Virus record (IMG/VR): IMGVR_UViG_3300032255_000174
Coordinates: 1 to 38,571 of that record
Length of the DNA stretch: 38,571 nt
Source: a virus
Taxonomy: Duplodnaviria; Caudoviricetes
Reading direction: 5' to 3' (one strand)
Below the pieces are notes generated by a model that searched no databases, had not been told where the DNA came from, and saw nothing but the letters and a program-made list of their open reading frames with translations. The translations under genes were made by a program, and so were the position numbers. This document shows positions 1 through 38,571 of the stretch, piece by piece (position 1 is the first letter of the stretch; every line of letters begins with the position of its first letter).

Positions 1-834
1 CTAATTCGTTCTCGCGATCGGTAATTGATTCCACTCTTTTCCGTCCAGTACTCGGCCAGCAATTTTCTTTCCAACTCGCAGCATTTTAGTTCCATCGTCA
101 GCCACTGAGCTACGGGCCTTCTTTTGAGCCGGTAGGTTAATTCCATCACCTGGCCCCCAGTCGCCCCACTGTTTAAAGTGGAAGGCTACTTCATTCTCCA
201 TGCATTGTGCGTGCAATGATCTAAACCAATCCGGTGCCGCGGGGCGGGCCTTTGACCCACTCTCGCCACCTGTGATGACCCAATCAATTGTTGAACCTAA
301 CCATGGCGAAATTTCTAGCGGACCAAGTAATGGTTCAGCTGAAATAAAACGGACTTTTGCTGGAATTTCTGCCAAAAACGGCAACAGCTCATCAGCCCTT
401 TTTTGCAATTCAACAGTTGTCCCAAGCCAAACGTTTTCAGGCCAAACATCCTGCCATCTCGCCATTCTCAATACGTTTTGCGGGCGCTTTGTAAGAAGTA
501 GCCAATCAAGGTTTGGAGTAGATTCTATTAAGTCAAATAATCGGCTGCGAATAGGAATGAGCTCGTCTCGGTCCTCAAAAACATCGCCCATCGAAGCGCA
601 AAAAACGCGTGGACGAACTTGCGCAGTTTCAGCGTCTTTGTTCCACTTAATTGGCTGCTTCCAATGGTTGTCACTTAACAAGCGTCGAGCAGGTTTGGGT
701 CCCCAAACGTCTTGCCCAACTCGCTTAGCCCAGCTTTCCGCGTAGCAGTGATGACATGCCTCAGAGACCTTTGTGCACCCCCACCATGGATTAAAGGTGT
801 GTGTCGTCCATTCGATCTTTGAATTAGCGCCCAT
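1..834 (-). CDS. DUF5131 (phage Gp37/Gp68) family three-Cys-motif protein
   Basis: SKIEWTTHTFNPWWGCTKVSEACHHCYAE, LLLTKRP, FISAEPLLG, WVITGGESG, FHFKQWG motifs; AGGAGG RBS ahead of ATG at 834 (ORF track starts at 897). Confidence 0.92.
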   Translation of the reverse strand: MGANSKIEWTTHTFNPWWGCTKVSEACHHCYAESWAKRVGQDVWGPKPARRLLSDNHWKQPIKWNKDAETAQVRPRVFCASMGDVFEDRDELIPIRSRLFDLIESTPNLDWLLLTKRPQNVLRMARWQDVWPENVWLGTTVELQKRADELLPFLAEIPAKVRFISAEPLLGPLEISPWLGSTIDWVITGGESGSKARPAAPDWFRSLHAQCMENEVAFHFKQWGDWGPGDGINLPAQKKARSSVADDGTKMLRVGKKIAGRVLDGKEWNQLPIARTN

Positions 835-1144
835 TGTGCCGCCTCCTGATTGCAAATGTTCTCGCATAGTTCTGATTTCAGTGAAAGCATTTAGCACACG
901 CTAAGGGTTTAATTCCCCGATCGACCATTCCCACGCGCGCGCGGCAGCCATTGGATTAACGGCTGCGGGTCGCTCGGCGCTCCTGATCACCCGGACGAAA
1001 TGATCAGCTCCTTGCGTCCCTTCGCGGTGCCAGCCTTTTAATTACTCTTAAATGCCCGATTGAAGAGGTGTGGCTATTGGCTAGTAAAAATCATAGGGCC
1101 CACGACATGCAGAGGCCATTGCCGTCGCTGATGGGCACCCAAAC

Positions 1145-3889
1145 TTAGACCGTGGTCACTTGCTGGAAGCCTGTCACTCCTGTGCCGGTAGCTTTGAACC
1201 AGATGGCCGGTGCTCCGACACCGTCAACTTGGATGATGATGGAACCGGGGTCGGCTGGAATGTTGCCCTCTGGAAGCTGCAAGGCAAATTTTATGAACTG
1301 GGTACCATTATCGTTGAACAGGATAGTGCGACCATTAAGCTGCAAATTCCGCTTGATGCGCGTTCCGCCGCCCGTCGCGCCTTGATCCAGAATGTCCAGT
1401 TTTGTGTCACCGTCATTTTTGACTGCAAATTCGACGTTCGGAAAGTTGCAGTTGATCAGGTCAGTGGAAATCGCTGCGGGCAAGGGTGGTGTGGTGGTTG
1501 GGTCTCCGCCAAATATCCAGACCCCGATAGCTGCAAGCGTGCCCAACCCATCGGAGATTAGCGCGCGCGTTTGCCCGTTTGAAATGCCAAAACACACGTC
1601 ATTGTCCTTGTCGCCGGGCAACATGACGTTCGATGTCACAAAGTTGTCTACCCCTGTTTGACCCGCAATCAACATGCCGTAGTTGTCCATATAGTCAACG
1701 CCATCGGGGTCAATGAGTAGGGCCGCTGGGCTATAATCCCGACGATATGTTGTGGTGAACCCGTTGGGCGCTCCGTCAAATTCGCCAGATACACCATGGC
1801 AGATATTGCCCTTGTGCAAAGACGTCCGCTGGTTATTGCGCGACAAAATACCGACACGGGCTCTGGTGTTCAGGGCGATGTTGTTGGTCGCAATTACGGC
1901 AGTGTTGGTGTCTTCTGTCGATGGGAGGGTCGAGATGGCAAACCCCGTCGTGTTGCGTGTGACGTTACTGTCAATCACGATCATGCGTGACTCACTGTAG
2001 ATGCCCGCAATTTGCTCTGTCTGATTTGCATCAACGTGGACCAGATTGTTAGCCACAACTGCATTGAGCGCGGTCTTTTTGACGTTGATAGAGCCTTGCT
2101 TGCCGCCCGAGTCAGACAATTTATTGCCGTCGATAAAGGCATCCGGTGTCTTACAATATATACCCTCTGCATCCTCACGGCCAATATTTTTCACATTGAT
2201 GATGCGGTTGTCCGTGATCTCAATGTATGCGCGGCCCGTGAGTGTTTGGGGCAACAGCGAGATACCCTGACACTCGTGATTTGTGTCTGCGCTGCCATAG
2301 GGCGAAGTGATGTCTTGAATATGACACCCTGTGACGATGAAGGACTCTAAGCTCGTGACGGTTCCAGCCAAAAGCGCACCTTGGATATTCTGGCCGCCAC
2401 TTACGCCAGAGGGTGCAGTGTTGTTCTCAATGGTTACACCGTCAACGCGGATGTCACCAATAATAGCGTCACGAAAAGTGAACCCATTCTGCGCACCTGA
2501 ATGGCTGCCATCTTTCCAAAGAAACTTTGTCAGCGTGTTGGTTGAGCTGTCCTCATAGCTGATCGCAATTCCCGTTGGCTTGCTTTCGCTATCCGCACAA
2601 TCCGTGGACCAAGTTGCGCCGGATTTAACGTGGAATGAGTCACCGTCAGCGACGAACTCGACACGGCGAGCTTTAATGAATGCACCGTTGCTGACCGTGA
2701 AAGCGTGGTCGGTAGATTCAACGCGACCGGGCCCGTTGATCACAATGGGGCCTGACAACGAAATAGTTGATACACCCAACACACGACCGTCGAGAAAAAT
2801 TTCGGTGTGACCAGCGGCAAGAAAAGCGTCCAGCGCGGCTGTGCCATCACCGATGAACGCATAATTGAAATGCTCGAGCAGCGCTTGCCCATATGGCTCG
2901 TAATTCACACCGCCTGCTGTCGTGATGACCGCTGCGGCAATCTGTGCAAGGTCGAGGGTAAAGGACACGTCACCCGCGCGCACGGTCTTCTTGCCTGCGC
3001 TGCCGAAAATGGACCGCAAAAAAGCAATCGGGCGGGTGTCGGCATAAAGGTCGGCCACGCTATCAAAGTTGAGAGAGGTGCTGACGGCTTGGCCGCTGAT
3101 CCCGACCAGATCAATCACATTGATGCCGTCGACGGCATAGCTGCCTGCGGCGGCGATCACATACTCGCCACGACCCGCGATCTGGGCGCGCTGGCCGACG
3201 GAAATGAAGCTTGTTGCAATAAGCTCGGCGAGAGACTGAAACGGCTGGACATCAGCTGAAATCAACACGTCGCTGTTTTCGCCAATGAGCCAGTTCCCCG
3301 CGTATGTCGTGGACGACGGAGGCGATGCAAGCGCGGTCAACGTGTCGTTCTTGGCGAAGGCCACGCCGTCAACCATCCCAGCCGCAGACACGCGGAAAAT
3401 ATTGCCCGCAGTAGCCCCCGTAGGAAACCCGCCAGAAGAGGCATCAAACGCGCCGATGATGCGGATGTCGCCACTGGCCAGCGAGGCAATCAGGGTGGCG
3501 TTATTGGCATCCCCTGCGGCGCGCAAATCAGATTCCGCCCCCAGTGATGTTACGTCGGCCTTTTCAGCCAGCATAGCGATAGTCGCCGAACTAACTGGCA
3601 GGTCGCCGATCCATGTCCAACTGCCGCTGCCCTGATCGCCAGACTTCAGATAGACTCCGTTGCGTTCGGGTGTGTCACCAAAAACAGAGCCAACGGCTCC
3701 GTCGTTCCAATTGAGGTCAGAAAGCAAGGTGGACCGCAATTTTTTTGCAGGCCCCAAGCGCGCTGAAATCAGAGTGATTAGAGCCTCCGCCGTGATGCGA
3801 ACGGTCGTGCCTTCGCGGTTTCCCAAAAGGTCATCGATGAGGCTGACAGACGTCAGATCGGAGGTTCGGTCACCATTGCTGTGTGGCAT
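1145..3889 (-). CDS. Tailspike / receptor-binding protein with probable right-handed beta-helix (depolymerase-like)
   Basis: 914 aa, last tail gene; N-terminal anchor with FDASSGGFP..G..RVSAAG motif; Asn/Gly-rich repeats (ITDNRI, IDGNKL, VANNLV, IDSNVT); C-terminal EGNIPADPGS..WFKATGTGVTGF. Confidence 0.75.
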   Translation of the reverse strand: MPHSNGDRTSDLTSVSLIDDLLGNREGTTVRITAEALITLISARLGPAKKLRSTLLSDLNWNDGAVGSVFGDTPERNGVYLKSGDQGSGSWTWIGDLPVSSATIAMLAEKADVTSLGAESDLRAAGDANNATLIASLASGDIRIIGAFDASSGGFPTGATAGNIFRVSAAGMVDGVAFAKNDTLTALASPPSSTTYAGNWLIGENSDVLISADVQPFQSLAELIATSFISVGQRAQIAGRGEYVIAAAGSYAVDGINVIDLVGISGQAVSTSLNFDSVADLYADTRPIAFLRSIFGSAGKKTVRAGDVSFTLDLAQIAAAVITTAGGVNYEPYGQALLEHFNYAFIGDGTAALDAFLAAGHTEIFLDGRVLGVSTISLSGPIVINGPGRVESTDHAFTVSNGAFIKARRVEFVADGDSFHVKSGATWSTDCADSESKPTGIAISYEDSSTNTLTKFLWKDGSHSGAQNGFTFRDAIIGDIRVDGVTIENNTAPSGVSGGQNIQGALLAGTVTSLESFIVTGCHIQDITSPYGSADTNHECQGISLLPQTLTGRAYIEITDNRIINVKNIGREDAEGIYCKTPDAFIDGNKLSDSGGKQGSINVKKTALNAVVANNLVHVDANQTEQIAGIYSESRMIVIDSNVTRNTTGFAISTLPSTEDTNTAVIATNNIALNTRARVGILSRNNQRTSLHKGNICHGVSGEFDGAPNGFTTTYRRDYSPAALLIDPDGVDYMDNYGMLIAGQTGVDNFVTSNVMLPGDKDNDVCFGISNGQTRALISDGLGTLAAIGVWIFGGDPTTTPPLPAAISTDLINCNFPNVEFAVKNDGDTKLDILDQGATGGGTRIKRNLQLNGRTILFNDNGTQFIKFALQLPEGNIPADPGSIIIQVDGVGAPAIWFKATGTGVTGFQQVTTV

Positions 3890-3898
3890 GTGCTTTTC

Positions 3899-6800
3899 CT
3901 AGAATATGGTTGCAGTGAACGGGCCAGAAATTGCGCCTGTGACCCCAAGAGAATTTTGGGGTTCAACCCAATAATCCCAAACGCCGGCCGCCGCGCAGGA
4001 TGTGGTCTGGCGGAAGACAACAACGTCATCAATCGCACCATCGAAATTGGCGTTTGCATCGAGGGTGAAAGATGTATTTCCGGTGACCGCCGTGAGGGTA
4101 AGAAGGGCTAGGCCATTGGTGGCAATTGCAGATCCTGACACGGTCGTTCCGCCGGTCAATTTTGGTTTGACGGATCCCGCCGTGCGGCCCGAGACTATGA
4201 ACGCGATGCGGTAGGTTGCGCCTGCGGTTAAGCTAATATCTTTGGAGAGTGTCCCCGTGCTGCCCGGTGTGTGGGTTGCCTCGCCACCGGCAATTGTCCA
4301 ACCAGCGCCTTCGGTCCAATTGTCTGCCGTGCCAAAACCGCCACCCGAAATGGCGTTGTTGCGTGTGGCATCGCCGTCGATGAACGTGAGTGTGGTATTT
4401 GGCGAGACGCTTATTGGTGCGCGGATTGCATCGGCGTTCTTGTCCAACACAGCCCCGGAAGCTGCGCGGTATATTTGAACTTTATCGATGCTTTGATCCG
4501 CCGGAATACCAATGCCGATGACCGCACGTCCCATGCTGCCAAGGGCGGCTATTGCAGCGCTATCTAATGGACCGGGCAGTGCAGGATCAGCCTCACCGAT
4601 GACCAGCGGAATCGCGGATGTAAAAGTGCTGGCAGTGCCCGAGGCAATCGCGCGCGCGCAACATGATGGCATCACCGGCCTCGTAAAGGTCGATGGATGT
4701 AGCGCCCGTGGCTGCAGCAACGGTCGCCGTTGTCCAAGACCCCGCACTTGCAAGTTTATGATCGATCTCGAAGCTGGTCACGATTGCTGTCGACCCGTTA
4801 CCCGGTGCCACCAGAATTTGCAGTCCACCCGCATTGCCGGTGCCCAGCTGGCCACTGGTGATCAGGGTAAAGCGGGGCACAGCCGGTGTCAGGACCGACT
4901 GATTGATCTCGGCACCGACACGCCCGTCCCATGCAGGAGGGGTTTCGGCGTCGGTCAGTGCGTCGATGTCCGGGGCATCCGCAACCATGATAAGACGGCT
5001 GCCAAAATCCTCGGCAGCTTCGATACCGCGCACCCGCATCGCAAGGCTTTCGGTCGCCATCGGCCCGATGTGGATGGCCTCGCCCACAGCGGGCATCGGG
5101 CCTGCGCCCAGCAGACGCAAGGCGCGGGTTTCAGCCGCAGAGACAGCGATTGCACGGACCACGGATGTGCCGATTTGATCGTTGTCATTTGCGTAGACGC
5201 GGAACCGGATCCCGTATGCAGGGCCGATGACCAAAGCCGCATCGATTTCGACCAAAGTGCCCTGTGTGGATTTCACCCGCGCGGCGGCATTCAGGCTTGT
5301 CAAAACGTCCGAACTGGTCATCACCAGATCACCGCGCGTGACCACGCGGGAGGCACCATCCTGAATGGCGCTGAAGGTGTCGGGCCGCAAGGTCAACTCA
5401 TGCATCCGCCGCCGTGTCTCGATCCAGATTTCATCAGGGTCTGTCTTGCCGGGCAAGGACAGTTCTTCGGTCAGGTTGATATCGCCTACATGGCCGGGCC
5501 ATGGGATGATGCGCTCGGCGGGTTGGTAGTTGTTGGTGGCGTCAAGGAACGGCACGCGAAACCCGTCTGGCGCGTCAAAGTAAGTCCGGTCCCATTGGAA
5601 ATCAGAGGCGTTGCGCGGATTGATATGGTCGATCACAAGCGACTGCGGGCGGTCAATCACCACACCCCATTTGATCCCGTCATGGCGCGGCGTGGCACGA
5701 CCGGCCGCACAGATCGCGGCGAGCATTTCGGCAAGGCTTTCGGGTTGGTCGTGCACGTGGTCATATTTCAAACCTTTGAGGGCGCACCAGTCATACCAGT
5801 CGGCAATCTGTGCCATGTCGATTTCAGTCTCTAGGACGGGATAGGGGCTAAGAGGTGATGTGAGCGCCAGCAAATAGTGGGTCGCGGGGTTGCTGCTGTA
5901 GCCGTCGGCCCAGACGTTGCCGCCCTGGTGTTGTGGCCCTTCGCGCTCAATCATGACGTTAAAATTATCGAGTGTGCCGTTGAGCTGGTAAGTGGCGCGG
6001 ACCCGCACGGCGATCAGCGAAATCGGCTTGTCGATGTTGACCGGATACTCCGGGCGGATCGACTGGATCGCTTGCAATGTCGTCCTGTCAGACACTTGGC
6101 TATCGGTGGCCTCGGGCGTCATGCGCGTCACCCTGATTTGCCACCGGCCACGGCTTGAATGGGTCCAAGTGTGCTGACGCAGGATGGATTCGCGCTTCTT
6201 GGCGGCAATGTCCAATGTTGTGACAGTTGACCAAGTGCCAGTCCCGTTCAGCCGCTCTTCAATTTTAATCGAAACAGCCTGTGTGCGCAGGTCACCTCCG
6301 CTGTCGATACGAAACAAGCCGCCGGGAAAGCCCAGTATCACAGAACTCTGCGCCGTATCACTGGCGGAGAAGCGCACGACAGGCGTGTCGATTGCAGCGG
6401 CATTCGGGATGATTTCGCCTGCGTCGTCGCGGGGCAAAGGGCGCAGTAGATCAACGCCAGCACCTTCCTCCAAAATTTGCTTGGGGTAGAGCGACACAGG
6501 CGCGTCGCCGTCTCGCCCTTCGCGGATTTCAATATCGATATTGTCATAATCATCGATCGAGGTTTCACCGATGCGCAGATCGCTGATGCGCAAAGGGCCG
6601 TAGCCACAGGTAAACAGGGCACGGATATATTGTTGGTCGCCTACAACCTCGGTCCATGAACTGGCCGCATAGGGCGGCGCGTAACGGTGCGCGCCCATCG
6701 GATAGGGCACAGGCGCGCCGGGGCGCATCTCGTTTTGCCACCCTGAAATCGCAAAGACGTTGCGCTTTTTTTCACTATCGGTGGTTTGAACGGGGATCAG

Positions 6801-7211
6801 CGCGTTGACCAGCAAGGTGCCTACAATTGTCAGACCGGCTGTGACCAGAGCAGTGCCGAACTGACTGGTGACATGCAAAAATCCGGCGACAGCAGGCGTC
6901 AGATAAAGCGCCGCCACCGAGACCACGGCCAGCAGAACAGAGCGGAGCGTATCTTGACCGGGGATAGTGCGCACAACAACCTGCACGCCGGGCATTGGCC
7001 GGACGCGGTGCCATTGCGCCAAAGGCACATTCGCAGACCCCTTGTCGGACACCAAAGTCACACGCACGCGCTCGAATGGGATACCTACCACAGGAACGCA
7101 ACGTGCCACGATATCAGCGACGGTGGTGCCAGCATCTACGCTAAAGTTGAGGCGTGCCTGACCGGGGTCAAGCAGGTGGGCGGCCATGACGGGGATGGTT
7201 TTAAAGGTCAT
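3899..7211 (-). pseudogene. Tail-tip / central fibre protein (TipJ, lambda J-like), split by a frameshift at 4649-4659
   Basis: ORF 4593..7211 (J-like, follows NlpC/P60) ends in aberrant DCLGHCQHF...; ORF 3899..4753 continues in another frame from ARAIASG; adding one CG unit gives one 1104-aa ORF. Confidence 0.8.
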
Positions 7212-7630
7212 TTTAAAGCCCCGTTGATCGTAGCCGGCGCATGGCGAAATGCACCGACAAAGCGGTTTACCCAGCGAGGGGCATTGAACAATTCGACTTT
7301 GGCGTGATCGTCTGATGCCATGTGCAGCATGGTCCGTGCGTCAATGGCGATCCCGATATGGCTGTCGTGACGGCCGTGGCGAAACAGCAAAAGATCAAAC
7401 GGCAAAATGCCGTCCGTAATTTTGGGCCAATGCGGGGCCTTGTGGTGGTTCAGCAAGGCCGCAACTTCGGCCCCTTCAGCGGCTCCGGTATAGGCCTCTG
7501 CATAGGACGGCAGATCAATGCCAAGCTGTTCTTTGTAGACCAGACGGGCCAGCCCCCAGCAGTCACACCCGGTGCGGTCGCGGCCAAGATCGGCGTAAGG
7601 GATGCCGGTGAAATCATTGGCCCACCTCAT
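7208..7630 (-). CDS. NlpC/P60 family tail assembly protein (lambda K-like)
   Basis: GIPYADLGRDRTGCDCWGL catalytic Cys motif, HIGI...MLH; ATGA overlaps with both neighbours. Confidence 0.92.
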   Translation of the reverse strand: MRWANDFTGIPYADLGRDRTGCDCWGLARLVYKEQLGIDLPSYAEAYTGAAEGAEVAALLNHHKAPHWPKITDGILPFDLLLFRHGRHDSHIGIAIDARTMLHMASDDHAKVELFNAPRWVNRFVGAFRHAPATINGALK

Positions 7631-8151
7631 CGGTAAATCCCCGGAAAGCGCTGCTTTGTAAATCGGTCCATCGGCACGGTTTCTTCTTCGACAGGGGCCC
7701 GCGACATCTCGATGGTGACCTCGCCCGCATTGCCACTGCTGCCGATCATCATCATGCCGCGAAACTCGACCTCGATGTCATTGGGGCTGTCAGCCATCAC
7801 AACGGCCATGCTGATCGTGGGTCGGTTGGTAAAGCTGCGCAGCGTTTCCGCGATCCGGTTGTCGACATTGGACAGCACAATGGTGGCTGCAGCAGGCACG
7901 TCTTCAAGGTCAGAGGGCAGGTCGGTTGAGGCCAGAACAAACAGGAATGGCTCAAGGGCGGGATCCGCACCGAACCAGTTGGACCGCGTCCCATACATCA
8001 AAGGCGCATCGGACAGCCGCTCTGTCGGGTCGGTGGACAGGCGAACGGGGGCGTCGAGCGATGGGTGATCGATGGTGAACAGTGCAACCTCAACGGCATC
8101 GGTTGTCGCCGCGTCATGGGCCGTGCGGGCATTGATCAGGACCCGGCTCAT
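7627..8151 (-). CDS. Minor tail protein (DUF1833-like)
   Basis: LFTIDHP..PVRLS, LSNVD, C-terminal RFT..RFPG; ATG at 8151 overlaps upstream TGA; position before NlpC/P60. Confidence 0.75.
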   Translation of the reverse strand: MSRVLINARTAHDAATTDAVEVALFTIDHPSLDAPVRLSTDPTERLSDAPLMYGTRSNWFGADPALEPFLFVLASTDLPSDLEDVPAAATIVLSNVDNRIAETLRSFTNRPTISMAVVMADSPNDIEVEFRGMMMIGSSGNAGEVTIEMSRAPVEEETVPMDRFTKQRFPGIYR

Positions 8152-8567
8152 GGCATGACCCAAACGGAAAAGGAAATATCAAAACGATTGCCAACCAAGG
8201 TTTCAATCGGCGGCTCGTCTCCAAACAAACACAGCCATTGGCCCGCCAGAAGGATGGGGCTGTCGTCGCCGTCAAGCATGGGCTGACCATCGCTGCTCAA
8301 CAAGGGCCACCCGTCAGTGAGCGGGTCTGGCATGTAAAAAGGGAGCGCGCCGCTCGCGGTTACGCTGTCATAAAAATCATCAAATACGGCCTTGTCAGCG
8401 CGCGACATATTCACCATCAATGACACGCCTTTCGCCGTGCTGGAAAACCTGCGCCGATACCCCGGTGCGCCGCCATTGCGTTTTTTAAGCCGCCCGTCCT
8501 GACGTTGGGACTGGTAGTCGTTGCGGGTTGGTTTGCGCAGGGATGCGGGCCATGTCGGGACTGTCAT
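8148..8567 (-). CDS. Minor/distal tail protein
   Basis: PTWPASL..P N-terminus, RRRFS, FDDFY...GALPFYMPDP; directly after tape measure. Confidence 0.7.
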   Translation of the reverse strand: MTVPTWPASLRKPTRNDYQSQRQDGRLKKRNGGAPGYRRRFSSTAKGVSLMVNMSRADKAVFDDFYDSVTASGALPFYMPDPLTDGWPLLSSDGQPMLDGDDSPILLAGQWLCLFGDEPPIETLVGNRFDISFSVWVMP

Positions 8568-10978
8568 CGGCTGGCCGTCCGTTTCCGCAGGCCATAGCCC
8601 TTCAGCTGCTTTTGAGCCCCACCACCAGGCGTAGAAAGTGCGGCGCCGACTTCATCGGCAAGGATAAGTTTCATCTTGCGGCCACCGCGCCCGTCACTTT
8701 CTTCGGTCACGTTGCCCTTCACCGGGGTCGAACCACGGTTCTCGATTGAAAAATTGATGGCAGGCATTGCAAAGCCACCACTGGAGCCGGTGGGTCCGAT
8801 CTGACCGCCCGCCGCAAAGGACGGAAACGCGCCCGCATTCATCATTTCAAGAACAGGCTGATAAGTTTTTGTCGCTTTGGCGGTCATCATGAACTCGCCG
8901 TTTGAGCCCCACATCAGCACGTCATCGGATGTGCCCGAGCCCGGTCCGTAGATCTTGCCGCCATCTGCTTTTGCGGGAATGGTGTTGAGGTTGGCGGCAG
9001 GGGCCGCTCCGGGGAAAATACCGCCCAAGATCGTGCCGATAATGCCACCGCCACCCGCCGTGCCAAGCATTTGGGCAAGCGGCCCTTCACCCAGCAGTAT
9101 CGCTTGATAAACAATATCTTCCAGCTTGCCTGCCACGCCGTCCAATGCGCCCATCAAGCCGCCGCTGCTCTGCCGCAGATCATCAAAAAATCCAACGGCG
9201 ACATCTTTGGTCGCGTCCCATTTTTCTTGCTGTTCTTCGAGCGCTTGGGTTTCAGCATTGCGTGCGCCGATCAAGGCCTCGATTTGCTTTTTCTCTGCGG
9301 CGGATGCGCTTGATAATGTCTCACGGTTGCGCAACATTTCTTTCTGGATCGGGTCCAGCTCGCGCAGAATTGCAAGCTCGTCCTCATACCCAGAGATCAG
9401 GTCCATGACCGCGTCTCGCTCGCGCTCGGTTGTGCGAGCGGCAGGTGACTGTTTGGTTTTTTTGGGGGTTGTCAGCCTTCTTAAATTTGCGATAGCCCGA
9501 TTGTTTTGCTGCGCGGTATCAGCACTGGGTAATACCGGAACAGACATGGCATCGTCTTCACCGCCCAGTGATGCGGCCAATCGGATGTTACGCGCAAGGT
9601 CTGCAGCGTCCGCAGCCGCCGCACGGATGCCTGCACCAACGTCGGTCGTTCCGATCTGTTGGCTAATGCTCAATGCGAGGCGTAGTTCATTTTTCATCGC
9701 CTCGGAAACATCCAGTGTGGACAGTTTTTCTTCCAAGACATCGCGCTCTGCTTTGGCGCGCAGGTTTGCCACCTCGACGCTGCCTTCACCGAATACCTTG
9801 ATTGCGGCTTGTAGCTCGTTTTGGGCATTCATCTTATCAAGCAATGCCTGCGCGGAGCCGAGCTGGGCATCACTTTCACCGCGGATGTTGCCATAGAGGG
9901 CATACTGGCTGGCGAGCGCTGAGTTGGTGTCCTTGACAGCCCCCGTGATCTCGCCAGCTTGCAGCGCAATCAGGCCCGCTTCTTTGGCTACGTTGAGTAG
10001 CGGAACTGGAATTTGGTCAACGGATCCAAAAACCCGCAAAAAAGCTGCATTCAAATCGTTAGCAGCCGTCACTTTTTCGGACATCGTGCGGGCATCGGCC
10101 AACGCCTCAAGCCGCTGTATAACCGCCGAGGCTTGCTGATCCGTTAGGTCGAGTGTGTCACGTAGCTCAAAAAAGGTTCGGTCCATTTCACTGATCATGC
10201 CGCCGCGCGTGGCCACTAATCTCGTGCGGGACAGCCCGCCAAAACGCTCAGTTAAACTATCTACTGCTGCATCCATCTCTTGGATGGCTTCGATCCGTGC
10301 AAACTCTTCTAAGAACCCTGCAACACCCTTTACCGACGATGCTGCTGTCCCAAAACGGTCAGACAGATCGGATGTCGATGATGCGGCTAGATCGGCAAGG
10401 CTCCGATAGTCGCCGACAGATGCCGTGAGATCATCAATAATATCATCAAATGTTTGGGCCTTTTCCCCTGCGCCAAAGGCAGACGCCCCCCATTGTACCA
10501 AAGCCGCACCGCCGCCGATAACGCCAATGGTCATGAGGCTGATCGGGTTCAACATGCCCATAAACGCGCCGCCGAGCGCCTTAACCGCTCCGGCGGCTCC
10601 CATCGGGCCGATGACCTGGCTGATCTGGGTGCCTTGCTGTAGCGCCAACGTAAGCGGGTTCTGGCCCGCTGCCATCATCACACCTACGTCGTTAAACTGG
10701 GCCACAAGGTTGCCCATATTGCCAGCTGCGACGCGGTTGGCCGATCCCATTGCTTTTGCTGTCGCGGCGTTGCGGGTCTGTGCGGCCGACAATGCGACGA
10801 CCTTGGCCTGTGCGCCGCCGGATTTGGTGCCAAGGCCTTGGGTTTCGGCGGCGGCTTTACGGCTTTTTGCCCCCATCTGTTCAGTGGCTGCACCCGTCTT
10901 TTTGACGGCTCCGCCAAGCTTATCGACGGTCGCAATGGCGGCATTGCCGTCCGCGTCGATTGTGATGCTTAGCGTCAT
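8564..10978 (-). CDS. Tail tape measure protein
   Basis: ~800 aa Ala-rich helical; QFNDVGVMMAAGQNPLTLALQQGTQI and GPGSGTSDDV..SNGEFMM motifs; start placed at MTLSITI just after the chaperone-extension stop. Confidence 0.92.
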   Translation of the reverse strand: MTLSITIDADGNAAIATVDKLGGAVKKTGAATEQMGAKSRKAAAETQGLGTKSGGAQAKVVALSAAQTRNAATAKAMGSANRVAAGNMGNLVAQFNDVGVMMAAGQNPLTLALQQGTQISQVIGPMGAAGAVKALGGAFMGMLNPISLMTIGVIGGGAALVQWGASAFGAGEKAQTFDDIIDDLTASVGDYRSLADLAASSTSDLSDRFGTAASSVKGVAGFLEEFARIEAIQEMDAAVDSLTERFGGLSRTRLVATRGGMISEMDRTFFELRDTLDLTDQQASAVIQRLEALADARTMSEKVTAANDLNAAFLRVFGSVDQIPVPLLNVAKEAGLIALQAGEITGAVKDTNSALASQYALYGNIRGESDAQLGSAQALLDKMNAQNELQAAIKVFGEGSVEVANLRAKAERDVLEEKLSTLDVSEAMKNELRLALSISQQIGTTDVGAGIRAAAADAADLARNIRLAASLGGEDDAMSVPVLPSADTAQQNNRAIANLRRLTTPKKTKQSPAARTTERERDAVMDLISGYEDELAILRELDPIQKEMLRNRETLSSASAAEKKQIEALIGARNAETQALEEQQEKWDATKDVAVGFFDDLRQSSGGLMGALDGVAGKLEDIVYQAILLGEGPLAQMLGTAGGGGIIGTILGGIFPGAAPAANLNTIPAKADGGKIYGPGSGTSDDVLMWGSNGEFMMTAKATKTYQPVLEMMNAGAFPSFAAGGQIGPTGSSGGFAMPAINFSIENRGSTPVKGNVTEESDGRGGRKMKLILADEVGAALSTPGGGAQKQLKGYGLRKRTASR

Positions 10979-10985
10979 AGTCAAT

Positions 10986-11339
10986 TTAAGCGTCCTCGTT
11001 TTTGGCAATCAAGGCACCCGCCTCGATCATCATAATGTCCGCCCAGAGCGCGGGCGTGACGGTAAATCCTGCGACCTCGAGCCCCGCGCGGGCACCTGCG
11101 TAATCCAGCCCCGTAATCTGCGCGGGCCCCATGCCGCCGGATCGCCATCGCCACTGCGTCTGGATCGCAAGAAAGGCCAGTGCAGCTTCAACGTTGTCAG
11201 ACCAGACACCGTCATCATCGGTGTCGTTGGGGAGTAGGTCGGTATCGATTCCCCACAGGTCAAAATCATCTTTGAGGTCGGTCTCTGTTTGCGAGTGGTC
11301 GAGCCTGCCGTGATACCATGCAGACCCGACCCATTTTAG
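10986..11339 (-). CDS. Tail assembly chaperone C-terminal extension (DUF1799-like), reached by -1 frameshift; absent from ORF track
   Basis: Open frame LKWVGSAWYHG...VWSDNVEAALAFLAIQTQWRW...TGLDYAG...IMMIEAGAL..EDA* with no start codon of its own near the 5' end; G GGA AAC heptamer at 11339-11345. Confidence 0.85.
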   Translation of the reverse strand, partial: LKWVGSAWYHGRLDHSQTETDLKDDFDLWGIDTDLLPNDTDDDGVWSDNVEAALAFLAIQTQWRWRSGGMGPAQITGLDYAGARAGLEVAGFTVTPALWADIMMIEAGALIAKNEDA

Positions 11340-11668
11340 TTTCCCGAGCGGGCCTTGGTGATTGCCTCGAGATAGGCCGTGATCAGACCTTGGCGGATCG
11401 GATGGTCGTTAATCAGTGCATCGCGCATCGCGTCATTGAATGGGATTGGCTTTTCATTTTCATCGACCAGATCATCGCTGAACCCGACAATCGCCAATTT
11501 CAGCAGACCGGCAGTGCCCTCGCGCGTGGCGACGTTGTGCTCTTCGGCCTGATCGGCAGGGACCACGCGGAACTGGCATCCGAAGCTTTGCAGCTCATAG
11601 CCGCCGTCTACCGGCACCATAACGTCGACAGTGTGGGTGAATTTGCGGTCCTTGATGACTTTGAACAT
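11336..11668 (-). CDS. Tail assembly chaperone (G-like)
   Basis: MFKVIKDRKFTHTVDV...ARSGN*; AAGGA RBS before ATG at 11668; between tail tube and tape measure. Confidence 0.85.
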   Translation of the reverse strand: MFKVIKDRKFTHTVDVMVPVDGGYELQSFGCQFRVVPADQAEEHNVATREGTAGLLKLAIVGFSDDLVDENEKPIPFNDAMRDALINDHPIRQGLITAYLEAITKARSGN

Positions 11669-11809
11669 GGGTGTTTCCTTGTTTGAAATGTTGGCTGACT
11701 GGGGGGACGACCTGTCCCCCCTTTGGCTATGTTGACCGCTGGGACCGTCAGTCCGCCCCTTCGGTTCTGCCGCTGCCCGTTGGCAGCCCACTACAGATCG
11801 CCGGGGGTA

Positions 11810-12739
11810 TTACGTGAGCGTGAGTGTCCACTGGTCATTGCCTGCCGTTGGCAACGGCTGTGCCTTGAGCGGCCACTCGACTTTGCCCTGCACGTCTTCC
11901 AAACCTTGCGGGCGTTGAATTTCGATCTTGGGCATAGCCAGCGTTGCGATGCGCCCGGCTGCTTTCCCGTGCACAAGAATAAGAGCCAGATCATCGTCAG
12001 AAAGTGCTGCGGCATAAGGATCAAAGGTGGTCAGCGGCACCGCCTTCACAGTGAAATCGACCATCTCGGCCTTGTCAGTGATGTCGACCAGTTCCTCGCC
12101 CACCAGAAAGCTGGGCTGCACATCGTTGCCGAGAGCCAACATCAACTTGCGCAAAACGAGTGACAGGCCACCGAGGCTGAAGGTGGTGTTTGCCTGTGTC
12201 ACGACCTGCGGCTTTTTGTAGGCCGCCAGCGTTGGCGTTGGCACGGCTTCTTCGGTTGGTTGTGTAAACAGACCTGTGAACGTGAAGCGCAGGTAGGGGA
12301 TACCCTGCGCCGTGAAATCCAAGCTGCAGTCGCCGCGCATACCTGTCGACACAAATTTCGTGCCATCCAGCCCAAACCACAATGTCACACTCTCGTGGTT
12401 GTCCGATACTGGATTGTAGGTCACTGATGTGAGCGCAGTAACTGTCTCTGCGACAGCGCAGGCTCGCAACAGAGGACCCCACGCAGGGGCAGTGCCAGCG
12501 GTGCCGGATGGCTCCAGCTCGACATTGAAAGTGACTTTGGTATGCAACTCGACCGGCAAGGTGCCTTGGGCACCCAAATAGGGCTGTTCGAGGTTGCGGC
12601 TGACATCGTTGCCTTCCATCGGCATGATCTTGAAATCCGTTGTCAGAACAGCATTGGCCGCGCCTGTGGGCGTCGGGTCCACGCCATATGCGGTCTCGAG
12701 CTTTACGAGGACGGTTTTTTTGCGCCAGTATTTGGTCAT
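11810..12739 (-). CDS. Major tail tube protein
   Basis: 309 aa; KLETAYGVDP, SGTAGTAPAWGPLLRAC; no sheath gene nearby. Confidence 0.85.
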   Translation of the reverse strand: MTKYWRKKTVLVKLETAYGVDPTPTGAANAVLTTDFKIMPMEGNDVSRNLEQPYLGAQGTLPVELHTKVTFNVELEPSGTAGTAPAWGPLLRACAVAETVTALTSVTYNPVSDNHESVTLWFGLDGTKFVSTGMRGDCSLDFTAQGIPYLRFTFTGLFTQPTEEAVPTPTLAAYKKPQVVTQANTTFSLGGLSLVLRKLMLALGNDVQPSFLVGEELVDITDKAEMVDFTVKAVPLTTFDPYAAALSDDDLALILVHGKAAGRIATLAMPKIEIQRPQGLEDVQGKVEWPLKAQPLPTAGNDQWTLTLT

Positions 12740-12898
12740 CTAGGCCTCCTTCGGCTCGGGTTTAACGGGGTGAACGGTCTCGGATGTCTTGTCCAAGGGC
12801 CGTGGCTCGGCGGGCGTTTCCACCTTTTTCAGATCACCGTTCTTTTGGCGGAGATAACTGCCACCAGACTGGGGTAGGGCATCAGGTTTTTTGGTCAT
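12740..12898 (-). CDS. Small 52-aa protein (MTKKPDALPQSGGSYLRQKNGDLKKV...KEA)
   Basis: Fills the gap exactly: ATG overlaps upstream TGA, TAG abuts the tube ATG; below ORF track cutoff. Confidence 0.7.
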   Translation of the reverse strand: MTKKPDALPQSGGSYLRQKNGDLKKVETPAEPRPLDKTSETVHPVKPEPKEA

Positions 12899-13326
12899 GA
12901 CATGATCCTCAATTGGTCGGAGATGCGAAAGTCGAGCTGATAGACCAGCGCGCCATCGGTGATGTTGCGTAGGCTGCCGCTGACAAGCTGAAACACGCCA
13001 ACCTCTGTCGATGGGGCCCAGCCTGACAGCGCTGCGATGACTTCTGCTTTGATGGCGTCGATGGGCTCTAATTTGTCGCGACCAACCGGATCGCTGGAGC
13101 GGACGGTAAAGATCACACCAAAGGTCTCAACGGTGTCTTGGGTAAATGCACCGGCTGCGGCTTCTGCTTTGCCGCCCTGAAGGCCGACAGGCACGATATG
13201 TGCGGCAGGCGTGACATGCGGCAGGCGCTTGGACTGCATCATTGCCGCAAAACTGCCCGCACCCTCGACCCGACCGCTAAAGACGGGCGCGTTAGATTTC
13301 AGGCGCGTGATGATGTCGGCAATCAT
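12895..13326 (-). CDS. Tail terminator (Mu gp37-like)
   Basis: Position after gp36; PAAHIVP, VIAALSGWAP, LVYQLDF. Confidence 0.75.
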   Translation of the reverse strand: MIADIITRLKSNAPVFSGRVEGAGSFAAMMQSKRLPHVTPAAHIVPVGLQGGKAEAAAGAFTQDTVETFGVIFTVRSSDPVGRDKLEPIDAIKAEVIAALSGWAPSTEVGVFQLVSGSLRNITDGALVYQLDFRISDQLRIMS

Positions 13327-13754
13327 CCGATGAAGCCTTTGAGATTGTCATTTGTGAAGGGTCGCTTGCGGTCGGTGATGCGCACGCCGCTGGCCCCATT
13401 GTTGGCGGCAGGTTTACCTGCAATCGTCAGAGTGATCCCACCTTTGGCAATCTCGCGCAGAGCGCGCAGCGCGTCTTGATAGTCTTGGGTGATTTTGTCT
13501 TCGGCGGAGTAGACGTGCAGTTTGTAGATCGCGATCGACAAAGCGAGATCGACCAATTGAACCGGCACCGATGCGACGGGCAATGCGTAGCGCGCCTCGA
13601 GATAACCGTCGATCACAGCGTCGGTGTCCGCCAAAGCTTGGCTCACGATGCTGGCGTCAATTTGCCCAGTTGGCGGTGTCGCCCGATCCGTCACCCGGAT
13701 AAGGAGATCATCGCCAAAACGGCTTTTGAGCTGATCGAGAGTTGCATAGGGCAC
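13323..13754 (-). CDS. Head-tail connector (Mu gp36 / DUF1320)
   Basis: YATLDQL..RFG, IDGYL..RYALP, YQDALRALREIAKG motifs. Confidence 0.9.
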   Translation of the reverse strand: MPYATLDQLKSRFGDDLLIRVTDRATPPTGQIDASIVSQALADTDAVIDGYLEARYALPVASVPVQLVDLALSIAIYKLHVYSAEDKITQDYQDALRALREIAKGGITLTIAGKPAANNGASGVRITDRKRPFTNDNLKGFIG

Positions 13755-13798
13755 GGGTGGCAGACCTTTGGTTTGAAGCCCTTTTAAACGGGCTTAAA

Positions 13799-14227
13799 TT
13801 AGCGAGATGCAGCGGCGTTGATGATGAGAAGTGGATCGCGCTCGAGTGCGGCAATCTGGTCTTCAGTCAGATCACTGACCGCGATGACCGTGGGCTCAAG
13901 GGTAAATTGCCGACCGATGCGCCAACGACCCTTTTTGGGTCCAACGACAGTGATTGTCGGGCCTTCTTCGCTGGCTGCGGCTTGCGCGTCGGCTGCGGCT
14001 TGCGCGTCGGCTGCGGCTTGCGTGTCGGCTGCGGCTTGCGCGTCAGATTTGAGTGCTGCACCCGAGATAGTCTCGGCGACTGGTTGATTGCCGGTAGATT
14101 GATCCGCAGGGCTTGCGTTCGCGGCCTCTGTGTCTTTGATCAGTTTGGCAAGCTTTGTGTTGCTCAAGCCTGTGCCATCGAGCTTCAATTCGGTAGCGCG
14201 GGCGTCCAGTTTTTCACGAGCGGTCAT
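13799..14227 (-). CDS. Mu gp35 / HI1506-like head-associated protein with low-complexity linker
   Basis: C-terminal GRWRIGRQF...LTEDQIAALERDPLL; GGAG RBS; immediately after capsid gene. Confidence 0.7.
   Translation of the reverse strand: MTAREKLDARATELKLDGTGLSNTKLAKLIKDTEAANASPADQSTGNQPVAETISGAALKSDAQAAADTQAAADAQAAADAQAAASEEGPTITVVGPKKGRWRIGRQFTLEPTVIAVSDLTEDQIAALERDPLLIINAAASR
13973..14044. repeat. Four tandem copies of 18-bp GGCTGCGGCTTGCGYGTC (encodes DAQAAA)
   Basis: Units start at 13973, 13991, 14009, 14027; one substitution. Confidence 0.95.
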
Positions 14228-14257
14228 GAGATTTCTCCAATTTTGGGATCAGTTGAC

Positions 14258-14286
14258 TAAAGCGGTCCGGGTCTCTCCGGACCGCT
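14258..14286 (-). terminator. Hairpin after major capsid gene, probable weak terminator or mRNA stabiliser
   Basis: 10-bp perfect stem AGCGGTCCGG/CCGGACCGCT, 6-nt loop, only a short U tract. Confidence 0.6.
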
Positions 14287-14303
14287 CAATTAACTGATGG
14301 GTG

Positions 14304-15197
14304 TTAGGCCAGCCAAGAAACGATCAGCAGCTCGGCTGTGCCTTTCCATTCGTTGGTTTCCCCGCCTGCGGCATTTTCAGAGTTGAGCAGCTTGCGCGCA
14401 GCGCTCTCTTGCGACGGGCCGACAACCAGCAAGTTCGGCGTCAGGGCCAATGGACGCCCATGGTCGCCTTTCATGCTGGACAAAGCGGCGCGGGCAATGG
14501 CGTAGTTTGCCGCGTTCATCGGCTGTTTGGAGCCCCACGCCATCTGCCAGAAACCATAACCGACCCCGGCGCGGCTTTCGGAGCCGTAGATGAATGTCTT
14601 GTTCATGAAGACGTTTTCGTCGGTGTCTTTGTCCAAGGCGGTGAATTTGGCTGCTTGACGCTCTTGGTAGATGAGCGGTTTGACGTCTTCGTTTGTGCAA
14701 AGTAGGAACCAGGGCGAACCGGTGCCGCCATCCGTGTTTGCAACAGTGATCATTTCACCGTCTTCACCAATGACAGGGTGATCCGTGTCAAAGAACGGCT
14801 GGCCATCGTAGCACTCGTCGACAAAACCGGCTTTGAGCTTGTCCCAGACCATTTTTTCAGGATGGCGCGCCATCGAGCGGCCCATTGATTTGAAACGGCT
14901 GCCATAAGTCCCAAGCTCGTCATCGGCAATCGCATTGCGCGGCACCGAAACGGTCAGCTCGAAGTCCTTGTTTGGGACGCGGTAGTCGTGTTCTTTCAGG
15001 CCGTGGATAACCCGTGGGCCAATCCATTCGCGCACACCGGGCAAATCGCCAAGCCAGCCATAAAGGTTTTCGCTGGAGGATGACGGCATGGTCTCTGAGA
15101 CCTTGTCGCGCATCGCGGGGACGTCTTTGAAGGCGTCGTCGTATTTCTTGGAGAAACCAACGCGCAGGGCGGCGAGAGATGTTGAATTGATAAGCAT
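14304..15197 (-). CDS. Mu-like major capsid protein (gpT)
   Basis: YGWLGDLPGVREWIGPR, CYDGQPFFDTDHPV, GYGFWQMAWGS. Confidence 0.95.
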   Translation of the reverse strand: MLINSTSLAALRVGFSKKYDDAFKDVPAMRDKVSETMPSSSSENLYGWLGDLPGVREWIGPRVIHGLKEHDYRVPNKDFELTVSVPRNAIADDELGTYGSRFKSMGRSMARHPEKMVWDKLKAGFVDECYDGQPFFDTDHPVIGEDGEMITVANTDGGTGSPWFLLCTNEDVKPLIYQERQAAKFTALDKDTDENVFMNKTFIYGSESRAGVGYGFWQMAWGSKQPMNAANYAIARAALSSMKGDHGRPLALTPNLLVVGPSQESAARKLLNSENAAGGETNEWKGTAELLIVSWLA

Positions 15198-15212
15198 GAT
15201 CAGTGTTTCCTC

Positions 15213-15647
15213 TTAGGACGCAATACGGGTGATGGCTTCGTCGAACCGGACCCAGACGCCCAGATCGTCGACATCGTCTACAACGCCCGCCTTCGAGCGG
15301 GTGCCAGTGCCATCGGTTTTGGCGACGGTTTGGTCATCAACGGCAAAGCAAGCCTTGCCGATATCAGCGATGGTGACCTCGTCAGTGGTCGCCGAATTGG
15401 CATAGCGGAAACGCCCGGCCATAAAGCTGACGGCTTTGTCACCGGCTACGCCTGTGGCGTTGTCGACGGTTTCTTCGGCCCGCCCGACGCCCGTCAGGTT
15501 GAGCGCTGTGGTGGCAGGGGCGATAAAACCAGCGGCGTTGCGCACCAACATGGCACCTGCGTGCACGGTTACAGCGGCGGCAAGTTTGCCAACTTGCATG
15601 TCACCCGCTTTGGCCGGGGTGTTACGGCCCGCGATTAGAGCAGTCAT
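15213..15647 (-). CDS. Probable capsid decoration/cement protein
   Basis: Between protease and capsid; DIGKACFAVDDQTV..T...RSKAG...GVWV. Confidence 0.65.
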   Translation of the reverse strand: MTALIAGRNTPAKAGDMQVGKLAAAVTVHAGAMLVRNAAGFIAPATTALNLTGVGRAEETVDNATGVAGDKAVSFMAGRFRYANSATTDEVTIADIGKACFAVDDQTVAKTDGTGTRSKAGVVDDVDDLGVWVRFDEAITRIAS

Positions 15648-16243
15648 TGGCCTGCCTCCTGTGTTTTGAGCTGTGCGGCGAATTCGTCATGTGACATGCC
15701 AAGCTGATCGGCCACCGCGGACTGTTCAGCATTGAGAGACATGACGCCGTCGGCGCTTGGTGGCGGCGCAATCGTTGTGCCCGTGCCTGTCAGCACAGGC
15801 ATAGCTTCAATCAGCGCCACGGCCTCGGTGGGGTCCTTCATGTGCATCGTGATGTAGCGATCACGCACAGGCTTCAGGCCAACACGGCCACGTTTGATTT
15901 CAGCGTCGACAAAGGCCGTCGCTTTATCGCGAGCACCACCTTCGGTCAGGGTGTTCAGCTTTGTGGTCAAAGAAGTGATTTCGGACTGCAGCTCCACCAC
16001 CTCTTTCGGTGTGGCCTCAGCGGATGCTGAAAGCTTGACCGCAGCAAGAACCGCAGCGGCGTCACCGTCCGCAATCCCCAGCACGGTGCCGATTTCGGCA
16101 ATGCTGGACTGTAGAGCAGCGGTTTCAGCCTTGCCCGCACCGTCGGCAAACTTGAGTGCCTTCTCAACCGCAGAGGCGATATCTGCCTCGGTTGCGTCGT
16201 CGGCAAGGCCAAGCATCTTGGCCATTCGTTGGATGAAAGACAT
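15644..16243 (-). CDS. Scaffold protein Z from an internal in-frame start
   Basis: AGGAG RBS (16250-16254) 6 nt before ATG of MSFIQRMAK, just after the protease domain. Confidence 0.7.
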   Translation of the reverse strand: MSFIQRMAKMLGLADDATEADIASAVEKALKFADGAGKAETAALQSSIAEIGTVLGIADGDAAAVLAAVKLSASAEATPKEVVELQSEITSLTTKLNTLTEGGARDKATAFVDAEIKRGRVGLKPVRDRYITMHMKDPTEAVALIEAMPVLTGTGTTIAPPPSADGVMSLNAEQSAVADQLGMSHDEFAAQLKTQEAGQ

Positions 16244-16735
16244 CAGGGTCTCCTGTTGATGTAGTTGGGTCAGCCCGCGCAGGTTGGGCCGGTTGACAAG
16301 GCTGGCATTGGCCAGTCTCGAAATACGTTTGTCGGTCTCGGAAGCGTGCATCACGACGGGCGAAATGCCGCGATAGGCACGGCTGGTGACCAGCTTGGCC
16401 CCTTCCTCTGTCCATTCGACGCGGCCCCAGAGACCGTCATCGCGCGCTTGCATTTCCCTGATCCAGCCTACGGCACGCGCGTCACCGCCATTTGGGGCTG
16501 CAAGGAATGTTGCGTGATTGATGTCGATTTCAAGCGCATCACGATCGGCAAACGAGTTGGTGATGATTTCTGCGAAGGGGGACAGGGTATAGGGACCACG
16601 GCTGTCGCCTGTTTGCACAAGGCCGTCAGCAGGGGCAGGTAGCAGGTGGACCCATTCTGGCGCAGCGTTTGCCGCGCCATCTGTGACGAGCATTGTCTGG
16701 GCCATTAAAGCTGTTTGGAGGGGTGCAAGTTTCAT
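15644..16735 (-). CDS. Mu-like prohead protease I with C-terminal scaffold
   Basis: PEWVHLLP, IDINH, AVGWI, GLWGRVEWT, YRGISPV, SLVNRPNL; start placed at MKLAP. Confidence 0.92.
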   Translation of the reverse strand: MKLAPLQTALMAQTMLVTDGAANAAPEWVHLLPAPADGLVQTGDSRGPYTLSPFAEIITNSFADRDALEIDINHATFLAAPNGGDARAVGWIREMQARDDGLWGRVEWTEEGAKLVTSRAYRGISPVVMHASETDKRISRLANASLVNRPNLRGLTQLHQQETLMSFIQRMAKMLGLADDATEADIASAVEKALKFADGAGKAETAALQSSIAEIGTVLGIADGDAAAVLAAVKLSASAEATPKEVVELQSEITSLTTKLNTLTEGGARDKATAFVDAEIKRGRVGLKPVRDRYITMHMKDPTEAVALIEAMPVLTGTGTTIAPPPSADGVMSLNAEQSAVADQLGMSHDEFAAQLKTQEAGQ

Positions 16736-16763
16736 GCCGTAAATATCGCGGCACGGCGTCTTT

Positions 16764-16789
16764 AAAACTACGCACAACGGTCTGTGGGG
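16764..16789 (-). promoter_or_regulatory. Late promoter activator site upstream of protease gene
   Basis: AAAACTACGCACAACGGTCTGTGGGG, 25/26 identical to 25794-25819. Confidence 0.8.
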
Positions 16790-16847
16790 ACTATCCGAGA
16801 CGCTGCGATACCAAACTGACGCGCTTGGCGTGTCAGGTCAATCGGAA

Positions 16848-17366
16848 CTATTGGGCCGCACTATTGGGCAGTGACGCAAACCAGTCGTCAATGATGCCGG
16901 GGATCGCCTGCAGATCGTCGTCCGATATTCCCAAGAAAGGCCGCGCGGGGATGTTGCCCCACGGGATAGAATGGAAATGATCGCGGCCCAGTTTGTCTTT
17001 TCCGATGAAAGCACCAAACGCACCTTGCGCGGCCCCGAATTGCATCACGGCGGCCTGAATGGCGTTGGAGCCGACTTCGACCGAACTGGGGCCATATTGG
17101 TGGAAAATACCCTGACGCATACCACCAGACTGGTGCAGCGGGCCCTTGAATGACTTATTCTCCTTGGCATAGCGGTTGAGCGTGGTCTGGGATCGCGGCG
17201 CGAAAGGGGTGCCGTCAGGGGAGATACCGCTATCGATCCGGTCACGGCTCGTCTTTGCCAGATAGGCACCAATACGCTCCATCGGCTTGCTTAGATCGCC
17301 GAGGTCAGTAGAGAGCCGCGCCAATGCGCTGGCGACCGCGTCATCATTGATTTCGACCTTATACAT
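16848..17366 (-). CDS. Phage virion morphogenesis protein (Mu gpG / tail completion)
   Basis: PDGTPFAP, VEVGSN..QAAVMQFG, IPARPFLGIS. Confidence 0.92.
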   Translation of the reverse strand: MYKVEINDDAVASALARLSTDLGDLSKPMERIGAYLAKTSRDRIDSGISPDGTPFAPRSQTTLNRYAKENKSFKGPLHQSGGMRQGIFHQYGPSSVEVGSNAIQAAVMQFGAAQGAFGAFIGKDKLGRDHFHSIPWGNIPARPFLGISDDDLQAIPGIIDDWFASLPNSAAQ

Positions 17367-17376
17367 GCTATATATA
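17347..17376 (+). promoter_or_regulatory. Candidate sigma70-type promoter firing antisense to the late operon
   Basis: TTGATT (17347-17352), 16-nt spacer, TATATA within TGCTATATATA. Confidence 0.5.
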
Positions 17377-17380
17377 CCTC

Positions 17381-17452
17381 ATTGGCTGGCATCTACCTGC
17401 TGCTCTTCGGGAGTGGAGACGCTTGGGGCGATGAATGGAGGGGTCAGCCAGC
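17381..17452 (+). ncRNA. Candidate structured small RNA convergent with muF
   Basis: Closing stem 17383-17390/17443-17450, inner hairpins 17401-17415 and 17420-17430; G-U pairs favour the plus strand; upstream promoter. Confidence 0.5.
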
Positions 17453-18682
17453 TTTCCCTTTGATGAAGTAAGACAACAGTGACAGTCGCCTGCGGCGCTT
17501 GTGCAATTCAAACACGCCAACAATCGTGCGGCCATTTTCGGTTAGTTCATACTTGAGACCAGGCCGCCCGCTTTTGGTCGGCGCGACGCCAACCAACCGA
17601 CCAAATTCGATAAGGCGGGGCAACAACGCAAAATCACGCCCCGTGACCCCTATCTGACCTCGTAGGGCTTCGCCGCTAATATTGCCGTGGCTCGCGATAA
17701 TATGTCTGACCTCATTTCCCTTAATGGCATAGTCGAACCCTTTGACAGACGTGCCCGTCAATTGCTCGATCGTCGCGGCTTGGTTTTGGGCCACAAGGCC
17801 CAAGGTCTGGCGCGATGTTGTGCTACTGTCTTGTCCCGCCCGCACGCGCGCAAACATCCGGCCAAGGCTATCGGCCAAAGACGGCAGCGAGCGGTAACTT
17901 TGAGCCAGATCGTCTTTCACCGCATCGGGAACTTCGCGCATGAAGCCGCGCGCTGAATTGTAATTCCAGTCAACAGCTTTTTGGGCCATGACGGCAATCA
18001 ACTCGCTGCGGTCCTTGTCCGGTGAGTAACCCCAACCCTTGCCGATACCAGGTTGCAGCCCGGTGCGCGGATCAATGGAGGCCCAATTATCTGGAAGTCT
18101 GGCATTCGGATCGCCGCCCATGCGGCCAATACCGGCCTCGGATCGGGCACCTTCGACCGTGCAGCCACAGCCCCAATCGTTCGGCGGGAAATGCGCGGCC
18201 CAGAACGGGTGATCAGGGGGCAGGGCGACACCATCCCATGCAAGGTGGTTCAATCTGGGGTGTGCGGCACCGCTGTGGATGTAGATCCAATATTTGTAAC
18301 TTCCATCGACCAGCTGTGCATGGCGACCTGCCATATACGAGGTGCGCATGTTGGTGCGGTAGATTGTGCGCATGCGCCATTCCTCGCCGCGCTTGGTGCC
18401 TTCGCCGGTCCAGCCGTGCCAACCACGTTTTTCCACGATTGATTTGAAATCGCGTTTGAACGCGTCGAAACCGGTGCCATCAATAACGGCCTTGTCGACG
18501 GCGGTGGCCAAATCAGCAAGCAGGTCGGCTTTGACGGCACCGGCGACCATAAATGCACGATCATGTTGGTTGTAAGCCGGGTCAGCCGCGCCAAAGGTCG
18601 GGCGCAGCTCGCGCAGGCGCAAGCGGTAGGCTGCCACTTGGGCATTAAACGGTTTGCGAAACGTGGAGACGAGATCAGGCAT
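17444..18682 (-). CDS. MuF (gp30-like) minor head protein with C-terminal PBECR-like nuclease domain
   Basis: MuF motifs RAFMVAGA, TIYRTN, HPRLNH..WDG, FPPNDWGCGC; extension with RHIIASHG...E..RGQIGVT..DF..LP resembling PBECR3. Confidence 0.85.
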   Translation of the reverse strand: MPDLVSTFRKPFNAQVAAYRLRLRELRPTFGAADPAYNQHDRAFMVAGAVKADLLADLATAVDKAVIDGTGFDAFKRDFKSIVEKRGWHGWTGEGTKRGEEWRMRTIYRTNMRTSYMAGRHAQLVDGSYKYWIYIHSGAAHPRLNHLAWDGVALPPDHPFWAAHFPPNDWGCGCTVEGARSEAGIGRMGGDPNARLPDNWASIDPRTGLQPGIGKGWGYSPDKDRSELIAVMAQKAVDWNYNSARGFMREVPDAVKDDLAQSYRSLPSLADSLGRMFARVRAGQDSSTTSRQTLGLVAQNQAATIEQLTGTSVKGFDYAIKGNEVRHIIASHGNISGEALRGQIGVTGRDFALLPRLIEFGRLVGVAPTKSGRPGLKYELTENGRTIVGVFELHKRRRRLSLLSYFIKGKAG

Positions 18683-20321
18683 CGTCGGCCTCGGCGACCG
18701 AAATCATCCCGGCAAACATGCTGGCCTGCAATGCGACCTGAAGCGTCTCGGCAAGTGCTGTGTCGTCAAGGTCAGGATAGCCCGCAATGAGCATTTCGCG
18801 GAATTCGTCAAAGGAGGTGGATGCACCAAGCATGGTCTCGATGCGGTCCATCATGCCGCGAAGTGCGGGGCGTCCAGCCTCGATCATCTGGTCGGCCAAA
18901 ATGTCCTCAACGGTATCCGCCGCAGAAACGCGCCCTGACGGGGCTTCGGCTTGGGGGGCGGTGATGGTCCGTGACTTTGCAGGTCGGGTATTAAATGGGG
19001 TTTTAACGGCGCTCTCACGCGCATTCTGGATCGGGTTGGTGGTGGGATTTGTCGGCGTGAGCGCATTTACGGCGTCAGATGTGAGAATCTCGTCGTCACC
19101 CTTGGGTTCTGCCCAACCGAATTTAGTGCTGACCTCGCGCATGGAGACACGCAAACCAAGTGGGACAAGTATCCCCAACTGTTCTGCTGCAGCCTGCAAA
19201 TCTTCTGCTTCGGCGTTGGCGATCTTGATCCGTGGATAGACCTTCTGCGGGCCATATTCAAGGTCGACCCAAGGCCGGATCAGATCACGGTTAAGGATGG
19301 CGCTTAGCGCCTTGGCATCGGCGCGCTCGATGTCTTCTTGCACCTGACGGTGTTCTTTGCCTGATCCAAGCCCGCCGGTCACTGCGTCAGTGGTGGCCGT
19401 TTGTCCGAGAACTGCTTTGGATATTTGCATATCCAGCCAATCGCTGCGCTCTTTATACAATCCAGATGCCGAGCCTACGTTTTTGGCCTCGATAAAGTCG
19501 ATCATCATCGTATCGGGGATAATCGCCGCACAGTCACCTGCGATATTTGCCACGGCGTTAAACAGGGTGTCTTTGTCCTGCTCGGATGCGCCTGCACCAA
19601 ACTTGCCGACCCGCAAGGGTTGGCCGTAGGTTTGGGTGAAGATGGCCCAATCGCGTTGGGTGTAGGCTTTGAACATCCAGCCCCACATTGCGATGCGCGA
19701 CAGGCCCGACCGCAACGACAAGCCGGACTTGGCTTTGATCTGGGTAAAGATGAACTTGAACGGATCAAGTGGACGCTCTAGTCCATTCTCATCCAGCATC
19801 ACTGGTGTCGCCAGATCATTGCGGTCAAAGCGGAACCAGCGCGGGTCGCGCCATTCCAACCGCTGCGGCATCCAATCCCCCATCGACCTGTCCCAGATGA
19901 TCTCGGTGAAGCTGTAGCCTTTGCCAATGGCGTCGAGCATGTCGAATATTTCATCGGCCAGCTCATCGCGCTTGAGCCAGTCTCGGATCATGTCAGCGAT
20001 TTCGACGTCTCGCGTGTCTTCGCTGCCCGCTTCGACGGTGATGTCGATCTGGCTGACAGAGCGGCGGCGTGTGCCCAAGACGCCGACGTAATGCGGGTCA
20101 CGCTCTTCGATGATTTCGGCCAGCTCGAGGTATTGGATCGGGTCACCATGATCGGCAGCGCGCAGGATTTGCGCCAAACGCACTGGATCAAGACCATCGG
20201 CTGGCGTGCCTGAAATCGGAGAGCGGACGCCGCCAATAGTTGCAGCAGCGACCTCTTGCGTCAGAACCTTGCGCTGGACGGGTTTTCCCCAGCGGTCGAG
20301 TAATTGTGGTGTGCGGCCCAT
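18675..20321 (-). CDS. Portal protein (Mu gp29, DUF935)
   Basis: IEERDPH, DAIGKGYSFTEIIW, YGQPLRVGK, ISKAVLGQT. Confidence 0.95.
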   Translation of the reverse strand: MGRTPQLLDRWGKPVQRKVLTQEVAAATIGGVRSPISGTPADGLDPVRLAQILRAADHGDPIQYLELAEIIEERDPHYVGVLGTRRRSVSQIDITVEAGSEDTRDVEIADMIRDWLKRDELADEIFDMLDAIGKGYSFTEIIWDRSMGDWMPQRLEWRDPRWFRFDRNDLATPVMLDENGLERPLDPFKFIFTQIKAKSGLSLRSGLSRIAMWGWMFKAYTQRDWAIFTQTYGQPLRVGKFGAGASEQDKDTLFNAVANIAGDCAAIIPDTMMIDFIEAKNVGSASGLYKERSDWLDMQISKAVLGQTATTDAVTGGLGSGKEHRQVQEDIERADAKALSAILNRDLIRPWVDLEYGPQKVYPRIKIANAEAEDLQAAAEQLGILVPLGLRVSMREVSTKFGWAEPKGDDEILTSDAVNALTPTNPTTNPIQNARESAVKTPFNTRPAKSRTITAPQAEAPSGRVSAADTVEDILADQMIEAGRPALRGMMDRIETMLGASTSFDEFREMLIAGYPDLDDTALAETLQVALQASMFAGMISVAEADDA

Positions 20322-20378
20322 GTTATGATCTTTCCATAATGCAGTTACTTGACGTCAGGCGGCGGTGGGTTTGGTCCA

Positions 20379-22055
20379 TCACAGGCCCCCTCGGATGCGG
20401 ACACCCAATGGTTGGCGGTAGGGGTTTTTCTCATGGCGGTCGTCATGCTTTGGATAGTTCGACATCTCACCAGGTGCGATGTCCACCGCACGCGGCACAG
20501 GGCGGTATCCATATTCGATCCAGCGCATCCGGCTCGCGAAATACGCCAATGCCAGACCGACGGCATAGTCGCCGTGTCGCTTTTTGGCTTTTGCGCCGGT
20601 CTCGGACGTGCGGGTCGGTGGGATGCGTGGAATGCCCCTGATTTCTTTGACGATACGCATGTCTGACAGGTGGTCATCATCTGCGACGATGGCGATTGAG
20701 TTGTCTTCAAAGGCGGCTTTGAGCGGCGGCATATTGAGCCGATACCAATCCTCCGAGAACTTGATCTCCCAAACGAGGCCAGCGCTGTCTTCAGAGGCCC
20801 GCAGCCCATACATGCGGCCCAAGTCCTCGGCGAGATTGGCACCGATGCCTGTGGCGTCAACAGCGAAGCCGACAAGCCGGTGCCGGATGTGATCAATGAT
20901 GGTTTTGCAGATCATCTTTTGCTCGGCAAAAGGCACACCGCGCAGCTCGACGCAGAGCGCTTCGGTGCGCTTGAGGTTTTGCTCGATCGCAAGAATTGGG
21001 ATCACGGAAAGATCGGAGACCCGTGCCACGTCAAAGCCACCCGCATAGCGTTTCTCAAGGTCAAGCGTTTCAAGGGCTGTCTCCAACGTCTCCATGAAGG
21101 GTGACAGCAGCGATTGCCGCTCCAGCTCGGGGCGGTGCAGGTAGTCGGCCGGAAGCTCCAGGCGCAGGATCGGCGAGGTTGCGGTCATGCGCGCCTCGAT
21201 CAGCGGGGCAGGAAGCCATGTGCCGGATCCCATGGATGGAACGCAGAACAATTCTTGATCGGCGCTGGAGCCATAGAAGTCGATCAGATTGTCACGCCAT
21301 TCGGCTTCGCCCGCTGCGGTCCATTCGGTGCCATTAACCAGACAGATGCGCTGGAAGAGACCATCGTTGAGCGCATTATCCAGATCGATGCGGATGTGCA
21401 TACCCGGTTTACGGCCCGCCAGCATGTCTTGGATATGCGCGTTAAACGGGTTTTCCGTGCCAAAATGGGTCGAGCACACCACAACCTGACCGCCCCACAT
21501 CAGGAAGGCCATTGCGGCCTCGATCAACCGTTCCAGATCATCAACAAATGCGGCTTCGTCTATGATGACGAGACCTTGCTTGCCGCGCAGGCCGCGCGGT
21601 GCAGAGGAAAGCGCCATGATTTCAAAGCCGGATGCAAACCGGATGCGGAAGGCTTGAATGGACTTGTCACCCTCGTCGTCGCCTTGGTCAAACAGGAAGC
21701 TCTCTTGCGCCAAAGCAGCGATCGAGAAGGCCTTCGCCCACATGGCACAGGCGTCGATGAACTCGCGGGTCATCTCACGTGAATACGAGATATATATGAC
21801 GTCCATGCCGCCAGCTTTCTTCTGCTTGCCAGCCCGCAAGACAGCCGCAGCAGCCAAAGCCCAAGTCAGGCCGATCCGGCGCGACTTTTCGATAAACAGA
21901 ACTTGTGCAGAAACACTGTCGAGCAGTGAAACGGCACGTTGTTGATATCCAAGCAGAACGGCGGGCAAGCCCACTTCGCCGATGACGTCTGGCATACCTG
22001 ACGTGGCTTCAACGCGCTGGCGCTCCCACTCGGCTTTTGAGATAGGCGCGGTCAT
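20379..22055 (-). CDS. Terminase large subunit (Mu gp28-like)
   Basis: EKSRRIGLTW Walker A-like, IIDEAAF Walker B, GFDVAR, VDATGIG, HGDYA nuclease motifs. Confidence 0.95.
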   Translation of the reverse strand: MTAPISKAEWERQRVEATSGMPDVIGEVGLPAVLLGYQQRAVSLLDSVSAQVLFIEKSRRIGLTWALAAAAVLRAGKQKKAGGMDVIYISYSREMTREFIDACAMWAKAFSIAALAQESFLFDQGDDEGDKSIQAFRIRFASGFEIMALSSAPRGLRGKQGLVIIDEAAFVDDLERLIEAAMAFLMWGGQVVVCSTHFGTENPFNAHIQDMLAGRKPGMHIRIDLDNALNDGLFQRICLVNGTEWTAAGEAEWRDNLIDFYGSSADQELFCVPSMGSGTWLPAPLIEARMTATSPILRLELPADYLHRPELERQSLLSPFMETLETALETLDLEKRYAGGFDVARVSDLSVIPILAIEQNLKRTEALCVELRGVPFAEQKMICKTIIDHIRHRLVGFAVDATGIGANLAEDLGRMYGLRASEDSAGLVWEIKFSEDWYRLNMPPLKAAFEDNSIAIVADDDHLSDMRIVKEIRGIPRIPPTRTSETGAKAKKRHGDYAVGLALAYFASRMRWIEYGYRPVPRAVDIAPGEMSNYPKHDDRHEKNPYRQPLGVRIRGGL

Positions 22056-22267
22056 TGATCAAGCCTTTCAGAAACGCGGCGTTCGATTTCATAGATATCG
22101 TCACCGTCCAAGTATTGTGCGGTGTGCTCGATGTGGTGTTCGGCCCCATCGTGCATGCAAATGACCAAGCGACTTGCCCCACTGCCATTTCTGGCACGAC
22201 TATCGTCTATCTCCGTCGAAGCGATAAAAACAGGATTGAGGTTGAGCCCACGTTTGATCAGCATCAC
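22052..22267 (-). CDS. Hypothetical protein (71 aa)
   Basis: Translationally coupled to both neighbours. Confidence 0.6.
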   Translation of the reverse strand: MMLIKRGLNLNPVFIASTEIDDSRARNGSGASRLVICMHDGAEHHIEHTAQYLDGDDIYEIERRVSERLDQ

Positions 22268-22455
22268 CTTCTTCCTTTCGATTTGAGCATCGCGCGCAGC
22301 GATCTGCTCTTTTTCTTAGGGTCGGGTCGTGGATCATCAATCGGTCGGCCAAGGTTTCGGTGCTTCGGCGCACCGCCTTGGTATTCTGGCGCCTCATGGC
22401 ATCCAGAAGACAGAATAATTGAAGCGAGGGACATCGGGCCGCGTTGCTGCCACAT
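22264..22455 (-). CDS. Hypothetical basic protein (63 aa)
   Basis: ATG at 22455 overlaps upstream TGA; stop overlaps next start. Confidence 0.5.
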   Translation of the reverse strand: MWQQRGPMSLASIILSSGCHEAPEYQGGAPKHRNLGRPIDDPRPDPKKKSRSLRAMLKSKGRR

Positions 22456-22751
22456 CAGATGCTCTCCCAGTAGCCATTGCGCAGCCAGCCATGCCAGTGG
22501 CCTATATGGTGCACAGACGGGCTGAGTGTTGGCTCGGTCAGCGATCCGTTCCAGCGCCAACTGGGGCGCGTCCCACCGGGCTTGTGACCTTTGCCGATGA
22601 GCAGGCGTCCGACAACGCCGCAACCACAAGGGCACAGGTAAATGAATTCAAACAGATCCCGATGCTGGCGCGGCTCAAGGCAAAAACTGCCCGCAAGATT
22701 GGCGTTTTCAAGCTGCGCGCGGTCGTCCATTTGAAGCGCCCTTAAAATCAC
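22455..22751 (-). CDS. DUF6527-like Cys/His protein
   Basis: CPCGCG, WRWNGS...PTLSPSV, HWHGWLRNG. Confidence 0.75.
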   Translation of the reverse strand: MILRALQMDDRAQLENANLAGSFCLEPRQHRDLFEFIYLCPCGCGVVGRLLIGKGHKPGGTRPSWRWNGSLTEPTLSPSVHHIGHWHGWLRNGYWESI

Positions 22752-23335
22752 GATTTCACCCCCAGAATTTCAGATTTCACCCGATCAGCAACTTCTTTGG
22801 TCATGCCGATTTCTTTGGCAGCGGTATCGACAGCCTTCTCGACGCTGGCATCAAATTCGTCGTCAGATGCGCGCCGACCGGCTGCGGACATATTCTGTGC
22901 CTGCTGGACCTGACGGAAGGCCGAGGCCAGTTGCATGACGTCTTTGGTTGACACGCTGTCCTGGTCGGCACTGGCGACAATCGAGAACACAAGGCTTTTG
23001 ATCGTTTCCGCCAGCATCTTGGACAGATCATCAGATCCCTTGGTATCGAACTTGTCCGAGATCGCTTTGACGATTGCTTGGGTATCATCGATGTGACGCG
23101 TGAGCTTGGCCTGCCGCATCGAATAGCGATGAAAAGACGACGAGGCGGGGATGTTGAATTCCAGCTCGCCCTTGCTTTGCGCCATCAGCTCTTCGCACTG
23201 ACGCGTGAAGTCGGCATAGATGTCTGTCTGGGTCTCGACCCGCGCCGCCAAAGCTTGCGCCGCCCACGAGATTATGTGGTCGGCTTCAGGTGGCATCAGA
23301 TCGATGGCGGTAAGGCGTCCGCGTCCAGTGGCCAT
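22748..23335 (-). CDS. Terminase small subunit (Mu gp27 / DUF3486)
   Basis: GRGRLTAIDLMP, SSFHRY, C-terminal EILGV. Confidence 0.88.
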   Translation of the reverse strand: MATGRGRLTAIDLMPPEADHIISWAAQALAARVETQTDIYADFTRQCEELMAQSKGELEFNIPASSSFHRYSMRQAKLTRHIDDTQAIVKAISDKFDTKGSDDLSKMLAETIKSLVFSIVASADQDSVSTKDVMQLASAFRQVQQAQNMSAAGRRASDDEFDASVEKAVDTAAKEIGMTKEVADRVKSEILGVKS

Positions 23336-23339
23336 GTTA

Positions 23340-23654
23340 CTACCTCGGTAATGAAGGGGGCTTGATGCCGACGATCAGGGCATCCCGGCATAGGTGGTCG
23401 GCACCTTTTTGGGTCAACTCTGCCACGATCACCGTGCCGATCCGGCGCAAGCGCACCGCACCCGCTTGGGTCTCCAGCCAACTTAACTGGGTCAGGAGGA
23501 ACTCGCGGCCACGTCGAAAGCCGAAACTTTTGAGTGTTTCATTGAGCAGATTGCTGTTCAACGAGTTGCCGGACTCATCGCTTAACGCCTTCAAGATTGT
23601 CAGGCGAGCGTCAGCGTCGTAGCTGTCGGCAAACCCTTCCCAGATGTCTGTCAT
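23340..23654 (-). CDS. Mu gp26-like winged-helix protein
   Basis: RLTILKAL, LSWLE, AELT.KG.D...GIKPP. Confidence 0.8.
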   Translation of the reverse strand: MTDIWEGFADSYDADARLTILKALSDESGNSLNSNLLNETLKSFGFRRGREFLLTQLSWLETQAGAVRLRRIGTVIVAELTQKGADHLCRDALIVGIKPPSLPR

Positions 23655-24022
23655 TTGTTGGACCTCGCAAGATTGTAAAGGTGATCTTCCAGCCGCGCCA
23701 AAGATGCTGCCGATGCATTGCCTGTTTTCTCCAAACTGACCATCTTGCCATCTAGTCCCACGATCTGAAGCTGTATCTGGTGCAGCTCGACGCGGGTCGG
23801 GAGATGATCAACATGGGTTTCCACAGATCGTAGGCGCGCATCGATGCCGCCGACTTTTTGTGACAAAGCAGCAATCTGCGGATCAGCAATTGGGCTGGTC
23901 TTTTCCAAAAGGGGATTCCCCATTTTTTTTAGGACCAGTCCGGCGATAATCACGAGAAACGCCACGACCCCGGCAACAACGTCCCCGCGCTCGCTTATGA
24001 TATTGGAAAAGATGTTTTCCAT
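23651..24022 (-). CDS. Membrane-anchored coiled-coil protein (Mu gp25 / DUF2730-like)
   Basis: N-terminal TM; RL..VE...HLPT..ELH; position before gp26. Confidence 0.75.
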   Translation of the reverse strand: MENIFSNIISERGDVVAGVVAFLVIIAGLVLKKMGNPLLEKTSPIADPQIAALSQKVGGIDARLRSVETHVDHLPTRVELHQIQLQIVGLDGKMVSLEKTGNASAASLARLEDHLYNLARSNK

Positions 24023-24414
24023 CCAAGAAACCCTCCAGAAATTGCCGTCATGAGGGTCAGCAGCGCGTAATTTGCGGGCGCTGTTGTAGAGACATCACTT
24101 GCGACGAAATTAACCGTGATCGCAGCCCAACATCCTGCGGCAAGAGCCATGCCAATAAAGCGGACTTCGTTGGTGTGTGCGTGCCTTAGAAAGATGCCCG
24201 TCATCTGCAAGAGCGCCGCCGCAGAGAATATGGCAGCCCAAACAGTTGCAGGAAGAGACTGGAACGTCTGATAACTATCGCGGGCGAGCACCAGTGGATC
24301 GGTGATCAAAACCTTTGACCAAGCCAGCAGGTTGAGCGCCGAAAACAACTCTACCGGACGGACGTGATCGTATAAGACGAAGCCGTAAAATCGCTTGGGA
24401 TTTAGCCAACGCAC
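23995..24414 (-). CDS. Multi-pass membrane protein of lysis cassette (holin candidate)
   Basis: Three to four hydrophobic segments. Confidence 0.6.
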   Translation of the reverse strand: MRWLNPKRFYGFVLYDHVRPVELFSALNLLAWSKVLITDPLVLARDSYQTFQSLPATVWAAIFSAAALLQMTGIFLRHAHTNEVRFIGMALAAGCWAAITVNFVASDVSTTAPANYALLTLMTAISGGFLGWKTSFPIS

Positions 24415-24415
24415 C

Positions 24416-24814
24416 TTATTTTGCCCGCGAAATTAAGTTTGAAACAGCGTCCCCAAGGAACTGCTTGCCCACTTCTGTAAGCTTTGCCTCGGCCAAGTCT
24501 TTCAACGTCTGGGGAGACGCTTTTAGACGGTGCACTGCATCTTTCGCTCCGACGCCGGTCACATGGTCCAGAACCGTTCTGATCATTGCATCGGACTTCG
24601 GTCCAGTTGCGGTGGCGGTGGGATCAAAGCGTGAAAATGCCATCATGGCCCCGGTCGTGAGGGCAGAATGGAGCGTCTCGCGCGCACGCGCATCCATTTC
24701 ATATCCCCAGCGGGCCTCTAGGCGACGCGCGACCCAGCCGACAATACCGGTGACCGCGACGCCTGTGAGGGCCATGAGCGATTGTGTGATTTCGGGGGTT
24801 AAGAAATTAAGCAT
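24416..24814 (-). CDS. Single-TM lysis protein (holin candidate)
   Basis: N-terminal TM, RETLHSAL.TG; directly after endolysin. Confidence 0.6.
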   Translation of the reverse strand: MLNFLTPEITQSLMALTGVAVTGIVGWVARRLEARWGYEMDARARETLHSALTTGAMMAFSRFDPTATATGPKSDAMIRTVLDHVTGVGAKDAVHRLKASPQTLKDLAEAKLTEVGKQFLGDAVSNLISRAK

Positions 24815-24839
24815 GGGTGACCTTTCGGGTGTGTTTATG

Positions 24840-25721
24840 TCAGGACGGGATGCGGTTTTCTAAAGCCGCTGATTGGCTGGTATATCGGGCAACGATCCAA
24901 CCAGATTGACCGCCATAGGCGACTTTGAACCATTGATGGCCCAAGAAGGAGCCAACACGGATAAGGGGCACTTGCGTGCCATGCGGGATGCTTGCGATCA
25001 CGTTGGGATTGAACGATGGCCAACGTCGCAGGCTCAGTGTGTTTCCGGGTGTGTTGACCACAACCCATTCATCGCGATATTTGGGCGGCACTGATCCGGC
25101 ATCAGCGGCGTCTTCAGAAGGCTCCGAGCGGCCAAGGACTTGGGCGCGGACTTCCGCGAGCGGAAAGAGCGGGTTGGTATCAACCTTGCGGCCCGGCGAG
25201 ACGAACCAATGTGGTTGGATGTCGATCAGGCTGCCTTTGTAGGCAAAGAGGCCGTGGCATAGGTCAAGCACGGTGCTGATCTGGGCTTCTGTGTAGGGCA
25301 TCCACCAGTGATCGCCGTGTTGCGGCGTGCTGATGCGCTGGATGCCGTGTTCGGCGTTGTCAAAGACCTCACCATACCACGCCCGCGACTTGCCTTCGCC
25401 CGCAAAGGTCATGCGACCGGGGTTGACGATTTCAATGCCAATCGAGAAGTCGTTACATCCCGACCGGCCATTGTATTCGGACCGGCCTGCATGGTTTGCG
25501 CCACGATTAAGAGCAACCTGCTGCTGGGCCACGCCGGATCGTTCCACGACAAAGTGGACGCTAACCTTGGCGGTGTTGTTCTGCAGGTAGCGGGCGGCGC
25601 TCAATTCCGTCAGACGGCTGGCCGTGTCATGCACAATAACAAGGCTCGGCGTGATGGTGCCGCGCTGATATTTGGCCTGCGCAAATGTCATTCCAACAGC
25701 GCGATTGTTCTTGAACTGCAT
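24840..25721 (-). CDS. Endolysin: N-acetylmuramoyl-L-alanine amidase with C-terminal SH3b domain
   Basis: VIVHDTA, SVHFVV, ANHAG.S, SIGIEIVN, PGRKVD; LSLRRWPS...WFKVAYGGQSGWI. Confidence 0.9.
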   Translation of the reverse strand: MQFKNNRAVGMTFAQAKYQRGTITPSLVIVHDTASRLTELSAARYLQNNTAKVSVHFVVERSGVAQQQVALNRGANHAGRSEYNGRSGCNDFSIGIEIVNPGRMTFAGEGKSRAWYGEVFDNAEHGIQRISTPQHGDHWWMPYTEAQISTVLDLCHGLFAYKGSLIDIQPHWFVSPGRKVDTNPLFPLAEVRAQVLGRSEPSEDAADAGSVPPKYRDEWVVVNTPGNTLSLRRWPSFNPNVIASIPHGTQVPLIRVGSFLGHQWFKVAYGGQSGWIVARYTSQSAALENRIPS

Positions 25722-25793
25722 GACTGATCCCACTTTCAAACCAGCGAAACGACTGGCGCGATGTGGTGTCAGAATGACTTTTTGCTAGGTGGG

Positions 25794-25819
25794 AAAACTA
25801 CGCACAACGGTTTGTGGGG
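25794..25819 (-). promoter_or_regulatory. Late promoter activator site upstream of lysis operon
   Basis: AAAACTACGCACAACGGTTTGTGGGG with dyad CACAA-N4-TTGTG; near-identical copy at 16764. Confidence 0.8.
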
Positions 25820-25822
25820 GAC

Positions 25823-26206
25823 TTAATCAAACAGGCCGGGCTGATCTGATTTATAGTCGGGTGCAGGCCTCTTGACGCGATCTGGATCAAGATAGGATCG
25901 GACCGTGTTATCGGTGACCCGCACTTTCCGCGCCACCTGCGCAATAGTCAATCCCCGTGTGATCAGGACGCGGGCAATATAAGAATCTGCTTTTGGAACG
26001 CGGCGGGGTAGGCGTGATTGTGCGGCGGCAAGACGTTTGACCGCGTCTACACCAATCAGGTCCACCAGTTCGGTTTTCGCTTCGGTGTTCCACTTGAAAT
26101 AAAGCTCGGCTCCGCCAAAGTTCAGCAGGAATTCGACAGCAACGTCCTCACCAAGAATATTGACGTATGGCTCGACATGCGCGGGCGGACGGATTGGGTC
26201 AGTCAT
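25823..26206 (-). CDS. Mor/C-like transcription activator
   Basis: FLLNFGGAELY; C-terminal HTH (GLTIAQVARKVRVTDNTVRSYL); position just before lysis genes. Confidence 0.8.
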   Translation of the reverse strand: MTDPIRPPAHVEPYVNILGEDVAVEFLLNFGGAELYFKWNTEAKTELVDLIGVDAVKRLAAAQSRLPRRVPKADSYIARVLITRGLTIAQVARKVRVTDNTVRSYLDPDRVKRPAPDYKSDQPGLFD

Positions 26207-26236
26207 GCGGCCCCCTTTGCAGAGGGCCGCAATGCG

Positions 26237-26434
26237 TCAGGCGAGTGGCACCCAATGGTCGTTAAGTTCTTGGGCCGCAGGTTCCAGTTTGGCGTGAATG
26301 AGCCGCAAAACATCTTCAAGGCCGCGCCGCTCGACGGGTTCATTGCACATGGTGAGCATACTGATAACGCCGTAAAGCGCGGATGTTGCTTCCAAAGCCG
26401 CGTCCCTTGGGTCTGATTTTTGAAGATCAGCCAT
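26237..26434 (-). CDS. Hypothetical protein (65 aa) downstream of ORF6N gene
   Basis: ATG of MADLQ overlaps the ORF6N 3' end. Confidence 0.6.
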   Translation of the reverse strand: MADLQKSDPRDAALEATSALYGVISMLTMCNEPVERRGLEDVLRLIHAKLEPAAQELNDHWVPLA

Positions 26435-27065
26435 GGGTAAACATCGCCATTTGCCGATGATCGAGCGCAGAGGTCGCAAGATCGAGCGGTGTGCCCTCTG
26501 GCGCTGCTTTGATCAGACCCAGACCGATGCAATCCTTGATTGCCCGCACCAGTTTGGGCTGCGACAGCGTGACCGTCTCTTTGAGCATGTCGAAGGTCCA
26601 GCCCTCGTTGACCGCTTCCACGATCCGACCGCGCACGGGCTTGCGAAACCGCGCATCCGCACTGACCTTTTGCAACAGGAAGGTCAACTCGGCCAAGGTT
26701 TCGGCCTCCATGAGCGTAAAGGCGTCGTTGATCGCCACGGCCATCTCGTCGGCAATCTCCGAGCGCAGCACACCCGACAGCATATTCGCGCCGCCATGGG
26801 TGAAGACAAGTGGCTCCAGATCGGTGCGTTTTCCGGCAGAGGTGGCCGCATTTTGCGACCACCTCTGCTCTTCTTCCACGATTGTGAGGCGGAAGGCGTA
26901 GCGCTCGGGAAAGCGGTTCGGGTTGCGCTTGACAGCTTCGTTCACCCGTTTGGTTGTCGTGCCGTAAGCTGCGGCAATATCGGCTGCCATCATAAATGGC
27001 GGACGGTTTGGCAGATGATAAATCTGCGCACGGATACCTGAAATTGTTTCCAGCTTGATCTGCAT
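26427..27065 (-). CDS. ORF6N-domain DNA-binding protein (putative antirepressor)
   Basis: DIAAAYGTTTKRVNEAVKRNPNRFPERYAFRLT, FTHGGANMLSGVLRS; AAGGAG RBS. Confidence 0.88.
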   Translation of the reverse strand: MQIKLETISGIRAQIYHLPNRPPFMMAADIAAAYGTTTKRVNEAVKRNPNRFPERYAFRLTIVEEEQRWSQNAATSAGKRTDLEPLVFTHGGANMLSGVLRSEIADEMAVAINDAFTLMEAETLAELTFLLQKVSADARFRKPVRGRIVEAVNEGWTFDMLKETVTLSQPKLVRAIKDCIGLGLIKAAPEGTPLDLATSALDHRQMAMFTHG

Positions 27066-27103
27066 AGGATAGTTCTCCTTCGGTTACGGGGGGCATGATG
27101 CCC

Positions 27104-27184
27104 CCGGGTGTTGAAACGACTGCCGAAGGCCAGCCTCCCCATGTCTTTAGGCTTACGCCTTGGACATGCACATGGGGCACCCGG
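27104..27184 (-). ncRNA. c4-like antisense RNA (P1 C4 / P4 CI type)
   Basis: 81 nt closed by CCGGGTG/CACCCGG; carries GCCTTCGG and GTTTCAA complementary to upstream TTGAAAC (27255-27261) and ACCGAAGGC (27230-27238) and to ACCGAAGG over the ORF6N RBS (27077-27084). Confidence 0.82.
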
Positions 27185-27280
27185 AGAATGATCGTCTCTG
27201 ATTGTGAGACGCCATGTCGGGGCGTAACCGCCTTCGGTATCGTTGTCGGAGCAGGTTTCAAACTGCTTCCTGACAACCCG

Positions 27281-27309
27281 AATGTGGGACGGTTCGCCTG
27301 AATTGTCAA
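27281..27309 (-). promoter_or_regulatory. Promoter of the c4-ORF6N transcript
   Basis: TTGACA-N17-CACATT on the minus strand. Confidence 0.65.
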
Positions 27310-27364
27310 TTGGTGGTTGCGAATCAATGTGGATCGCGAGGACGCTGTCCAAAATGGAGGGCGC

Positions 27365-27808
27365 ATGATGGAACGATTCGGGACGGATTTGATGACCATG
27401 TTTCTGGCGACATCATGTCCAGAGCATGAAAACGGGCCGCGAGAATATCCCAGTTGGGAAGATGTCTCGCAATTGTTCTTTGATAACGCCGAGATGATCC
27501 GCGCCGCCGCAGAAAAAGGTGGGCGCGTTTGGTCACAAGATGCGCCCGAGCAGTTGGATATTTGGCTGATGGCCATGTCGGAAGCGGGGACCTTTGACGC
27601 AGCGCATACATTGCCATTTGTTGTGGCAGAAGAACTTTGGCGGCGGTGGTCGTTTGCGATAGCCGCGGCAATGTTGGAACACGAGGCTGGCGAGCCGTTG
27701 AATTTGCCGCTCCCAAGAGAAGCTTCCGATCCAATAAAAGGGCTTGCGGTCATGCTATACATCCTTGGCGGACCTGCGAGGGCATATCCAATCGAATTTG
27801 TGAAGTAA
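27365..27808 (+). CDS. Hypothetical protein transcribed opposite to the lytic operon (moron-like)
   Basis: GGAGG RBS before ATGATG; fills an otherwise empty 450-bp gap. Confidence 0.7.
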   Translation: MMERFGTDLMTMFLATSCPEHENGPREYPSWEDVSQLFFDNAEMIRAAAEKGGRVWSQDAPEQLDIWLMAMSEAGTFDAAHTLPFVVAEELWRRWSFAIAAAMLEHEAGEPLNLPLPREASDPIKGLAVMLYILGGPARAYPIEFVK

Positions 27809-27827
27809 CCCAGCGTCTGTTTCACTC

Positions 27828-28082
27828 TCATCTGGAGTGATCCTTGACGCGACCAGCGGAGCGGATCGTTGGCATTTTGGACCTTGTGACCGTGATGACC
27901 GTGCCGCCGTTTATCGCGTATCGGAACCCTTCACAGACCACCGCCGAGCAACTTGGGTGTTCACCAGCCGTGTGAACCAGCTCTGCCATCTCCATCTTGA
28001 CCGCATCGATGTCGACGCCCTTCACGCGTTGCAGGTAGCGCAAGGCTGCGTGGTCGGTGACTTTGATGGGGATCCGTTTCAC
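27828..28082 (-). CDS. Small conserved phage protein (VTDHA..RYL.R motif)
   Basis: GTGA overlap with gemA; VTDHAALRYLQRVKGVDI...VITV. Confidence 0.7.
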   Translation of the reverse strand: MKRIPIKVTDHAALRYLQRVKGVDIDAVKMEMAELVHTAGEHPSCSAVVCEGFRYAINGGTVITVTRSKMPTIRSAGRVKDHSR

Positions 28083-28531
28083 TTGACCCGCTCCGACAGG
28101 ATGCCTTCACGCTTGCACCAGTCTTTGAGCGCGCGGGTGACGTCGTTGATTTGGCCAGCATCGCGCAGGCTGTCGATGTCGATAGGCACAGATTGCCACT
28201 TGGCCTCGAAACGGCTACGCAGGAAAGCGTTGAGGCCTGCGCGATCGGGTTTATTGAGCTTTCCTGCTTTGCCGAGCAAGCCCCAAAGGACGTGCACATA
28301 GCGCAGATCGGCGCGTGGTGCCGCCTTTCGGTGTTTCGGTGACACCTTGCCGTTAAAACCTGATTTAAAACCTTTGGCTTCCAGCGCTTTTACAACCTTT
28401 TGCAGATCGGCTTCTGACATATCAGACATGCTCCCTTTGCCTGTGGCCACCAGCTGCAGGTCGCGGCGCGTGTCCGCGTCGAGGCCCAACTGGCGGCAGG
28501 CGACAAAGATGAGTTTGCGGGTAGCGCTCAT
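28079..28531 (-). CDS. gemA: GemA / gp16 family protein (DUF1018)
   Basis: IFVACRQLGLDADTRR....TGKGSMSDM...L...GF; LNAFL; ALKDW..R. Confidence 0.88.
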   Translation of the reverse strand: MSATRKLIFVACRQLGLDADTRRDLQLVATGKGSMSDMSEADLQKVVKALEAKGFKSGFNGKVSPKHRKAAPRADLRYVHVLWGLLGKAGKLNKPDRAGLNAFLRSRFEAKWQSVPIDIDSLRDAGQINDVTRALKDWCKREGILSERVK

Positions 28532-28638
28532 GCCATCAGTCCTTTGATCAGCAGAAACCAGAAGAACACCGCGCTGACGACAACAGGCACAACCCACCAA
28601 TTTTTGGGCCAATCGGGTTTCTGACGCTTCTTTTCCAT
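28528..28638 (-). CDS. Small membrane peptide (36 aa)
   Basis: MEKKRQKPDWPKNWWVVPVVVSAVFFWFLLIKGLMA; fills gap, stop overlaps gemA ATG. Confidence 0.6.
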   Translation of the reverse strand: MEKKRQKPDWPKNWWVVPVVVSAVFFWFLLIKGLMA

Positions 28639-28642
28639 CGCC

Positions 28643-29293
28643 CTACGCCTTCGCCAGATCGACGGTGATGGTCTGCCAAGCGGCGTCATGGCTGTCGCGC
28701 TTGTAGGAGCGCACATAGGTCTTGGAGCCCACCACACGCATTGCGTCGCGGATGGCCTTCATGGCGCGCTGCCAGCGCTCGTCAGCGATCTCGCGGCGCA
28801 GGAGCATGAAAATTTGGGCGCGGTTGATCTGGCCTGCTTTGTCTGTCTTGAAGGCGTCGGTGACGATAGATCGCAGTTCTGCGTTGGCATCAGCGGACCA
28901 TTCATTGAGGCATTCGTCGACCAGCTGTTTGGCAATTGTTAGCTCTGGGCCAAAGTCGATATGATCTTGCACAGCCACTTGGACTTTATAGAGGCCGTCG
29001 ACAGTCATCAGGGTCTTGTTGCCCTTCTTGCCACCAACCGTCGTGTCATACTCTTGCGCAAGCACGGCCTCGAAGTCGCCGATGTCGTCAAAGGTATGTT
29101 CTTTCAGGCGGCTGACCTGACCAGAGGCTGCAATAGTGTGGCCCATGATTTTACGCACGATTTCGTCCTCGAGAAGGTGCTGCGCCTTGATGGTTTCAAT
29201 CGGCTGAAACCCACCCTTGCCGTCACCCATGTAGGTGTTGCCGTTGATGGTGGATTTGCCGTCTGGGATTGGAACTGGTTGAAAAGCGGTCAT
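28643..29293 (-). CDS. DUF3164 family protein
   Basis: GGKKGNKTL..DG, FGPEL.IAK.LVDECL.EW, RWQRAM.AI.D...SKTY.R.Y.R. Confidence 0.88.
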   Translation of the reverse strand: MTAFQPVPIPDGKSTINGNTYMGDGKGGFQPIETIKAQHLLEDEIVRKIMGHTIAASGQVSRLKEHTFDDIGDFEAVLAQEYDTTVGGKKGNKTLMTVDGLYKVQVAVQDHIDFGPELTIAKQLVDECLNEWSADANAELRSIVTDAFKTDKAGQINRAQIFMLLRREIADERWQRAMKAIRDAMRVVGSKTYVRSYKRDSHDAAWQTITVDLAKA

Positions 29294-29511
29294 GTGGATT
29301 CTCCGGTGTGTTGGATCAGGATGCGGGGCAGGATTTTGCGCTGGGTGAAGTCCGGCAATGTGCCAGAGATCACGAGAAGGCAGGCCATTGCGTAGAGCTC
29401 TTCGGTTGTGACCCGGTCCGCGCCGCGTGCGCCCAGCAGGTCAAGTTTGTGCACAGCACTGGCTGCAAGCTCGATTGCGCGCTGCTGGGTAAAGGGGGTT
29501 GGATCAGACAT
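29290..29511 (-). CDS. Hypothetical protein
   Basis: GGAG RBS before MSDPTP; coupled to DUF3164 gene. Confidence 0.65.
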   Translation of the reverse strand: MSDPTPFTQQRAIELAASAVHKLDLLGARGADRVTTEELYAMACLLVISGTLPDFTQRKILPRILIQHTGEST

Positions 29512-29827
29512 TGGCCACTCCATCATCGAGAACGGCCGCAATCAGATTGCCATCGACCATTTCGGCGAGCAGGCGCTCGGCCAACTCCGATGCGGTGATG
29601 TTGCGCACCCGCGCAGCGCTGCGAAGTTTCATGGCCGCTTCATTGGGCACAGTGATCTGCGCAAACTTCGGTGACCCTTTTTTGAACGGCGGGATCGTCA
29701 CGCCGTCACGACGTGCTTTGCAAACATAATCGTAGACGGTGTGAACGCTGCATTTGACGGTTTTGGCAATTTCAGTGCGACGCATACCTTCTTGGGCAAG
29801 TGCGATGATCTTTTGCTCGACCTTCAT
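29504..29827 (-). CDS. HTH DNA-binding protein
   Basis: GMRRTEIAKTVKCSVHTVYDY; C-terminal LIAAVLDD; ATGA coupling. Confidence 0.7.
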   Translation of the reverse strand: MKVEQKIIALAQEGMRRTEIAKTVKCSVHTVYDYVCKARRDGVTIPPFKKGSPKFAQITVPNEAAMKLRSAARVRNITASELAERLLAEMVDGNLIAAVLDDGVANV

Positions 29828-30192
29828 TTGACGTCCCCCTTTTTGAAACGCGCGCAGCCTCGACACGCGTGAAACATGCGCACTTTCGTGGGAGAAGATG
29901 AGCACAGAACCTTTGCCTCTTTCTGCCAAGCGTGACAGCCAAGCTCTTGGATTTCGCCCAGAGCGGGGCAGATGATCTTGCTGCGCATCAGGACCATGCG
30001 AATTTGGGCCTCAACGCGGCCCATGTCGCCGGGGTAGGTTTTTGTGATGACCTGACTGATGACCGCGCCGCTATAGCCGAGCTGGGCTGCAACCTTGTTT
30101 TGTGACGACCCATCGCAAGCGTCGACCAGCGCTTGAATATATGCAGGGACGTCACCCCATGCCTCTTGGGCACGCTTCAAACGGGCGCTCAT
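29824..30192 (-). CDS. HTH regulator with C-terminal Cys cluster
   Basis: SQNKVAAQLGYSGAVISQV..YPGD; CPALG..C...ACRGC. Confidence 0.75.
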   Translation of the reverse strand: MSARLKRAQEAWGDVPAYIQALVDACDGSSQNKVAAQLGYSGAVISQVITKTYPGDMGRVEAQIRMVLMRSKIICPALGEIQELGCHAWQKEAKVLCSSSPTKVRMFHACRGCARFKKGDVK

Positions 30193-30743
30193 AATCTGTC
30201 TCCCGACACATAGGCGAGCTTGTCGGTGTTGCCGTCGACGATGCACTCAAGTTTTCTGATCGTCGGGGCAAGAGGGCCGGTGTCTTTGACCAGGCGGTAG
30301 ATTGCGGGGCGTCCGCCATGGCGGGCCTTTTGCTCGACCGCGAGGTATTCGGCTTTCACAAGGTTACTGCAATAATGCTGCACATCTTGACGCTGCAGCG
30401 TCGGAAGCGTCTCGGAGAGGATTGTCAGAACCTCGTCGGGCGAGAAGCTTTTCAGCGACCGCATCGCTGTCCACATCAAGCCAGTTGGCTCTTTGCGCTT
30501 CTTTGCCGCCAATTCGTGTGCTGCATTTCTGTCGGATGTGCTAAACACGGTGCGGCCCTTTGTGTCTTTGCCCACCATAAAAACCAAATCCAGCCTTTGC
30601 AGTTTGCGCATGAGATTGCGCTGGCACCATTGCGATCCGGATGCGTTCGCCTTGATATCCGCATAGGTAAATTGGGATTGCCCAGAGATGAACGCGATGA
30701 TCTCGGCCTCATCCTTGCTCTTGGGTTGAACTTGATTAAGCAT
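30189..30743 (-). CDS. Conserved Mu-like early protein (winged-helix-like) downstream of MuB
   Basis: MWTAMRSLKSF, Y...L..AEYL, YRLVKDTGPLAP. Confidence 0.7.
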   Translation of the reverse strand: MLNQVQPKSKDEAEIIAFISGQSQFTYADIKANASGSQWCQRNLMRKLQRLDLVFMVGKDTKGRTVFSTSDRNAAHELAAKKRKEPTGLMWTAMRSLKSFSPDEVLTILSETLPTLQRQDVQHYCSNLVKAEYLAVEQKARHGGRPAIYRLVKDTGPLAPTIRKLECIVDGNTDKLAYVSGDRL

Positions 30744-31503
30744 TGATATCAACCTCGCCGATGAAGGCGCGGTTGCGCGGATTTGGGGCCTTGTTTTGCG
30801 CGAGAGGTGATTTTCCCCACTGGTCGAGGGAAATCTCTGCGAGGCCGAGCTCACGGCATCTTTCCAAAACCAGCGCAAAATCAGTGACCATGCGGCGGGG
30901 GATCGCGCCATTACGCTCGCGGATCACGGCGATCATTTGATCGCTGATCGTGATGCCTGGCGCATACATTTTAGCCAGCATTTTAGCATCGCCGAGATCC
31001 GCATATTCAGCCTGCACCCACGTCAAGACGCGGCTATCAACCTGCGGCCATTTGCGCAGGTTCTGGGGCAGTTGATCCATGCCGATCAGGACAATCGGAA
31101 CAGACGACCCGTCATACATATCGCGAATGACTTCGATCATGCCGCGCTGAACGGCGCGGTCGGCTTCGTCGATCAATAGCGGGCGGCGGGCCAAAGCCAG
31201 CTCTTGATTTACCTGCATCATCATGTCGGCGAGTGTCTTTTTGGGAAACACCTGCAATTCGCGCAAAATTTGCTCAAGAAGTGTCTTCTTGGTCCACATC
31301 GTTTGAACGGAAATGTGGATCGCATCCATGGAAGCGGCGGCATAGGCACATGCGATTGATTTGCCCAAGCCCGGCTCGCCGGAAAAGACGCCGATACCGT
31401 CAAGGCCATGCGCGCGGTTTTCCAGCCGCTTGATGACCTTGGTGAGAAGGGCGACGTTTGTCATCCCAAGGATTGAATTGCCTGTCGTAAGATTTTGTGT
31501 CAT
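30736..31503 (-). CDS. MuB-like AAA+ transposition ATPase
   Basis: Walker A GEPGLGKS, Walker B LLIDEAD; GAGGA RBS before ATG at 31503. Confidence 0.92.
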   Translation of the reverse strand: MTQNLTTGNSILGMTNVALLTKVIKRLENRAHGLDGIGVFSGEPGLGKSIACAYAAASMDAIHISVQTMWTKKTLLEQILRELQVFPKKTLADMMMQVNQELALARRPLLIDEADRAVQRGMIEVIRDMYDGSSVPIVLIGMDQLPQNLRKWPQVDSRVLTWVQAEYADLGDAKMLAKMYAPGITISDQMIAVIRERNGAIPRRMVTDFALVLERCRELGLAEISLDQWGKSPLAQNKAPNPRNRAFIGEVDINA

Positions 31504-31529
31504 TTGATCCTCATTGATACTGCAGTTTT

Positions 31530-31567
31530 CCGCCGCTCCGGGTGCAACCGGGCGGCGGTTTTGTTTT
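31530..31567 (+). terminator. GC-rich hairpin with U tract on the plus strand, between MuA and MuB
   Basis: CCGCCGC(T)CCGG-GTGCAA-CCGG-GCGGCGG followed by TTTTGTTTT. Confidence 0.6.
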
Positions 31568-31573
31568 GGGCGG

Positions 31574-33679
31574 TCACCTGACGGCCTCCGCACCAAAAGT
31601 CGTGAACATCTCGAGATTGCCAAGATACTCGGCAGTCTCGATGTAAGCTTGGGCCTGTCTGGCCTCCTCTGATCCGATCGGGTCACCACGCTCCGAGCGC
31701 TCGAGAATGGATTGCGCCCACCAAAACTTGTCAGCGGATGTTTTTTGCGGCTCCGCTGGCGCAGGCTTCTTGATCTGGAATGGCACAACGTCGCCGTTCT
31801 TGATCGCTGCGACAGATGGGTCGAGTGTCGCGCGCGCTGGGATGCGTGGGCGGGCAGGGGCGGCAGGCATGGCAACCACCTTGGTATCCAATGGGATGGT
31901 CGGCGGTGTCTGCATGCCGTCCAGCTTCGCTACGATCTCGGACATTGGAATTGGGGTGTGCAGTTTGGCTAAAACCTTTTCGGCCTTTTTGATCTTGCTG
32001 ACGCGGCGCGCGTTGTCGCGGGCACCGGCGATGTCAAAGAACCCAACCGCCTGCTGGCATTCTGCAAAGCCCAAATATTCACCATCCTTGGCGTAAATCT
32101 CTAGCCCGCGATGTAAGTCTTCGGGATCAAAGCGCGCAACGATCTCGGTGCTGGGTATCTGTGACATCCAATCGCTGTGATAGACGTTCTGCTGAAAATT
32201 GAGCCCGCCATTGTCGCGGTTCAGCTTGGCAACATGCTGCCCGAACATCCACAATCGCCGCTGCTCCTGTGTCGCCTTGCGGATCGGCGCCACCGCATAG
32301 CTTTCGGCAAAGACGTCGTCAAAGGAACAGCCATTGGCGACCTTTGTGATGCGACCTTGGCGGGCGTTATGCTCCGCGACTTTCTCGTCAACAACTTGCA
32401 GGAACTTGTCTAATGCAATGGCCCGGCTTCCGTAGTTTTCGGGCTTTGCCATTGGGTTTTTACCCGTGAAGGCACCGGTAAAACGTGGGTCGAGGGCGAT
32501 GTTGTTGGCAAAGTCGCGGAACCCGCGCTCGATGGGTTTGGCTTGACCGTGCGCTGGCGTCGCCCAATGCATTTTGATGCCCAAAAGCGGGAGGACCCCA
32601 AGCGGATCGTCTTCGCGGACCTTGAAGCGGAAGCGCGTTTTCGCGCCAGCGGTCAGCCATTTATTGGCAAACTCGTGGCCGTTATCAAACAGGCAGTCGC
32701 GCGGGATGCCGTAGGTTTCAACCATTTCGCCAAATGCGGCCATCACCATGACTTTGTTTGGGTTGTGATCAACGCGCCATGACAGCATTTTGTTGGAGTA
32801 AAGGTCCTGAAAAGCGACGATCTGCGGGCGGTCGACGGTGCCGTCTGGCCAACGCACAAAGACGTCGATCTTGTGACAATCGGCATTGACCGCCTCAAGG
32901 GAATGCAAGCCGCTGCGATCGCGGATTTGCGCAGGGTAACACCGCATCAAGCCCGCGACACCTTCGCGCAAAAAGACACGCGTTACGCGGGGAACTTCCA
33001 GCTCCATGCGGCGCTTTGCGGTGCGCTCGGTCAGCGTATCCCAGCCCTCGGCCTTTGCCATGCGTAGAGCAATGCGAAAGGATTCCTTAAACGTGGCGGG
33101 TTCACGGCGCAGATACAGGCTTTTGATATGATCAAGGAAGTCGCGGACGTTGCTGGATTTTGGGGCTTTGCGTGCAGCCAGACGGTGGCGCGGCGGCAGG
33201 TAGGCAAGGCGGTCCTCTATTGCCACACCTTCAATCATCTTAAACCAGTCAAATACGGTGCGCGGTTTGAATTTTGTGCCCATGATTGCGGCGTCAACCG
33301 CAGACACCTTTGTGGCACCTGCGGACTGCATCAACTCGACAGCTTGAATGATGTTCAGGCGCTGACGGGCGGTGGTTTTCACCGTGTCGGGCAGGCGGGC
33401 GAATGTGGCCCATGCTTGGCCGCGATCGGGCTTGCTATCAGGCGCAGGCGCATCGGCCATCAACAGGGCTTTGCGGGTCTGATCTGGCAGCACCGACCAG
33501 TGATACTGCCAGCCACCACCGCGCCCCGCTTTCTTGCGTGAACACTTGGGTTGGACGCGCCATGCGCGCTCGCCTGCCATGTGGTTTACACCTTGGCGGG
33601 TGCCGGGCATTTCGGGCAATCCGGATGCGGCCAACTGGTCGGCGGTCCACCAAAGCTGCTCTGGCTCCTTGCGGATCAT
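31574..33679 (-). CDS. MuA-like DDE transposase
   Basis: N-terminal Mu HTH (GLPEMPGTRQGV...GGGWQYH..LP); NADCH, FDNGHEF, KPIERGF catalytic triad. Confidence 0.96.
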   Translation of the reverse strand: MIRKEPEQLWWTADQLAASGLPEMPGTRQGVNHMAGERAWRVQPKCSRKKAGRGGGWQYHWSVLPDQTRKALLMADAPAPDSKPDRGQAWATFARLPDTVKTTARQRLNIIQAVELMQSAGATKVSAVDAAIMGTKFKPRTVFDWFKMIEGVAIEDRLAYLPPRHRLAARKAPKSSNVRDFLDHIKSLYLRREPATFKESFRIALRMAKAEGWDTLTERTAKRRMELEVPRVTRVFLREGVAGLMRCYPAQIRDRSGLHSLEAVNADCHKIDVFVRWPDGTVDRPQIVAFQDLYSNKMLSWRVDHNPNKVMVMAAFGEMVETYGIPRDCLFDNGHEFANKWLTAGAKTRFRFKVREDDPLGVLPLLGIKMHWATPAHGQAKPIERGFRDFANNIALDPRFTGAFTGKNPMAKPENYGSRAIALDKFLQVVDEKVAEHNARQGRITKVANGCSFDDVFAESYAVAPIRKATQEQRRLWMFGQHVAKLNRDNGGLNFQQNVYHSDWMSQIPSTEIVARFDPEDLHRGLEIYAKDGEYLGFAECQQAVGFFDIAGARDNARRVSKIKKAEKVLAKLHTPIPMSEIVAKLDGMQTPPTIPLDTKVVAMPAAPARPRIPARATLDPSVAAIKNGDVVPFQIKKPAPAEPQKTSADKFWWAQSILERSERGDPIGSEEARQAQAYIETAEYLGNLEMFTTFGAEAVR

Positions 33680-34560
33680 GATGCAGCCCTCCCGCGCGAA
33701 ATGAAGGCGATGTCGCCGGGGCTGTCATTGACTTGCGGATCCAGCAGCTCACGCAAGGCGTCAGCGTGGTCTGCGACAAACTGGCGGCGGGCGGATTTTC
33801 CGGCGCGTGCAAAGGCGTCGTTCAGCGCGCGTAGCTGCTTGTCTGCGTGACTGCGCACGGCGTCTCCGGGCTTGGCGTTGATCTGGCGCAGGGCTTTGGC
33901 GGCTGATGGGGCCTCGCCGCCAGCCATTGCCGCGCAGACGCGGAAACGGTGGACCGGATCCAGCTTGGCAATGGTTTGCAGGTCGGCCAGTGTGACCGCC
34001 TTTTTTGAGCTGCGTAACAGCGCGATGTCGTCATGTTGCAAGGCTGTGCCAGCTGCAATCATGCGGCGCACATGACGGTCTGACAGACCGAATTTCTCGG
34101 CTGTAGCACTTGCGAAACTCCAGACGGACATCGTGTCCATCTGGCTGTTATTCATTGCGGCAAGACCCTTGGCACCATTTTTTGCCTCGGGGTGCATCCG
34201 CTCGTAAACGCGCTTGCGCTCGGCCAAGAAAATCGCCGTGTCGAGCGGATCAAGATCGGCACCTGCAAGGTTGTCGTCGATCTCCATCAACTTGGCCCAA
34301 TCATCGGTGCAGCGCCATGCCTTCAACACGATGCTGTCCCAGCCTTCCTCAAGCGCAAACGTCAGGCGGTGACCGCCGCAGATCAGCCAAAGCTGGCCGT
34401 CCTTTTTCTTGCGCACGTGGATCTCGTCCTTAAGGATACCGATCTCGCCGTATGAGGCGCGGATGCTCTCGACGCCGCTGCGTTTAATCGGCCTTAAACG
34501 GTCGCCAAACTGGATGTCCTGCGGCGCTGCTGACGTGATTGATTGAATGAGGTCTGACAT
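33676..34560 (-). CDS. ParB-N domain protein with HTH
   Basis: LICGGHRL, EIDDNL...L..LD, ERKRVYE..HPE, TAEKFGLSDRHVRR; GGAGG RBS. Confidence 0.85.
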   Translation of the reverse strand: MSDLIQSITSAAPQDIQFGDRLRPIKRSGVESIRASYGEIGILKDEIHVRKKKDGQLWLICGGHRLTFALEEGWDSIVLKAWRCTDDWAKLMEIDDNLAGADLDPLDTAIFLAERKRVYERMHPEAKNGAKGLAAMNNSQMDTMSVWSFASATAEKFGLSDRHVRRMIAAGTALQHDDIALLRSSKKAVTLADLQTIAKLDPVHRFRVCAAMAGGEAPSAAKALRQINAKPGDAVRSHADKQLRALNDAFARAGKSARRQFVADHADALRELLDPQVNDSPGDIAFISRGRAAS

Positions 34561-34817
34561 TACAAACCCTCCGGTATCAGCAGGACGCCGTAAACCATCG
34601 CAAACAGCGCAAGGACACAAATGACATCGCAGATGATCTGTTTGGCCAGCAGATTTGATGCACCCTGATCAGGGCCGGGGGCAGTCGGGGAGGATTGACC
34701 CGTGAGTGGACCCCGATCAGGATGCGCTCTACCGTTGTGCCTGCCAGCAAAACAACGGAGAGATTCTTTATGTGCGAACCATTTTTGGACCGCTACTTTT
34801 GGGAGGCGCAGGCACAT
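34560..34817 (-). CDS. Small protein with C-terminal TM segment
   Basis: DVICVLALFAMVYGVLLIP; TAATG coupling to ParB gene; start uncertain. Confidence 0.5.
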   Translation of the reverse strand: MCLRLPKVAVQKWFAHKESLRCFAGRHNGRAHPDRGPLTGQSSPTAPGPDQGASNLLAKQIICDVICVLALFAMVYGVLLIPEGL

Positions 34818-35189
34818 GCTAACGAACTCCTTGATTTGTTTGATCTAGAGGCCCGTCAGCTTGCTGTTGGGTTTCTCGATCACTATTGGGACGATTTTCA
34901 GCGACAGTTGCTGAACCCTCCGACGAAGGCGCTTGTCTTTTTAGGTGCAGGTCCGTCAGCGCGATCTCGAACGCTTGCGAAAGTGCACAAGGGGGCAGGT
35001 CTTCATCTGTGGTGTCAGGCTCGTCATTTGGCGCTGCAATCAGCCACGTCATTAGAGATTGCATCCAAACTTGAAGCCGTGAGGGGGAAGAAATATCGTC
35101 AAGCCGTGCGATATGCAGCTCAAGTAATTCCGCGATATCCTGACCCGCCATCGTCAACCGATATAGCACTGCTGCGATTGGGTAGTTAA
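34770..35189 (+). CDS. Hypothetical antisense gene (MCEPFLDRYFW...)
   Basis: GGAGAG RBS; protein-like helical sequence; overlaps minus-strand ORF 34819..35412. Confidence 0.4.
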   Translation: MCEPFLDRYFWEAQAHANELLDLFDLEARQLAVGFLDHYWDDFQRQLLNPPTKALVFLGAGPSARSRTLAKVHKGAGLHLWCQARHLALQSATSLEIASKLEAVRGKKYRQAVRYAAQVIPRYPDPPSSTDIALLRLGS

Positions 35190-35412
35190 TAACCCGCAGC
35201 GGAAAGCCGATAATTGTAAAAACAACATTGATGCGCGGCTTATCGCGCCATGTGACGCTATAGGTCTGCCTAAAATCTTTTAGAAAGAGCTTTCTATTTT
35301 TGACGGCTTTTGCTCGTGCCTTCGCACCTTCAATATCAAAAAAACCGACATCTGGCGCATGACCTTGGTCACGGCGTGCTGATGTCATTTCTGCTGGCAG
35401 GCGGGTTTCCAT
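34819..35412 (-). CDS. Hypothetical early protein
   Basis: GGAGG RBS, TAATG coupling with upstream gene, stop next to following ATG. Confidence 0.55.
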   Translation of the reverse strand: METRLPAEMTSARRDQGHAPDVGFFDIEGAKARAKAVKNRKLFLKDFRQTYSVTWRDKPRINVVFTIIGFPLRVINYPIAAVLYRLTMAGQDIAELLELHIARLDDISSPSRLQVWMQSLMTWLIAAPNDEPDTTDEDLPPCALSQAFEIALTDLHLKRQAPSSEGSATVAENRPNSDRETQQQADGPLDQTNQGVR

Positions 35413-35858
35413 TAGGTGTTCCTCCGGATTTGGGCACCGGCGCTGGTTGCGCAGTGCAGGTCTGATAGGGCGTGGCGAATTTGGTGTTCTGACGCGACAA
35501 TGCAGTCGGTCTGGTCGTGCGCGACCAACAGGCATGTGTGCCGGTAGCTTGTCGAAATCGACGGTTGGTCTGGCGCGTTGTAGAAACTCAAGAAGGCGCG
35601 CCAGAACACAGGGTCGATCCGCGATGCGGGTGACAGCCTGTCGGCCATGCGCGACGATTGGATATCCCGGGCTGTCGCCAGTGCCATCGCTGATGCGCGC
35701 TGCAAGGCACGCATGCTGGCAGGCTGTCGGGCCTGATTGATGATGCTGATCGCAAGGATCAATTGCTCGGCCTCGGTCATATGCTCGGTCGCATCCGCTG
35801 CCATTTGGCCAGCCGGGGTCAGCGGCGCAAACGCCGTATTTTCTGCGGTGGTCTGCAT
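35412..35858 (-). CDS. Early protein with a MuA I-gamma-like DNA-binding domain
   Basis: FWRAFLSFYNAPDQPSISTSYR...ASEHQIRHAL; AGGAGG RBS. Confidence 0.65.
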   Translation of the reverse strand: MQTTAENTAFAPLTPAGQMAADATEHMTEAEQLILAISIINQARQPASMRALQRASAMALATARDIQSSRMADRLSPASRIDPVFWRAFLSFYNAPDQPSISTSYRHTCLLVAHDQTDCIVASEHQIRHALSDLHCATSAGAQIRRNT

Positions 35859-35859
35859 T

Positions 35860-36108
35860 TTAAGCAGCCTCCTCTTTCTGTTGGGGACGGGGGATATCAG
35901 AGGGCCAATCAAGGTCGGTGGGCCAGATGTTCTCAAAGCGCTGAACGACCGCCTCATAGGTGCCCGTGCTACAATCGCCGCCTTTCTTCAGACGGTCGAT
36001 AAAATCACCCTTCGATGTCACCCGACGCGAGATAGACCAGTGGGTCAAACCGGCGTGGGCTTCCATTGTTTCGGAAAGCGATACGATATGTTTCGTCATT
36101 TTACTCAT
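35860..36108 (-). CDS. Cro/Ner-like early regulator
   Basis: First gene divergent from CI; 82 aa; WP....WPSDIPRP tail. Confidence 0.75.
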   Translation of the reverse strand: MSKMTKHIVSLSETMEAHAGLTHWSISRRVTSKGDFIDRLKKGGDCSTGTYEAVVQRFENIWPTDLDWPSDIPRPQQKEEAA

Positions 36109-36113
36109 GCAAC

Positions 36114-36208
36114 CATCTAGCCACTACGGGCCAGATATGTCAAGCCACAAGGGGCTAGTTTTGCAAGTAATCTTTTGGGTAGGTTGTTTGGTTAGCCCAT
36201 GCGGGCTA
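36114..36208. promoter_or_regulatory. Immunity region: early promoter and three 16-bp operators
   Basis: TAGCCA-N4-GGGCCA (36118), AAGCCA-N4-GGGCTA (36142), TAGCCC-N4-GGGCTA (36193); minus-strand TTGACA at 36138-36143. Confidence 0.8.
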
Positions 36209-36876
36209 AAAGCGGATTTATGGACGATGTAATTAAGACCTTAGACGACGCCCTGAACAAGCATGGGCTTTCAGATGCGGCGGCGTCCCAGCTTGCTATG
36301 GGTAATCAATCTGCGATCAAAAATCTTAGGATGCAGCGTGGCGCAGAAAAGCGGTTCAACTATCTTACGCTCAAAAAACTCGCAGACGCATTGGATCTAG
36401 AGCTCTATTTTGGGCCGCGGAGATTGGTCACTGAAAAATCAGAAATCCTCGCCGACGACAGCGACTTCGTGCAGGTCAGTCGCTACAACGTCGTTCTGTC
36501 AGCGGGCGACGGGCGGGCAGGGGACAACGCAGAGCCTCTCTCACCAATAGCCTTCCGCGCCAACTGGATGCGCGATCATAATCTCGTCGCCAGCAGCTGC
36601 TGTGTCTTGACAGTTTCTGGCGACAGTATGCACCCATCACTTCATAGCGGCGACCTCGTTCTTGTCGATCGCACGACCCGACCGATCAAGAACCTCGCTA
36701 TATATGCCTTTTCTGAACCAAGCGGTGATGTGAGGGTCAAACGCCTTGAGAAGACCGACGATCATCTGATCATCACCTCCGACAACCCCCAATTCCCCAC
36801 ATCAATCATCGCCCAAAGCGACGCCAACGGCCTCTCGATCATAGGACGCGTGGTGTGGTCAGGGCATGAGTTTTGA
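36199..36876 (+). CDS. CI-like repressor with S24 (LexA-type) peptidase domain; alternative start 36220
   Basis: N-terminal HTH; LSAGDG cleavage site; GDSMHP Ser and VKRL Lys. Confidence 0.92.
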   Translation: MRAKSGFMDDVIKTLDDALNKHGLSDAAASQLAMGNQSAIKNLRMQRGAEKRFNYLTLKKLADALDLELYFGPRRLVTEKSEILADDSDFVQVSRYNVVLSAGDGRAGDNAEPLSPIAFRANWMRDHNLVASSCCVLTVSGDSMHPSLHSGDLVLVDRTTRPIKNLAIYAFSEPSGDVRVKRLEKTDDHLIITSDNPQFPTSIIAQSDANGLSIIGRVVWSGHEF

Positions 36877-37382
36877 GCGCCAATATCGAAAGTTACTTTA
36901 TTGCGGTTGGCAACACGAGCGTTCAGGTATTGCCTCTAGCCCAAAAGGCGATTGAGACTTATCCACTCGAAACCAATATCACCGTTCAAGCCCTTTGCGA
37001 TTATGTCGAATTAAAAGAACGTGGTAAATACATCAGAGTTTCTCAGTTTCCTGGTTACGATCGCAAGCACCTCGATATTCTAAGGCGAAAGATTGTGCGA
37101 ACAGCGATGGGCAATTTTCGCCATCAACAGCAGGTGGCATTGGCGGGTTATCCAGTAAATAATGGGCTGATTTTTTTCGCTGAAGTCGATTGCTGCCATC
37201 GGGCTCGCCAAATAAGGGGGCAGGTCCACGGTCCATTGCAGGTGGTGAGGCTGCCATTCGATGAGTGTTGGAACCAAAATTGTAGGTGTGAATACCTACC
37301 ATTTAGAAAGAACCAATCTGGAAGCTATTCGAATATTATTCGGAAACAGCTTGATAAAGCTGGGATAGAGATAAAAACATGA
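36873..37382 (+). CDS. Accessory Cys-rich protein co-transcribed with repressor
   Basis: TTGA overlap with cI stop; AT-richer; DCCHRA...LPFDECWNQNCRCEYLP. Confidence 0.7.
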   Translation: MSANIESYFIAVGNTSVQVLPLAQKAIETYPLETNITVQALCDYVELKERGKYIRVSQFPGYDRKHLDILRRKIVRTAMGNFRHQQQVALAGYPVNNGLIFFAEVDCCHRARQIRGQVHGPLQVVRLPFDECWNQNCRCEYLPFRKNQSGSYSNIIRKQLDKAGIEIKT

Positions 37383-37514
37383 GCCAGAGTCTCAACCGCG
37401 TCATGGCTACGTTGACCTGTAGAAACTAGGCACCATTACCATTGAGGTGCCATCCGAACCCCGCACGGCAGAGCAAGCTTCGGGATGTGATTTCTGGCAA
37501 ATAGACCCAAAATC

Positions 37515-37633
37515 ACTTTCCAGTTCAGCGCCGCTGGCTACACCATAGTAAATGACTTAACCTATTGTTTTATTTTGGATAAGTGCCGTTCTGGAAAGCT
37601 GCAAACGTCTTGGAAAGCCAACTTTCCAGTTCA
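37515..37633. repeat. ACTTTCCAGTTCA direct repeat with two inverted partial copies
   Basis: Copies at 37515 and 37621; CTGGAAAG at 37591 and TGGAAAG at 37611. Confidence 0.75.
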
Positions 37634-37725
37634 CGCGCCACTTTAAACGATCTCGCGGGCAAGGTTGAACGCCAAGCGCCCCTTTAAACCCTTATTTAAC
37701 GGGCCTGTGCGCACGTGCGATAGTT

Positions 37726-37919
37726 TGCAGAACTCTCTGTCACGAAATACGCAAATCGCGCTCAAATGGCCATTTTTGCGCTTATTGCAGGACTTCTAAC
37801 ATCGCGGCCAATTTTGCCCAGCCGCACCCTTATACCCCTATAAAACATGGCGCTTTACCTCGAGACACCACCTAATCCCACCTGATCCCACTTACTGCGG
37901 AACTCTCTGTCACACTACA
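37726..37919 (-). repeat. Prophage terminus with transposase-binding repeats
   Basis: TGCRGAACTCTCTGTCAC at 37726-37743 and 37896-37913; the second lies 6 bp inside the end (minus strand reads TGTAGTGTGACAGAGAGTTC). Confidence 0.8.
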
Positions 37920-38160
37920 TTCGCGCTTTCTAGCAGATACAGCCATTCCAATTCTTGTGGAGTTAAATCCAGCTGATCTGTCGCGGCGCGCCCCAAAACC
38001 GTTAAATAGACCTCACAGCCAGATTATTTAAACACCCATTTAATGGTTTTCCGTTTTGGTGCCCCCTGTTTGGTGTATTGTTGCCACGAGCACGGTTTCT
38101 TTGCAGCGTATTGAGCTGACTTTGTTGTTGTTGGTCCAACCTAACTACTACAAAAACGAC

Positions 38161-38571
38161 GCGCATCTTGATCAGACGTTCACGTGTCCCGATCAGAACA
38201 CGAATGCGCTCTGACGCCTCACTACGGACATGCACCTGGTTGAACCAGCCGGTTCGTGCCAAATGAGCCAGTCCTTCGGCATCGCCACGATCCGATTTGT
38301 TAATGCGGCCCGACAAGGCTTTGTGGGCTAATCGCGCATCAATGCAGATGATCGGCAGGCCACGCTTCTCCAACTCGCGGGTCAACCAGATCGACAAAAT
38401 CCCACTCTCATGGACAACACGCGCAGCATCAGGTGCATGTTTTAGCACGAACGCGGCAATCTGATCCGGATCAGACGAAACCTCGCCACGTGAAGTGATG
38501 GCACCGTTGCTATCAACAACACAGATCGTGACTGATTTGACGGATACGTCGAGCCCTACATAATGTGACAT
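38161..38571 (-). pseudogene. Truncated IS110 family transposase (DEDD domain only)
   Basis: YVGLDVS, VVHESG, NKSDRGDAEGLA; similarity lost after RERLIKMR, followed by non-homologous AT-rich read-through to 38002. Confidence 0.88.

Follow-up and report, generated by a model that had tools for sequence, protein, structure and literature searches.

A conserved antisense RNA behind PBECR3-tipped muF genes, a candidate antitoxin for a virion-borne nuclease

MuF polymorphic toxins join a MuF N-terminus to an exchangeable C-terminal tip in the head module of temperate phages, and the available text of PMC5576092 describes them with protein immunity. The viral DNA analysed here (38,571 nucleotides, hereafter the window) carries a gene of this kind, and the question is what occupies the place of its immunity gene. 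No downstream immunity ORF was found in the window, and the slot holds a predicted RNA.

The muF locus and the RNA predicted in its gap

Pfam matches to a Mu transposase, terminase, portal, MuF, gpG, protease I and gpT mark the window as a Mu-like prophage. The muF gene (17444..18682, minus strand, 412 aa; PF04233, E 9.6e-13) encodes a Mu gpF-like minor head protein and lies between the portal gene and a Mu gpG-like virion morphogenesis gene (16848..17366, minus strand; PF05069, E 3e-27). Its product combines a MuF domain with a C-terminal effector-type domain, which is the layout of MuF polymorphic toxins, and its nearest named relatives are from Rhodobacteraceae and Sphingomonadaceae. Pfam finds only MuF and PBECR3 in this protein. 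The tip is a PBECR3-type BECR domain (residues 297-404; 17471..17794, minus strand) whose match to PF18812 is under the Pfam cut-off (23.5 against 30 bits, E 5.6e-5); most close homologues carry PF18812. According to the available text of PMC5512222, active PBECRs have an active-site layout of a His and a C-terminal Ser/Thr. The predicted active site of the window's tip is intact, with H327 (17702-17704), H332 (17687-17689) and S404 (17471-17473) on the minus strand. The predicted structure of the tip (pLDDT 95.6) is closest in fold to BrnT (Z 6.1, rmsd 3.0, 75 aligned), CdiA-CT NC101 (Z 5.0) and colicin D (Z 4.7). All fold matches have Z of 6.1 or less and non-tRNA RNases are among them; as modelled, the tip has an arrangement in common with BECR RNases, with no substrate implied by these values. 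Foldseek on the model returned zero matches at E 0.001 or better, and searches using the tip alone yielded little (1 protein, 3 short unrelated-looking loci and 0 plasmids).

A 77-bp gap (17367-17443) follows muF. The original prediction held that the gap contains no ORF, which is slightly too strong, as two short frames cross it (58 aa, 17287-17463, plus strand; 55 aa, 17368-17535, minus strand) and none is wholly inside. The promoter hexamers that it described on the plus strand are present. The predicted -35 box TTGATT (17347..17352) lies antisense within the first gpG codons and, after a 16-nt spacer, the predicted -10 box TATATA (17369..17374) lies between the start codon of gpG and its ribosome-binding site, predicted from sequence as GAGGT (17376..17380, minus strand). 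A strict promoter scanner reported 0 sites because it required a T at the last -10 position. This last T is often missing from alphaproteobacterial -10 boxes.

Downstream of the promoter-like site, a non-coding RNA of about 75 nt with a three-way junction is predicted at 17381..17455 (plus strand), its ends being placed from the promoter spacing and the closing stem; the family model described below matches at 17376-17455/17456. The 5' part (17382..17397) holds the 5' strands of P1 (17382-17389) and P2 (17392-17397) with a conserved CAU motif (17390-17392). It is followed by P3 (17400..17416), a 5-bp stem with the 7-nt loop CUUCGGG (17405-17411) that is shaped like an anticodon arm and belongs to the G36-G37 class, and by the P4 hairpin (17420..17430), which is common to both topological forms of the RNA family. 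The 3' part (17437..17451) holds a GGG motif (17441-17443) and the 3' strands of P2 and P1 (17444-17451), and overlaps the muF stop codon in antisense. All three stems named in the original prediction exist, and a fourth helix, P2, was found between the closing stem and the junction.

The fold of the window's RNA, taken alone, is within chance (MFE -27.7, z -1.08; 25 of 200 shuffles were equally good), and neither strand stands out beyond its shuffles. ViennaRNA favours a different interior by 1.8 kcal/mol (-27.8 when free, -26.0 when both hairpins are imposed). Over its full length the RNA is complementary to the muF-gpG message, overlapping the muF stop and abutting the gpG ribosome-binding site. 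Rfam 15 covariance models gave no match over the element in the window, in 20 muF loci or in 20 loci of the permuted form, and no Rfam ribozyme or leader matches the element in the loci searched. ARAGORN found no tRNA in L166, whose match is identical to the window's muF, or in L004, and RF00005 had no match in the window. The window RNA is not a tRNA: the cloverleaf with D and T arms and the acceptor end are absent, and P3 alone resembles an anticodon arm.

Conservation of the RNA and its tie to an intact nuclease domain

From 240 muF loci, two named phages and the window, 241 usable rows with 171 distinct 3' ends were obtained; 108 had a PBECR3-type match. When read antisense, the gaps share the promoter-like site and a fold consisting of P1, the CAU/GGG internal motif, P2, P3 and P4. 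Of 97 delineated RNAs, 74 were aligned with MAFFT; this set excludes the copy of the window, near-duplicates and RNAs with misplaced ends. In this structure-blind alignment (n=74) 77.1% of cells pair (shuffled 62.0, slid controls at most 47.9), and changes on both sides were seen in 252 cells, against 107.5 after shuffling. The original prediction had proposed covariation behind PBECR3-tipped genes as a check, and P3 pairs do covary against a tree-preserving null: three of them are at the floor of E 0.017, a fourth P3 pair is at 0.05 and one P2 pair at 0.067. Covariation of P1 and P4 pairs was not significant against the tree-aware null on this alignment. In none of 93 homologues does P3 overlap the muF reading frame, and its covariation is therefore not caused by coding. 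RNAalifold recovered only P3 on alignment A4 and only P4 on alignment A7, because MAFFT is blind to structure. On the question of a pseudoknot, the top covarying column pairs were nested helix pairs or neighbouring loop bases, invariant pairs being invisible to the method.

Comparative models built without the window's copy recover the fold that the single sequence could not set apart from chance. Model R1 (74 homologues) placed its top match in the window at 17376-17455 on the plus strand with 21.1 bits (E 0.003), the next-best match having 10.4 bits, and the refined model R2 gave the window RNA 28.9 bits with 0 of 22 pairs flagged as non-standard. There is one 77-position model copy per locus. 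The plus-strand preference of the original prediction holds across the family, as paired columns of 93 homologues contain 189 G-U and 59 A-C cells. The pattern TTG-N19..21-TA occurs at 83 of 97 gap-bearing PBECR3 loci and at 1 of 31 gap-less loci. TTGA at the -35 place, within gpG codons, occurs at 82 of 97 and 9 of 31, respectively, and the -35 box relaxes once the gap is lost. Gap lengths in 88 homologous loci are spread over all three frames (42/33/13), so the gap holds no conserved peptide, and a small immunity peptide, considered as a candidate, is rejected. When 401 Pseudomonadota genomes were searched out of sample with Pfam, 14 PBECR3 matches were found, and the RNA model matched at 5 of these loci, 4 of them new. 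A whole-genome model search of 302 genomes gave 5 matches, of which 3 were already in the training set, one (L287) is an orphan copy and one (L290) is probably due to chance. Overall, the RNA family is real and new, and it is spread more widely than the original prediction saw, with well over a hundred further phage and prophage sequences that carry it behind PBECR3.

Comparison of these sequences links the RNA to the intactness of the nuclease domain, and not to the presence of muF or gpG. A gap of at least 45 nt is kept behind 95 of 95 intact PBECR3-type tips with a measurable gap. Among 12 degenerate tips, 8 have lost it (<45 nt), and the remaining 4 comprise three variants with a change at a single residue and one frameshifted gene. 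This asymmetric co-loss is what a toxin-antitoxin pair predicts. After correction for kinship, 3 independent pairs point in the same direction and 0 in the opposite one (p 0.25, an underpowered test). Of 99 catalytically intact PBECR3 tips on MuF, 94 have a model match behind them. Four intact tips have a gap with no or a weak model match and a variant RNA (L026, L091, L096 and L108), and the fifth miss, L212, is at a contig end. The RNA is also present without a working nuclease in the frameshifted L124 and in the orphan L287, which lies in a Mu-like head region of an incomplete genome that has no muF. Tip-less muF genes run directly into gpG and the element is absent.

Circularly permuted copies, tRNA likeness and other MuF tips

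PBECR3 domains also occur inside polyvalent proteins. A survey of the best 150 distant homologues looked for the coding imprint of an antisense P4 (T-S/P-E/K-T or N-V-R-N-like words, a pattern set post hoc), which was found within 30 residues after 57 of 81 internal PBECR3 domains and in 27 of 1378 control windows. In multi-domain polyvalent proteins the P4 imprint is repeated after successive PBECR3 domains, and the recurring 'TSET...SI...NVN' linkers of these proteins are the coding imprint of nested RNA genes. An independent scan of DNA alone, using P4 and an antisense -10 box as the pattern, gave 68 viral loci, 51 of them distinct. A PBECR3 domain lay just upstream on the other strand in 40 of the 51 and on the far side in 0 of 51; when the -10 box was scrambled, 2 of 15 matches were behind PBECR3. 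A correctly spaced TTG at -35, which was outside the scan pattern, was present in 35 of the 40 (background 7.7%). Many of these RNA genes are nested within the open frame of polyvalent-protein ORFs with a sigma-70-type promoter-like site of their own. Predicted RNA genes with full promoters are hidden antisense in long phage ORFs, beyond the reach of intergenic RNA screens.

Most RNAs from the DNA-only scan are a circular permutation of the muF-linked form. In them a cap closes P1, and the molecule opens at the counterpart of the P3 stem, after which a U-run often follows. In 24 of 40 the CAU/GG core is present together with 4 or more of the 5 P2 pairs (mean 3.2 and maximum 9 in 1000 shuffles). 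A second P4 loop variant was also tried as a scan pattern; it was beside PBECR3 in 1 of 62 matches, mostly chance, and was dropped. No hairpin is universal, since the permuted form lacks the P3 loop and in L026, beside an intact tip, P3 is retained and P4 is missing.

The P3 loop is 7 nt long in 85 of 93 RNAs. A purine occupies position 37 in 41 of 45 distinct P3 loops (null 22), and positions 36-37 are UA in 19 and GG in 18 of the 45. UA and GG at these positions are the contexts of the tRNA modifications t6A37 and m1G37. Fifteen of the 45 loops are at most 1 base from an anticodon loop of Roseovarius (42 tRNAs), against a null of 2.2 and 0 of 5000 shuffles, and the nearest arm is that of an initiator-type tRNA-Met in 32 of 83. 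U33 is kept in 24 of 45 P3 loops versus 39 of 39 tRNAs, and the window's own P3 loop is 2 bases off the nearest host anticodon loop. P4 loops end in GG at the matching place in 40 of 44, and the P4 loop may equally be read as UUCG-type. A specificity code between protein and RNA was also considered, as Arg399 occurs in 18 of the 26 GG-class tips and in none of the 50 UA-class tips, and Arg319 in 7 further GG-class tips. It was set aside as a lead only, with 5 class changes on the tree, positions chosen post hoc and an independent-pair test that was not significant.

Other MuF tips have neighbours of their own. A second BECR-like tip has its own antisense RNA of about 105 nt, with compensatory change at 16 of 31 pairs in 15 sequences, and in eight variants of this tip with His or Ser motifs altered, as judged by eye, the gap or the RNA is missing. 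A third tip is followed by cloverleaf RNAs, one of which, at L232, is a tRNA-Lys according to ARAGORN. In RcapMu and RR1-B (PBECR2) the gap is structured and is accompanied by a promoter-like site in antisense orientation. The RcapMu RNA, analogous and different, is not in Table S1 of PMC5546546, in whose available text two 14-base motifs and the tags rcc0097-0099 gave 0 matches and no sRNA stands at those tags. Small ORFs are mostly found behind ADP-ribosyltransferase and metallopeptidase tips (L142, L158, L164, L296 and L297), L162 with its 72-nt gap being an exception. There is mostly a division of labour, BECR-type tips being followed by RNAs and ADP-ribosyltransferase or metallopeptidase tips by small ORFs. 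The original prediction had overlooked these other RNAs, as well as the anticodon-like loop and the circularly permuted form inside ORFs.

Proposed function, rival readings and known systems

The original prediction placed a candidate RNA antitoxin where the immunity gene would be expected. That position does carry an antisense RNA that is conserved, covaries and has a promoter-like site, and the toxin-antitoxin role is supported in part. The RNA likely stands in for the usual immunity protein, and it is moderately probable that it is an antitoxin binding directly to a BECR RNase carried by the virion, with a type III-like action and a place outside the known type III families. It would bind and block the predicted ribonuclease, probably by imitating a tRNA substrate, with P4 and the CAU/GGG internal loop as the putative binding core and the anticodon-like P3 loop as an added or ancestral decoy in the Mu-like form. 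From a housekeeping-type promoter the RNA would be made in the lysogen and during virion assembly, so that the cell making MuF-PBECR3 would be protected and lysogens would be immune to incoming copies; convergent transcription may also damp leaky expression of muF. MuF would bring the nuclease inside the head into the next cell, where it may act briefly on host RNA, likely tRNA anticodon loops, before the RNA accumulates, and this brief cleavage may stall a defence or a competitor. As to the substrate, Iyer et al. have argued, in the available text of PMC5512222, that PBECRs may spare tRNA.

An RNA that works with the domain would show the same one-to-one linkage and structural conservation. 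It could serve the PBECR domain as a cofactor or guide or be packaged with it as cargo; alternatively, the domain could mature it into a tRNA-like decoy for anticodon nucleases of the host. Anticodon-like loops of the Met/Ile and Pro/Leu/Arg classes would suit such a decoy, a virus tRNA that neutralises PARIS has been published (available text of PMC11464382), and inactive MuF-C has been suggested to bind RNA (available text of PMC5512222). The role is nevertheless considered unlikely. For a maturase the asymmetry runs the wrong way, as the RNA persists without a working nuclease (L124 and L287) and intact tips with a measurable gap are never without it, and the promoter type suggests that the RNA is made in the lysogen, a state in which no activity of the late muF operon is expected. 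An antisense transcript or promoter that silences a leaky toxic gene, by pairing with its mRNA or by transcriptional interference as in type I-like control, would account for the full complementarity to the muF-gpG message with its overlap of the muF stop and contact with the gpG ribosome-binding site; it also predicts co-loss with the catalytic residues, and strong promoters inside ORFs would cut read-through. A cis-antisense RNA, however, needs no conserved loop bases, and P4, CAU/GGG and the 7-nt loops are kept over two circular permutations. Copies are repeated after successive domains of one gene and distinct BECR tips have distinct, internally conserved RNAs at the same spot, and such control is considered quite improbable. 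Across the family, shape outweighs complementarity as far as sequence can tell, since P3 covaries and the CAU/GGG core is kept through circular permutation.

It is very improbable that the gap encodes no separate RNA and instead serves the late mRNA as a terminator or translation element, cleaves itself or codes for a small immunity peptide. Short frames do run through the gap, both in the window and in roughly half of the homologues (48 of 88 and 39 of 88), and the window's fold is unexceptional against shuffles, but the bias of G-U over A-C (189 vs 59) favours the antisense strand, gap lengths keep no frame, and Rfam gives no ribozyme or leader match. The element is, moreover, absent where a tip-less muF runs into gpG and present within ORFs with its own -35 and -10 boxes. 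The antitoxin reading is the preferred one.

Among known systems, the type III pairs ToxIN, CptIN and TenpIN (available text of PMC5086642) also consist of an endoribonuclease toxin and a small structured ncRNA; the direct block that has been shown there is proposed here. In these systems both parts lie in one operon with the pseudoknotted antitoxin upstream on the same strand, as toxin-cut tandem repeats with a terminator before the toxin, whereas the window RNA is a single copy with a three-way junction, downstream on the opposite strand, with its own promoter-like site. The candidate toxin of the window, a BECR fold fused to a virion protein, is outside the ToxN, CptN and TenpN families. 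The label 'type III-like' of the original prediction can serve as a working analogy of action only, because the defining genetic layout of type III fails here. The nearest functional precedent is AbiF/RCd22 of a Clostridioides difficile prophage (available text of bioRxiv 10.1101/2025.04.15.648962), in which an RNase-type prophage toxin is neutralised, there by direct binding, by an associated structured ncRNA. AbiF is an Abi_2/AbiD/F protein with Cas13-linked ancestry that acts in abortive infection, whereas here a BECR domain is borne on MuF or polyvalent proteins and the RNA is convergent or nested antisense in the ORF. Colicin D and the CdiA tRNases have the BECR fold (Z 4-5, weak values that do not establish the same substrate; PDB 5znm is titled tRNase domain) and use protein immunity factors. 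The domain, with its His...Ser/Thr active site and its MuF fusion, is described in PMC5512222, whose section 19, in the available text, proposes no immunity partner or RNA and leaves the target open. The words antisense and non-coding are absent from the main text of PMC5576092, as available, and no such RNA is in the available text of the 2026 BECR classification (10.64898/2026.08.28.747851) or of PMC11980606. No description of the RNA-PBECR3 pairing was found in the literature, most subscription journals and bioRxiv supplements being outside the reach of the search.

It can be suggested, tentatively, that virion-delivered PBECR nucleases as a class use RNA immunity, in a cassette of domain and cognate antisense RNA that is nested in the ORF when the domain is internal. 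The RNAs would be tRNA-derived decoys, ranging from a cloverleaf (L090, L232 and L244) via the three-way junction with an anticodon arm, as in the window, to the permuted core, and their loops would read out the tRNA target of each nuclease. Up to 26% of polyvalent phage proteins contain PBECR domains, for which the available text of PMC5512222 gives neither a known target nor an immunity factor. A cognate RNA for each PBECR domain makes the questions of target and immunity directly testable; if it is an antitoxin, the RNA should permit cloning of the otherwise toxic domain, and its loops predict substrates. If the proposal is true, RNA antitoxins would extend from abortive-infection operons to polymorphic, virion-delivered effectors.

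Copies of the main RNA apart from a working PBECR3 tip

The main RNA, a predicted antisense RNA of about 75 nt found behind the PBECR3-type tip (exchangeable C-terminal domain) of MuF, also occurs as an orphan copy at L287:1501–1578 (minus strand), which is the same as L291:11922–11999 and scored 40 bits with the covariance model of the main RNA. The orphan copy lies in a Mu-like head region with gpT downstream, and no muF was found in the incomplete genome that bears it. The loop of its P3, the hairpin with the anticodon-like loop, is identical to the tRNA-Pro(TGG) loop of Roseovarius. This orphan may be a remnant, or else a shield that has been captured. At L124:3496–3808 the PBECR3 tip is broken by a frameshift and the RNA is kept. 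In Rhizobium phage RHph_N28_2 (L005), PBECR3 is a stand-alone gene; behind it, on the antisense strand, come a promoter-like site and a structured RNA (about 1830–1925, minus strand) that was not matched by the covariance model. Separately, the right end of the window carries a fragment of an IS110-family transposase (38002–38571, minus strand).

Antisense RNAs behind other MuF tips

A second antisense RNA of about 105 nt, strongly conserved, adjoins a different BECR-like MuF tip (HPEL...TSFRRL). It lies on the minus strand in the gap after muF at L121, L130, L134, L140, L143, L146, L151, L155, L165, L220, L228, L074, L139, L084, and L203. Compensatory changes are present in its multi-stem fold, and none of the four loci scanned (L121, L140, L074, and L165) matched Rfam. 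Another conserved antisense RNA, with multiple hairpins, occupies the same gap (minus strand) at L160, L205, L210, and L221, where the adjacent tips weakly resemble MuF_C. Further MuF tips have antisense cloverleaf RNAs bearing a T-arm behind them, at L232:3791–3867 (called tRNA-Lys(CTT) by ARAGORN), L244:2155–2225 (a tRNA of undetermined type by ARAGORN), L090 (about 3730–3822), all on the minus strand, and L306.

PBECR2 tips, phage B3 and small ORFs

In RcapMu (L293) and RR1-B (L299), a structured gap with a promoter-like site on the antisense strand comes after MuF-PBECR2 (record positions 21525–21616 in RcapMu); JBD25 has PBECR2 without a gap. The host of RcapMu is a lysogen that is tractable in the laboratory. 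The 123-nt gap of Pseudomonas phage B3 (L295:2669–2791), annotated as ORF34 (32 aa), has a strong fold on the antisense strand with a -10-like box ahead of it, and may be another antisense RNA of this kind. Directly 3' of non-BECR or degenerate MuF tips, ORFs of 65–106 aa (L142, L154, L158, L164, L296, and L297) are candidate protein immunity genes.
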